This document shows positions 1 to 24,000 of a DNA stretch of 24,000 nucleotides, one piece after another. This DNA comes from an uncultured Aestuariivirga sp. Its GTDB lineage: Bacteria; Pseudomonadota; Alphaproteobacteria; Rhizobiales; Aestuariivirgaceae. Where the stretch lies: contig CAZICN010000008.1 of NCBI GenBank assembly GCA_964537655.1, positions 5,499 through 29,498 of the forward strand. Direction: 5' to 3'. The first letter of the stretch is position 1. Every line of letters begins with the position of its first letter. The notes beneath the pieces were generated by a model. The model saw only the letters and a program-made list of their open reading frames with translations. It was not told the DNA's origin and did not search any database. The position numbers and the translations under genes were made by a program.

Positions 1-540
1 CACGGCATTGTTGCTCTGCCCGTCGGCCGAGAGCATCTGCAATTCGCGGCCGAGAACGCCCTTTTCGCCCGAATCGATCAGGATGTCGTCATCCTCGTCA
101 TAGACGAGATCGGTGACCGACTTGTCGCCGCCCGCATCCACCACATCGAGCTTGGTGCCTTCCTTGCTGATGACCGGCGGCTTCTTGGCGACCTGCGCCT
201 CGGCGCCGAGGAAGCCGGCGCCGATATTGGGAGCGCCCTTGAGCGTCTTGCCCTCGTTGATCTCCTTCACCGCGAGCTGCGCGGCGTGCAGCTTCTGCAG
301 GCCATAGACGGCGAGATTGCCCGATTCATCCTCGATGAAGCCGAGCTTCACCGGATCGCCCGCCTGGGCGAAGGCGCTGCTCGCCGGGCCGAAGCCCTTG
401 AGATAGGCCGGGAGCGCCACGGCGGCGGTCACGCCGGCGGTGACGATGCCCTTGACGACGGTGCGCCGGTCGGTGGTGAGTTCGCTGCCGAGGGGCGCCG
501 CCTCGATGGCCTTGCCGTCATCCGGTTTGCGGTCGGTCAT
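1..540 (-). CDS. Amide/urea ABC transporter periplasmic substrate-binding protein (FmdD/UrtA-like, LIVBP fold). N-terminal 180 codons only; the 3' end lies beyond the window.
   Basis: My own translation from ATG (complement of 538-540): MTDRKPDDGKAIEAAPLGSELTTDRRTVVKGIVTAGVTAAVALPAYLKGFGPASSAFAQAGDPVKLGFIEDESGNLAVYGLQKLHAAQLAVKEINEG... It has a twin-arginine type signal (TDRRTVVKG plus a hydrophobic stretch) and an SD GGAAAGGGA upstream. The frame stays open to position 1, so it is absent from the ORF track for lack of a stop. It lies 23 nt downstream of amiR on the same strand. Confidence 0.7.
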   Translation of the reverse strand, partial: MTDRKPDDGKAIEAAPLGSELTTDRRTVVKGIVTAGVTAAVALPAYLKGFGPASSAFAQAGDPVKLGFIEDESGNLAVYGLQKLHAAQLAVKEINEGKTLKGAPNIGAGFLGAEAQVAKKPPVISKEGTKLDVVDAGGDKSVTDLVYDEDDDILIDSGEKGVLGRELQMLSADGQSNNAV

Positions 541-563
541 GTCAGTCCCTTTCCTGTTTCCCA

Positions 564-1175
564 TCATGCTGTCGTTTTCTTGTCTATGCTCGTGGTCTTG
601 CTGGTCAGGATCTGCGCCGAGAGCTCCTCGACCGAAATGCGCTTGCTCATGCTTTCCTTGCGCAGATAGCGATAGGCCTCCTCGTCATTGAAACCGAAGC
701 TCTGCATGAGCTGGATGATGGCCTTGACCACGATGCGCCGCGCACCCTGGCGCTCCTGGATGCTCGCCAGTTTTCCCTGCACCTGCTGGCGCCGCTGCTT
801 TTCGTTGAAGGCGAAGAACAGCGCCGTATAGACGCCATTCGACTTCACCGGCTTCATCAGCACCGCCGAAGGCTCGATGTCGAAGGCGCGCTGCAGGCGG
901 CTGGGCGATTCGATGCCGATCACCGCGACGACCGGCAGCAGCGAGCTGGCGACCGCCGGCACGAACTGTGCGTCCAGCATGTCGGCGTCGACGAAGACGA
1001 TATCGGCGGCGGCGATGGCGGTCTTGAGGTCGCCGGCGCTGCCCTGCGGGTCGAAATGATGCGGGCTGACGCCCAGGCGGCCGAGGATGTTGCGCAGCGC
1101 CTGCTGGTTGCGGTCCTCGGGCATGACCAGGAGGGCGGAACAGCCGCGGAAATTCTGCACCGGCCTGCTCGTCAT
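564..1175 (-). CDS. amiR: AmiR-type response-regulator-like ANTAR RNA-binding antiterminator
   Basis: Inner start MTSRPVQNF... of the 564..1355 ORF. Its ATG overlaps the amiC stop (ATGA at 1172-1175), suggesting translational coupling. The C-terminus (RRIVVKAIIQLMQSFGFNDEEAYRYLRKESMSKRISVEELSAQIL) looks like an ANTAR domain. Confidence 0.8.
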   Translation of the reverse strand: MTSRPVQNFRGCSALLVMPEDRNQQALRNILGRLGVSPHHFDPQGSAGDLKTAIAAADIVFVDADMLDAQFVPAVASSLLPVVAVIGIESPSRLQRAFDIEPSAVLMKPVKSNGVYTALFFAFNEKQRRQQVQGKLASIQERQGARRIVVKAIIQLMQSFGFNDEEAYRYLRKESMSKRISVEELSAQILTSKTTSIDKKTTA

Positions 1176-2338
1176 TTGACGACCCTCAGATTGCCGGGCC
1201 GCGCCGGCCGCTCGTGCCGGACATCGGCCCAGATCAGATAGGGGTCGGGTTTGATCGGCTGGCTCGCCTCGAAAATGATGTCGAAGCCGCCGGCCTTGTT
1301 GGAGATGCCGATGCGCGGCGTCAGGTAGCTGTGCCGGTTGTCGTTGTCGATGCACACCCGTCCCTGCGGCGCCTCGAATTCGATATGCGAGAGAACGGCG
1401 CGCACCGCCGGCATGTCGTCGCTGCCGGCCGCGTTCAGCGCCCGCGCCAGCAGATGGACGGCGTTGTAGGAGGCTTCGGCATCGGCGGAGGTGGCGCGCT
1501 GGCTGGGAAAGCGCCGGCGATAGGCGCGGGCAAAGGCGGCATTGACCGGCGTGCCGATGCTTTCGAAATAGACCGAGGACGAGATATGGCCGTCGCAGGC
1601 GGCGCTGCCGATCTCGGCGAGCTCGGGCTCGGAAAGGCTGCAGCTCGCCACCGGCATGGCGCGCGCCTGGTCGAGGCCGGCGCGCTCGCAGGCGCCGCGC
1701 AGCGCCCGGAAGAAGGCATAGGCCGAATCGCCGATCAGCGTGTTGAAGATGAAGTCCGGCCGGTAGTCGAGGATCTGCTTGACGATCGCGTCATGGTCGG
1801 TGTCGCCGACCGGCGCATAGCGCTCGGCCAGCACGCTGCCCTGGGCGGCGAGCACCGCCTCGCGCATGATCTTGTTGTTTTCCCACGCCCAGATGTAGTT
1901 GGAGCCGATGAAGTAGGCTTTGTTGCCGTAGCGCTTGAGCAGGAAGTCGGCCAGCGGCACGATATGCTGGTTCGGGCTGGCGCCGGTATAGACGACATTC
2001 TCGCTGCTCTCGAAGCCTTCATAATGCGAGGGATACCAGAGGAGCCCGTCATATTTCTCGAAATAGGGCAGCACTTCCTTGCGGCTCGACGATGTATAGC
2101 AGCCGACGACATGGACCAGCCGCTCGTCGATGAGCATCGACTTGACGTGCCGCGCATAGGAGCTGTTCAGCCCCTGGGGATCGGCCGTTACCGGTTCGAG
2201 GGTGAAGGGAAGGCTGGCGCTGCCATTGACCTCGTCTATGGCGAGGAGCGCGCCATTCAGCATCGCCTGGCCGATCGTGGCATAGGGCCCGGTGCTCGAG
2301 AACAGAAGTCCTAGCCGATGCCTGCCCTTCATGCGCAT
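1172..2338 (-). CDS. amiC: AmiC-like amide-sensing negative regulator (periplasmic-binding-protein fold, cytoplasmic)
   Basis: 388-aa ORF, LGLLFSSTGPYATIGQAMLNGALLAIDEVN..., LIVBP/AmiC-like with no signal peptide. It sits immediately upstream of, and is coupled to, the ANTAR gene, the classic AmiC-AmiR pairing. Confidence 0.8.
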   Translation of the reverse strand: MRMKGRHRLGLLFSSTGPYATIGQAMLNGALLAIDEVNGSASLPFTLEPVTADPQGLNSSYARHVKSMLIDERLVHVVGCYTSSSRKEVLPYFEKYDGLLWYPSHYEGFESSENVVYTGASPNQHIVPLADFLLKRYGNKAYFIGSNYIWAWENNKIMREAVLAAQGSVLAERYAPVGDTDHDAIVKQILDYRPDFIFNTLIGDSAYAFFRALRGACERAGLDQARAMPVASCSLSEPELAEIGSAACDGHISSSVYFESIGTPVNAAFARAYRRRFPSQRATSADAEASYNAVHLLARALNAAGSDDMPAVRAVLSHIEFEAPQGRVCIDNDNRHSYLTPRIGISNKAGGFDIIFEASQPIKPDPYLIWADVRHERPARPGNLRVVK

Positions 2339-2353
2339 GCCTTTCGGTTGCCC

Positions 2354-2390
2354 AAAAACAAAAAGCCCACGGGCCTTGGTCCCGGGGCTT
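2354..2390 (-). terminator. Rho-independent terminator read on the minus strand
   Basis: Minus-strand read: GAAGCCCCGGGaccaaggCCCGtGGGCTTTTTGTTTTTGG. Stems are 2363-2368:2385-2390 and 2370-2373:2381-2384, with one bulged nucleotide (2369) and a 7-nt loop. The stem is followed by T5-G-T5 (complement of 2354-2364). It lies downstream of the permease stop (2531) and about 15 nt upstream of the amiC ATG (2338). Confidence 0.75.
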
Positions 2391-2530
2391 CATCGCCGAT
2401 CACATCTGGTCTGGGGTATTCGATCAACACACATCTGCGGCATCGCCGCAGACCGAGCGTCCTTGCTCGGTGGAAAGTATTGCATCGGCGAAAAATCGCG
2501 TCAAGGGATTTGGCGCACCCGCCATTGCGA

Positions 2531-4483
2531 CTAGCCCATTCCCAGTTCGCTCTTGCGCCGCTTCGCCCAGGCGCCGATCAGCCGGTCGGCGATGATGCCG
2601 ATGAAGGCGATGCCGAGCCCGGCGAGGAGGCCGCGGCCGGTATCGGCGCCGGGCAGCGCCTTGTAGATTTCCTGGCCGAGATCGCGCGAACCGATCAGGG
2701 CCGTGATCGCCACCATCGCCAGCGCCATCATGATCGTCTGGTTGATGCCGAGCAGGATTTCCGGGAAGGCGATGGGAAGCTCCACCTTGCGCAACCGCTG
2801 CCAGCCGGTGGCGCCCGCCGCCGTCGCCGCCTCGATCGTGGCGGTGGGCACCCGCATCAGCCCCAGATAGGTGAAGCGGATCGCCGGCACCGTCGCATAG
2901 GCCAGCATGGCGATCACATTCGAGAGATCGCTGGTCTGGAACAGCATGATCACCGGAATGAGATAGATGAAGCTCGGAAAGGTCTGCAGCGTGTCGCAGA
3001 TGGTGTTGATGATGCGCGCCGCGAACGGCCGGCGCGCCGCCCAGATGCCGAGCGGGATGCCGATCAGCACGCACAGGAAAGTGGTGCTGGTGACGAGATA
3101 GAGAGTGAGCATCATGGGCGTCCAGAAGCCCGCGACCATCAGGAATCCGAACAGCGCGACCGGCAGCAATGCCAGGCGCCAGCCGCCGAAGTGATGGCCG
3201 GTCATCGCCAGGGTGCCGATGACCACGGGCCAGGGCAGCCAGAGATAGAAGTCGCGCAGCGGCAGGAGCATCCAGATGGTGATGCCGTCGCGCACCGGCT
3301 TCACATAGGGGAACAGGTTGCGCGACACCCAGCGCACCGCGTCGTTGATGGGCCCGCCATAGGACAGCGTCAGCTCGCGCGGCAGCACCGCCAGCGCCGG
3401 CACGATCTTGGCGAGCAGGATCGATGCGACGATGAGCAGGAGGAACGCGCTGAGATGTTTATGCCGCACATGCCAGGGCGCGCCGGCGGGCGGGCGCTCG
3501 GGCAGTCTGCGCATATAGGCCTGCGTCATGCGGTCGAGCACGATGGCGATGAGGGTGATCGCCACGCCCTGTTCCACCGCCTTGCCGATCTGCAGTTGCT
3601 GCAGCGAGAACAGCAGCTTCTGGCCGAGGCCCGAGGCGCCGACGAGGGAGGCGATCACCGCCATGGCGAGCGTCTGCATGACGACCTGGTTGAGGCCGAG
3701 CAGCAAAGTGCGCTCCGCCGCCGGCAGCTCGACCTTCCACAGGAGCTGCAATGGTGTGCAGCCTGACATCTGCCCGGCCTCGATGATGTCCTTGGGCACG
3801 GTGCGGATGCCGAGGATGGTGCAGCGCGCCATGGGCGGCAGCGCGAAGATCAGCGTGGCGAGCATCGCCGGCACCTGGCCGAAGCCGAACAGGATCACCA
3901 CTGGCCCCAGATAGGCCATATGCGGCGTCGCCTGCATCACGTCGAAGATCGTGTTGAGCACCCGCTCGGCGGCTGCACTGCGTGTCGCCCAGATGCCGAG
4001 CAGGAGGCCCGAGATCACGGCGAGCGGCACCGTGACGATGACGATGCCCAGCGTCTGCATCGCATCGGGCCACAGGCCGAAAATGGCGAGATAGAATGTG
4101 CCGAGGCCGGCGAGCAAGGCGATCGGCCGGCCGCCGATCCAGTGGCCGAGGATCGCCGCGGCGCCGACGACCGCGGGCCAGGGCAGCGGCGGCCATTTCC
4201 ACGCCGGGACGCCGCGGAACAGCAGCGCCTCGACCAGGTTGAGGGGCTGCGCCAGGCACCAGGAGATGAAGCGGGTGATAGGTTTGGCCGTTGCCGCGAA
4301 CCAGACGAAGAAGTCGGTGACCCAGCCGCGCACCGGCACGATGAGCGTATCCGGCCATTTGTCGAGGAAGGGAATGGCCTGTGCGATGACGGCGACGGCC
4401 ACGACGGCGGCGATCGTCAGGGGCAATTGAAGACGCGTGGCCTGGGCCGCCTTGCCTTCGGCGGTGGCGGCCAGAACGTTCAT
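2531..4483 (-). CDS. Betaine/choline-family ABC transporter permease, fused double (ProW-ProW-like) membrane protein
   Basis: 650-aa, highly hydrophobic ORF with two internally similar halves (e.g. ...IFDVMQATPHMAYLGPVVILFGFGQVPAMLAT... and ...ICDTLQTFPSFIYLIPVIMLFQTSDLSNVIAM...). Its start overlaps the ATPase stop (ATGA, 4480-4483). Confidence 0.85.
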   Translation of the reverse strand: MNVLAATAEGKAAQATRLQLPLTIAAVVAVAVIAQAIPFLDKWPDTLIVPVRGWVTDFFVWFAATAKPITRFISWCLAQPLNLVEALLFRGVPAWKWPPLPWPAVVGAAAILGHWIGGRPIALLAGLGTFYLAIFGLWPDAMQTLGIVIVTVPLAVISGLLLGIWATRSAAAERVLNTIFDVMQATPHMAYLGPVVILFGFGQVPAMLATLIFALPPMARCTILGIRTVPKDIIEAGQMSGCTPLQLLWKVELPAAERTLLLGLNQVVMQTLAMAVIASLVGASGLGQKLLFSLQQLQIGKAVEQGVAITLIAIVLDRMTQAYMRRLPERPPAGAPWHVRHKHLSAFLLLIVASILLAKIVPALAVLPRELTLSYGGPINDAVRWVSRNLFPYVKPVRDGITIWMLLPLRDFYLWLPWPVVIGTLAMTGHHFGGWRLALLPVALFGFLMVAGFWTPMMLTLYLVTSTTFLCVLIGIPLGIWAARRPFAARIINTICDTLQTFPSFIYLIPVIMLFQTSDLSNVIAMLAYATVPAIRFTYLGLMRVPTATIEAATAAGATGWQRLRKVELPIAFPEILLGINQTIMMALAMVAITALIGSRDLGQEIYKALPGADTGRGLLAGLGIAFIGIIADRLIGAWAKRRKSELGMG

Positions 4484-5505
4484 TTCGTCTGGCCGGGATA
4501 GAGTGCGGCGATCATCATCTCGCGGTTGATGGCGCCGACCGGCCGGCCCTCGTCGTCGATGACGGCGATGGACTTGTCGGAAGAGAGCACCAGCGCCGCC
4601 GCGTCGCCGATCTTGGCCGAAGCGAGGACATTCACGCCGTTGATCGGCACCGTCTCGTTGGACGCCACAGCGCCGACGGTGAGGATGCGGTCGCGCGGCG
4701 CGTTGCGGGTGAATTCGCGCACATAGTCGTCGGCCGGCTGCGACACCATCGCCTGCGGTGTCGCGAGCTGCACCAGCCTTCCGTCCTTCATGATGCCGAT
4801 CCGGTCGCCGAGCCGGATCGCCTCGTCGAAATCATGGGTGATGAAGACGATGGTCTTCTTCAGGAGCTTCTGCAGGCGCAGGAACTCGTCCTGCATTTCG
4901 CGCCGGATCAGCGGGTCGAGGGCGGAAAAGGGCTCGTCGAGGAACCAGATGTCGGGCTCGACCGCCAGCGAGCGGGCGATGCCGACGCGCTGCTGCTGGC
5001 CGCCCGAGAGCTCGCGCGGGAAATGATCCTCGCGGCCCTCGAGGCCGACGAGCTTGACCATCTCGCGCGCCCGGCCTTCGCGTTCGTCACGCGAAGCCCC
5101 GCGCACTTCCAGCGGAAAGGCTACATTGGACAGCACGCTGCGATGCGGCAGCAGCCCGAAATGCTGGAACACCATGCCCATCTTGTGGCGGCGCAGTTCG
5201 ATGAGCTCGGCGGCACTGGCCTTGAGGAGGTCGTTGCCGTCGAGCAGGATCTGCCCGGCGGTCGGATCGTTGAGCCGGGTGATGGCGCGGATCAGCGTCG
5301 ATTTGCCGGAGCCCGAGAGCCCCATGATGATCAGGATCTCGCCCGGATAGACGTCGAAGGACACATCGCGCACCGCGCCGATATGCTTGGTCTCAGCGAA
5401 ATGTCCGTCCTCGGGGGCGCCGCCATGCCGCGCCATGAAGCCCGCGGGATCGGGACCGAATATCTTCCACAGGTTGCGGCAGGAGATTTTCGCGCTGGTG
5501 GTCAT
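4480..5505 (-). CDS. Quaternary-amine (ProV/OpuAA-like) ABC transporter ATP-binding protein with C-terminal CBS-like region
   Basis: Walker A GLSGSGKST, signature LSGGQQQRVGIARS, Walker B IWFLDEPFSALD. The C-terminal about 90 aa resembles the CBS regulatory module of ProV-type ATPases. Confidence 0.9.
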   Translation of the reverse strand: MTTSAKISCRNLWKIFGPDPAGFMARHGGAPEDGHFAETKHIGAVRDVSFDVYPGEILIIMGLSGSGKSTLIRAITRLNDPTAGQILLDGNDLLKASAAELIELRRHKMGMVFQHFGLLPHRSVLSNVAFPLEVRGASRDEREGRAREMVKLVGLEGREDHFPRELSGGQQQRVGIARSLAVEPDIWFLDEPFSALDPLIRREMQDEFLRLQKLLKKTIVFITHDFDEAIRLGDRIGIMKDGRLVQLATPQAMVSQPADDYVREFTRNAPRDRILTVGAVASNETVPINGVNVLASAKIGDAAALVLSSDKSIAVIDDEGRPVGAINREMMIAALYPGQTK

Positions 5506-5582
5506 CCGTCTACCTTACCGCAAAAAAGCGGGGAGCGGGCGCGGCGGCTTGGCCGCGCCCGCGGGGTTCCGGCAAGGGCGAC

Positions 5583-6536
5583 TTATTGCAGCCAGGCCTT
5601 CCAGACCGCCTCGTTCTCGGCGACCCACTTCTTGGCCGCGTCCTCGGGCGTCATGCCCTCGACATCGACCATGGCGGCGGCGGCCGCGATCTGCGGATTG
5701 GTGAAATTGACCTTCTTCAGGATCGCGGTCGCCTTCGGCCATTTTTCGGCGAGCTGCTTCGAGCCGGCCTTCTTGAGATAACCCTTGGCCGGGGCGCCGC
5801 AATCATAGACGGCGTCGGGATTCATGCCCCATTTGGGATCCGACAGGCAGGCCGGCTCATAGGTCGGGAACTCGACGAACTGGCCATCGAACTTCGCCTC
5901 GATGAAGTTCGGCGTCCAGTTGAACAGCACGATCGGTTCCTTGCGGTCATAGGCGGCCTGCAGTTCCGCCCACAAGGTCGCCGCCTGGCCGACCGGCACT
6001 TCCTGGAAGTTCATCTTCAGCGCCTGGATGCGCTCGGAATAGTGTTTGCCCCAGTCGGCCGGCGGTCCGACGAACCGGCCCTTGCTGCCGGTCTCGGCGG
6101 TGGCGAGCTTGCCGGCGCAGGCATCGAGCGCCTTCCAGTCGGGCAGGCCCGGGCACATCTCGTTCATGTATTTCGGATACCACCAGTCCTCGCGCGTCAC
6201 CGCTTCATGGGCGCCGAGGTCGATGGCGCCGCCGGCGATCGCCTTCTCGAAGGATTCGGCCTGCGAGCCTTCCCAGACCTCGACCTGGAAATCCATGTCG
6301 CCGGCCGCCAGCGCCGTATATTGCAGCTGCGTGTCGGAGGATTTGTATTCGACATTATTGCCCTGCGCCTGCAGGATCTGGCCGACGACATTGGAGAGCA
6401 CGAGCTGGCTCGTCCAGTTGTTGGTCACGATCTTGATCGGATCGGCGGAATCTTCCGCCCATGCCGCGGCGCTGACGCTCATCAGCATCGCGGCGCCCGT
6501 CAGACTGGTCCTTGCAATTGTCCTGATCGATTTCAT
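5583..6536 (-). CDS. Betaine/choline-family (ProX-like) periplasmic substrate-binding protein; candidate TMAO/methylamine binder
   Basis: MKSIRTIARTSLTGAAMLMSVSAAAWA signal peptide. SD GGAGAGGA lies 5-12 nt upstream of the ATG at 6536, which I prefer over the track start at 6551. ProX-like, Trp-rich sequence (NNWTSQ, VWEGS, EDWWYP, FNWTPNF). First gene of the ABC operon. Confidence 0.85.
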   Translation of the reverse strand: MKSIRTIARTSLTGAAMLMSVSAAAWAEDSADPIKIVTNNWTSQLVLSNVVGQILQAQGNNVEYKSSDTQLQYTALAAGDMDFQVEVWEGSQAESFEKAIAGGAIDLGAHEAVTREDWWYPKYMNEMCPGLPDWKALDACAGKLATAETGSKGRFVGPPADWGKHYSERIQALKMNFQEVPVGQAATLWAELQAAYDRKEPIVLFNWTPNFIEAKFDGQFVEFPTYEPACLSDPKWGMNPDAVYDCGAPAKGYLKKAGSKQLAEKWPKATAILKKVNFTNPQIAAAAAMVDVEGMTPEDAAKKWVAENEAVWKAWLQ

Positions 6537-6640
6537 GCGTCCTCTCCCCATTTGGGCGAGGCTGGCGTCGCTTGCCGCCTCGCTTGTGGATTCTTGATGT
6601 GAGCCCCGGCAGGCAAGGCTATCGGTGCCGTGTTAATGCG

Positions 6641-6692
6641 TTGGTAGAGCTTGGTGAAAGTAATGGCGGGTTTTGTGAAAAATTGTTAAAAG
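6641..6692. promoter_or_regulatory. Two pairs of adjacent decamer direct repeats in the divergent SBP/torR intergenic region (candidate TorR boxes)
   Basis: TTGGTAGAGC (6641-6650) and TTGGTGAAAG (6651-6660), then after 12 nt TTGTGAAAAA (6673-6682) and TTGTTAAAAG (6683-6692). A related TGTTAAT lies at 6631-6637. OmpR/PhoB-family regulators bind direct repeats of about 10 bp. Confidence 0.3.
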
Positions 6693-6700
6693 CAGGGGGC

Positions 6701-7420
6701 ATGAAGCCCTCAGCCGCCCATATCGTCATCGTCGAGGATGATCCTGTGACCCGGGCGAAGCTCGCGGCCTACTTCACCGAGGCCGGCTATCGCGTCAGCG
6801 AGGCGGAAGACGGCGAGGAGATGCGCGAGATCCTGGCCGAGCGTCCGGCCGAGCTCCTCATGATCGACATCCAGTTGCCGGGCGAGGACGGCCTGGCGCT
6901 CACGCGCGAGCTGCGCCAGGGCTCGGAAGTCGGCATCATCCTGGTCACCGGCCGCACCGACACGGTCGACCGCATCGTCGGGCTCGAGCTCGGCGCCGAT
7001 GATTATGTGACCAAACCCTTCGATCAGCGTGAGCTTCTGGCGCGAGTCAAGAATCTGCTGCGGCGGGTGCGCCGCGCGCCGTCGCCGCATGAAGCGGGCA
7101 CGGTGCGCCGGTTTCTCGGCTGGACGCTCGATCTCGCCAGCCGCACCTTGCGCGGCGCGGATGGCGATTTCGCCGATCTCACCCGCGCCGAGTTCAAGGC
7201 CCTGGCGCTGCTCTCGGCCAATCCGGGCCAGGTTCTGTCGCGCGACCGGCTGCTGCACGAGATCGCCCATCGCGACTGGGATCCGGCCGACCGCACCGTC
7301 GATGTGGTGATCAGGCGGCTGCGCCAGAAGCTCGGCGATGACTCGCGCCATCCGCGCATCATCGTCACCTCGCATGGCGAAGGCTATCTGTTCGCGCCCA
7401 CTCTCGGCCGCTCGTCCTGA
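6701..7420 (+). CDS. torR: OmpR/PhoB-family response regulator, TorR-like
   Basis: Inner start [30 protein letters not shown]... with SD AGGGGG upstream. It is close to collinear with E. coli TorR as I recall it (HIVIVEDEPVT..., [31 protein letters not shown]). It sits next to TorS- and TorT-like genes. Confidence 0.8.
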
Positions 7421-10275
7421 GCCATGCGCAGCATTTCCGTCGCCTCGGCGCTCGCCTGGCGATAGGCGGCCTCGCAGCGGGCGAGATGGCGGCCGGCCTC
7501 CGGGCCATGGCGCCGGCCGGCGCTCAGCTCAAGCGCCCGGGCGTCGCGGCCGAGCTGCGTGAAACCCGCGGCGGTTGCGGTGCTGTAGGTCGCGTGCGCC
7601 ATCTCCTTGAGGCTGTCGAAGTCTTCTGCCTGTGCTGCCTTGCGCATGCGGGCGAAACGTTTGGGCAGGGTTTCATCGGCCAGCGCGAAGATCCGGCGCA
7701 TCGCCTCGGGGCCGAGCGCGCCGATATCGGCGGCGAGCAGCGCCTTGTCGACCGCTGCCGCCGGGGCTTCGCTCACCTGCCCGATGGCCTGGGCGAGCGC
7801 CTCCAGATTGAGAGGCTTGGCGACATAGGCATCCATGCCCGAGGCCAGATAGCGCTCCACTTCTTCGGTGAAGACATGAGCCGACATGGCGATGATGGGG
7901 ATGTCCGATGCGCCGAGCGCCCGAAGCTCGCGCGCCGTCGCGATTCCGTCCTTGCCGGGCAGGCTGATATCCATCAGCACGAGGTCGGGAGCGATCGCGG
8001 CGAAGCGCGCACCCGCCTCATAGCCATCCGCCACCGCCTCGGCCTTGTGGCCCAGCATTTCGAGGAACTGGCTGGCGACGAGGCGCGTGGCCGGGTCGTC
8101 CTCGACCACCAGCACCTTCAGCGCTTGCCGTCTTGCGCTGGCCTTGCGGCTCTTCGTCATTCGTATTGGCGCCGCGGCGGCGGCCGGCGCCAAAGCGAGG
8201 TCGAGCGTGAACAGGCTGCCCTTGCCGGGCGTCGAGGTGACGGTGAGCGTGCCGCCCATGGCTTCGGCGAGGCCCCGTGAAATCGCGAGGCCAAGGCCCG
8301 TTCCGCCATAGCGCCGGGTCACCGAGGCATCGGTCTGGGTGAAGGATTCGAATATGCGCTGCCGCTGATCGGCGGCGATGCCGATGCCCGTGTCCTTCAC
8401 CGTGATGCGAAGCGCATGCCGGGCCTCGCGCTTCTCCACCATGGCGGCCTTCACGGCGATCTCGCCTTTCTCGGTGAACTTGATGGCGTTGCTCAGCAGG
8501 TTGAAGACGATCTGCCGGAGCTTGCCGGCATCGCCCGCATAATGGCGGGCGAGCTTGCGGTCGAGTGCGAGCGACAGCTTCAGTCCCTTCTCCTCGGCCG
8601 AGGGCCGCATCAGGGCGACGACGCCGTTCAGGAGATCGGCCGGATCGAAGACCATCATGTCGAGCGCGACCTTGTCGGATTCGATCTTCGAGTAATCGAG
8701 GATGCTGTTGAGGATGCCGAGGAGGGTTTCACCCGAATTGGCGGCGATCGTCACATGCTTGCGCTGCGTCGCGCTGAGCTCGTCCTCCTTCAGGATCCGC
8801 AGCATGCCGAGCATGCCCGTCATCGGCGTGCGGATCTCGTGGCTCATGGTGGCGAGGAAGGCCGACTTCGCCCGGCTCGCCATTTCGGCCGCGTCGCGCG
8901 CCTGGGCATGGCGCGCCACTTCCTGCTGCAGCTCACCGGTGCGTTGATGCACGAGGTCCTGCAGTTCCTCGCGGTGCCGGCGCAGTTCCTCGTGGTTGCG
9001 CGCCTGTTCGGCCTCCAGCGCCTGGCGCTTGCGCGTCTCGTCGCGGAAGGCGACGACGGCCGAGGACAGGGCCTGCAGCTCCTTCGCCCCTTCTTTTGAC
9101 ACCTCGACCGACAGGTCGCCTCGGGTCAGCTTCTGCATGGCGCCGGAGAGGGCGCCGAGCCGGCGCACGATGCCGCGCTCGACATAGAACCAGACGATGA
9201 GGCCCGAGAGCGCCACGGCGATGAGCGACAGGGCGAGGAGGACATAGAGGCCGGCATCGACCGCGCCTTGCGCCTGCGCCGAGGCGGTGCGGGCGGAGCT
9301 CTGCGATGCGTCGAGCATGCGCTGCGCCACCCGGCTGACTTCGGCGGAGAGATTGCTGTTGGCCTCGGCCACGCTTTCGAGATCGTCGCCGATCGCGATC
9401 AGCCGCAGCCTCTCGCCGAACAGGCTGAAGCCCACGGGCGCGTTGCCGGAAGCGGCATCGAGGATCTTGAGAAAGGCCTGCGCCTGCTCGCGCCGCACCG
9501 GATCGTCGATGCTGGCGACCCGCCGGCGCACCACCCTGAGATGCTCCTCATAGCCTCTGGCGATCTCCGCCACTTCGTTGCGGTCGGTGGTGCGCGTGAG
9601 CTGATTGGCGAGAAGGCCGATCTGCGAGCTTCGAAGCCGCAGCTCCCACATGCGGTCGAGCAGATAGATGTCCTGTTCGATGAGGCGGTCGAGCGCCTGA
9701 TACGCCTCTTCGCGCCGCGTGTCGTCGTCGATCAGCCCATAGAGGCTCGATATCACCGCCGACGTGCCGGCCGACGTGTTGGAGACGAGGGTTTCCGACA
9801 GGTCGACGATCGCGGTGGCGGCGCTGATGGTGCGCTCGGCGCGCCCGGCGAAGCTGTGCTGGAGCTGCAGCCGCTCCTTCACCAGCCGGTTCTGTGCGGT
9901 GAGATTGTGCATCAGGGCGCCGACCGTGCCGGAAAGCTTGCTGGTCGTGGCGCTGTCGAGCGAGGCGAGGCCGGCATCCGCCACCGATTTGCGGATATCT
10001 GCGGCAAGGGCCGCAAGCTCGGCCTCCTGGGCGGCGCGCGAGGCCTCGTCGCGGACCGCGGTCAGGGCCGGGGCGGAGGCGACGAGCCGGGCACTGGTCT
10101 CCGCCGTGCGCTGCGCCGCGGCCACCGCCGGCAGCGCTTCCTTGTTGATTCGCGACTGCGTGGTGGAGATGTCGCGCAGGATCAGCCAGCCGGCGACGCC
10201 CGAGGACAGCGACAGCGCCGTGATGCCCAGAAAGGCGATGAACAGGCGTGCGCCGATTCCCAATCTTGACAGCAT
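7384..10275 (-). CDS. torS: Hybrid sensor histidine kinase, TorS-like (periplasmic sensor, HAMP, HisKA, HATPase, REC, Hpt)
   Basis: Start chosen at [15 protein letters not shown]... (10275); the track start 10323 is possible. H-box [15 protein letters not shown]-box [10 protein letters not shown], receiver [13 protein letters not shown]...[15 protein letters not shown]-terminal Hpt-like [15 protein letters not shown]. Two TM segments flank a periplasmic region of about 300 aa. Confidence 0.8.
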
Positions 10276-10374
10276 GGCCGCTCCACCGGAAGTTTGCTGC
10301 GAGGACATGACCGAAGGGGCCATGATAGCGTGATCGTCCGCACAAGGAAGAGCGCCGTGACGGGATGGGGTCTA

Positions 10375-10422
10375 GATCACGATGAGTTTGGATCGCTGCG
10401 ATCCAAACTCATAAACGTGATC
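10375..10422. repeat. Long palindromic element in the torS/torT intergenic region
   Basis: GATCACG-ATGAGTTTGGATC-gctgc-GATCCAAACTCAT-aaa-CGTGATC. A perfect 13-bp stem (10382-10394:10400-10412) plus an outer 7-bp stem (10375-10381:10416-10422). Confidence 0.7.
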
Positions 10423-10431
10423 GATTCTTAT

Positions 10432-11523
10432 ATGTTAGCGCGGGATTCTCGCGAAAAGCCGGTTTCCACTTTTTCGCATCCCGCGCTAGCCGCCATTCTG
10501 GCGCTGTTCGCGGCAGTGTCGCCGGCCGGCGGCCAGGAAACCTGGCAGGTCGACCGCTGGACGCCGGCCTTCGATTATGGCGGCAAGGCCGAGACCGTCC
10601 CCTATGCGCCGCTTGGCTCCGCATCGAGGCCCTGGCGCATCTGCGCGTCCTATCCGCATCTCAAGGATTCCTATTGGCTTTCCGTCAATTACGGCATGGT
10701 GGAGCAGGCGCGGGGTCTCAAGGTGAGGCTCGAAGTGGTGGAGGCGGGCGGCTATCCCAATCTCGAGCGCCAGAAGGAGCAGATCGCGCAATGCACGGTG
10801 AAGGCCGACGCGCTCATCGTCGGCACGGTCTCCTATGACGGGCTGACGCCGCAGATCCGCGAGCTGGCCCGCCGCATGCCGGTGATCGCCGCCGTCAATG
10901 ACATCGACAGCCAGGGCATCTCGGCCAAGTCGGGCGTGTCCTGGGTCGCCATGGGTGCCGCGATCGGCGACTATTTCGCCAGGCTGCATCCGAGCGGCGG
11001 CAAGCCGGTCAAGGTGGCGTGGTTCCCGGGGCCCAAAGGCGCCGGCTGGGTCGATTTCGTCCGGCAGGGCATCGAACCCGCTCTGGCGAGGAGTGCCGCG
11101 AACATCGTCGCGATCAAATGGGGCGATACCGGCTTCGAGGCGCAGCTCCTGCTGCTCGAGGAAGTGATCGAGGAATATCCCGACATCGACTATGTCATCG
11201 GCAGCGCCGTCACCGCCGATGCCGCGGTGAGCCTGTTCCGCGCCAAGAACCTCACCGGCCGCGTCGGCATCCTCGCCGACTACTTCACCCACAGCACCTA
11301 TCGCGCCATCAAGCGCGGCAAGGTGATCGCCGCCCCCACCGACCAGCCGGTGATGCAGGGACGGATCGCCGTCGATCAGGCTGTGCGCGCCCTCGAAGGT
11401 TTGTTGTCGGCGCGCCATGTCGGTCCCCGGATCGAGATCGTCGATCAGGGCAGCCTGGCGCGCATCGAGGCTGGGAACAGCCTGGCGCCCGCCTGGTTCA
11501 GGCCGGTCTTCGAGGTGAAGTGA
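10432..11523 (+). CDS. torT: TorT-like periplasmic binding protein (ligand-sensing partner of TorS)
   Basis: ...WRICASYPHLKDSYWLSVNYGMVEQARGLKVRLEVVEAGGYPNLERQKEQIAQC... and the C-terminal ...FRPVFEVK are collinear with E. coli TorT as recalled (KLCALYPSLKDSYWLSLNYGM...FRPVY). The start is uncertain. ATG 10432 is the only canonical start upstream of the hydrophobic signal segment ALAAILALFAAV, yet the first 19 codons lie almost entirely within the REP-like repeat. Confidence 0.75.
   Translation: MLARDSREKPVSTFSHPALAAILALFAAVSPAGGQETWQVDRWTPAFDYGGKAETVPYAPLGSASRPWRICASYPHLKDSYWLSVNYGMVEQARGLKVRLEVVEAGGYPNLERQKEQIAQCTVKADALIVGTVSYDGLTPQIRELARRMPVIAAVNDIDSQGISAKSGVSWVAMGAAIGDYFARLHPSGGKPVKVAWFPGPKGAGWVDFVRQGIEPALARSAANIVAIKWGDTGFEAQLLLLEEVIEEYPDIDYVIGSAVTADAAVSLFRAKNLTGRVGILADYFTHSTYRAIKRGKVIAAPTDQPVMQGRIAVDQAVRALEGLLSARHVGPRIEIVDQGSLARIEAGNSLAPAWFRPVFEVK
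10436..10488. repeat. REP-like palindromic repeat, same family as 17087-17131, opposite orientation
   Basis: TAGCGCGGGAT-tctc-GCGAAAA-gccggtttccact-TTTTCGC-ATCCCGCGCTA. The reverse-complemented loop gtggaaaccgg resembles gtggatgccgg of the 17087 copy. The 18-mer TTTTTCGCATCCCGCGCT (10470-10487) recurs exactly at 22270-22287. Confidence 0.65.
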
Positions 11524-13125
11524 TCAGGCCCCGGCCCGCACCGACGCCCAGTCGAGATCGAAACGGGCGAGGTATTTGCGCAGGCGGTCGGCGTCGTTGC
11601 CGCTCGTCTTCTCCTGGCGCGATGCGGCGAACAGCCGTCGGCCGGCGGCGCTGAGCGATGCGCTCTCGCGGCAGATGGCGATCACCGTGGCGAGCTGGGC
11701 CTGGTCGAAGAGATCGATCCGCGCGATGCGCTCCGGCGGAAAAACCTCGCGCAGCAGCTCACCCGGTTCGCCGCGGCGTCCGTCCGACCACAGGCTCTTG
11801 AGCCGCGCGATTTCTTCCTCGACGGTCGTCTCGTCGATGCGGCCCTTGGGCGCCAGCGTCACCATGCGGGTGATCGAGGCGGAAAGGTCGCGGAAATTGG
11901 CACGCCACTCCGCTTCGGCCGAGGTCGCGAAGGCGGTGAAGCGGGACCGCGCTTCCTTGTTGAAGGTGATCTTGGCGCCGTCGTCCTGGGCATGGCGCTC
12001 GAGCTCGAAGTCGATATTGGGCTCGATATCTTCCGATCTGTCCTTGAGGGCGGGCAGCGCGAAGGTCCACAGGTTGAGGCGCGCCAGCAGATCGTCGCGG
12101 AACCGCCCTGACCGCACCGCGTCATGGAGATCGCGGTTGGTGCCGGCGACGAGCTGGAAGTCGCTTGCCGTCTCCTTGTCGGCGCCGACCGCGAGGAAGC
12201 GTTTCTCCTCGATGGCGCGCAGGATCATCGCCTGTTCGTCGGGCCCGAGCTCGCCGATCTCGTCGAGAAACAAGAGGCCGCCATCGGCGGATTTGAGCAG
12301 GCCCGGCCGCGCCGACTGGGCGCCGGTAAAGGCGCCCTTCACATGGCCGAACAGCGAGGACATGGCGGTATCGCCGCGCAAGGTGGCGCAGTTCACGTCG
12401 ACGAATGGTCCTTCGATCTGGTGGCGCGACTTCTTGAGTTCATAGATGCGCCGCGCCAGCTGCGATTTGCCGGCGCCTGTCGGGCCGGTCAGCAGGAAGG
12501 GCGCCTTGGAATTGATGGCCACCTGCTCGATGCGGTCGATCATGCGGTTGAAGGCGGCGCTCCGCGTCGCGATGCCGGATTTGAGGAAGGACGCGGCGTC
12601 GTGCTGCTCGGCCCGGAAGCGCGTGGCGATCCGGTCATAGCGCGACAGGTCGAGATCGATGATCCGCATCGGGCTCGTGAGATCGCCGCGCGCTTTCCGG
12701 GGCGGCGAGAGTTGCAGGAGCCTCGCCGGGATATGGCGCGTCTCGGCGAGCAGGAACCAGCAGATCTGCTCCACATGTGTCCCGGTGGTGATGTTGATGA
12801 AATAGTCTTCCTTCTCCGTATCGAAGCTGCGGCCGCGGGCGAAATCATGCAGCGCGCCATAGACTTCCTCGAAATCCCAGGGGTCCTTGAGGTTGATGAC
12901 GACCGGCGCCACCTGGGTCTCGGGCGAGACCTGGTTGATGTCCTGGGTCAGCCGCTGGAAGAGACCGGCCGAGTGATTGTCATGGATGAGTTCGAGCCGG
13001 TGGACGATAAAATCCTCCTGCTGGCACACGGCGACCGTCGGCCGCCAGCGCTCCCACCGGTTCTCGTGTTTGGCGATATCGAGTTTGGTGCCGATGAAGC
13101 CGATGACGACATTGGTCCTGCTCAT
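11524..13125 (-). CDS. rtcR: RtcR, sigma54-dependent enhancer-binding activator with N-terminal CARF-like sensor domain
   Basis: Near full-length collinearity with E. coli RtcR as recalled (WRPT..CQQE....RLEL.HD, NPWDFEEVY..LHDFARG, INITTGTHV.QICWFLLAE, IIDLDLSRY, GPTGAGKS, GAFTGA, ESFCS-less AAA+ core, C-terminal DADRLRKYLARF). ATG at 13125, with a TTG one codon upstream. The stop abuts the torT stop. Confidence 0.95.
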   Translation of the reverse strand: MSRTNVVIGFIGTKLDIAKHENRWERWRPTVAVCQQEDFIVHRLELIHDNHSAGLFQRLTQDINQVSPETQVAPVVINLKDPWDFEEVYGALHDFARGRSFDTEKEDYFINITTGTHVEQICWFLLAETRHIPARLLQLSPPRKARGDLTSPMRIIDLDLSRYDRIATRFRAEQHDAASFLKSGIATRSAAFNRMIDRIEQVAINSKAPFLLTGPTGAGKSQLARRIYELKKSRHQIEGPFVDVNCATLRGDTAMSSLFGHVKGAFTGAQSARPGLLKSADGGLLFLDEIGELGPDEQAMILRAIEEKRFLAVGADKETASDFQLVAGTNRDLHDAVRSGRFRDDLLARLNLWTFALPALKDRSEDIEPNIDFELERHAQDDGAKITFNKEARSRFTAFATSAEAEWRANFRDLSASITRMVTLAPKGRIDETTVEEEIARLKSLWSDGRRGEPGELLREVFPPERIARIDLFDQAQLATVIAICRESASLSAAGRRLFAASRQEKTSGNDADRLRKYLARFDLDWASVRAGA

Positions 13126-13266
13126 CAAGGACTTATATCAAAAGATAAAAGACAATCCAATAGTATCTATTCTAGCGGAAGAATGGAGGAAGGGCGGGCG
13201 AAGAAAGAAAAATATAAAATAGTAATATCAATTAGATATACGAATTCTGGCGGATCCTCCCACGTC

Positions 13267-13282
13267 TGGCACGCAGGCTGCA
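13267..13282 (+). promoter_or_regulatory. Sigma54 (-24/-12) promoter of the rsr operon
   Basis: TGGCACGcaggCTGCA matches TGGCACG-N4-TTGCW at 15 of 16 positions with correct GG/GC spacing. It lies 33 nt upstream of the rsr ATG, with SD AAGGGAAAG between them, and is divergent from rtcR. Confidence 0.85.
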
Positions 13283-13314
13283 ATGGTGTGCGCGTACACA
13301 AAGGGAAAGAAGCC

Positions 13315-14874
13315 ATGGCAAACAAATCCGTGTTTGCATCGACGATCGGAAGGCTGCTTCCGCGTGCGAATGCCTGGAATCACGAGAAGGCTCCGGCCTA
13401 TGGCCTTGTGCCGCGCGCTGCGCTGGCGCAACTGGCCGCGACCGGGACCTTCAACCGGACCTTCTATGCGGAGCCGCGGGAGCAGCTCGATCAGGTGCTG
13501 AAGCTGGCATGGAAGGTGGATTCCGCCTTCATCGCCAGGACGGCGATCTATGCGCGCGAGAAGGGGCACATGAAGGACATGCCGGCGGCTTTGCTGGCGG
13601 TCCTCGCCACGCTCGATACGGGTGATTTCGCCAAGGCGTTTCCGCGGGTGATCACGAACGGGCGCATGCTGCGCAATTTCGTGCAGGTCATCCGATCGGG
13701 TGCGGTTGGCCGCAAGTCCCTGGGCTCGCGCCCGAAGCGCATGATCCTGGGCTGGCTGGCTTCGGCGTCGGATGAGGACATTCTGCGCGCGAGCATCGGC
13801 AACGATCCCTCGCTCGCCGATATCATCCGCATGGTGCATCCCAAGCCCGAGACGAAGACGCGCGAAGCGCTTTATGGCTATGTGATCGGCCGTCCCTATG
13901 ACGCTGACGCGTTGCCGCAGATCGTGAAGGATCTCGAAGCCTTCAAGCGCGACCCGTCTTTGCCGGTTCCGGCGGTGCCGTTCCAGTTGCTGACCGCGCT
14001 GCCGCTGACGCAGAAGCAGTGGGCTTCGGTGGCCGAGACGGCGTCCTGGCAGACCTTGCGCCAGGGGCTCAACACCTTCGCGCGTCACGGCGTGTTCGGC
14101 ATTGCCGGCATGTCGGAGCGCGTGGCCGAGCGCCTCGCCGACGCGAAGGCGATCGCCCGCGCCAAGGTTTTTCCCTATCAGCTGATGGCGGCCTATGCCG
14201 CCTCGGCCGGGGAAGTGCCGAAGCCGGTGCGCAACGCCTTGCAGGATGCGATGGAAATCGCCATTGGCAATGTGCCGGAGCTCGATCAGCGGATCGTCGT
14301 CTGCCCGGATGTTTCGGGTTCGATGTCGTCCCCGGTGACGGGTCACCGCAAGGGTGCGTCGAGCGCGGTGCGCTGCATCGATGTCGCGGCTTTGGTGGCC
14401 GCGTCCTTCCTGCGCCGCAACGCGAAGGTCGAGGTGCTGCCTTTCGAGCAGGATGTGGTCGATATCGACCTCAACCCGCGAGATACGGTGCTGACCAACG
14501 CGGCCAAGCTCGCCAGGATCGGCGGTGGCGGAACCAACTGCTCGGCGCCGCTGGCGCGACTGGCGCGTGAGAAGGCGAAGGTCGACCTCGTCATCTTCGT
14601 TTCCGATAACGAATCCTGGGTGGATGCATCCAAGGGTGGCGCGACCGGAACGACGACGATGAAGGCCTGGGAGAGGGTGAAGCGGGTAAATCCTGAAGCC
14701 AAGCTCGTTTGCATCGACATCCAGCCCTACATAACGACGCAGGCGGTCGAGCGCGAGGACATCCTGAATGTCGGAGGTTTCTCCGATACGGTGTTCGAGA
14801 TGATCGCCGCCTTCGCCGAGAACCGGCTGGGGGCGGATCACTGGATCGGCGAGATCGAGAAGATCGCGCTGTAA
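13315..14874 (+). CDS. rsr: Ro60 ortholog Rsr (TROVE domain plus vWA/MIDAS domain)
   Basis: 519 aa starting MANKSVFASTIGRLLP... TROVE-like N-terminal two thirds (TFYAEPREQLDQVL...ARTAIYAREKGHMKDMPA) and a C-terminal vWA with MIDAS DVSGSM. The 916-aa track ORF 12124..14874 is this gene plus an antisense-to-rtcR read-through. Confidence 0.9.
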   Translation: MANKSVFASTIGRLLPRANAWNHEKAPAYGLVPRAALAQLAATGTFNRTFYAEPREQLDQVLKLAWKVDSAFIARTAIYAREKGHMKDMPAALLAVLATLDTGDFAKAFPRVITNGRMLRNFVQVIRSGAVGRKSLGSRPKRMILGWLASASDEDILRASIGNDPSLADIIRMVHPKPETKTREALYGYVIGRPYDADALPQIVKDLEAFKRDPSLPVPAVPFQLLTALPLTQKQWASVAETASWQTLRQGLNTFARHGVFGIAGMSERVAERLADAKAIARAKVFPYQLMAAYAASAGEVPKPVRNALQDAMEIAIGNVPELDQRIVVCPDVSGSMSSPVTGHRKGASSAVRCIDVAALVAASFLRRNAKVEVLPFEQDVVDIDLNPRDTVLTNAAKLARIGGGGTNCSAPLARLAREKAKVDLVIFVSDNESWVDASKGGATGTTTMKAWERVKRVNPEAKLVCIDIQPYITTQAVEREDILNVGGFSDTVFEMIAAFAENRLGADHWIGEIEKIAL

Positions 14875-14881
14875 CGATAAG

Positions 14882-14908
14882 GGACCACGGGGCGGCGTCT
14901 CGTGGTCC
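14882..14908 (+). other. Stem-loop immediately after the rsr stop
   Basis: GGACCACG (14882-14889) pairs with CGTGGTCC (14901-14908), with an 11-nt loop. Its function is unknown; it could be a processing or stability element, or the 5' boundary of the ncRNA array. Confidence 0.4.
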
Positions 14909-14917
14909 AGCGAAATG

Positions 14918-14985
14918 GGTGAATGCGGACAGGAATACAGTGGAACCGAGGGTTCAAATCCCCATTCTTGTCCTCCTTTGTCACC
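14918..14985 (+). ncRNA. Y-RNA-like module A (minimal: two stacked stems plus a T-loop-like hairpin)
   Basis: Outer stem GGTGA (14918-14922):TCACC (14981-14985). A 10-bp stem GGACAGGAAT (14927-14936):ATTCTTGTCC (14964-14973) with one G.T pair. Internal GGGTTCAAATCCC. It shares the GAATGC, AATACAG, T-loop and TTCTTGTC blocks with modules B and C in the same order. Confidence 0.45.
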
Positions 14986-14986
14986 A

Positions 14987-15123
14987 CCGCGGGGCGAATG
15001 CCTGCGGGACTACAGGGTAGAGCGCCTGCCGGTATGGCAGGAGGTCGGGGGTTCGTATCCTCCCGCCGGTGAAAGCCGGGCGTAGCTCAGGAAACGTCTC
15101 GCAACCATCTTGTCGCCTGGCGG
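14987..15123 (+). ncRNA. Y-RNA-like module B with tRNA-like domain (anticodon-like arm, T arm, loop-closed acceptor, split D stem)
   Basis: Terminal stem 14987-14997:15113-15123 (11 positions, one G.G mismatch, one G.T pair). Second stem 15003-15008:15098-15103. GGTAGAGCG-CCTGC-CGGTATG-GCAGG-AGGTC-GGGGG-TTCGTAT-CCTCC has exact tRNA spacing. Closed hairpin CGCCGG-tgaaag-CCGGGCG, then TAGCTCAGG. Confidence 0.6.
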
Positions 15124-15139
15124 ATTGATTGGAAGGAAC

Positions 15140-15279
15140 AGGCCCTTACGAATGCCGATGGAACTACAGATCGTTAATCTCCGTGTCGCGGGTTCGAATC
15201 CCGCCAGGTCCCCCAATATGGACCTGTAGCTCAGGTGGATAGAGCAGGCTGTTTCATCACCTTCTTGTCGTAAGGACCT
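15140..15279 (+). ncRNA. YrlA-like Y RNA (module C): Ro-type stem plus circularly permuted tRNA-like domain
   Basis: Terminal stem AGGCCCTTACGA (15140-15151):TCGTAAGGACCT (15268-15279) with one C.A mismatch. Second stem 15157-15162:15253-15258 plus 15166-15169:15249-15252. Canonical T arm GCGGG-TTCGAAT-CCCGC (15188-15204). Acceptor CAGGTCC (15205-15211) / GGACCTG (15220-15226) closed by CCCAATAT. TA, then D arm GCTC-AGGTGGATA-GAGC (15229-15245). It lies directly downstream of rsr, as the Y RNAs do in Salmonella. Confidence 0.7.
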
Positions 15280-15298
15280 TCATTGGTAAGTAAAGAAA

Positions 15299-15844
15299 AT
15301 GGAAAAGAACATCACTCGGCTCAGCAAGTTTCTGAGCTACATTCTGCGCCACGCACCGGATGAGATCGGTCTCGTATTGAGCGAGGGCGGCTGGGTCTCG
15401 GCCAGCGAGCTCATCGCCAAAGCGGGCGCGCATGGATATCAGCTCACGCCGGAAATCCTCCGCGAAATCGTGGCGAGCAATGACAAAAAGCGCTTCACCT
15501 TGTCGCCGGATGGGGCGCGGATCAGGGCGGCGCAAGGTCATTCAGTGGCCGTCAGTCTCGATCTGGCACCGGTCACGCCACCGAGCCAGCTTTATCATGG
15601 CACGGCGGCGAAGGTGCTGGACAAGATCCTGGCGGAAGGCCTCACGCCGCAAACACGCCAGCATGTCCACCTCTCGCTCGATAGGGAGACGGCGCGCAAG
15701 GTGGGCATGCGGCACGGCAAGCCGGTCATTCTCCTCGTCGCGGCGGATCGGATGCATCATGATGGCCTGCATTTCTACAAGGCCGACAATGGCGTCTGGC
15801 TGACCAGCCATGTGGCGCCGCATTATTTGACTGTGAAGGATTGA
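15299..15844 (+). CDS. kptA: RNA 2'-phosphotransferase (Tpt1/KptA family, NAD-dependent)
   Basis: 181 aa. SKFLSYILRHAPDEIGLVLSEGGW...DKKRF...IRAAQGHS...LYHGT...HVHLS...A.KVG.RHG.PVIL...NGVWLT are collinear with E. coli KptA as recalled, including the R-H-R-R catalytic-type motifs (LRH, RAxQGHS, HVHLS). Confidence 0.9.
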   Translation: MEKNITRLSKFLSYILRHAPDEIGLVLSEGGWVSASELIAKAGAHGYQLTPEILREIVASNDKKRFTLSPDGARIRAAQGHSVAVSLDLAPVTPPSQLYHGTAAKVLDKILAEGLTPQTRQHVHLSLDRETARKVGMRHGKPVILLVAADRMHHDGLHFYKADNGVWLTSHVAPHYLTVKD

Positions 15845-15849
15845 AGACC

Positions 15850-17085
<1,236 letters not shown>

Positions 17086-17086
17086 C

Positions 17087-17131
17087 GCGTGATCCGGAAA
17101 AGTGGATGCCGGTTTTCCGATAAGATCACGC
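17087..17131. repeat. REP-like palindromic repeat (copy 1 in the rtcB-rtcA spacer)
   Basis: GCGTGATC-CGGAAAA-gtggatgccgg-TTTTCCG-ataa-GATCACGC. Outer stem 8 bp plus inner stem 7 bp, with an ATAA bulge. Confidence 0.7.
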
Positions 17132-17144
17132 GCAAAATAATGAC

Positions 17145-17210
17145 GCATCGGCCCGAAAAGCTCGTGGCCGGGTTAAACCCGGCCATCCCGGTTTTCGGAT
17201 AAGCCGATGC
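17145..17210. repeat. REP-like palindromic repeat (copy 2), carrying a nested 19-bp perfect palindrome
   Basis: GCATCGGC-CCGAAAA-...-TTTTCGG-ataa-GCCGATGC. The arms are identical to the 22179-22221 copy. Here the loop is expanded by GGCCGGGTT-A-AACCCGGCC (17166-17184). Confidence 0.75.
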
Positions 17211-17228
17211 GAAATTAGGATAAAGCAA

Positions 17229-18248
17229 ATGTTGACCATCGATGGCAGTCAGGGCGAGGGCGGCGGGCAGATCCTGCGCTCGGCTCTGACGCTTTCCTTG
17301 CTGACGGGCGAACCGTTCCGGATCGAGAACATCCGGGCCGGCCGCGCCAAGCCGGGCCTGCTGCGCCAGCATCTGGCGGCAGTGAAGGCGGCCGTGCAGA
17401 TTTCCGGCGGCAAGGCCCAGGGTGTCGAGCTCGGCTCGACCGCGATTACCTTCGAGCCGGGCGAGGTGCGGGCGGGCGACTATGCCTTTGCCATTGGCTC
17501 GGCGGGAGCCGCTTCGCTCGTCTTTCAGACTGTGTTCCTGCCGCTGGCGCGGCAGACGGCGGCCTCGCGTGTCACCATCGAAGGCGGCACGCACAATTTC
17601 GCAGCACCGCCCTTCGAGTTTCTCGACCGCGCCTTTCTTCCCGCGGTGGGCCGGATGGGCTTCGATGCGAAGCTCACTTTGCATCGGCATGGCTTCTATC
17701 CGGCGGGCGGCGGCAAGCTCGAGGCCGGGATCGGCCCGGTGCGCGCCGCGCCTGCGCGTTTTGCGCTCGAGGATCGCGGTGCGCTGCTGTCACGCACCGG
17801 CGAGGCGATGTTCGCCAATCTGGCCTTCGATATCGCCCAGCGCGAAGCCGGCAAGCTTCGGGAGCTTCTCCGGCTCGCCGACGGCGATGTGAAGATCAGG
17901 GAGGTCAAGGCCTCGGGGCCGGGCAATCTGCTGTGGATCGAGATCCGCCATGAACATGTCACCGATGTCTTCACCGCGCATGGCGAGCTCGGCGTCTCGG
18001 CCGAGCAGGTCGCGGGCAAGGTGGCGAAGCAGGTCGAGAAATATATCGAGAGCGAGGTCGCCATTGGCGCGCATCTCGCCGATCAGCTCTTGCTGCCCCT
18101 GGCGCTGGCGGGCGGTGGCCGCTTCACCACCACGAGGCCGACGCCGCATACCCACAGCAATATTGCGGTCATCGAGAAGTTCCTGCCCGTCGAGATCACG
18201 ATCGCCGAGACCGGACGCGGCGGGCGTCTGATCGAGGTGTCGCTGTAG
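17229..18248 (+). CDS. rtcA: RNA 3'-terminal phosphate cyclase RtcA
   Basis: LTIDGSQGEGGGQILRSALTLSLLTGEPFRIENIRAGRAKPGLLRQHL, AIGSAG, RHGFYPAGGG, ADQLLLPLALAG, TNIAVIEKFLPV are collinear with E. coli RtcA as recalled. Confidence 0.95.
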   Translation: MLTIDGSQGEGGGQILRSALTLSLLTGEPFRIENIRAGRAKPGLLRQHLAAVKAAVQISGGKAQGVELGSTAITFEPGEVRAGDYAFAIGSAGAASLVFQTVFLPLARQTAASRVTIEGGTHNFAAPPFEFLDRAFLPAVGRMGFDAKLTLHRHGFYPAGGGKLEAGIGPVRAAPARFALEDRGALLSRTGEAMFANLAFDIAQREAGKLRELLRLADGDVKIREVKASGPGNLLWIEIRHEHVTDVFTAHGELGVSAEQVAGKVAKQVEKYIESEVAIGAHLADQLLLPLALAGGGRFTTTRPTPHTHSNIAVIEKFLPVEITIAETGRGGRLIEVSL

Positions 18249-18249
18249 A

Positions 18250-18277
18250 GGCAATGCGCGCCGCCCACGGCATTGCC
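18250..18277 (+). terminator. Stem-loop after rtcA (possible terminator or operon boundary; no U-tract)
   Basis: GGCAATGC (18250-18257) pairs with GCATTGCC (18270-18277), with a 12-nt GC-rich loop. It starts 2 nt after the rtcA stop. No T-run follows, so its termination function is uncertain. Confidence 0.3.
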
Positions 18278-18311
18278 GATGGCGGGGCTGCCGGGCCATA
18301 GTCGGAAGGTC

Positions 18312-19919
18312 ATGACGGCGGCGTGGGATTATATCATTGTCGGGGCGGGCTCGGCCGGCTGCGCGGTGGCCGGCCGCCTGAGCGAGAATGGCCGGCATCG
18401 CGTGCTGCTTCTCGAGGCCGGACCTTCCGACCGCAATGTCTGGATCCGCATGCCGATCGGTTATGGCCGCACCTTCTATGATGGCCGCGTCAACTGGATG
18501 TACGAGACCGAGCCGGTTCCGGGACTAAACGGGCGTGTGAGCTACTGGCCGCGCGGCAAGGTCCTCGGCGGGTCGAGCTCGATCAATGCCATGGTCTATT
18601 CGCGCGGCCAGGCGTCCGATTTCGACGGCTGGGAGGCGCTGGGCAATCCGGGCTGGGGTTGGAAGGATGTCCTCGCCACCTATCGCAGGCTCGAGGATCA
18701 TGATCTGGGGACAAGCGAGTGGCATGGCAGCGGCGGGCCCGTGCATGTCACGACCATCGACGGCCAGGAACATCCGCTGAGCCGCCTCTTCATCGCCGCC
18801 GCACAGGAGACGGGGCTCGCCTTCACTTCCGACCTCAATGGAAGCACGATCGAAGGCGCCGGCCTCTATCAGATCACCACCCGCAAGGGCTTTCGCGAAT
18901 CCGCCGCCTCCGCCTATTTGCGGCCGAGGCCCAATCTTCGCGTGATGACCGGCGTCCAGGCGGCCCGCATCCTCTTCGAGGGCAGGAAGGCCGTCGGCAT
19001 CGCCTTTCGCCAGGGCGACGTGACCTGTGAGATGCGCGCCGGCCGCGAGGTCATCGTCAGTGCCGGCGCGGTGGGCTCGCCGCAGCTCCTGCAGCTTTCG
19101 GGGCTGGGCCCGGCCGCCCTTCTGCAGCGCCATGGCATTGCGGTGGTGAAGGACTGCGCCGCGGTCGGCCGCAATCTGCAGGACCATCTCTGTTATGATT
19201 TCACCTACCGCACCCGGGCGCCGAGCCTGAACAGCGTGTTGCGTCCCTGGCACGGCAAGCTCAGGGCTGGTCTCCAATATATATTGACGCGCAAGGGGCC
19301 GCTGTCGCTGAGTCTCAACCAGGCGGGCGGCTATTACCGCTCCGGCCCGGCGCTGCGGGCGCCCGACATCCAGCTTTATTTCTCGCCGCTCACCTATGAG
19401 AAGGCGCCGCCCAGAACCAGGCCGTTGATGTCGCCCGATCCGTTTCCGGGATTCTATACCAGCATCTCGCCCTGCAAGCCGAAGAGCGCCGGTCACCTGG
19501 AGATCAGGTCGGCGGATGCGCGCGAGCATCCGGTCATTCACCCGAACTATCTCTCCGAGCCTGGTGATCTGGCCGAGATGGTGCAGGCGGCACGCTTTCT
19601 GCGCCGGCTCGGCGATGCGCCGAGCTTCGCCGGGGTGATCGATGCCGAGCTCAAGCCCGGCAAGTCGGTCGAAAGTGACGCGGCGCTCGCCGAGGATATC
19701 CGCAACCGCGCCTACTCCGTGTTTCATCCGGTCGGCAGTTGCCGGATGGGTCCCGATCCGGCGACGGCCGTCGTCGATTCCCGCCTGCGCGTCCATGGCA
19801 TTGAGGCCTTGCGCGTCATCGACGCGTCGATCTTTCCGGTGATCACGTCCGGCAACACCAACGCGCCCTCTATCATGGTGGGCGAGAGAGGGGCGAGCTT
19901 CGTTCTGGAGAACGGATAG
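18312..19919 (+). CDS. GMC-family FAD oxidoreductase (choline/alcohol dehydrogenase-like)
   Basis: Inner start MTAAWDYIIVGAGSAGCAVAGRLSE with SD GGAAGG. GMC signatures GKVLGGSSSINAMVY and HPVGSCRMG...VVDSRLRVHGIEALRVIDASIFP. Confidence 0.9.
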   Translation: MTAAWDYIIVGAGSAGCAVAGRLSENGRHRVLLLEAGPSDRNVWIRMPIGYGRTFYDGRVNWMYETEPVPGLNGRVSYWPRGKVLGGSSSINAMVYSRGQASDFDGWEALGNPGWGWKDVLATYRRLEDHDLGTSEWHGSGGPVHVTTIDGQEHPLSRLFIAAAQETGLAFTSDLNGSTIEGAGLYQITTRKGFRESAASAYLRPRPNLRVMTGVQAARILFEGRKAVGIAFRQGDVTCEMRAGREVIVSAGAVGSPQLLQLSGLGPAALLQRHGIAVVKDCAAVGRNLQDHLCYDFTYRTRAPSLNSVLRPWHGKLRAGLQYILTRKGPLSLSLNQAGGYYRSGPALRAPDIQLYFSPLTYEKAPPRTRPLMSPDPFPGFYTSISPCKPKSAGHLEIRSADAREHPVIHPNYLSEPGDLAEMVQAARFLRRLGDAPSFAGVIDAELKPGKSVESDAALAEDIRNRAYSVFHPVGSCRMGPDPATAVVDSRLRVHGIEALRVIDASIFPVITSGNTNAPSIMVGERGASFVLENG

Positions 19920-19990
19920 GCTCTGCGGCGGCGGGGCCGAACCCATAAAAGGCAGGCCGATCAGCAGGTTAGGTATTATCCGGCACTCAC

Positions 19991-20024
19991 TTCAATAGAT
20001 TGTATAAAATATTCAATAGACAAT
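19991..20024. promoter_or_regulatory. AT-rich operator/promoter-like repeats upstream of the DapA-family gene
   Basis: A perfect 9-bp direct repeat TTCAATAGA at 19991-19999 and 20012-20020 (21-bp period). An imperfect 19-bp palindrome ATTGtATAaaaTATtCAAT at 19999-20017 (7 of 9 arm pairs). ATTGT (19999-20003) / ACAAT (20020-20024). Confidence 0.4.
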
Positions 20025-20080
20025 ATGAGAATCTTGCTGTAGGAAGCCTCTCACGATCAGCCCTTACTGCGAGGACTCCC

Positions 20081-21019
20081 ATGACATCGAGCCGCTGCTC
20101 CTGGACCGGCGTATTTCCGGCCGTCACCACCCAGTTCAAGAATGACGGACATTTCACGCTCGATCTCGACGCGACCGCCGGCGTCATCGAAGGCCTCATC
20201 CGCGACGGCGTCTCCGGCCTCATCGTCTGCGGCACGGTGGGCGAGGGCTGCTCGCTCACCCGCGCCGAGAAGCTCGGCGTCTATGAAATGGCGAAGTCGG
20301 TGGCGGCGAAGCGCGTCCCGGTCATTGGCGGGGTCGCCGAATATACGACGCCCTTCGCCATCGACACCGCGCGCGCCGCCGAACGCCTCGGGCTTGACGG
20401 CGTGATGGTCATGCCGGCGCTGGTCTATTCGGCGAAGCCCTTCGAGACGGTGGCGCATTACCGCGCCGTCGCCTCGGCGATCAGCCTGCCGCTGATGGTC
20501 TACAACAACCCGCCGATCTACCGGATCGATGTGACGCCGCAGATGCTCGCCGGCCTCGCCGACATCGACAATGTCGTCTGCTTCAAGGAATCCTCGGGCG
20601 ACACCCGCCGCTTCATCGATCTGAAGAACCTGGTCGGCGACCGCTTCACTTTGTTCGCCGGTCTCGATGATGTGGTTCTCGAAAGCATCGCCGTCGGCGC
20701 CGTCGGCTGGGTGTCGGGCCTCTCCAATGTCTTTCCGCGCGAAGGCGAGACCCTGTTCCGCCTGGCGCGCCAGGGCCGCTTCGCCGAGGCCATGGCGATC
20801 TACACCTGGTTCATGCCACTCCTCCATCTCGACGCCAGGCCCGATCTCGTTCAGTGCATCAAGCTGTGCGAGAACTTGGCCGGCCGCGGCTCGGCTCTGA
20901 CGCGCCCGCCGCGGCTGCCTCTGACGGAGATCGAGCAGGCCGAGATCGCCGCGATGATGAAGAAGGCGCTGGCGACGCGGCCGGGACTGCCGGATGTCGG
21001 CCTCGCCATCGCGGCCTGA
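20081..21019 (+). CDS. Dihydrodipicolinate synthase/N-acetylneuraminate lyase family (class I aldolase/dehydratase)
   Basis: Inner start MTSSRCSWTGVFPAVTTQF with SD GAGGA. GLIVCGTVGE, MVYNNPP, and the Schiff-base lysine context VVCFKESSGD. The specific substrate cannot be called from sequence. Confidence 0.8.
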   Translation: MTSSRCSWTGVFPAVTTQFKNDGHFTLDLDATAGVIEGLIRDGVSGLIVCGTVGEGCSLTRAEKLGVYEMAKSVAAKRVPVIGGVAEYTTPFAIDTARAAERLGLDGVMVMPALVYSAKPFETVAHYRAVASAISLPLMVYNNPPIYRIDVTPQMLAGLADIDNVVCFKESSGDTRRFIDLKNLVGDRFTLFAGLDDVVLESIAVGAVGWVSGLSNVFPREGETLFRLARQGRFAEAMAIYTWFMPLLHLDARPDLVQCIKLCENLAGRGSALTRPPRLPLTEIEQAEIAAMMKKALATRPGLPDVGLAIAA

Positions 21020-21198
21020 AACGGATCATGCTTGCGATTGCGGACGCAATCGTGGGAATTGGGAAACATCACGCTTGCAGGAGTCCACCGAAGCCGGGGA
21101 GATGCGCGCCGGCCGCGTCTCGGAAATTCCCTGTTCCGCGATCGTCTGGCGTCCTAACCCATTGATAAGGTTGAGGGCGCCTCCCATTTTTGCAAATT

Positions 21199-21262
21199 TT
21201 CCCTGTAGTTCCCTGTTATTCCCTGTAAACTCCCTGTAAATCCCCTGTAAATTCCCTGTTGT
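21199..21262. repeat. Array of six helically phased direct repeats, core (T)TCCCTGT(A/T)
   Basis: CCCTGT occurs at 21201, 21211, 21221, 21232, 21243 and 21254 (spacings 10, 10, 11, 11, 11 bp). The units are TTCCCTGTAG, TTCCCTGTTA, TTCCCTGTAAAC, TCCCTGTAAA, TCCCCTGTAAA and TTCCCTGTTG. An isolated TTCCCTGTT copy has CCCTGT at 21129-21134. The array is intergenic, between the DapA-family and SDR genes. Confidence 0.8.
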
Positions 21263-21343
21263 TGGACCGGACGGCCTCGAGGGCGCGGCGCGCATTCTCG
21301 GCGCGGGTCAAGATCGCGGGTTGCCCGGCGGAGAAATCCGCAC

Positions 21344-21372
21344 TTGACAGGTTGGCCAAGAATTATCTTATT
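21344..21372 (+). promoter_or_regulatory. Putative sigma70-type promoter of the SDR gene
   Basis: cTTGACA (21344-21349), N17, CTTATT (21367-21372) within a local AT-rich patch (ATTATCTTATTATATTATATTTAT), about 30 nt upstream of ATG 21404. The -10 assignment is ambiguous; TATTAT at 21369 is an alternative. Confidence 0.35.
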
Positions 21373-21403
21373 ATATTATATTTATCGACCCAGGGGTGCC
21401 ACG

Positions 21404-22177
21404 ATGCCAGATCCTCACCAGCCGGATTTCAGCCTTGCCGGCAAGGCCGTTCTCATCACCGGCGCCTCGCGCGGCATCGGCCGCGCCATAGCGCAAGGCT
21501 GCTGGCGCGCCGGCGCCGATCTGGTTCTGGGCGCGCGCGACACCACCGATGTCGCCGACATCGTGCGTGAGGCCCAGGCAGCCGGGCGCCGCGCTTTGGC
21601 CGTCCGGATGGATGTCGGAAAGCTTGCCGAGATCCGCTCGGGCGTCGCGGAGGGCCACAAGGCGATGGGCCGCATCGATGTCCTCGTCAATAATGTCGGC
21701 ATCGGCACCGAAGCGAACCCCGAGGATGTGAGTGAGGAGGATTTCGACCAGACCGTCGACATCAATCTCAAGGGCACCTTCTTCGTGACCCAGGCGGTCG
21801 GCCGCCTGATGATCGGCCAGGGCGGCGGGCGCATCGTGAATATCAGTTCGCAGGCCGGCACCGTCGCGCTGAAGAAGGAGTCGATCTATTGCATGACCAA
21901 GGCGGCGATCAATCATCTCACGCGCTGCCTCGCTTTTGAATGGGCGGTTCACAAGATCAACGTGAACAGCGTGGGGCCGACCTTCATCTGGACCGACGGC
22001 ACCCGGCCTTATCTCTCCGATCCGCGCTATCATGCCGCCACTCTGGGCCACATCCCGCTCGGCCGCATCGGCGAGCCGATCGATGTGGTGGGCGCGGTGA
22101 TTTTCCTCGCCTCGCCGGCGGCGGCGCTGATCACCGGCGCCAACCTCCTCATCGATGGCGGCTGGTCGCTGGGTTAG
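21404..22177 (+). CDS. Short-chain dehydrogenase/reductase (SDR) family oxidoreductase
   Basis: Inner start MPDPHQPDFSLAGKAVLITGASRGIGRAIA (TGxxxGIG). NNVGI, active-site Y-x3-K in IYCMTKAAINHL, C-terminal GANLLIDGGWS. Confidence 0.9.
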   Translation: MPDPHQPDFSLAGKAVLITGASRGIGRAIAQGCWRAGADLVLGARDTTDVADIVREAQAAGRRALAVRMDVGKLAEIRSGVAEGHKAMGRIDVLVNNVGIGTEANPEDVSEEDFDQTVDINLKGTFFVTQAVGRLMIGQGGGRIVNISSQAGTVALKKESIYCMTKAAINHLTRCLAFEWAVHKINVNSVGPTFIWTDGTRPYLSDPRYHAATLGHIPLGRIGEPIDVVGAVIFLASPAAALITGANLLIDGGWSLG

Positions 22178-22178
22178 A

Positions 22179-22221
22179 GCATCGGCCCGAAAAGTTGCAG
22201 ACTTTTCGGATAAGCCGATGC
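22179..22221. repeat. REP-like palindromic repeat (short form of the 17145-17210 element)
   Basis: GCATCGGCCCGAAAAG-ttgcaga-CTTTTCGGATAAGCCGATGC. The 16-nt left arm and 19-nt right arm are identical to the copy at 17145-17210. It starts 2 nt after the SDR stop. Confidence 0.75.
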
Positions 22222-22246
22222 GCCGTAACAATTAAAGTGAGAGCAC

Positions 22247-22287
22247 CCCGCGCTAGCTTGTTGGCCCGTTTTTTCGCATCCCGCGCT
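22247..22287. repeat. Fragments of the 10436-10488 repeat family, overlapping the 3' end of the GntR gene
   Basis: CCCGCGCTAGC (22247-22257) equals 10480-10490. TTTTTCGCATCCCGCGCT (22270-22287) equals 10470-10487. The GntR stop codon (complement of 22253-22255) lies inside the first fragment. Confidence 0.6.
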
Positions 22288-23011
22288 TCTTGGCGCCCTT
22301 CATGTGGCTGGCGATGAATTCGCGCGTTTCGCTGAGAAGTTTTTCCATGCTCATCCTCGCCGCTTCCGGATTGCGGGCGCGAATGGCCGAGAGCACGTCG
22401 CCATGCCGCGGCAGGAACACGCTGAAGGAATCGCTCGACGTCTGGTGGCTGATATAGAGGCCGACGGCGATCAAATGCCCCATCTGGTGCAGCAGCGCGT
22501 TCTTGCCGGCCGCCAGGATGGCGCGGTGAAATCTGAGATCGGCGTCGATCGCCGCCACGCTGCTGGGGCTCACTTTCGTCATTTCGGCGAAGGCCTCGGT
22601 GATCTCGGCGATGTCGCTGGCCGTGGCGCGCTGGGCCGCGAAGGCCGCCGCCTGCGGTTCGATCATCAGCCGGATCTCGAACAGTTCGCCATAGAACTGC
22701 GCCGGCGCCATGGCGCTGAAGCGCCAACTCAGCACCTCCGGGTCGAGCAGGTTCCAATGCGTCGGCGGCATCACCCGGATCCCGGTCCGCGTCTTCGATT
22801 CGATGAGGCCGCGCGCCGCCAGCGATTTGACCGCCTCGCGGATCACCGACCGGCTGGCGCCGAATTCGCGGCCGAGATCGGCCTCGATCGGAAACGGCTC
22901 GTCAGGGGTCAGGTCGCCGCGGATGATGCGGGTGCCGAGATCTTCGACGACATGAGCGAAAAGATTGCGCTTCTGCGCCCGCCCCAGCGCAAGCCTCGGA
23001 TGCTTGGACAT
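22253..23011 (-). CDS. GntR-family transcriptional regulator, FadR subfamily (FCD C-terminal domain)
   Basis: N-terminal winged HTH: EADLGREFGASRSVIREAVKSLAARGLIESKTRTGIRV. An all-helical C-terminal domain (LFEIRLMIEPQAAAFAAQRAT...DLRFHRAILAAGKNALL) typical of FCD. Confidence 0.85.
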   Translation of the reverse strand: MSKHPRLALGRAQKRNLFAHVVEDLGTRIIRGDLTPDEPFPIEADLGREFGASRSVIREAVKSLAARGLIESKTRTGIRVMPPTHWNLLDPEVLSWRFSAMAPAQFYGELFEIRLMIEPQAAAFAAQRATASDIAEITEAFAEMTKVSPSSVAAIDADLRFHRAILAAGKNALLHQMGHLIAVGLYISHQTSSDSFSVFLPRHGDVLSAIRARNPEAARMSMEKLLSETREFIASHMKGAKKRGMRKNGPTS

Positions 23012-23060
23012 GATGGAAATTGCAGTTATGGGGATTCCCGGACCTTGGCAAGGCGTGTCT

Positions 23061-23075
23061 AATTATATGATAATT
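23061..23075. promoter_or_regulatory. Palindrome in the divergent GntR/TAXI intergenic region (candidate operator)
   Basis: AATTAT-atg-ATAATT, perfect 6-bp arms, 50 nt upstream of the GntR start codon, in an otherwise GC-rich spacer. Confidence 0.3.
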
Positions 23076-23337
23076 GACCGTGCGTAAGGCCGAATCGGGA
23101 CCTTTCCCGCATGTGCCGGGGTAATGAAAATTGCGCCATGTTCCAAAAATACAACCGGTGATGTGCTGTGGTAGTTCCCCCGCCCTGTATGATGCCGGCC
23201 ATCGGGCTCTCGGGGATTCTGCAGTCCGGCTTTTTCCATTTGTCGCCGGCCTGGACTGGGCCGACACGATGGTGCGCGGCGGTCTGCTCTTTCAGTTCTG
23301 GATCGGCTAGACTGTTCACCGCGGTTTGGGGTTTGAC

Positions 23338-24000
23338 ATGATACGGCTTTATCAGGGCGCGCGGGGGCTCGGCCGCAGGGTGCTTCTGCCGGCTTTCGGC
23401 CTGATCCTTCTTGTCGTAGAGGCGATGGCCGCCGAGCCGCTGGGCATCGGATCGGCGGCGCCCGGCACACCCTCTTACGGCGTGGCGCTGGCGATCGCCA
23501 AGGCGGCCAAGGCGGGGGCCGGGCTCGACCTCTTGCCCAAGCCGTTCAAGAGCACCGGCCAGGCTCTGCCGCTGGTCGAGCAGGGCGAGCTGAAATTTGC
23601 GCTCTCCAACGGCGCTGAACTCGCGGCGGCCTGGAACGGGACCGGTGTGTTCAAGGACCGCAGCGCCAGGTCGCTGCGCCTCGTTGCCCGCCTGTTCCCG
23701 TTCCGGCTGGCGCTGGCCGTCCGCCAGGACAATTCGGCCCGGACGCTGGCCGACCTGAAAACCGGGGTCCTGCCGTCAGGCTTCGCCACCACGACGACGG
23801 GCGAATCCCTGATCGTCGCCTTGCTGTCGACGGCGGGCCTGACCCTCGAGGAAGTGAAAACGGTCAAGGTCGGCGATTTCCATGCGATGCGCGAGGCCTT
23901 CCTTGCCGGGCGCATCGATGCCACGATCTTCATCATCGGCTCGGGCGTGGATCAGGAACTCGCGCGCAAGGTCGGCGGGGTGAGGCTCTTGGCCTTGCCC
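23338..24000 (+). CDS. TAXI-family (TRAP-associated) periplasmic solute-binding protein. N-terminal 221 codons only; the 3' end lies beyond the window.
   Basis: My translation: MIRLYQGARGLGRRVLLPAFGLILLVVEAMAAEPLGIGSAAPGTPSYGVALAIAKAAKAGAGLDLLPKPFKSTGQALPLVEQGELKFALSNG... Signal peptide, then the G-x-x-x-G-x-x-Y-x-x-G/A ... G(S/T)..(N/A)..L.. GE.DF pattern typical of TAXI/NMT1-like binding proteins. The frame is open to the window end. Confidence 0.55.
   Translation, partial: MIRLYQGARGLGRRVLLPAFGLILLVVEAMAAEPLGIGSAAPGTPSYGVALAIAKAAKAGAGLDLLPKPFKSTGQALPLVEQGELKFALSNGAELAAAWNGTGVFKDRSARSLRLVARLFPFRLALAVRQDNSARTLADLKTGVLPSGFATTTTGESLIVALLSTAGLTLEEVKTVKVGDFHAMREAFLAGRIDATIFIIGSGVDQELARKVGGVRLLALP

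Follow-up and report, generated by a model that had tools for sequence, protein, structure and literature searches.

A predicted RtcR/sigma-54-controlled RNA-repair operon of the rsr-Y RNA-rtcBA class with kptA and a cloverleaf tRNA-mimic module

An RNA-repair locus found in the window (the whole 24,000-nucleotide stretch of DNA analysed) belongs to the known class of RtcR-controlled rsr-Y RNA-rtcBA operons and shows two variant features with respect to this class: kptA lies between the Y RNAs and rtcB, and the second RNA module is a cloverleaf tRNA mimic. Apart from these, the operon is an ordinary member of a well-described class, for which the Salmonella operon and the RtcR ligand (PMC7790460) and the Y RNAs adjoining rsr (PMC4201824) have been documented. 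The open reading frames lie where the earlier note had placed them, the start of rtcR being corrected to the ATG at 13125 from the TTG at 13128. Divergent from rtcR on the minus strand, the plus strand carries rsr, three RNA modules, kptA, rtcB, and rtcA in this order (Table 1). It is very probable that the genes of the locus form a single RNA-repair operon of the RtcR class that is inducible by damage.

Table 1. Features of the RNA-repair locus (positions in the window)
Feature	Position	Strand	Basis or remark
Whole RNA-repair locus	11524-18248		rtcR minus; rsr, RNA modules, kptA, rtcB, rtcA plus
rtcR: sigma-54 enhancer-binding activator, N-terminal RtcR/CARF domain, 533 aa	11524..13125	-	Pfam and NCBIfam
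Conserved block TATCCAATAGTAT(TGG) adjoining rtcR start	13154..13169	.	Kept in all 5 clade loci, spacer divergent
Predicted sigma-54 -24/-12 promoter element TGGCACGCAGGCTGCA, 33 nt 5' of rsr ATG	13267-13282	+	Motif match and conservation
rsr: Ro60/TROVE + vWA ring protein, 519 aa	13315..14874	+	Pfam and family profile
GC-rich hairpin immediately 3' of rsr stop, without U tract	14882..14908	+	Fold -21.5 kcal/mol, z-score -4.25
Y RNA module 1: P1/P2 (GGUGAAUGC...UUUGUCACC) around weak T-arm-like hairpin	14915..14988	+	Model R1
Y RNA module 2 ("type 2"): full cloverleaf tRNA mimic	14990..15120	+	Model R1, covariation
Module 2 P1	14992-14997/15113-15118	+	
Module 2 P2	15003-15010/15096-15103	+	
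Module 2 D stem	15020-15023/15085-15088	+	
Module 2 anticodon-arm-like hairpin	15025-15041	+	
Module 2 T arm	15047-15063	+	
Module 2 capped acceptor hairpin	15064-15082	+	
Y RNA module 3: probable canonical YrlA with capped acceptor stem, T arm, and closed D arm	15144..15277	+	Rfam RF02553
kptA: predicted Tpt1/KptA NAD+-dependent RNA 2'-phosphotransferase, 181 aa	15299..15844	+	Pfam, NCBIfam, alignment
rtcB: predicted 3'-phosphate/5'-OH RNA ligase, 411 aa	15850..17085	+	Pfam RtcB 9.9e-131
Two palindromic REP-like units between rtcB and rtcA	17087-17133 and 17145-17211	.	Within 143-nt gap
rtcA: predicted RNA 3'-terminal phosphate cyclase, 339 aa	17229..18248	+	Pfam and NCBIfam

All five protein families were borne out by profile tests (Pfam, NCBIfam, and an Rsr family profile); each of the family assignments proposed earlier could have failed in these searches, and none did. 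The rtcR product matches the Pfam families RtcR/CARF (1.5e-80) and Sigma54_activat (1.7e-49) and passed the NCBIfam RNA_repair_RtcR equivalog (821 bits, cut-off 650). The product of rsr, which starts with the ATG at 13315, matches Pfam vWA_Ro60 (3.5e-19), with a marginal TROVE match, and does not reach the narrow NCBIfam Rsr equivalog (74.5 bits vs. 900), while the Rsr family profile matches Rsr from D. radiodurans (PDB 2NVO, 7.7e-30) and Ro60 from Xenopus (1YVP, 5e-12), in both cases near full length. The start of rtcB at the ATG at 15850 is also the one called in Logan contigs. RtcA is recognized by Pfam RTC (3.1e-72) and RTC_insert (2e-11) and passed the NCBIfam equivalog (410 bits vs. 352). 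The rtcB-rtcA gap was confirmed as REP-filled; one of its two REP-like units has a further copy at 22179-22222, and in T. lacteus the units are absent and the gap is only 16 nt.

The sigma-54 promoter, described earlier as a 15/16 match, was recovered with one mismatch to TGGCAC-N5-TTGCW, divergent from rtcR. Since 0.59 such matches are expected per window by chance, the box match taken alone is no proof. In five clade loci the -24/-12 box does not vary, while the rest of the spacer is divergent, and in other rtcR-linked loci it lies about 50 nt 5' of rsr. In addition, 27 of 79 loci have a strict version 48-138 nt 5' of rsr, the background being two matches in 1.6 Mb. The TATCCAATAGTAT block forms a perfect palindrome (CCAATA-N-TATTGG) in relatives and is a candidate for either a site bound by RtcR or an element of the rtcR promoter. 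The earlier assignment to the Salmonella type of RtcR/sigma-54 operon (rsr-yrlBA-rtcBA) is supported by the divergence of rtcR, by the conservation of the -24/-12 box, by the gene order on one strand, and by the tightness of the kptA-rtcB junction.

The nearest named relatives are Taklimakanibacter species (Hyphomicrobiales), whose layout is identical. T. lacteus, T. albus, Rhizobiales bacterium Y(2018), and one Parvibaculaceae MAG all have the complete order, from rtcR through rsr, three modules, kptA, and rtcB to rtcA, and the captured parts of two other loci (L092 and L172) and of seven Logan contigs agree with it; across all these loci, KptA identity drops to 70%. A second, divergent lineage (L095/L096) has the order Y RNAs-kptA-rtcB-X-rtcA, with KptA 61% and RtcB 65% identical. 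Neighbourhoods combining rsr, kptA, and rtcB, which the earlier note had suggested surveying, do exist, but of 80 species-level rsr loci only three (four named genomes when T. albus is counted), together with a few metagenome contigs, have kptA between the Y RNAs and rtcB.

A general scheme for the operon can be proposed. By analogy with Salmonella, in which RtcR has been shown to sense tRNA fragments with a 2',3'-cyclic phosphate end (PMC7790460), the CARF domain of RtcR would respond to the same inducing signal here and would switch on the sigma-54 promoter. The transcript would encode Rsr and then be processed into three Y RNAs, all of them having a Ro-binding stem to which Rsr would presumably bind; two of the three are tRNA-shaped. 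The Y RNAs may tether or gate Rsr and may attract partners recognising tRNA shape. Co-transcription would extend through kptA, rtcB, and rtcA. RtcB would join 3'-phosphate or 2',3'-cyclic phosphate ends to 5'-OH ends, and RtcA would re-cyclise 3'-phosphate and 2'-phosphate ends, making them usable by RtcB. KptA, probably translationally coupled to RtcB, would add the NAD+-dependent erasure of 2'-phosphates, without which broken or rejoined tRNA-like RNAs would stay non-functional.

With regard to KptA, the protein matches Pfam PTS_2-RNA (2.6e-50) and passed the NCBIfam equivalog (248.9 bits vs. 239). Its nearest solved homologue is Tpt1 from Runella slithyformis (7KW8), to which it aligns without gaps (E 1e-48), and the catalytic tetrad, as defined in PMC6097658, is intact (R17, H18, R65, and R120, equivalent to Runella R16, H17, R64, and R119). 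Only 5 nt separate the kptA stop from the rtcB ATG, a ribosome-binding site (GAAGGA) being within the end of kptA, and wherever gene calls cover the junction, this spacing is the same. The chemistry of Tpt1 has been described previously (PMC6097658, PMC6573784). Because RtcB ligation leaves no 2'-phosphate in its products, which is established chemistry (PMC6097658), the canonical Tpt1 substrate is not expected from this pathway. The "end-healing" role that the earlier note had inferred for KptA is, in its simple form, doubtful, because Runella Tpt1 removes internal 2'-phosphates, not terminal ones, and is inept at terminal 2'- or 3'-phosphates (PMC6573784).

It could be argued that kptA travels with the operon as a passenger: in one lineage, a resident housekeeping gene would have come to lie between the Y RNAs and rtcB, where it is co-transcribed without a functional tie to Rsr, RtcB, or RtcA. 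The linkage is indeed rare, not only among the rsr loci but also among metagenome KptA loci, where it was seen in four of 80 (the other 76 had no rtc or rsr gene on the available DNA, many contigs being short), and the nearest KptA relatives beyond the clade, 61-70% identical, mostly stand alone (among them those of Fulvimarina, Tautonia, P0016, and P0019). The operons of other lineages hold other accessory genes (RlaP, zf_Tbcl plus HEAT, and unknown proteins), so the operon appears to tolerate insertions. Nevertheless, the passenger reading seems rather unlikely, since the arrangement is kept while KptA falls to 70% identity, with the 5-nt junction persisting where visible, and turns up again in a lineage with only 65% RtcB identity. 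Moreover, the association is chemically sensible for an RNA-end or RNA-junction enzyme, and RlaP, the other accessory gene identified, is likewise annotated as an RNA-repair protein.

On the other hand, KptA might be active in the operon, but not as the eraser of 2'-phosphates at repair junctions: it may add an ADP-ribose cap to 5'-phosphate ends of RNA, or it may remove regulatory internal 2'-phosphates from tRNAs or tRNA-like Y RNAs. [quoted passage not shown]

The transcription of the locus as a single unit also has to be weighed against its hairpins. The hairpin behind rsr recurs with a different sequence at the same position in four other loci (L007, L013, L014, and L172) and is possibly a processing boundary or a stabiliser of the mRNA 3' end; this hairpin and the REP-like hairpins 5' of rtcA could uncouple the expression of parts of the operon. 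A complete division into two units, rsr with the Y RNAs and kptA-rtcB-rtcA, would make the hairpin or the RNA array a terminator or processing barrier and would place an unrecognised promoter 5' of kptA. Such a division would suit the very stable, conserved hairpin and the distance of only 23 nt between module 3 and the kptA ATG, and the simple promoter scan covered only sigma-70-type promoters. We regard it as distinctly improbable, since the hairpin has no U tract, the scan of positions 13000-20200 returned no sigma-70-type promoter and no intrinsic terminator, a promoter with its enhancer does not fit between module 3 and kptA, and Salmonella rsr-yrlBA-rtcBA is a single RtcR-dependent operon (PMC7790460). 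One operon is still the preferred reading.

The spacer between rsr and kptA, which the earlier note had described as about 400 nt of structured non-coding DNA with three modules, proved to be a non-coding stretch of 424 nt with exactly three RNA modules, all having a Ro-binding stem. An unfiltered covariance model run over 13000-18500 gave three matches (143.9, 30.4, and 24.5 bits), the next best scoring 13 bits. Among 150 modules, 98% of the cells in stems P1/P2 pair, with compensatory changes at 14 of 14 pairs, and the 5'-strand motif of the Ro-binding stem is about 345 times enriched directly 3' of rsr. The Ro-binding motif reads GGUGAAUG, GGCGAAUG, and UACGAAUG in the three modules, only GGCGAAUG fitting GNCGAA exactly. 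The three modules are present in every clade member. Their number does exceed the two of Salmonella, as claimed, but it is no expansion among rsr loci; since the median is about four modules per locus and the maximum seven (80 species-level loci, strict motif), the present locus stands at the low end. The claim of three tRNA-like modules likewise holds for the count, but they are unlike each other: module 3 is probably a canonical YrlA, module 1 is short with a weak T arm, and module 2 represents another tRNA-mimic class.

No match at gathering score was found in Rfam among the RNA modules, and ARAGORN called no tRNA over the window. Module 3 matches RF02553 over its full length with 66 bits (E 6.9e-15), 3 bits short of the gathering score of 69, and its L014 ortholog reaches 70 bits with the same model. 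Module 1, separated from module 2 by 1 nt, was retrieved by model R1 (24.5 bits, E 1.5e-5) via P1/P2 only, and its inner domain varies in the clade between a T arm, a GGCC-GGAA-GGCC hairpin, and a plain hairpin. Because module 1 has no match to Rfam YrlA and module 2 scores 23.7 bits, neither is a YrlA member.

Module 2 has a capped acceptor end and carries the Ro-binding stem within its D loop. This type-2 class occurs in 46 of the 80 rsr loci, and the YrlA model at gathering score never called it in 10 loci. Model R1 retrieves 64 type-2 homologues, in which 97.1% of cells pair (36-61% in slid controls) and 32 of 35 pairs show compensatory changes. When module 2 is re-permuted in silico, ARAGORN calls a 74-nt tRNA. 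As tRNAs, the type-2 modules were rejected and are regarded as mimics: none of the 64 is called in its native strand order and 32 only after re-permutation, many with abnormal anticodon loops. T-arm and D-arm sequences for which neither ARAGORN nor Rfam (gathering score) calls a gene might suggest that the spacer consists of decayed tRNA genes or repeats instead of functional Y RNAs, but this is highly implausible, since every helix is maintained by compensatory changes among 64 and 150 homologues, the Ro-binding motif is enriched directly 3' of rsr, module 3 is a full-length YrlA match (E 7e-15), and all clade members keep the three modules.

A joint reading of the two variant features may tentatively be put forward. 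According to it, kptA would mark here the physiological niche of bacterial Tpt1/KptA, acting with RtcA and RtcB on 2'-phosphate-bearing damaged tRNA-type RNAs under RtcR control, and module 2 would represent an undescribed, widespread Ro-associated RNA class in which a whole tRNA body has its opening in the D loop. The modules, which are closely packed, may act as one multi-Ro scaffold offering tRNA decoys or guides to the repair enzymes. The function of KptA in bacteria, where the ligase producing the classical Tpt1/KptA substrate is missing, is an acknowledged open question (PMC6573784), and the probable translational coupling of kptA to rtcB under a damage-sensing activator provides a defined, genetically tractable setting for the substrate search. 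A second tRNA-mimic class and arrays of four to seven Ro-binding modules, which are common at rsr loci, widen the bacterial Y RNA repertoire and bear on proposals that tRNA-shaped RNAs serve as RNA-ligation helpers or nuclease decoys.

The operon of Salmonella Typhimurium is reportedly the subject of work by Chen et al. in 2013 and 2014. Its rsr-yrlBA-rtcBA genes (PMC7790460) share with the present locus the divergent CARF-AAA+ activator, the sigma-54 promoter, and a one-strand order in which rsr comes first, the Y RNAs precede rtcB, and rtcA follows. The kptA gene before rtcB and the REP-like insertion between rtcB and rtcA are features of the present locus, which also has three modules instead of two, the middle one being of a different tRNA-mimic class. 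The rtcBA/RtcR system of E. coli has RtcR, the sigma-54 promoter, the RtcB ligase, and the RtcA cyclase in common with it, but, unlike the present locus, the E. coli operon is devoid of rsr, Y RNAs, and kptA, the last of which is presumably located elsewhere in that genome.

The tRNA fold of YrlA is known from a crystal structure (6CU1; bioRxiv 10.1101/312249). Module 3 matches YrlA (RF02553) over its full length, at a score slightly below gathering, and has a T arm, a closed D arm, a capped acceptor stem, and a Ro-binding motif of the GNCGAA type. Module 2 resembles YrlA in its Ro-binding stems, its T arm, and its capped acceptor stem; however, its chain enters and leaves via the D loop and not the anticodon stem, and an anticodon-arm-like hairpin is retained. 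Runella slithyformis likewise has a bacterial Tpt1 in a putative RNA-repair cluster (PMC6097658), but that cluster contains HD-Pnk and an ATP-dependent ligase-like protein, without RtcB, RtcA, Rsr, or Y RNAs. Finally, circularly permuted tRNA genes and the b7a-tRNA beside RtcB (10.1101/312249) resemble module 2 in being tRNA-shaped with a rearranged strand order, or in being a tRNA-like RNA encoded beside RtcB. In contrast to these, module 2 is opened in the D loop, where it carries the Ro-binding helix, and has neither a free CCA end nor a conserved anticodon loop. Module 2 mimics a tRNA rather than being the precursor of one.

The gene map of the window was derived from an ORF listing and Pfam profile searches, which assigned the RtcR/sigma-54, Ro60, KptA, RtcB and RtcA families to the five genes of the locus and thus bore out the gene map that an earlier note had read from the sequence alone. 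RtcR, KptA and RtcA each score above the NCBIfam equivalog cut-off. An Rsr-family profile finds the structure of D. radiodurans Rsr (2NVO) at 7.7e-30, as well as a phage Ro60 and Xenopus Ro60, near full length. The alignment of KptA with Runella Tpt1 (7KW8; E 1e-48) is gap-free, and KptA retains R17, H18, R65 and R120, the counterparts of four residues reported to be essential in the Runella enzyme (PMC6097658). The kptA stop codon is separated from the rtcB ATG by 5 nt, and a ribosome-binding site, GAAGGA, is located within the 3′ end of kptA. No toxin or nuclease partner was found in the 24-kb window, where the genes around the locus serve transport, regulation and metabolism. A GMC oxidoreductase gene starting at about 18312, 63 nt after rtcA, was rejected as an operon member, given that a gene on the opposite strand lies between rtcA and the GMC gene in Taklimakanibacter albus; its position next to rtcA is not conserved.

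Features of the locus and of related rsr loci (L-numbers denote relatives' loci fetched for comparison)
Feature	Position	Strand	Evidence or remark
rtcR	11524-13125	minus	Pfam RtcR/CARF domain, 1.5e-80; sigma-54 interaction domain, 1.7e-49
Sigma-54 -24/-12 box	13267-13282		TGGCACGCAGGCTGCA; 33 nt before the rsr ATG, in the AT-rich divergent spacer
rsr	13315-14874	plus	Pfam Ro60 vWA domain, 3.5e-19; TROVE match marginal
Post-rsr hairpin	14882-14908		-21.5 kcal/mol; z-score -4.25
Y RNA module 1	14915-14988	plus	Covariance model 24.5 bits (14915-14988)
Y RNA module 2 (type 2)	14990-15120	plus	Covariance model 143.9 bits (14990-15120)
Y RNA module 3	15144-15277	plus	Covariance model 30.4 bits (15144-15275)
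kptA	15299-15844	plus	Pfam PTS_2-RNA, 2.6e-50
rtcB	15850-17085	plus	Pfam RtcB, 1e-130
REP-like units	17087-17133 and 17145-17211		Palindromic
rtcA	17229-18248	plus	Pfam RTC, 3e-72, plus RTC_insert
REP-like unit, recurring	22179-22222		3′ of the stop codon of a dehydrogenase gene
Type-2 modules, examples	L041:7050-7188; L032:7332-7470 and 7080-7209; L055:2219-2342; L062:7478-7603		
rtcB-rtcA accessory genes	L063:8464-9306; L073:8556-9194 and 9231-10055; L054:9211-10005; L062:8875-9993; L072:8554-9714; L088:8287-8988; L095:2440-3270		

Only one site in the window, the sigma-54 box, fits TGGCAC-N5-TTGCW with a single mismatch; because 0.59 such matches are expected by chance, the bare pattern is not significant alone, and the argument for a promoter rests on position and conservation. 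The box is invariant across five related loci, the rest of whose spacers is poorly conserved. A strict box was detected 48-138 nt 5′ of rsr in 27 of 79 loci (background, 2 matches per 1.6 Mb), and inspection of the upstream sequences revealed TGGCACG 5′ of rsr in most other rtcR-linked loci, next to a variant -12 box read as CTTGA, CTTGT or TTCGC. Neither a sigma-70-type promoter nor an intrinsic terminator was called between 13000 and 20200.

The rtcR-rsr spacer also contains a palindrome, CCAATA-N-TATTGG (13154-13169), which is imperfect in the window copy and conserved at aligned positions in four relatives (L012, L007, L013 and L014), as well as a conserved ATATCA block; both are candidate RtcR or IHF sites. 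In the rsr loci of Pyrinomonadaceae and other Acidobacteriota without an rtcR match (L058, L071, L075, L077, L084 and L087), the TGGCAC box is absent 5′ of rsr, and some of them have a T-arm-like sequence, GAAGGTTCGACTCCTTC, just 5′ of rsr instead.

The rsr stop is immediately followed by a GC-rich hairpin that lacks a U tract. Inspection of the individual sequences shows that relatives also form a hairpin at the equivalent position, although its sequence differs; RNAalifold is weakened by a REP-like insertion in the metagenome locus L092, a clade member. There, a related REP-like copy (L092:1243-1288) directly follows the rsr stop, where other clade members keep the hairpin.

All three Y RNA modules start with N-GAAUGC-N8-A(A/C)UACA and end with (C/U)UUGUC-N, and the next-best match of the unfiltered covariance model within 13000-18500 reaches 13 bits. 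In an alignment of 150 homologous modules, 98% of the cells of the outer Ro-binding stems, P1 and P2, are paired, compared with 33-76% in slid controls, and compensatory changes occur in 14/14 pairs. At one P2 pair (columns 19/334 of alignment A4; 15007/15099 in module 2), 109 of the 150 modules have a G-U wobble, a possible Ro-recognition feature. Rfam at the gathering score called no match in the window, nor did ARAGORN call a tRNA; the modules are detected only in Rfam E-value mode or with a purpose-built covariance model. Module 3 matches Rfam YrlA over its full length with 66 bits (gathering score 69; E 6.9e-15), its ortholog in L014 reaches 70 bits, and it is probably a canonical YrlA. 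Module 1 is short, with an inner domain that takes the form of a weak T arm in the window, of a GGCC-GGAA-GGCC hairpin in T. albus and of a plain hairpin in the related locus L172.

The earlier note had also regarded the RNA part as expanded, with three modules rather than two, a claim that did not survive comparison. A strict Ro-stem 5′-strand motif has 312 matches just 3′ of rsr (3.0 per kb) versus 14 elsewhere in these loci (0.009 per kb), which corresponds to 0 to 7 modules per rsr locus with a median of about 4; three modules are therefore typical or low, and no expansion. The covariance-model count gave 332 matches in 82 sources. Chen et al. 2014 had already noted that some rsr genes have multiple YrlA RNAs nearby (355 RNAs in 276 genomes; PMC4201824). 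Tandem arrays of five to seven Ro-stem modules were seen directly 3′ of rsr in L025, L027 and L043 (about 6600-7700), and such arrays are found in many other rsr loci of L015-L091, including Mesorhizobium, Rhizobium, Verrucomicrobiota and others.

Module 2 represents a strongly supported and apparently uncatalogued class of tRNA mimics, type 2. It is composed of the 5′ strands of P1 and P2, UACAGGGUA, GAGC and a hairpin at the place of the anticodon arm, followed by AGGUC, a T arm and a loop-closed acceptor-like stem, and then by UA, GCUC, AGGAAAC and the 3′ strands of P2 and P1. GCUC-AG and GGUA-GAGC together make up a standard D arm, one half each, which places the Ro-binding helix within the D loop, near positions 16/17. 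The residues U8, A14, G15, G18-G19, A21 and C48 are all retained, as is the T loop. The loop of the anticodon-arm-like hairpin varies from 3 to 10 nt among type-2 copies, often as a tetraloop, and is therefore not an anticodon loop.

The five clade copies were used to build a type-2 model, R1, with which 64 copies scoring above 56 bits were found in 48 sources. Such modules are present in 46 of 80 species-level rsr loci gathered with an Rsr profile, in Alphaproteobacteria, Verrucomicrobiota and Burkholderiales, and 15 loci have two or three copies. In the alignment of the 64 copies, 97.1% of the cells pair, a percentage inflated by fitting the alignment to the model, although this fitting does not account for the large variety of pair types; 32 of the 35 pairs are changed on both sides. 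Slid controls gave 36-61%, and 0/500 shuffles reached any measure. When the copies were re-permuted in silico, with the acceptor cap cut and the D loop closed, ARAGORN called 32/64 as tRNA genes, including the window copy (74 nt), compared with 0/64 in native order and 0/640 shuffles. Rfam YrlA gives module 2 a score of 23.7 bits and, in ten loci with type-2 copies, calls none but the canonical YrlA modules at the gathering score. No description of the class was found in a literature search that did not extend to key reviews and supplements.

With regard to kptA, the exact protein occurs on seven Logan contigs only, with the same flanking genes on the longer ones. The nearest named genomes are those of Taklimakanibacter lacteus (Rsr 93% identical; KptA and RtcB 97%) and T. 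albus, a genus classified in Aestuariivirgaceae, Hyphomicrobiales; both have the gene order of this locus and partly shared outside neighbours. Of the 80 rsr loci, just three include kptA within the operon, those of T. lacteus, Rhizobiales bacterium Y(2018) and a Parvibaculaceae MAG; beyond this set, T. albus, L092 and L172 have it as well. KptA homologues outside the clade, 61-70% identical, are mostly encoded by stand-alone genes. In metagenomes, rtc or rsr genes are near kptA, within the sequence available, in only 4 of 80 KptA loci, many of which are on short contigs. One of the four is a clade member, and two, L095 and L096, represent a lineage with 65% identical RtcB and the order Y RNAs (including YrlA), kptA, rtcB, a 277-aa protein without a Pfam match, and rtcA. 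Linked loci are few, yet they also occur in this divergent lineage, and the linkage is therefore rare but recurrent.

Accessory genes between rtcB and rtcA of other rsr-rtc operons encode RlaP (2.5e-96), a zf_Tbcl+HEAT protein and several proteins of 234-387 aa without a Pfam match. In L031 (4149-5570), L060 (7183-8637) and most Mesorhizobium/Rhizobium loci (L021-L043), the sole RtcB-family protein is divergent (about 27% identical, 474-485 aa, RtcB domain C-terminal); rtcA was not seen in the 5-kb flank of most of these loci and is present at L031. In gene order and identity, the rsr locus of a record titled Mycobacterium sp. KBS0706 (L020, NZ_VCCH02000080.1) is close to the Inquilinus loci L017, L024 and L029, and the organism name may be wrong.

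In the window, the 143-nt gap between rtcB and rtcA contains two REP-like units, whose family shows the pattern GCATCGGCCCGAAAAG...CTTTTCGGATAAGCCGATGC. Because this gap measures only 16 nt in T. lacteus, the insertion is a recent one; it may influence the expression of rtcA and is no conserved part of the system.

By homology with Salmonella (PMC7790460), RtcR would be kept inactive via its CARF domain until it binds tRNA fragments with 2′,3′-cyclic phosphate ends. Activated RtcR would then act on the sigma-54 promoter, and the transcript would yield Rsr, the three Y RNAs, KptA and RtcB, probably translationally coupled, and RtcA. The Y RNAs are probably bound by Rsr via P1/P2, with their tRNA-shaped domains presented. 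RtcB is predicted to join 3′-phosphate or cyclic-phosphate ends to 5′-OH ends, and RtcA would remake cyclic ends, including from 2′-phosphate ends (Das and Shuman 2013, as cited in PMC7790460 and PMC4201824). Most plausibly, KptA would use NAD+ to remove 2′-phosphates. RtcB junctions carry no 2′-phosphate, and Tpt1 also has alternative reactions. The nearest solved KptA homologue removes internal phosphates, not terminal ones (PMC6573784).

Protein families, promoter and gene order support the RNA-repair reading of the earlier note, the RNA expansion excepted, and the locus can be read with good confidence as one RtcR-class RNA-repair operon. With more reserve, KptA is favoured as a functionally integrated component, not a passenger. 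The locus is a variant of the well-known rsr-Y RNA-rtcBA system, and its value lies in the rare but recurrent coupling of kptA with rtcB and in an apparently uncatalogued class of tRNA-mimic RNAs.

What the first reader, a model, noticed from the sequence alone, without database searches (positions are those of the whole stretch)
14918..15279. Three tandem paralogous tRNA-like ncRNA modules supported by compensatory base changes
The rsr-kptA spacer is not random. Three consecutive segments share the same ordered blocks.
- GAATGC at 14921 / 14996 / 15150.
- Exactly 13 nt later, A[A/C]TACAG at 14934 / 15009 / 15163.
- A T-loop block GGGTTC[A/G][A/T]ATCC at 14950 / 15049 / 15190.
- [A/T]TCTTGTC at 14965 / 15107 / 15262.
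- B and C also share TAGCTCAGG (15083 / 15227) and ACC before the TCTTGTC block.
Between the conserved blocks the sequences differ but stay complementary. B pairs TGCGGG (15003-15008) with CTCGCA (15098-15103). C pairs GATGGA (15157-15162) with TTCATC (15253-15258). Four of six pairs change on both strands, and the same G.U is kept at position 5. The terminal stems differ completely in sequence yet both pair, each with one internal mismatch (B 14987-14997:15113-15123; C 15140-15151:15268-15279). The loop-closed acceptor-like hairpins (CGCCGG/CCGGGCG versus CAGGTCC/GGACCTG) behave the same way. This is the signature of duplicated, structurally constrained RNAs, either tandem Y RNA genes or one multi-domain RNA. 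The conserved asymmetric internal loop (AUGCC opposite ACC[A/U]UCUUG) next to a mismatched stem is a candidate Rsr-binding site.
Basis: seen in the sequence. Interest (0 to 1): 0.85.

Follow-up and report, generated by a model that had tools for sequence, protein, structure and literature searches.

The report
Three tandem Y RNAs, one newly permuted
The spacer after the bacterial Ro60 gene (rsr) holds three different small Y RNA genes in a row, and the middle one belongs to a widespread but apparently undescribed class whose tRNA-like part is a whole cloverleaf opened at the D loop.

Summary
The window holds an RtcR/sigma-54 RNA-repair operon: rtcR <> rsr, three RNA modules, kptA, rtcB, rtcA. 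Each module closes on itself through a terminal stem carrying the known bacterial Y RNA motif (GNCGAAN0-1G, opposite CUUGUC).

- **Module C (15140-15279)** is a canonical YrlA. Rfam RF02553 gives 66 bits, E 6e-15, just under the gathering score of 69. It has a 7-bp acceptor stem followed by an encoded C-CCA, like a permuted pre-tRNA.
- **Module A (14918-14985)** is a reduced Y RNA with only a weak T-arm-like hairpin.
- **Module B (14987-15123)** is not a YrlA. The 3' half of its D arm lies upstream of an anticodon-like arm, V loop, T arm and tetraloop-closed acceptor. The 5' half lies downstream. The Y stem therefore emerges from the D loop.

Thirty-seven such B-type modules were found across Alphaproteobacteria, Acidobacteriota, Verrucomicrobiota and metagenomes. 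On the 36 aligned ones, 88.5% of cells pair and 35 of 40 pairs covary. The split D stem is 100% paired, with three compensatory changes. Rfam never detects them, and I found no description in the papers available.

Verdict: tandem Y RNA genes, a known kind, containing a new structural variant. No expression or binding data exist.

The parts
11524..13128 (-). rtcR, a sigma-54 enhancer-binding activator, divergent from the operon
   Evidence: Pfam RtcR 269 bits and Sigma54_activat 168 bits
13267..13282 (+). Sigma-54-type promoter TGGCACgcaggCTGCA, 33 nt upstream of the rsr start codon
   Evidence: Only match in the window. A pattern match this loose is expected by chance somewhere in 24 kb, so the position is what counts. 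No sigma-70-like promoter and no intrinsic terminator between 13000 and 18600.
13315..14874 (+). rsr (bacterial Ro60), 519 aa. The 916-aa ORF starting at 12124 is an over-extension.
   Evidence: Pfam vWA_Ro60 70 bits and TROVE 24 bits. D. radiodurans Rsr 2NVO at E 3e-20 over the full length.
14882..14908 (+). Stable hairpin just after the rsr stop codon, with no U tract
   Evidence: -21.5 kcal/mol, z -4.3. Kept with compensatory changes in L004-L006. Role unknown.
14918..14985 (+). Module A, a reduced Y RNA. P1 is GGUGA 14918-22 / UCACC 14981-85. The motif is GGUGAAUG. P2 is 14927-35 / 14965-73. UACAG is at 14936-40. A weak T-arm-like hairpin lies at 14950-62. UUUGUC is at 14977-82.
   Evidence: 98% of cells paired in 4 orthologues, 3 pairs with double changes. 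Coordinates verified.
14987..15123 (+). Module B, a Y RNA with a D-loop-opened tRNA-like cloverleaf. The outer stem is 14987-90 / 15120-23. P1 is 14992-97 / 15113-18. The motif GGCGAAUG is at 14993-15000. P2 is 15003-10 / 15096-15103.
   Evidence: R1 model 146.7 bits. Family covariation. Rfam YrlA gives only 23.7 bits.
15016..15024 (+). B: 3' part of the D loop (GGUA = G18 G19 U20 A21), the D-stem 3' strand GAGC 15020-23, and G26
   Evidence: Pairs with GCUC 15085-88. This stem is 100% paired in 35 distinct sequences, with 3 compensatory changes.
15025..15041 (+). B: anticodon-like arm (CCUGCC / GGCAGG). The loop sequence is not conserved across the family.
   Evidence: Helix 5 is 96.5% paired and all 6 pairs covary.
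15042..15063 (+). B: variable loop AGGUC (C48 at 15046) and T arm 15047-63 with T loop UUCGUAU
   Evidence: Helix 6 is 98% paired. Levitt pair 15-48 is G-C in 20 sequences and A-U in 3. The window copy has U58 where 23 of 25 have A.
15064..15082 (+). B: acceptor-like hairpin closed by a GAAA tetraloop (15071-74), with one bulged G
   Evidence: Helix 7 is 83% paired and all 6 pairs covary. GNRA loops recur among B-type modules.
15083..15095 (+). B: U8 A9, the D-stem 5' strand GCUC 15085-88, the 5' part of the D loop (A14 G15 G), and the A-rich linker AAAC leading back into P2
   Evidence: U8 in 23/25, A14 in 25/25. Alignment shown.
15140..15279 (+). Module C, a canonical YrlA-type Y RNA. P1 is 15140-51 / 15268-79. 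The motif UACGAAUG is at 15147-54. P2 is 15157-64 / 15251-58. The V hairpin is 15168-80, the T arm 15188-15204, the D arm 15229-45, and CUUGUC is at 15264-69.
   Evidence: Rfam RF02553 66.0 bits, E 6.3e-15, model positions 1-114. Consensus fold with 8 orthologues.
15205..15226 (+). C: 7-bp acceptor stem (CAGGUCC 15205-11 / GGACCUG 15220-26) enclosing the discriminator C15212, encoded CCA 15213-15, and spacer AUAU 15216-19. The predicted RNase P site is between U15219 and G15220.
   Evidence: 20 of 64 YrlA-like modules have 7 bp + N + CCA at exactly this offset, where about 1 is expected by chance. The cleavage itself is inferred by analogy with M. smegmatis YrlA (PMC4201824).
15299..15844 (+). 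kptA / Tpt1, RNA 2'-phosphotransferase
   Evidence: Pfam PTS_2-RNA 171 bits. Found at this operon position only in the window's close clade, L004-L006.
15841..17085 (+). rtcB, RNA ligase
   Evidence: Pfam RtcB 437 bits
17229..18248 (+). rtcA, RNA 3'-phosphate cyclase
   Evidence: Pfam RTC 243 bits plus RTC_insert

Best explanation
The rsr-kptA spacer encodes three separate Y RNA genes lying head to tail inside an RtcR/sigma-54-controlled RNA-repair operon (rsr, A, B, C, kptA, rtcB, rtcA).

**Shown.** Each module folds on its own into a terminal helix carrying the Rsr-associated motif, followed by a second helix and a distal domain. The distal domains differ.
- A has only a vestigial T-arm hairpin.
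- B has a complete tRNA-like cloverleaf. Both its acceptor end and its anticodon-like end are closed by loops, and it joins the Y stem through its D loop.
- C is a canonical YrlA. Its Y stem stands in for the anticodon stem, and its 7-bp acceptor stem encloses an encoded N73-CCA.

**Inferred from work on Salmonella, M. smegmatis and D. radiodurans.**
- The operon is transcribed from the sigma-54 promoter when RtcR senses damaged tRNA.
- The three RNAs are cut out of the polycistronic transcript.
- Each binds the outer face of the Rsr ring through the motif helix.
- Each presents a different tRNA-like handle that tethers or gates Rsr towards different tRNA-binding partners, such as PNPase or repair and modification enzymes.
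- C is additionally likely to be nicked by RNase P at U15219/G15220, exposing a CCA 3' end as in M. smegmatis YrlA.
For: **Gene context.**

**Module C.** Full-length YrlA match at 66 bits, E 6e-15. Orthologues fold the same way, with 12 covarying pairs and an invariant CCA.

**Module B.**
- A model built on the proposed fold finds 25 modules of at least 72 bits at rsr loci. A search of metagenomes by RNA pattern alone adds 12 more.
- On 36 sequences, 88.5% of cells pair, against 38-52% when the partners are slid. 35 of 40 pairs have double changes. None of 500 shuffles reaches any of the five measures.
- The split D stem is 100% paired, with U-A to G-C, C-G to G-C and G-C to A-U exchanges.
- The tRNA core residues are conserved, and the Levitt pair covaries between G-C and A-U.
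- After in-silico de-permutation, ARAGORN of 36 as tRNA. It of 360 shuffles and nothing in the unaltered window.

**Module A.** 98% paired, with 3 double changes in 4 orthologues.

**Association with rsr.**
- All 207 model hits lie on the rsr strand.
- 70 of 80 loci hold at least two modules.
- 9 of 13 B-type modules found without reference to rsr lie just downstream of an rsr homologue.

**Precedent.** Published work shows several Y RNAs per rsr locus, processing from one precursor, and RNase P cleavage of YrlA (PMC4201824). It also shows RtcR activation by tRNA fragments (PMC7790460).
Against: - No transcript, processing or Rsr-binding data exist for this organism or for any B-type RNA.
- Neither B nor C reaches the Rfam YrlA gathering score.
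- Only B matches GNCGAAN0-1G exactly. A has U for C (compensated in the helix) and C has U for the first G.
- A's T-arm is only 3 bp, competes with another hairpin in the minimum-energy fold, and is replaced in L005.
- The window's B copy has U58, a G.U pair in the T stem and a bulged acceptor, so it may be under looser constraint than the family.
- The covariation counts come from a model-fitted alignment, which leans towards the model's structure.
- Two B-type modules lie inside tRNA arrays with no rsr in the DNA held.
Confidence: 0.85

Rival explanations
1. The region is one multi-domain RNA element that stays part of the operon mRNA. The three domains would act in cis, for example by loading Rsr onto its own transcript or by controlling the stability or translation of kptA-rtcB-rtcA, rather than being released as separate small RNAs.
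For: Spacing is very tight: 1 nt between A and B, 16 nt between B and C, 19 nt between C and the kptA start codon. There are no internal promoters or terminators. A conserved hairpin sits at the rsr end.
Against: Each module closes on itself with its own terminal stem. Module number, order and spacing vary freely between loci, from 1 to 7. B-type modules also occur inside tRNA arrays. Characterised bacterial Y RNAs are released from polycistronic precursors (PMC4201824).
Confidence: 0.08
2. Modules C and B are permuted pre-tRNA-like genes that are matured into tRNA-like or circular molecules. RNase P and 3' trimming would act at the acceptor, and the operon's own RtcB, RtcA and KptA would cut and join at the Y stem, as happens for permuted tRNA genes of red algae.
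For: C has a 7-bp acceptor stem, N73-CCA, and a spacer ending in U before G+1, a layout shared by 20 of 64 YrlA-like modules. Most de-permuted B-type modules are called as tRNA. An RNA ligase, a cyclase and a 2'-phosphotransferase are encoded next door. Wang et al. raised this possibility for YrlA (10.1101/312249).
Against: C has no anticodon loop. The anticodon-like loops of the B type are not conserved and are often tetraloops. B has no CCA. No bacterial splicing endonuclease is known (10.1101/312249). kptA occurs only in the window's clade. The conserved Rsr motif argues that the Y stem is kept.
Confidence: 0.05
3. Module B is just a diverged or decaying copy of canonical YrlA (or a tRNA-derived pseudogene), and the upstream GGUAGAGC is a coincidence.
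For: B gives a weak YrlA hit (23.7 bits). The window copy has atypical features: U58 and a bulged acceptor.
Against: The same order of elements recurs in 37 modules from several phyla, with extensive covariation. The long-range D stem is 100% paired, with three independent compensatory exchanges. No GAGC lies downstream of GCUC in B.
Confidence: 0.02

Closest known systems
YrlA (Rfam RF02553; S. Typhimurium YrlA, crystal structure 6CU1; Chen et al. 2014, Wang et al. 2018)
   Same: Encoded next to rsr on the same strand, often within rtcR-controlled rsr...rtcBA operons. It has the 5' motif GNCGAAN0-1G in a terminal stem and a tRNA-like distal domain with T arm, loop-closed acceptor stem and D arm. 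Module C has all of these and aligns over the whole model.
   Different: C scores 3 bits below the curated threshold and has an encoded N73-CCA. B has the same Rsr module, but its D arm is split around the Y stem, and it carries a closed anticodon-like arm and a 5-nt V loop. It is opened at the D loop, not the anticodon loop.
M. smegmatis YrlA and YrlB (Chen et al. 2014)
   Same: YrlA there has a 7-bp acceptor stem, is cut by RNase P and ends in CCA. YrlB is a second, smaller Rsr-bound RNA with a possible T arm, processed from the same precursor. C resembles this YrlA and A resembles this YrlB.
   Different: In M. smegmatis the RNAs lie upstream of rsr, are not under RtcR control, and the CA is added after transcription. 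Here CCA is encoded. Cleavage has not been tested here.
D. radiodurans Yrn1 (Chen et al. 2000, 2014)
   Same: An Rsr-bound Y RNA with a T arm and a possible anticodon-like arm, one of several Y RNAs at the locus.
   Different: As modelled in PMC4201824, in Yrn1 the hairpin between the D-like and T arms takes the anticodon-arm position, no full D arm is evident and there is no V arm. B has a loop-closed acceptor hairpin, a full D stem made of two distant strands, and a V loop.
Circularly permuted tRNA genes of Cyanidioschyzon merolae and some archaea (Soma 2007, Maruyama 2010, Chan 2011; cited in 10.1101/312249)
   Same: The 3' half precedes the 5' half, the acceptor ends are joined by a spacer, and the RNA's own ends pair. 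From memory, D-loop breakpoints are among those reported.
   Different: Those are matured into decoding tRNAs with anticodons. The modules here have no conserved anticodon, keep an Rsr-binding stem, and (for B) lack CCA.

Membership tests
Bacterial Y RNA (Rsr-associated ncRNA) | Encoded within about 4 kb of rsr on the same strand | tested here: met
   A, B and C start 44-266 nt after the rsr stop codon on the + strand. All 207 model hits at 83 loci are on the rsr strand.
Bacterial Y RNA (Rsr-associated ncRNA) | 5' motif GNCGAAN0-1G within a stem formed by the 5' and 3' ends | tested here: met
   B has GGCGAAUG, an exact match. A has GGUGAAUG, where the C-to-U change is compensated by G-to-A in the 3' strand. 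C has UACGAAUG, where the first G is U. All three terminal stems pair.
Bacterial Y RNA (Rsr-associated ncRNA) | Bound and stabilised by Rsr; accumulates as a discrete small RNA | not testable with these tools
   Needs Rsr immunoprecipitation and Northern blots or RNA-seq.
YrlA (Rfam RF02553) | Covariance-model score at or above the gathering score of 69 bits | tested here: not met
   C scores 66.0 bits (E 6.3e-15, full length), B scores 23.7 bits, and A has no hit. C misses narrowly. Six sequences at related loci pass.
YrlA (Rfam RF02553) | Order of elements: Y stem, (V), T arm, loop-closed acceptor stem, complete D arm, Y stem | tested here: met
   Met for C only. Not met for B, where the D-stem 3' strand (15020-23) precedes the T arm and the 5' strand (15085-88) follows the acceptor. 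Not met for A, which has no D arm and no acceptor hairpin.
YrlA (Rfam RF02553) | tRNA core residues for tertiary contacts: U8, A14, R15:Y48, G18 G19, T54 Psi55 C56, A58 | tested here: met
   C: all aligned to the model consensus. B-type family: conserved, with a covarying 15:48 pair. The window's B has U58.
tRNA | Contiguous cloverleaf with open acceptor ends and a 7-nt anticodon loop, recognised by tRNA finders | tested here: not met
   ARAGORN finds no tRNA or tmRNA gene in the window, and Rfam finds no tRNA at the gathering score. B-type modules are called as tRNA only after artificial de-permutation (20 of 36), and the 'anticodons' are not conserved.
Permuted tRNA gene (matured to a decoding tRNA) | 3' half before 5' half, plus a functional anticodon loop and CCA or discriminator | tested here: not met
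   C has N73-CCA and a 7-bp acceptor stem but no anticodon loop. B has an anticodon-like arm with unconserved loops and no CCA.
tmRNA / permuted tmRNA | tRNA-like domain plus a tag reading frame and pseudoknots | tested here: not met
   Only local matches to the T arm and adjacent acceptor hairpin of C, at 17-22 bits against a threshold of 47. ARAGORN finds none.

The most novel reading that the evidence does not exclude
The B type is a previously unrecognised, phylum-spanning family of Rsr-associated RNAs that presents a complete, doubly closed tRNA body hanging from its D loop. The CCA-encoding YrlA subclass (module C) is a true permuted pre-tRNA-like substrate. Together they would be made to be processed by the tRNA maturation and repair machinery: RNase P, and the operon's own RtcB, RtcA and KptA. 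This would yield nicked, CCA-ended or ligated tRNA-like molecules that act as decoys or adaptors during tRNA-damage stress.
Probability: 0.08. Interest if true: 0.85.

Novelty: new variant of a known kind. Interest (0 to 1): 0.6.

Why it matters
Bacterial Y RNAs are thought to tether or gate the Ro60 ring through their variable domain, but the partner of the tRNA-like domain is unknown.

A second, independently constrained way of attaching a tRNA-like body to the same Rsr-binding stem narrows which surfaces matter. In the B type the attachment is through the D loop, leaving both helical ends closed and free. In YrlA the attachment is through the anticodon stem, leaving the elbow free.

The B type and the CCA-encoding YrlA subclass look like two different windows cut from a tandem tRNA pair. 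This fits the published model that Y RNAs arose from dimeric tRNA transcripts.

There is also a practical gap. Annotation based on the Rfam gathering score found only 6 YrlA at the 19 related loci checked and missed every B-type module. It also missed all three RNAs in this window, while arrays of 2-7 modules are the norm in this Rsr clade.

Tried and rejected
1. **Rfam at gathering thresholds.** Nothing was found in the window. The YrlA matches appeared only with E-value reporting.
2. **ARAGORN on the native sequence.** No tRNA or tmRNA was found.
3. **B derived from tRNA-Ala.** I suspected this from memory of the GAGCGCCUGC...GCAGGAGGUC stretch. It is not supported: de-permuted B-type cores are closest to Val, Met, Arg, Gly and others, with no consistent isotype.
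4. **Link between the B type and kptA.** Rejected. kptA sits in the operon only in the window's clade.
5. **Pattern scans for the B-type 5' signature.** 9 of the 21 hits were an unrelated AT-rich phage coding sequence and were discarded. The one viral-contig hit (L084) was among them.
6. **BLASTN of B against phage genomes.** No match.
7. **Literature.** No mention of a D-loop-opened Y RNA in the papers held. I could not open the Annual Review of 2020, Burroughs & Aravind 2016, or the supplements of Chen 2014. Prior description therefore cannot be excluded.
8. **Minimum-energy folding of B alone.** It pairs GGGU with GCUC instead of GAGC with GCUC. Comparative data favour the latter.

Full report
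**Setting.** The finding lies in the 424-nt spacer between two genes of one operon. Upstream and divergent is rtcR (11524-13128, minus strand; Pfam RtcR and Sigma54_activat). A sigma-54-type site, TGGCACgcaggCTGCA (13267-82), is the only such match in the window. It lies 33 nt before the start codon of rsr (13315-14874, 519 aa). rsr carries the Ro60 vWA and TROVE domains and matches D. radiodurans Rsr (PDB 2NVO) over its full length at E 3e-20. The 916-aa ORF listed from 12124 is an over-extension across the rtcR region. Downstream are kptA/Tpt1 (15299-15844), rtcB (15841-17085) and rtcA (17229-18248). No sigma-70-like promoter or intrinsic terminator is predicted between 13000 and 18600. This is consistent with a single RtcR-dependent transcript, as described for the Salmonella rsr-yrlBA-rtcBA operon (PMC7790460).

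**The observation.** The two most specific blocks occur only there in the 24 kb. The combined signature occurs three times, all on the + strand. The quoted helices pair as claimed.

**Module C (15140-15279).**
- With E-value reporting, Rfam YrlA (RF02553) matches 15145-15277 over model positions 1-114 at 66.0 bits, E 6.3e-15. This is 3 bits under the gathering score, which explains why the default search found nothing.
- The order of elements is canonical: terminal stem with UACGAAUG, second helix, UACAG, a small V hairpin, T arm, loop-closed acceptor stem, complete D arm, and CUUGUC back to the terminal stem.
- Eight orthologues give the same consensus fold, with 12 covarying pairs.
- The acceptor stem is exactly 7 bp and is followed by C-CCA, the spacer AUAU, and then G+1. 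The same layout (7 bp, N, CCA at that precise offset) is found in 20 of 64 YrlA-like modules at related loci, where about one would be expected by chance. It is found in none of 10 B-type modules.
- This looks like the junction of two tandem tRNA genes. By analogy with M. smegmatis YrlA, which RNase P cuts and which ends in CCA (PMC4201824), I predict cleavage between U15219 and G15220. This is an inference.

**Module B (14987-15123).**
- Rfam YrlA gives only 23.7 bits, and the middle of that alignment is poor.
- Reading the sequence, TAGCTCAGG (U8 A9, D-stem 5' strand, A14 G15) has no GAGC downstream. GGUAGAGC lies 65 nt upstream, directly after the UACAG linker.
- Between the two lie a 6-bp hairpin, AGGUC, a T arm, and a hairpin closed by GAAA. 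Together this is a complete cloverleaf in the order: D 3' half, anticodon-like arm, V loop, T arm, acceptor 3' strand, tetraloop, acceptor 5' strand, D 5' half.
- The Y stem therefore enters between R15/N16 and G18. From established tRNA knowledge, that is the variable alpha region of the D loop, which tolerates extra nucleotides.

**Comparative test of B.**
- A regular-expression search of 83 loci fetched through Rsr or BLASTN found the same order in several phyla.
- A covariance model built on the proposed fold (R1) found 25 modules of at least 72 bits at rsr loci. They come from Alphaproteobacteria (Taklimakanibacter, Rhizobium, Novosphingobium, Emcibacter, Mesorhizobium and others), Acidobacteriota, a verrucomicrobial MAG, and MAGs labelled Heliomicrobium.
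- A metagenome scan by RNA pattern alone added 12 more.
- On the 36-sequence alignment, 88.5% of cells pair against 38-52% when the partners are slid. 35 of 40 pairs show changes on both sides. None of 500 shuffles reaches any measure.
- The long-range D stem is 100% paired, with three independent exchanges: U-A to G-C in L008, C-G to G-C in L080, and G-C to A-U in L076.
- tRNA core residues are kept: U8 in 23/25, A14, A21 and C56 in 25/25, G18 in 22/25, A58 in 23/25. The Levitt pair covaries, G-C in 20 sequences and A-U in 3.
- I cut each sequence in the acceptor loop and removed the Y stem. ARAGORN then called 20 of 36 as tRNA, against 0 of 360 shuffles, with unconserved 'anticodons'.
- Caveat: the alignment is fitted to the model. 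However, the D-stem columns are anchored by invariant flanks.

**Module A (14918-14985).** Alignment with the three closest relatives (Rsr 81-93% identical) shows that the true 3' motif is UUUGUC at 14977-82 (CUUGUC in the relatives), followed by UCACC, which pairs with GGUGA. The C-to-U change in the motif is compensated in the helix. TCTTGTC at 14965 is the 3' strand of the second helix. This fold is 98% paired in four orthologues, with three double changes. The distal part is a weak T-arm-like hairpin (3 bp, loop UUCAAAU). It is better formed in L006 and replaced in L005. A resembles a larger, common class that has a T arm and an acceptor-like hairpin but no D arm, and it recalls M. smegmatis YrlB.

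**Wider pattern.**
- A simple module finder detects 1-7 modules downstream of rsr in 80 loci, and 70 of them have two or more.
- All 207 R1 hits lie on the rsr strand.
- A T-arm-only module directly precedes the B type in 9 of 25 loci.
- At the gathering score, Rfam finds a YrlA in only 6 of 19 loci and never a B type.
- Of the 13 B-type modules found without reference to rsr, 9 lie just downstream of an rsr homologue. Two are on contigs too short to tell. Two sit inside same-strand tRNA arrays.

**What is known.** Chen et al. 2014 (PMC4201824) reported 355 YrlA candidates in 254 bacteria, including Rhizobium etli. They described the motif, several Y RNAs per locus, and processing from one precursor. 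Wang et al. 2018 (10.1101/312249) showed that YrlA is a tRNA mimic equivalent to a tRNA permuted at the anticodon, and they discussed an origin from dimeric tRNA transcripts. I found no description of a D-loop-opened form in the papers I could read. Several relevant sources were not available.

**Verdict.** The region holds three tandem Y RNA genes of three classes. The general finding belongs to a known kind. Module B represents a new structural variant that is conserved and widespread. Function, processing and Rsr binding are inferred, not shown.

Noticed in passing
L019, L021, L023, L032, L033, L037, L043, L047, L048, L049, L070 (e.g. L070 59-3852, rsr from 4001): In Pyrinomonadaceae/Acidobacteriota loci, rsr is directly preceded on the same strand by a dense tRNA gene array of 6-30 genes within 4 kb. 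A gap in the array (L070 1662-2231) encodes a 189-aa protein with an HNH-nuclease-like motif, judged by eye. In L021 and L023 an rtcB homologue lies upstream of the array. I found no paper linking tRNA arrays to Ro60.
   Followed up: partly
L101 3788-3941; L086 1843-1986: Two B-type modules (88 and 86 bits) sit inside same-strand tRNA gene arrays, between tRNA-Ser or tRNA-Ala and tRNA-His. No rsr is present in the DNA held, and both arrays run to the contig ends.
   Followed up: partly
window 15205-15226; L001, L003-L006, L008, L010, L011, L014-L016, L022, L036, L042, L044, L052, L074, L077: A subclass of YrlA-like modules has exactly 7 acceptor pairs, then N73-CCA, then a spacer (4-70 nt, often ending UAU), then G+1. 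This holds for 20 of 64 modules. The others are closed by short or GNRA loops.
   Followed up: partly
L018 5811-5885; L061 6211-6286; L068 5434-5508; L078 6137-6212: Genuine tRNA genes (Asn, Gln, Arg, Arg) are embedded between Y RNA modules in the arrays downstream of rsr.
   Followed up: no
window 14882-14908: A very stable hairpin (-21.5 kcal/mol, z -4.3) lies 8 nt after the rsr stop codon, with no U tract. It is kept with compensatory changes in L004-L006. It may be a processing site or a 3'-end stabiliser for the rsr message.
   Followed up: partly
L005, about 5825-6000: The relative 'Rhizobiales bacterium Y(2018)' has an insertion of about 170 nt between modules B and C. By eye it looks rich in inverted repeats. 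The window, L004 and L006 lack it.
   Followed up: no
L015 5027-5176: An Rfam tRNA hit (34.7 bits) spans about 150 nt across two adjacent YrlA modules. I take it to be built from parts of the two neighbours. This would be the mirror image of the dimeric-tRNA false positives that Chen et al. warned about.
   Followed up: no
window 12124-14874: The longest ORF over rsr (916 aa) runs through the rtcR region on the opposite strand. The real rsr start is the ATG at 13315, behind a purine-rich ribosome-binding site and the sigma-54 site.
   Followed up: yes
window 15052-15058; L004: The T loop of B in the window and its closest relative reads UUCGUAU / UUCGUUU, with U at position 58 where 23 of 25 family members have A. 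L005 has a 6-nt loop. Constraint on the T loop may be relaxed in this clade.
   Followed up: no
L060 7150-7194: An Acido-Lenti-1 RNA (RF01687, 39 bits, above threshold) lies about 800 nt downstream of the Y RNA array in a Blastocatellia MAG.
   Followed up: no

What the first reader, a model, noticed from the sequence alone, without database searches (positions are those of the whole stretch)
14987..15123. Module B keeps a full anticodon-like arm at exact tRNA spacing, and its D-stem halves lie on opposite sides of the molecule
15016-15063 reads GGTA-GAGC-G-CCTGC-CGGTATG-GCAGG-AGGTC-GGGGG-TTCGTAT-CCTCC. That is the D-loop 3' part, D-stem 3' strand, position 26, a 5-bp stem with a 7-nt loop, a 5-nt variable loop and the T arm, with canonical tRNA spacing throughout. 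The loop (C-G-G-U-A-U-G) lacks U33 and a purine at position 37, so it cannot be a decoding anticodon loop. The matching D-stem 5' strand GCTC is not upstream. It lies downstream at 15085-15088, after the loop-closed acceptor hairpin and the TA dinucleotide, followed by AGG. If GCTC (15085-15088) pairs with GAGC (15020-23), the Ro-type stems emerge from an opened D loop rather than from the anticodon position as in module C. The two adjacent paralogs would then be two different circular permutations of a tRNA fold. I am not aware of this being described for Y RNAs, but I cannot verify novelty. A local alternative, CTAC-AGG-GTAG (15010-15020), competes with this pairing.
Basis: inference. Interest (0 to 1): 0.7.

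Follow-up and report, generated by a model that had tools for sequence, protein, structure and literature searches.

The report
Y RNA with split tRNA D-arm
This is a small non-coding RNA next to the bacterial Ro60 gene whose tRNA-shaped head is wired differently from the known bacterial Y RNAs, with the Ro-binding stem entering through the D loop; the same wiring recurs in about 180 distinct sequences from many bacteria and seems not to have been described.

Summary
The window holds an rtcR / rsr(Ro60) / three Y-RNA modules / kptA-rtcB-rtcA locus, and 14987-15123 is the middle module.

The central idea holds. GAGC (15020-15023) pairs with GCUC (15085-15088), about 60 nt downstream. This pairing closes a four-way junction made of an anticodon-position hairpin, a 5-nt variable loop, a T arm and a loop-closed acceptor stem. 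The Ro-binding stem therefore enters through the D loop, between R15 and G18.

I searched with a pattern that left the D-stem bases free and collected 180 unique modules of this architecture.
- All 720 D-stem cells pair.
- Three of the four pairs show compensatory double changes (GCUU/AAGC, GCAU/AUGC, ACUC/GAGU).
- The tertiary Levitt pair 15:48 switches between G:C and A:U.
- RNAalifold predicts the long-range stem without being told about it.
- The rival local CUAC/GUAG hairpin is not conserved.

One part does not hold. The "exact tRNA spacing" of the anticodon-like arm is a coincidence of this window; across the family the arm is 12-38 nt and is usually capped by a GNRA tetraloop.

No Rfam 15 family covers these modules, and no searchable paper describes them. 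Verdict: a new variant (a second circular permutation) of the known YrlA-type Y RNA. The structure is well supported; Ro60 binding and function are inferred.

The parts
14987..15000 (+). 5' strand of the basal Ro-binding helix, including the GNCGAAN(0-1)G motif (GGCGAAUG, 14993-15000)
   Evidence: One search gives the sequence. The motif definition is from Chen et al. 2014. Columns 4-9 pair with 149-154 in 99.3% of cells, with 3 covarying pairs.
15003..15010 (+). 5' strand of the upper Ro-module helix P2 (UGCGGGAC)
   Evidence: It pairs with 15096-15103. The 8 pairs are 98.6% paired across 71 sequences, and 5 pairs show double changes.
15011..15014 (+). Invariant UACA linker (part of the ACUACA box) between P2 and the D-loop 3' part
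   Evidence: Invariant in A1. The same CUAC box precedes the tRNA-like head of classical YrlA.
15015..15019 (+). 3' part of the opened D loop: (G)G18 G19 U20 A21
   Evidence: The motif GG, then 1-3 nt, then A is conserved immediately 5' of the D-stem strand in the short-linker (B1) modules.
15020..15023 (+). D-stem 3' strand GAGC (tRNA positions 22-25)
   Evidence: It pairs with 15085-15088. Across homologues 720/720 cells are paired, with haplotypes GCUC/GAGC 145, GCUU/AAGC 28, GCAU/AUGC 2 and ACUC/GAGU 1. RNAalifold predicts the stem de novo.
15024..15024 (+). Purine at the position of tRNA nucleotide 26
   Evidence: G or A in all modules.
15025..15041 (+). Hairpin at the anticodon-arm position (CCUGC-CGGUAUG-GCAGG, foldable as 6-7 bp with a 3-5 nt loop)
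   Evidence: All 5 base pairs covary. Length is 12-38 nt in the family and loops are mostly GNRA.
15042..15046 (+). Variable loop AGGUC; C15046 is position 48, the Levitt partner of G15090
   Evidence: The 15:48 pair is G:C in 134 modules, A:U in 40 and other in 4 of 178 parsed (2 of the 180 modules did not parse). Tool count: CG 23, UA 19, other 4.
15047..15063 (+). T arm GGGGG-UUCGUAU-CCUCC (the T loop has U, not A, at position 58)
   Evidence: T-stem pairs are 98.6% paired and 4 of 5 covary. U58 is a local deviation shared with L012.
15064..15082 (+). Loop-closed acceptor-like stem (7 bp, one bulged G, GAAA tetraloop)
   Evidence: MFE fold. In the family this hairpin is 9-29 nt and is often closed by a GNRA tetraloop (seen by eye in the parsed table; lengths).
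15083..15084 (+). U8 A9 dinucleotide
   Evidence: UA follows the acceptor hairpin in every module retrieved, but the search patterns required it (GTA, TA). It is the same UA that joins the acceptor stem and D arm in YrlA.
15085..15088 (+). D-stem 5' strand GCUC (tRNA positions 10-13)
   Evidence: See 15020-15023.
15089..15095 (+). A14 G15 followed by the A-rich linker GAAAC: the 5' part of the opened D loop, leading back to the Ro module
   Evidence: A14 and R15 were required by the search pattern, so their constancy is not independent evidence. The choice of G or A at position 15 covaries with position 48, which the pattern left free. The linker is 3-8 nt and A-rich.
15096..15103 (+). 3' strand of P2 (GUCUCGCA)
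   Evidence: Pairs with 15003-15010.
15104..15123 (+). Internal loop plus the 3' strand of the basal Ro-binding helix (..CUUGUCGCCUGGCGG)
   Evidence: The YrlA model aligns CUUGUCGCC to its 3' consensus.

Best explanation
Module B (14987-15123) belongs to a widespread, apparently undescribed subclass of bacterial Y RNA, the non-coding RNAs encoded next to rsr/Ro60. It uses the same Ro-binding cassette as classical YrlA: basal helix with GNCGAAUG, upper helix, and UACA box. Its tRNA-like head is a different circular permutation of the cloverleaf. The cassette enters the head through the D loop, between R15 and G18, where tRNAs carry the variable, solvent-exposed residues 16-17. The 4-bp D stem is then formed by two strands about 60 nt apart (GAGC 15020-15023 with GCUC 15085-15088). 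This stem closes a four-way junction holding a capped hairpin at the anticodon-arm position, a 5-nt variable loop, a T arm and a loop-closed acceptor stem. U8, A14, the G15:C48 Levitt pair and G18-G19 are retained, so the head most likely folds into a tRNA-like L. Shown here: the secondary structure, the Levitt covariation, the conserved genomic context and the wide distribution. Inferred: the module is co-transcribed with rsr-kptA-rtcB-rtcA from the RtcR/sigma-54 promoter and cut out of the array. The 5' GNCGAAUG helix binds Rsr. The tRNA-like head acts as the effector-docking and/or nuclease-resistant module, as proposed for YrlA. In this wiring Ro60 is attached near the elbow rather than at the anticodon end, so the head is presented in a different orientation from module C.
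For: Context: Pfam identifies Ro60/TROVE, KptA, RtcB, RtcA and RtcR. A sigma-54-like box lies 33 nt upstream of rsr, and no sigma-70 or terminator sites lie within the array. The Ro cassette aligns to Rfam YrlA end to end, although the head does not (23.7 bits). An unbiased search pattern with the D stem left as N found 83 genome loci and 93 metagenome loci, nearly all with Rsr and/or RtcB nearby. D stem: 720/720 cells paired in 180 unique modules. The haplotypes are GCUC/GAGC, GCUU/AAGC, GCAU/AUGC and ACUC/GAGU, plus 4 wobble variants; 0 of 5000 permutations reached the observed pairing. Tool count: 99.5% paired, 3 of 4 pairs with double changes, 0/500 shuffles, slid controls 33-47%. RNAalifold predicts the long-range stem de novo. 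Levitt 15:48 is G:C in 134 modules and A:U in 40, with 4 exceptions; the same covariation was used as evidence for the tRNA fold of YrlA. The Ro helices, the anticodon-position stem and the T stem all covary.
Against: There is no expression, probing or Rsr-binding data for any member. D-stem variation is concentrated in a few lineages (mostly the long-linker B2 subtype), so the number of independent compensatory events is small, roughly 3-4 double changes and 4 wobble changes. In this window the T loop is UUCGUAU, with U rather than the near-universal A at position 58. That would weaken the canonical T-loop/D-loop interaction. The thermodynamic MFE of the single sequence pairs GCUC with GGGU instead of GAGC. 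3D feasibility of a helix leaving the D loop at positions 16-17 rests on general tRNA knowledge and was not modelled. The phylum-level spread relies partly on MAG binning.
Confidence: 0.8

Rival explanations
1. The D-stem halves do not pair with each other. The 3' half instead forms the local hairpin CUAC-AGG-GUAG (15010-15020), or GCUC pairs with GGGU (15015-15018) as in the MFE fold. On this reading the head is not tRNA-like.
For: The single-sequence MFE uses GGGU/GCUC. By column, CUAC/GUAG is 89.8% 'paired' in the B1 alignment, because all of these bases are conserved.
Against: Neither alternative covaries. Full 4-bp CUAC/GUAG complementarity exists in only 36 of 114 modules, and in many of those the loop would be only 2 nt. 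Where G22 becomes A, the compensating change is in the distant GCUC strand (giving GCUU), not in CUAC. The outer GGGU/GCUC pair is unpaired in 31 of 64 sequences. RNAalifold chooses the long-range D stem.
Confidence: 0.05
2. GAGC and GCUC are conserved only as sequence motifs, for example protein-recognition sites inherited from a tRNA or YrlA ancestor. Their complementarity would then be a historical leftover without a structural role.
For: The D-stem sequence is nearly invariant (145 of 180 modules have GCUC/GAGC). Chen et al. note that D- and T-stem sequences in YrlA are conserved beyond what structure requires.
Against: When either strand changes, the other changes to match: 31 sequences carry double changes at three different pairs, and no cell is unpaired. 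Permutation and slid-partner controls are far lower. The Levitt pair, which forms only in the folded L, also covaries.
Confidence: 0.07
3. Module B is a permuted or disrupted tRNA gene, or a decaying tRNA pseudogene inserted into a Y-RNA stem. It would either be processed into a decoding tRNA or have no function.
For: Permuted tRNA genes with a junction in the D loop (position 20/21) exist in Cyanidioschyzon merolae. Genuine tRNA genes sit inside some of these arrays (L081, L111).
Against: ARAGORN and the Rfam tRNA model do not recognise it. The acceptor stem is closed by a tetraloop, with no CCA end. The anticodon-position loop is usually a GNRA tetraloop, varies in size and has no U33 or R37. 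The architecture, including the Ro cassette, is conserved with covariation across 180 sequences in several phyla, which argues against a pseudogene.
Confidence: 0.03

Closest known systems
YrlA (Y RNA-like A; Rfam RF02553; Chen et al. 2014, PMC4201824; structure 6CU1, Wang et al. 2018)
   Same: Both are encoded just 3' of rsr on the same strand, in an rtcR-rsr-rtcBA locus. They share the Ro cassette (GNCGAAUG helix, upper helix, CUAC box), the T arm, the loop-closed acceptor stem, the UA linker, the GCUC/GAGC D-stem sequence and the covarying 15:48 Levitt pair. YrlA is already described as resembling a circularly permuted tRNA.
   Different: In YrlA the D arm is a local hairpin, and the Ro module continues from the anticodon-stem position, so there is no anticodon hairpin. 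Here the D arm is split by the Ro module, the Ro module enters through the D loop, and a capped hairpin occupies the anticodon-arm position. The Rfam model scores 23.7 bits against a cut-off of 69, and only through the Ro stems.
Deinococcus radiodurans Yrn1
   Same: It is a Ro-bound Y RNA that Chen et al. model with a T arm and a hairpin at the anticodon-arm position (5-bp stem, 6-nt loop).
   Different: As described, Yrn1 has the normal 5'-D-AC-T-3' order, with only partial D-loop features, no full D arm and no V arm. I did not compare sequences, because no Deinococcus locus was fetched.
Circularly permuted tRNA genes of Cyanidioschyzon merolae (type I, junction 20/21 in the D loop; Soma 2014 review, PMC3978253)
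   Same: At the gene level the 3' part of the tRNA precedes the 5' part, and the break lies in the D loop.
   Different: Those genes are processed through a circular intermediate into normal, decoding, CCA-ended tRNAs using BHB motifs. Here the acceptor stem stays closed, the anticodon loop is replaced by a tetraloop, and the break is occupied by a Ro-binding stem.
tmRNA tRNA-like domain, including the two-piece permuted tmRNA of Alphaproteobacteria (Rfam RF04321)
   Same: It is a tRNA mimic with a T arm and D-loop elements attached to a long helix, and permuted gene order occurs.
   Different: tmRNA has an aminoacylatable CCA end and no D stem. The only similarity found here was a T-arm-level hit of module C (21.7 bits against a cut-off of 47).

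Membership tests
YrlA (Rfam RF02553 / Chen et al. 2014) | Encoded within about 4 kb of the Ro60 (TROVE) gene on the same strand | tested here: met
   rsr ends at 14874 and the module starts at 14987 on the same strand. The same arrangement holds in the related loci.
YrlA (Rfam RF02553 / Chen et al. 2014) | GNCGAAN(0-1)G motif near the 5' end | tested here: met
   GGCGAAUG at 14993-15000 (definition). Its constancy among the homologues is not informative, because the search pattern required CGAATGCC.
YrlA (Rfam RF02553 / Chen et al. 2014) | tRNA-like T stem-loop | tested here: met
   GGGGG-UUCGUAU-CCUCC; the T stem covaries. The window's loop has U58 instead of A58.
YrlA (Rfam RF02553 / Chen et al. 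2014) | Loop-closed acceptor-like stem between the T element and the D element | tested here: met
   15064-15082: 7 bp, one bulge, GAAA loop. Present in all homologues at 9-29 nt.
YrlA (Rfam RF02553 / Chen et al. 2014) | Contiguous D stem-loop 3' of the acceptor-like stem | tested here: not met
   Only UA-GCUC-AG follows the acceptor hairpin. The GAGC strand lies 62 nt upstream.
YrlA (Rfam RF02553 / Chen et al. 2014) | Ro-binding module joined to the head through the anticodon-stem position, with no anticodon hairpin | tested here: not met
   The Ro module joins at the D loop, and a hairpin occupies the anticodon-arm position.
YrlA (Rfam RF02553 / Chen et al. 2014) | Reaches the Rfam gathering score (69 bits) | tested here: not met
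   Module B scores 23.7 bits and module C 66 bits. No split-D module in 10 related loci reached any Rfam gathering score.
Y RNA (functional definition: RNA bound by Ro60/Rsr) | Physical association with Ro60/Rsr | not testable with these tools
   Inferred only from the conserved cassette and the adjacency to rsr.
tRNA | Recognised by tRNA gene finders or models | tested here: not met
   ARAGORN finds 0 genes. There is no Rfam tRNA hit.
tRNA | Free 5'/3' acceptor ends, and a 7-nt anticodon loop with U33 and R37 | tested here: not met
   The acceptor stem is closed by GAAA. The loop CGGUAUG lacks U33 and R37, and loop size and sequence are not conserved.
tRNA | Core fold elements: D stem 10-13:22-25, U8, A14, R15:Y48, G18G19, T arm | tested here: met
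   D-stem and 15:48 covariation are. The GG motif 5' of the D-stem 3' strand, which the pattern left free, is conserved in the short-linker modules. U8 and A14 are present, but the search pattern required them.
Permuted tRNA genes (C. merolae type) | BHB motif at the junction and processing to a mature decoding tRNA | not tested
   No BHB search was run. A decoding role is excluded by the tetraloop at the anticodon position.

The most novel reading that the evidence does not exclude
The rsr-rtcB loci may encode arrays of modular Y RNAs that share one Ro-binding cassette but carry different circular permutations of the tRNA fold: ends at the anticodon stem in YrlA, ends in the D loop here, and T-arm-only forms. 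Ro60 would then be mounted at different points on a tRNA-shaped scaffold, at the anticodon end or at the elbow. The split-D class, the only one with a complete two-armed L, would be a distinct functional species, for example one that presents a whole-tRNA mimic to the tRNA-repair enzymes or other tRNA-binding factors of the operon. It may have arisen from tandem tRNA genes such as those still found inside some arrays.
Probability: 0.3. Interest if true: 0.8.

Novelty: new variant of a known kind. Interest (0 to 1): 0.62.

Why it matters
Bacterial Y RNAs are thought to tether Ro60 to effectors through a tRNA-like module, but the partner of that module is still unknown. A second, widely conserved wiring of the same fold would bear on this in three ways.

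- **The fold is what is selected.** The tRNA shape itself, not one particular connectivity, appears to be maintained.
- **A natural contrast in geometry.** It provides a comparison between Ro60 mounted at the elbow and Ro60 mounted at the anticodon end, which could be used to map what the head binds.
- **Annotation gaps.** Current annotation (Rfam YrlA, tRNA finders) misses a large share of the Y RNAs in Alphaproteobacteria and other phyla. These loci carry arrays of 2-7 modules.

It is also a clean natural example of a tRNA fold tolerating a helix insertion at D-loop positions 16-17.

Tried and rejected
- **Whole-window annotation.** Rfam at gathering threshold and ARAGORN on the whole window returned nothing. 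Only a relaxed Rfam scan showed YrlA-like Ro stems.
- **Single-sequence folding.** It does not recover the D stem; the MFE pairs GCUC with GGGU. Thermodynamics alone was therefore not used as evidence.
- **First hairpin parser.** It crashed. The corrected version misparsed about 10 modules with imperfect anticodon-position stems, so D-stem columns were taken from sequence-only MAFFT alignments instead.
- **B1-only alignment (A1).** It has no double changes in the D stem, only three wobble variants. Covariation appeared only after adding the long-linker B2 subtype and the metagenome hits.
- **L111 in alignment A3.** The tool's MAFFT run misaligned the L111 D-stem 3' strand, which accounts for the single 'other' cell. 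The local-pair alignment places it correctly as ACUC/GAGU.
- **False positives of the pattern.** L005, L046, L060 and L179 are classical YrlA caught in a shifted register. L045, L094, L104, L106, L132, L144, L157, L167 and L176 are spurious. All were removed by eye.
- **Phage origin.** The viral-contig scan found none.
- **Supplements of Chen et al. 2014.** They are not held, so I could not check whether their Infernal hits include such modules.
- **Rivals.** The local-hairpin and MFE pairings were tested and rejected.

Full report
**Context.** The window carries a classical RNA-repair locus.
- rtcR lies on the minus strand at 11524-13128.
- rsr, encoding Ro60 (Pfam vWA_Ro60 and TROVE), runs from 13315 to 14874.
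- A 420-nt non-coding stretch follows.
- Then come kptA (15299-15844), rtcB (15841-17085) and rtcA (17229-18248).

A sigma-54-type box, TGGCACGCAGGCTGCA, sits at 13267-13282, 33 nt before the rsr start. No sigma-70-like promoter or intrinsic terminator lies between rsr and kptA. The non-coding stretch is therefore most simply part of the operon transcript. It contains three copies of a Ro-binding cassette (GAAUGC, 6-8 nt, A-C/A-U-A-C/U), starting at 14921, 14996 and 15150. Module B scores 23.7 bits, and only through its outer stems. ARAGORN and Rfam at gathering threshold report nothing in the window.

**The observation.** The sequence is exactly as described. Reading 5' to 3':
- UACA at 15011-15014
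- GGGUA at 15015-15019
- GAGC at 15020-15023
- G at 15024
- CCUGC-CGGUAUG-GCAGG at 15025-15041
- AGGUC at 15042-15046
- GGGGG-UUCGUAU-CCUCC at 15047-15063
- a hairpin at 15064-15082 (7 bp, one bulged G, GAAA loop)
- UA at 15083-15084
- GCUC at 15085-15088
- AG at 15089-15090
- an A-rich linker, then the 3' strands of the Ro stems

On its own the sequence does not fold this way. The MFE structure pairs GCUC with GGGU. The question therefore had to be settled by comparison with related sequences.

**Collecting relatives without bias.** A blastn search of plasmids found the same architecture in Rhizobium leguminosarum, Rhizobium sp. BT04 and a Novosphingobium plasmid. I then wrote a pattern that fixes only three things: the Ro cassette, the core of the T loop, and the bases flanking the 5' D strand (GUA-NNNN-AR). 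The four bases of that strand, and the whole 3' half of the D arm, were left unspecified. The pattern matched once in the window and never in 100 shuffles.

| Collection | Loci matched |
|---|---|
| genome contigs (species-level genomes) | 83 |
| metagenome contigs | 93 |
| viral contigs | 0 |

All 86 plasmid and genome loci fetched (L001-L086) carry Rsr, RtcB, RtcA and/or RtcR next to the match. So do 80 of the 93 metagenome loci; the remainder are mostly short contigs or false positives. The hosts named in the genome records are mostly Alphaproteobacteria: Rhizobiaceae, Sphingomonadales, Rhodobacterales, Pleomorphomonas, Methylopila, Ancylobacter, Nitrospirillum and Gluconacetobacter. There is also a betaproteobacterium (Andreprevotia) and MAGs labelled Planctomycetota and Acidobacteriota. 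The closest relative is Taklimakanibacter lacteus (L012), whose Rsr is 92.7% identical.

**The D stem.** After removing a dozen false positives (classical YrlA in a shifted register, or noise), 180 unique modules remained. All have the order: D 3' strand, purine 26, hairpin, variable loop, T arm, closed acceptor hairpin, UA, D 5' strand, A-R.

| D 5' strand / D 3' strand | Modules | Change relative to GCUC/GAGC |
|---|---|---|
| GCUC/GAGC | 145 | none |
| GCUU/AAGC | 28 | double change at 13:22 |
| GCAU/AUGC | 2 | double changes at 12:23 and 13:22 |
| ACUC/GAGU | 1 | double change at 10:25 |
| wobble variants | 4 | change on one side only |

- In a sequence-only MAFFT alignment, all 720 D-stem cells are paired: 716 Watson-Crick and 4 G-U.
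- Shuffling the 3' strands among sequences never reached the observed pairing (0 of 5000; the genome-only subset is).
- On a 46-sequence alignment made by the alignment tool, the D stem is 99.5% paired. Three of its four pairs show changes on both sides.
- For the ten pairs counted there together (D stem, 15:48 and T stem), no shuffle of 500 reached the observed values. Sliding the partner by 1-3 columns drops pairing to 33-47%.
- RNAalifold, given only the 71-sequence B1 alignment, predicts the long-range D stem together with the Ro helices, the anticodon-position stem and the T stem.

**Tertiary evidence.** Position 15 was constrained only to be a purine, and position 48 was not constrained at all. 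Yet the 15:48 pair is G:C in 134 modules and A:U in 40, with 4 exceptions. The switch to A:U also occurs in short-linker modules (L073 and L077, with variable loop GGUUU), not only in the B2 subtype. This is the Levitt pair, and its covariation was one of the arguments for a tRNA fold in YrlA. The GG motif (G18-G19), followed by 1-3 nt and an A, is kept immediately 5' of the D-stem strand in the short-linker (B1) modules, although the pattern did not require it. U8 and A14 are also present, but the pattern required them, so their constancy is not independent evidence.

**The rivals.**
- *Local CUAC/GUAG hairpin.* It can form all four pairs in only 36 of 114 modules, and in many of those with a 2-nt loop. 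It shows no covariation. Where G22 changes to A, the compensating change is in the distant GCUC strand, not in the invariant CUAC.
- *MFE pairing GGGU/GCUC.* It shows no covariation, and its outer pair is broken in 31 of 64 sequences.

**What does not hold.** A hairpin is always present at the anticodon-arm position, and all five of its basal pairs covary. Its size, however, is not that of a tRNA anticodon arm. It ranges from 12 to 38 nt and is 17 nt in only 21 of 178 modules. Its loops are mostly GNRA tetraloops such as GCAA, GAAA and GCGA. In L012, the closest relative, it is 7 bp with GCAA. In the window it can equally be drawn as 6-7 bp with a 3-5 nt loop. The 'exact tRNA spacing' is therefore a coincidence of this sequence. 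The arm is best seen as a capped helix that continues the D-stem axis, not a degenerate anticodon arm. The acceptor-like hairpin also varies, from 9 to 29 nt.

**How it most likely works.** The Ro cassette is the same as in classical YrlA. The basal helix is 99% paired, the upper helix is 98.6% paired with five covarying pairs, and the ACUACA box was required by the search pattern. The head is inserted into this cassette in a different register. The 5' linker UACA leads into G18-G19, and A14-R15 leads through an A-rich 3-8 nt linker back to the upper helix. The break is therefore at D-loop positions 16-17. From general knowledge of tRNA structure (not tested here), these positions are variable in length and exposed to solvent. 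The head should then fold as a complete two-armed L with a closed acceptor end and a capped 'anticodon' end. Ro60 would be attached near the elbow rather than at the anticodon end as in YrlA. Binding to Rsr, release from the operon transcript and an effector-docking role are inferences from YrlA and Yrn1 biology. None of them was testable here.

**Comparison with what is known.** YrlA has been described as resembling a circularly permuted tRNA with a closed acceptor stem, its ends at the anticodon stem and no anticodon loop. Yrn1 has been modelled in the normal D-AC-T order. I found no description of a Y RNA whose D arm is split by the Ro module. I looked in Rfam 15 and in the searchable literature. 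Subscription papers and the supplements of Chen et al. 2014 could not be checked. Gene-level permutation of tRNAs at the D loop is known in Cyanidioschyzon merolae, but those genes yield normal tRNAs. I therefore file this as a new variant of a known kind: YrlA-like in cassette, context and probable role, but failing two defining features of YrlA (a contiguous D arm, and junction at the anticodon stem) as well as its Rfam threshold.

**Caveats.**
- Compensatory D-stem changes are few as independent events and cluster in the B2 subtype.
- The window's T loop has U instead of A at position 58. L012 and L099 share this, and L047 has C. That may weaken the elbow in this particular clade.
- The assignment of some hosts to phyla rests on MAG binning.
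- There is no experimental evidence for any member of the class.

Noticed in passing
window 14917-14985: Module A is a third Y-RNA-like module. It has a variant Ro cassette (GUGAAUGC...AAUACA) and only a T-arm-like hairpin (GGGG-UUCAAAU-CCCC), with no D or acceptor elements. This recalls the smaller YrlB-type RNAs.
   Followed up: partly
window 14882-14908: A strong 12-bp GC-rich hairpin (GGGACCACGGGGCGGCGUCUCGUGGUCC) sits 8 nt after the rsr stop codon with no U-run after it. It could be a processing or stability element at the start of the array.
   Followed up: no
window 13267-13282: A sigma-54-type promoter box, TGGCACGCAGGCTGCA, lies 33 nt upstream of the rsr start and is divergent from rtcR. 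No sigma-70 or terminator-like sites lie between rsr and kptA.
   Followed up: partly
L001-L086 (e.g. L024 5457-6345, L078 6937-7631): The rsr-rtcB intergenic regions are arrays of 2-7 Ro-cassette modules (median 4). The covariance model found 379 hits in 87 sources. Arrays mix classical YrlA, one or two split-D modules, T-arm-only modules and modules with no tRNA-like head (e.g. L001 2960-3065).
   Followed up: partly
L081 2331-2639; L111 287-581 (minus strand); L016 5674-5745: Genuine tRNA genes sit inside some arrays: Pro, Asn and Gln in L081. In L111 a split-D module directly abuts tRNA-Gly genes on both sides, so tRNA processing enzymes could define its ends. In L016 a tRNA-like gene with a 2-nt 'anticodon' follows a split-D module that itself starts 12 nt after a sigma-54 box, upstream of rsr.
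   Followed up: partly
L003 2329-2487, L021 7477-7620, L064 5420-5564 and about 35 others: There is a second split-D subtype ('B2'), mostly in Sphingomonadales. It has a 20-40 nt insert forming an extra short helix (e.g. GGUCC/GGACC) between UACA and the D 3' strand, a 4-nt variable loop AGAU, an A15:U48 pair, and usually GCUU/AAGC. It often sits next to a short-linker (B1) copy in the same array.
   Followed up: partly
window 15052-15058; L012, L047, L099: The T loop of the window's module B is UUCGUAU, with U rather than A at position 58. L012 and L099 also have U there, and L047 has C. Many sphingomonad and Novosphingobium copies have C55 (UCCGAAU), so they could not carry pseudouridine at position 55.
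   Followed up: no
window 15299-15844; L012, L081: A kptA/Tpt1 (RNA 2'-phosphotransferase) gene lies between the Y-RNA array and rtcB only in the window, in its close relative L012 and in L081. Other loci lack it. The Rhizobium loci also carry a divergent RtcB, about 24% identical to the window's.
   Followed up: no
L004 (Pirellulales MAG), L078 (Prosthecochloris MAG): Some MAGs assigned to distant phyla carry modules nearly identical to sphingomonad ones (e.g. L078 versus L020 and L065). This suggests mis-binning or recent transfer, so the phylum-level spread should be treated cautiously.
   Followed up: no

What the first reader, a model, noticed from the sequence alone, without database searches (positions are those of the whole stretch)
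15140..15279. Module C is a circularly permuted tRNA that retains a CCA-like triplet in the acceptor-closing loop
Reading 5' to 3', the elements appear in permuted tRNA order.
- A perfect T arm GCGGG-TTCGAAT-CCCGC.
- A 7-nt acceptor 3' strand CAGGTCC, then C-CCA (15212-15215), which is a discriminator-plus-CCA look-alike.
- AUAU, then the complementary acceptor 5' strand GGACCTG.
- UA (the position 8-9 equivalents).
- A textbook D arm GCUC-AGGUGGAUA-GAGC.
- The strand that pairs back to sequence upstream of the T arm, in place of an anticodon arm.
So the RNA ends sit where the anticodon stem would be, and the aminoacyl end is sealed into a loop. Established knowledge: enterobacterial YrlA contains a tRNA-like domain with the Ro-binding stem replacing the anticodon arm. 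The retained CCA-like triplet inside the closing loop and the near-consensus D and T loops suggest recent derivation from a real tRNA gene. They also raise the question of whether tRNA enzymes (RNase P, TruB, Dus, CCA-adding enzyme, RtcB) act on it.
Basis: partly seen in the sequence, partly recalled or inferred. Interest (0 to 1): 0.75.

Follow-up and report, generated by a model that had tools for sequence, protein, structure and literature searches.

The report
YrlA Y RNA with encoded CCA
This is a bacterial Y RNA of the already described YrlA type, a small RNA that binds the Ro protein and imitates a tRNA in rearranged order; its built-in CCA is conserved in many relatives, which suggests it is cut open like a tRNA precursor rather than being a recent relic.

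Summary
The T arm is at 15188-15204. A 7-bp acceptor hairpin (15205-15211 / 15220-15226) has the loop C-CCA-AUAU. U8/A9 and the D arm (15229-15245) follow. Two helices pair the 5' and 3' flanks.

The element is not new in kind. It matches Rfam YrlA (RF02553) end to end at 66 bits (E 1e-14, 3 bits under the curated cut-off). It lies 267 nt downstream of rsr (Ro60), in an operon rtcR | sigma-54 promoter | rsr - three Y-RNA modules - kptA - rtcB - rtcA. YrlA RNAs have been described in print as resembling circularly permuted tRNAs (Chen 2014; Wang 2018).

My addition is comparative. Of 53 YrlA-type RNAs near Rsr relatives with a 7-bp acceptor stem and a loop of at least 7 nt, 26 have N-CCA directly after the seventh pair. 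These include a Rhizobium etli copy. Spacer length (3-62 nt), spacer sequence and stem sequence all vary.

So the CCA is kept by selection, not by recency. By analogy with Mycobacterium smegmatis YrlA, RNase P probably opens the loop. That would give a two-piece Y RNA with a free CCA end; this step is inferred, not shown.

Verdict: new member of a known family, moderate interest.

The parts
11524..13128 (-). rtcR, sigma-54 activator with an RtcR (CARF-like) N-terminal domain, divergent from the operon
   Evidence: Pfam RtcR 1.5e-80 and Sigma54_activat 1.7e-49
13267..13282 (+). Sigma-54 promoter-like element TGGCAC-N5-CTGCA upstream of rsr
   Evidence: Read from the sequence. Matches the -24/-12 consensus from general knowledge. 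No sigma-70-like promoter or terminator between 13100 and 15400.
13315..14874 (+). rsr, Ro60 ortholog (519 aa)
   Evidence: Pfam vWA_Ro60 9e-19 plus a weak TROVE hit. 238 relatives confirmed in genomes, 80 fetched.
14882..14908 (+). 12-bp G+C-rich hairpin directly after the rsr stop codon, with no U tract
   Evidence: Fold -21.5 kcal/mol, z -4.6. Conserved in L001-L003 with compensatory changes.
14918..14985 (+). Module A: minimal Y-RNA-like stem (GGTGAATGC ... CTTTGTCACC) carrying only a T-arm-like hairpin
   Evidence: Sequence and fold. Its L003 counterpart scores 51 bits with model R1. The window copy did not reach E 0.01.
14988..15122 (+). Module B: second Y RNA. Ro-type stem plus a tRNA-like domain permuted in the D loop (anticodon-like arm present, acceptor closed by UGAAA).
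   Evidence: Rfam YrlA 23.7 bits, E 0.018. R1 38.8 bits. ARAGORN calls a 4-arm tRNA after rotation at the D loop.
15142..15277 (+). Module C: YrlA-type Y RNA (the finding)
   Evidence: Rfam RF02553 66.0 bits, E 1e-14, positions 1-114 of 114. R1 126.6 bits (this sequence was in the model's seed).
15144..15164 (+). 5' strand of the Ro60-binding stem (CCTTACGA, AATGC internal loop, GATGGAAC). Contains UACGAAUG in place of the GNCGAAN0-1G motif.
   Evidence: Pairs with 15251-15258 and 15268-15275. Helices 1 and 2 are 97.5% and 96.3% paired with 8 compensatory pairs across 30 homologs.
15169..15179 (+). Small 'V' hairpin (GAT-CGTTA-ATC) in the strand leading to the variable loop
   Evidence: Partly present in the fold. 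Length is variable in the alignment. Corresponds to the V region of Chen 2014.
15183..15187 (+). Variable-loop equivalent GUGUC (positions 44-48; C48 can pair with G15)
   Evidence: Alignment column pattern NGGU[CU]
15188..15204 (+). T arm GCGGG-UUCGAAU-CCCGC
   Evidence: 100% paired in homologs with 3 compensatory pairs.
15205..15211 (+). Acceptor 3' strand CAGGUCC (positions 66-72)
   Evidence: 7/7 pairs with 15220-15226. All 7 pairs covary among homologs.
15212..15215 (+). Discriminator C73 plus genomically encoded CCA
   Evidence: N-CCA at this exact offset in 26 of 53 open-loop homologs, and 0-2 at any other single loop offset
15216..15219 (+). Spacer AUAU. Predicted RNase P cleavage between U15219 and G15220.
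   Evidence: U at -1 in 21/26 N-CCA homologs. U at -3 in 42/53. Cleavage itself is inferred from M. smegmatis YrlA (PMC4201824).
15220..15228 (+). Acceptor 5' strand GGACCUG (1-7) plus U8 A9
15229..15245 (+). D arm GCUC-AGGUGGAUA-GAGC
15246..15277 (+). 3' strand: A26, GG pairing with CC 15181-15182, GUUUCAUC, then CUUGUCGUAAGG closing the Ro60-binding stem
15299..15844 (+). kptA/Tpt1 RNA 2'-phosphotransferase, starting 22 nt after the Y RNA
   Evidence: Pfam PTS_2-RNA 2.6e-50. At this position only in the window and L001-L003.
15841..17085 (+). rtcB RNA ligase
   Evidence: Pfam RtcB 9.9e-131
17229..18248 (+). rtcA RNA 3'-phosphate cyclase
   Evidence: Pfam RTC 3.1e-72

Best explanation
Module C is a YrlA-class bacterial Y RNA.

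1. Transcription. It is transcribed as part of the RtcR/sigma-54-controlled operon rsr - Y RNAs - kptA - rtcB - rtcA and cut out of that transcript.

2. Structure. Its 5' and 3' ends pair into the stem that Rsr (Ro60) binds. The rest folds into a tRNA-shaped L whose parts come in the order variable loop, T arm, acceptor hairpin, D arm. The Y stem therefore occupies the place of the anticodon arm. This tRNA mimic is the effector-binding module of the Ro60 ribonucleoprotein.

3. Subclass. This copy belongs to a subclass that keeps a tRNA-exact acceptor end: 7 bp stacked on the 5-bp T stem, G1:C72, a discriminator, an encoded CCA, then a spacer ending in U.

4. Processing (inferred). Most likely RNase P cuts between U15219 and G15220 and exonucleases trim AUAU back to CCA. 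The product would be a two-piece Y RNA held together by the acceptor and Y stems, with a free CCA 3' end that protects it from exonucleases.

What is shown and where:
- Shown here: the sequence and covariation anatomy, the operon context, and conservation of N-CCA.
- Shown in homologs by others: Rsr binding, TruB and DusA modification, the L-shaped crystal structure, and RNase P cleavage plus CCA in M. smegmatis.
- Inferred for this RNA: all of the biochemistry.

Sub-confidences: YrlA identity 0.95; loop opened in vivo about 0.5.
For: - Rfam YrlA hit over the full model length, 66 bits, E 1e-14.
- Location 267 nt downstream of rsr on the same strand, in an rtcR/rsr/rtcB/rtcA locus.
- No promoter or terminator inside the Y-RNA region, and a sigma-54 -24/-12 element upstream of rsr.
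- 30-sequence alignment: 97.7% of cells paired, 22 of 34 pairs with compensatory change, and every slid control at or below 47% paired.
- Model R1 finds 279 Y-RNA-like matches, nearly all on the rsr strand just downstream of it. 100 of the best 150 have complete T and D arms.
- ARAGORN recognises a tRNA only after un-permuting.
- N-CCA directly after the 7th acceptor pair in 26 of 53 open-loop homologs. That is 9 of 25 clusters at 80% identity (binomial 3e-9 on clusters). CCA occurs 0-2 times at any other single loop offset.
- The window, L001, L002 and L003 differ in discriminator (C, A, A, G), in spacer (AUAU, UCUAU, CUAU) and by compensatory stem changes, yet all keep CCA.
- CCA is kept even where 40-60 nt are inserted after it (L007, L008, L071, L074).
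- U at -1 in 21/26 N-CCA copies against 4/21 other open loops. G1:C72 in 25/26.
- Sealed relatives instead carry GNRA or UUCG-type loops.
- All 7 tRNA genes found in the alphaproteobacterial loci encode CCA.
- Literature: M. smegmatis YrlA, the one with a 7-bp acceptor stem, is cleaved by RNase P in vitro and is found in vivo as 82-nt and 65-nt halves bound to Rsr, the 5' half ending in CCA. Salmonella YrlA (6 bp) is not cleaved (PMC4201824; 10.1101/312249).
Against: - The Rfam score is 3 bits below the curated cut-off.
- The first G of the GNCGAAN0-1G Ro-binding motif is U here, compensated by an A on the partner strand.
- Only 4 nt separate A76 from G+1. That is a tight loop for RNase P, which must hold both the CCA and the leader. 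Cleavage of so short a loop has not been shown.
- About half of the open-loop homologs lack an intact CCA (ACCG, ACCU, AACA, AGCA ...), so CCA is not obligatory.
- My homolog set was drawn from the 80 closest Rsr relatives. The seed alignment was partly pre-selected by a pattern that demanded paired T stems. The counts are not phylogenetically corrected.
- No expression or end-mapping data exist for this organism.
Confidence: 0.8

Rival explanations
1. It is a YrlA Y RNA whose acceptor loop stays closed in the mature RNA. The CCA is either an inherited leftover of the dimeric-tRNA ancestor or a loop motif read by some partner, and is not a processing signal.
For: - Salmonella YrlA is closed, and its crystal structure has a closed acceptor loop (10.1101/312249).
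- The published view is that most YrlAs are closed.
- The spacer after CCA is only 4 nt here, and 3-5 nt in L013, L039, L003 and L001, which may be too short for RNase P.
- Half of the open-loop homologs have a degraded CCA.
Against: - A leftover would not stay fixed at one offset in 9 of 25 sequence clusters while the neighbouring loop positions, loop length (7-66 nt) and stem sequence all change.
- Copies that are clearly built to stay closed use stable tetraloops and lose G1:C72.
- The N-CCA copies keep exactly the features RNase P reads: 7+5 bp stack, G+1, U-1, RCCA.
- The only tested 7-bp YrlA is cleaved (PMC4201824).
Confidence: 0.4
2. One reading: the element was derived recently from a genuine tRNA gene, which is why the D and T loops and the CCA are still near consensus.
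For: - The near-perfect tRNA consensus nucleotides.
- The YrlA core aligns by blastn to junctions between adjacent tRNA genes in phage tRNA arrays, in line with the published dimeric-tRNA origin model.
Against: - The same permuted module, with the same consensus loops, lies next to Rsr proteins 57-66% identical to this one in several phylum-level groups.
- All seven acceptor pairs covary.
- The family was already found in more than 250 species (PMC4201824).
- Conservation through divergence indicates selection, not youth.
Confidence: 0.04
3. It is a true circularly permuted tRNA gene (as in Cyanidioschyzon merolae) that matures into a working tRNA through a circular intermediate.
For: The gene order is the same. 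ARAGORN accepts the rotated sequence as an intron-containing tRNA.
Against: - There is no anticodon loop. The place of the anticodon arm is a 16-bp interrupted stem with the conserved Ro60-binding sequence.
- No bulge-helix-bulge motif is present.
- Bacteria are not known to have the splicing endonuclease (10.1101/312249).
- The element is linked to rsr, not to translation genes.
Confidence: 0.01
4. It is a permuted (two-piece) tmRNA gene, or the decayed junction of two tandem tRNA genes.
For: - Weak Rfam hits to tmRNA_permuted (21.7 bits) and to the tmRNA T arm (17.7 bits).
- The order T arm, acceptor 3' strand, NCCA, spacer, acceptor 5' strand is shared with permuted ssrA genes and with tRNA-gene junctions.
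Against: - Both hits are far below the gathering score of 47 and cover only the T arm and acceptor.
- There are no pseudoknots and no tag reading frame.
- A canonical D arm is present.
- ARAGORN finds neither tRNA nor tmRNA in the window.
- The flanks form a covarying Ro-type stem rather than anticodon arms.
Confidence: 0.01

Closest known systems
YrlA (Rfam RF02553); Salmonella Typhimurium YrlA, tRNA-like domain solved by crystallography (Chen et al. 2014; Wang et al. 2018)
   Same: - Encoded just downstream of rsr in an RtcR-controlled rsr-Y RNA-rtcBA operon.
- Ro60-binding stem made by the two ends, containing CGAAUG ... CUUGUCG.
- The same module order: V region, T arm, acceptor stem-loop, D arm.
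- All tertiary-contact nucleotides are present.
   Different: - Acceptor stem of 7 bp here, against 6 in Salmonella and in the Rfam consensus.
- 8-nt loop C-CCA-AUAU here, against a 3-nt closed loop.
- This costs score and leaves the RNA at 66 bits against a cut-off of 69.
- The first G of the GNCGAA motif is U (compensated).
- kptA is inserted between the RNA and rtcB.
Mycobacterium smegmatis YrlA (Chen et al. 2014)
   Same: 7-bp acceptor stem. On present evidence the same fate is predicted: RNase P cleavage at the 5' side of the acceptor 5' strand, and two halves that stay with Rsr, the 5' half ending in CCA.
   Different: - In M. smegmatis the CA is added after transcription; here CCA is fully encoded.
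- The M. smegmatis RNA lies upstream of rsr and is not under RtcR.
- Cleavage is demonstrated there and only inferred here.
Two-piece tmRNA from circularly permuted ssrA genes (Rfam RF04321)
   Same: Gene order T arm, acceptor 3' strand, N-CCA, intervening segment, acceptor 5' strand. Maturation by removal of the intervening segment gives two base-paired pieces with a free CCA end.
   Different: No tag reading frame and no pseudoknots. It has a true D arm. It binds Ro60, not SmpB. The Rfam score is 21.7 against 47.
Circularly permuted tRNA genes of Cyanidioschyzon merolae, and junctions of tandem tRNA genes (dimeric-tRNA origin model, Sim and Wolin 2018 as cited in 10.1101/312249)
   Same: The 3' half of a tRNA precedes the 5' half, and the acceptor end starts out closed. 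The YrlA core aligns to tRNA|tRNA junctions in phage genomes.
   Different: No anticodon loop and no splicing motif. The two acceptor strands are complementary to each other. The outer strands form a protein-binding stem.

Membership tests
YrlA bacterial Y RNA (Rfam RF02553; Chen et al. 2014) | Encoded within 4 kb of a Ro60/TROVE ortholog, on the same strand | tested here: met
   rsr 13315-14874 (+); RNA 15142-15277 (+)
YrlA bacterial Y RNA (Rfam RF02553; Chen et al. 2014) | Score at or above the Rfam gathering threshold (69 bits) | tested here: not met
   66.0 bits, E 1e-14, full-length match. The shortfall comes from the 9-nt insertion in the acceptor loop. Orthologs L003, L013 and L074 score 69-70 bits, and other N-CCA copies also fall below the cut-off.
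YrlA bacterial Y RNA (Rfam RF02553; Chen et al. 2014) | Stem formed by the 5' and 3' ends with the GNCGAAN0-1G motif on the 5' strand | tested here: inconclusive
   The stem is present and covaries. The motif reads UACGAAUG: CGAAUG is intact, and the first G is replaced by U paired to A, as in L001 and L002.
YrlA bacterial Y RNA (Rfam RF02553; Chen et al. 2014) | T arm, acceptor-like stem-loop and D arm in that order, with tRNA tertiary-contact nucleotides | tested here: met
YrlA bacterial Y RNA (Rfam RF02553; Chen et al. 2014) | Bound by Rsr; modified by TruB and DusA | not testable with these tools
   Needs immunoprecipitation and modification mapping
RNase P-opened YrlA (M. smegmatis type) | Seven-base-pair acceptor stem stacked on the T stem | tested here: met
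   CAGGUCC/GGACCUG, 7 Watson-Crick pairs directly after the T stem
RNase P-opened YrlA (M. smegmatis type) | Cleavage 5' of the acceptor 5' strand, and a 5' half ending in CCA in vivo | not testable with these tools
   Only sequence correlates are available: encoded C-CCA, U at -1, G at +1
Canonical tRNA gene | Cloverleaf in standard order with an anticodon arm | tested here: not met
   ARAGORN finds 0 genes in the window and none in the native segment. No Rfam tRNA hit.
Circularly permuted tRNA gene (C. merolae type) | Anticodon loop and a processing motif at the joined ends that yield a functional tRNA | tested here: not met
   The stem replacing the anticodon arm has no 7-nt anticodon loop and carries the Ro60-binding sequence
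Permuted two-piece tmRNA (RF04321) | Gathering score of 47 bits; tag reading frame and pseudoknots | tested here: not met
   21.7 bits covering model positions 36-95 only. ARAGORN finds no tmRNA.

The most novel reading that the evidence does not exclude
The N-CCA subclass of YrlA, including this RNA, matures into a two-piece Y RNA with an authentic tRNA 3' end that tRNA enzymes can use.

In many relatives the acceptor helix also carries the alanine identity set known from tRNA-Ala and tmRNA:
- G3:U70 occurs in 18 of 47 open-loop copies against 1 of 22 sealed ones.
- G.U occurs at only 11 of 282 other acceptor positions.
- A73 occurs in 30 of 47.
- The set is complete in Taklimakanibacter lacteus, the closest named relative.

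Ro60 would then carry an alanine-accepting tRNA mimic in those species. The window's own copy has lost that set (A3:U70, C73), so it would be uncharged or read by another enzyme.
Probability: 0.12. Interest if true: 0.8.

Novelty: new member of a known kind. Interest (0 to 1): 0.42.

Why it matters
For annotation: this RNA and most of its N-CCA relatives fall just under Rfam's YrlA cut-off. Pipelines therefore leave the 420-nt gap between rsr and kptA empty, although it holds three Y RNAs.

For biology: the published view is that M. smegmatis is an exception and that most YrlAs are closed loops that RNase P handles poorly. In the relatives sampled here, about half of the open-loop copies keep an exact tRNA acceptor end. 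That turns a side remark of 2014, that a Y RNA might carry CCA and even be aminoacylated, into a question that can be tested in culturable Alphaproteobacteria such as Rhizobium etli, R. leguminosarum and Taklimakanibacter lacteus.

It also bears on what the tRNA-like module of the Ro60 particle does inside an RNA-repair operon that is itself switched on by damaged tRNAs.

Tried and rejected
- ARAGORN on the window: no tRNA or tmRNA.
- Rfam at gathering thresholds: nothing in 24 kb. The match only appeared in the permissive search.
- tmRNA_permuted and tmRNA hits were followed and rejected: T arm and acceptor only, far below threshold.
- Sigma-70 promoter and intrinsic terminator scans of 13100-15400 found none. 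I therefore dropped the idea of an independent transcription unit.
- blastn of the RNA against phage genomes gave only junctions of adjacent tRNA genes, not Y RNAs.
- tblastn of Rsr found 373 phage records. The YrlA of mycobacteriophage ET08 (L084:1658-1803) has a 6-bp stem and an 18-nt loop without N-CCA. Myxococcus phage Mx1 gave no convincing YrlA. Phages therefore added nothing to the CCA question.
- The supplementary alignments of Chen 2014, which would show the M. smegmatis loop, are not held.
- I considered that CCA might pair with UGG in the D loop. I rejected this because most N-CCA relatives lack UGG there and G18/G19 are needed for the T-loop contact.
- I looked for a link between kptA and the N-CCA type. 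kptA occurs only in the window and L001-L003, so there is no general link.

Full report
**1. What is in the sequence**

- T arm GCGGG-TTCGAAT-CCCGC, 15188-15204.
- CAGGTCC, 15205-15211.
- C 15212, CCA 15213-15215, ATAT 15216-15219.
- GGACCTG, 15220-15226.
- TA 15227-15228.
- D arm GCTC-AGGTGGATA-GAGC, 15229-15245.

The flanks pair with each other:
- 15144-15151 with 15268-15275.
- 15157-15164 with 15251-15258.
- CC 15181-15182 with GG 15247-15248.

The minimum-free-energy fold reproduces all of these helices. The core alone folds as three hairpins with 73% ensemble frequency.

Numbered as a tRNA, the RNA has U8, A14, G15 with C48, G18, G19, A21, G46, U54, U55, C56, A58 and G53:C61. These are the nucleotides that make the tRNA elbow.

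ARAGORN finds no tRNA in the window or in the native segment. It calls a tRNA once the two halves are placed in tRNA order with a synthetic anticodon arm. It also calls an intron-containing tRNA when the natural sequence is simply rotated. The permutation is therefore real.

**2. What it is**

Rfam at curated thresholds reports nothing in the window. The permissive search shows why. Module C matches YrlA (RF02553) over all 114 model positions at 66.0 bits, E 1e-14, which is 3 bits under the gathering score of 69. The loss comes from a 9-nt insertion where the model expects a 3-nt acceptor loop.

The neighbours settle the identity:
- rtcR (11524-13128, minus strand).
- A TGGCAC-N5-CTGCA sigma-54 element (13267-13282).
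- rsr, the Ro60 ortholog (13315-14874).
- The RNA region.
- kptA/Tpt1 (15299-15844), rtcB (15841-17085) and rtcA (17229-18248).

No sigma-70-like promoter or terminator lies between rsr and kptA. The RNAs must therefore be cut out of the operon transcript, as in the Salmonella rsr-yrlBA-rtcBA operon.

YrlA RNAs were described in 2014 in more than 250 species, including Rhizobium etli (PMC4201824).

**3. Homologs**

A scan of one genome per species with the Rsr protein returned 80 loci.
- The closest are Taklimakanibacter lacteus (93% identity), two uncultured Hyphomicrobiales-type genomes (87% and 81%), and then a long tail at 57-66%.
- The tail comes from Alphaproteobacteria and from assemblies labelled Acidobacteriota, Planctomycetota, Verrucomicrobiota, Deltaproteobacteria and Heliomicrobium.

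A 30-sequence alignment with my hand-drawn structure gave the following:
- 97.7% of cells paired.
- 22 of 34 pairs with changes on both sides.
- No more than 47% pairing when partners are slid by one to three columns.
- All seven acceptor pairs covary.

One caveat applies. The pattern I used to collect sequences demanded a paired T stem and a D-arm consensus. Those helices are therefore partly pre-selected. The two Ro-stem helices were not, and they are 96-97% paired with eight compensatory pairs.

A covariance model built from this alignment found 279 matches in the 81 sources. Nearly all lie on the rsr strand just downstream of rsr. Tandem arrays of several Y-RNA modules are therefore the rule. 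In the window, module C scores 126.6 bits (it was in the seed) and module B scores 38.8.

**4. The CCA**

Within one window, N-CCA at the start of an 8-nt loop is a 1-in-64 event and proves nothing. The comparison does carry weight.
- Among the best 150 model matches, 100 have complete T and D arms.
- Of these, 69 have at least seven acceptor pairs in tRNA register.
- Of these, 53 have a loop of 7 nt or more.
- In 26 of the 53, the loop starts with N-CCA.
- CCA occurs 0-2 times at any other single offset in the same loops.
- The next most common triplet at that position is ACA (4 cases).
- With loop composition giving p = 0.023, the raw binomial is 1e-28.
- After single-linkage clustering at 80% identity, 9 of 25 clusters contain N-CCA (3e-9).

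Within the window's own clade the discriminator differs (C; A in L001 and L002; G in L003). So does the spacer (AUAU, UCUAU, CUAU). The stem shows compensatory changes (G3... to A..., U-A to U-G). CCA is constant throughout.

CCA also persists where 40-60 nt with their own hairpin are inserted after it (L007, L008, L071, L074). It is present in R. etli CIAT 652 and R. leguminosarum plasmids as well (UCCA).

The N-CCA copies also keep G1:C72 (25/26) and U at -1 (21/26, against 4/21 in other open loops). Copies that are plainly sealed use GNRA- or UUCG-type loops and lose these features.

All seven genuine tRNA genes found in the alphaproteobacterial loci encode their CCA.

**5. How it most likely works**

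Shown by others for homologs:
- Rsr binds the stem formed by the RNA ends.
- The domain crystallises as a tRNA-like L.
- M. smegmatis YrlA, singled out as the one with a 7-bp acceptor stem, is cut by RNase P RNA in vitro.
- In vivo that RNA exists as 82-nt and 65-nt halves that co-precipitate with Rsr, the 5' half carrying CCA.
- Salmonella (6 bp) and Deinococcus RNAs are not cut (PMC4201824).

Inferred here: module C has the full set of RNase P determinants. These are a 12-bp acceptor/T stack, an intact elbow, G+1, U-1 and an encoded CCA. I therefore expect cleavage between U15219 and G15220, followed by trimming of AUAU. The result would be a two-piece Y RNA whose CCA end resists exonucleases.

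I put this at about even odds. The main objection is steric: only four nucleotides join A76 to G+1. No RNA with so short a loop has been tested.

The role of the tRNA-like module remains unsettled in the literature. Proposals include a tether to PNPase, a decoy for an anticodon nuclease, and a cofactor for RtcB (10.1101/312249; PMC7790460).

**6. What is not supported**

The inference of recent derivation from a tRNA gene is contradicted by the breadth and covariation just described.

The resemblance to tRNA-gene junctions is real. The YrlA core aligns to tRNA|tRNA junctions in phage arrays. This fits the published model of an old origin from a dimeric tRNA transcript.

The element is not a tmRNA. 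The hits are 21.7 and 17.7 bits against a threshold of 47, and they cover only the T arm and acceptor. It is also not a permuted tRNA gene of the algal kind, because it has no anticodon loop.

**7. A further observation with some novelty**

In the open-loop classes, the 3:70 pair is a G.U wobble in 18 of 47 RNAs.
- In sealed RNAs it is G.U in 1 of 22 (Fisher 0.003).
- At the other six acceptor positions G.U occurs 11 times in 282 (Fisher 3e-10).
- A73 accompanies it in most cases.

G3:U70 with A73 is the identity set for alanyl-tRNA synthetase in tRNA-Ala and tmRNA (general knowledge). T. lacteus YrlA has the complete set plus CCA: GGGCUUG / CAAGUCC-A-CCA.

The window's RNA does not. It has A3:U70 and C73. 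I found no mention of this in the two YrlA papers.

The point is suggestive but not phylogenetically corrected. I report it as the novel case, not as the explanation.

**8. Verdict**

It is wrong about its age, and probably incomplete about the sealed end.

This is a new, sub-threshold member of a known family. It belongs to a subclass (7 bp + N-CCA) that has one experimental precedent and appears more common than the literature implies.

Noticed in passing
window 14988-15122: Module B is a second Y RNA whose tRNA-like part is permuted at a different point, inside the D loop. Reading 5' to 3' it has the D-loop 3' half and GAGC (15014-15023), an anticodon-like arm CCUGC-CGGUAUG-GCAGG, variable loop AGGUC, a T arm, an acceptor hairpin closed by UGAAA, then UAGCUCAGG (15083-15091). 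Joining 15091 to 15014 gives a sequence that ARAGORN calls as a four-arm tRNA. I did not see this D-loop permutation described in the papers I read.
   Followed up: partly
L001 5701-5779, L015 6053-6129, L024 6143-6226, L032 5355-5438, L035 6771-6854, L076 5902-5993: The same rotation test finds D-loop-permuted tRNA-like modules next to rsr in other genomes. The anticodon-like arm shows compensatory changes among the window and L001-L003.
   Followed up: partly
window 14918-14985: Module A is a minimal Y-RNA-like hairpin (GGUGAAUGC ... CUUUGUCACC) carrying only a T-arm-like loop GGGG-UUCAAAU-CCCC. It is conserved in L001-L003 but falls below E 0.01 with my model in the window.
   Followed up: partly
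window 15299-15844: A kptA/Tpt1 RNA 2'-phosphotransferase gene sits between the Y RNAs and rtcB and overlaps the rtcB start by 4 nt. Among the 80 related loci it is at this position only in L001-L003. It is a clade-specific addition to the RNA-repair operon.
   Followed up: partly
L016, L018, L020, L029, L034, L037, L044, L046, L067 (bases 1-4000): In assemblies labelled Acidobacteriota, rsr is preceded by dense arrays of about 10-31 tRNA genes within 4 kb, covering most amino acids. About two thirds of all tRNA genes found across the fetched loci (160 of 227) encode CCA.
   Followed up: no
all loci, 0-1.5 kb downstream of rsr: Y-RNA-like modules come in tandem arrays, up to about eight per locus: 279 model matches in 81 sources. 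The Rfam tRNA model sometimes bridges two neighbouring modules (L012 5027-5176, L041 6223-6341).
   Followed up: no
acceptor loops of 53 open-loop YrlA homologs; window 15217-15219: The three nucleotides before the acceptor 5' strand follow a U-R-Y pattern: U at -3 in 42 of 53, A or G at -2 in 37, U or C at -1 in 48. I have no explanation for the conserved U at -3.
   Followed up: no
L081 3501-3637 and 3648-3763 (R. etli CIAT 652 plasmid pA): R. etli carries both kinds side by side: an N-CCA YrlA (UCCA, below Rfam's cut-off) followed by a sealed YrlA (Rfam 92 bits). Neither is annotated in the record.
   Followed up: yes
window 14882-14908: A 12-bp G+C-rich hairpin without a U tract lies directly after the rsr stop codon (z -4.6). 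It is conserved with compensatory changes in L001-L003. It may be a processing or stabilising element.
   Followed up: no
L074 5874-5950: In Mameliella alba a genuine tRNA-Pro gene follows the N-CCA YrlA (5675-5866) by only 8 nt.
   Followed up: no
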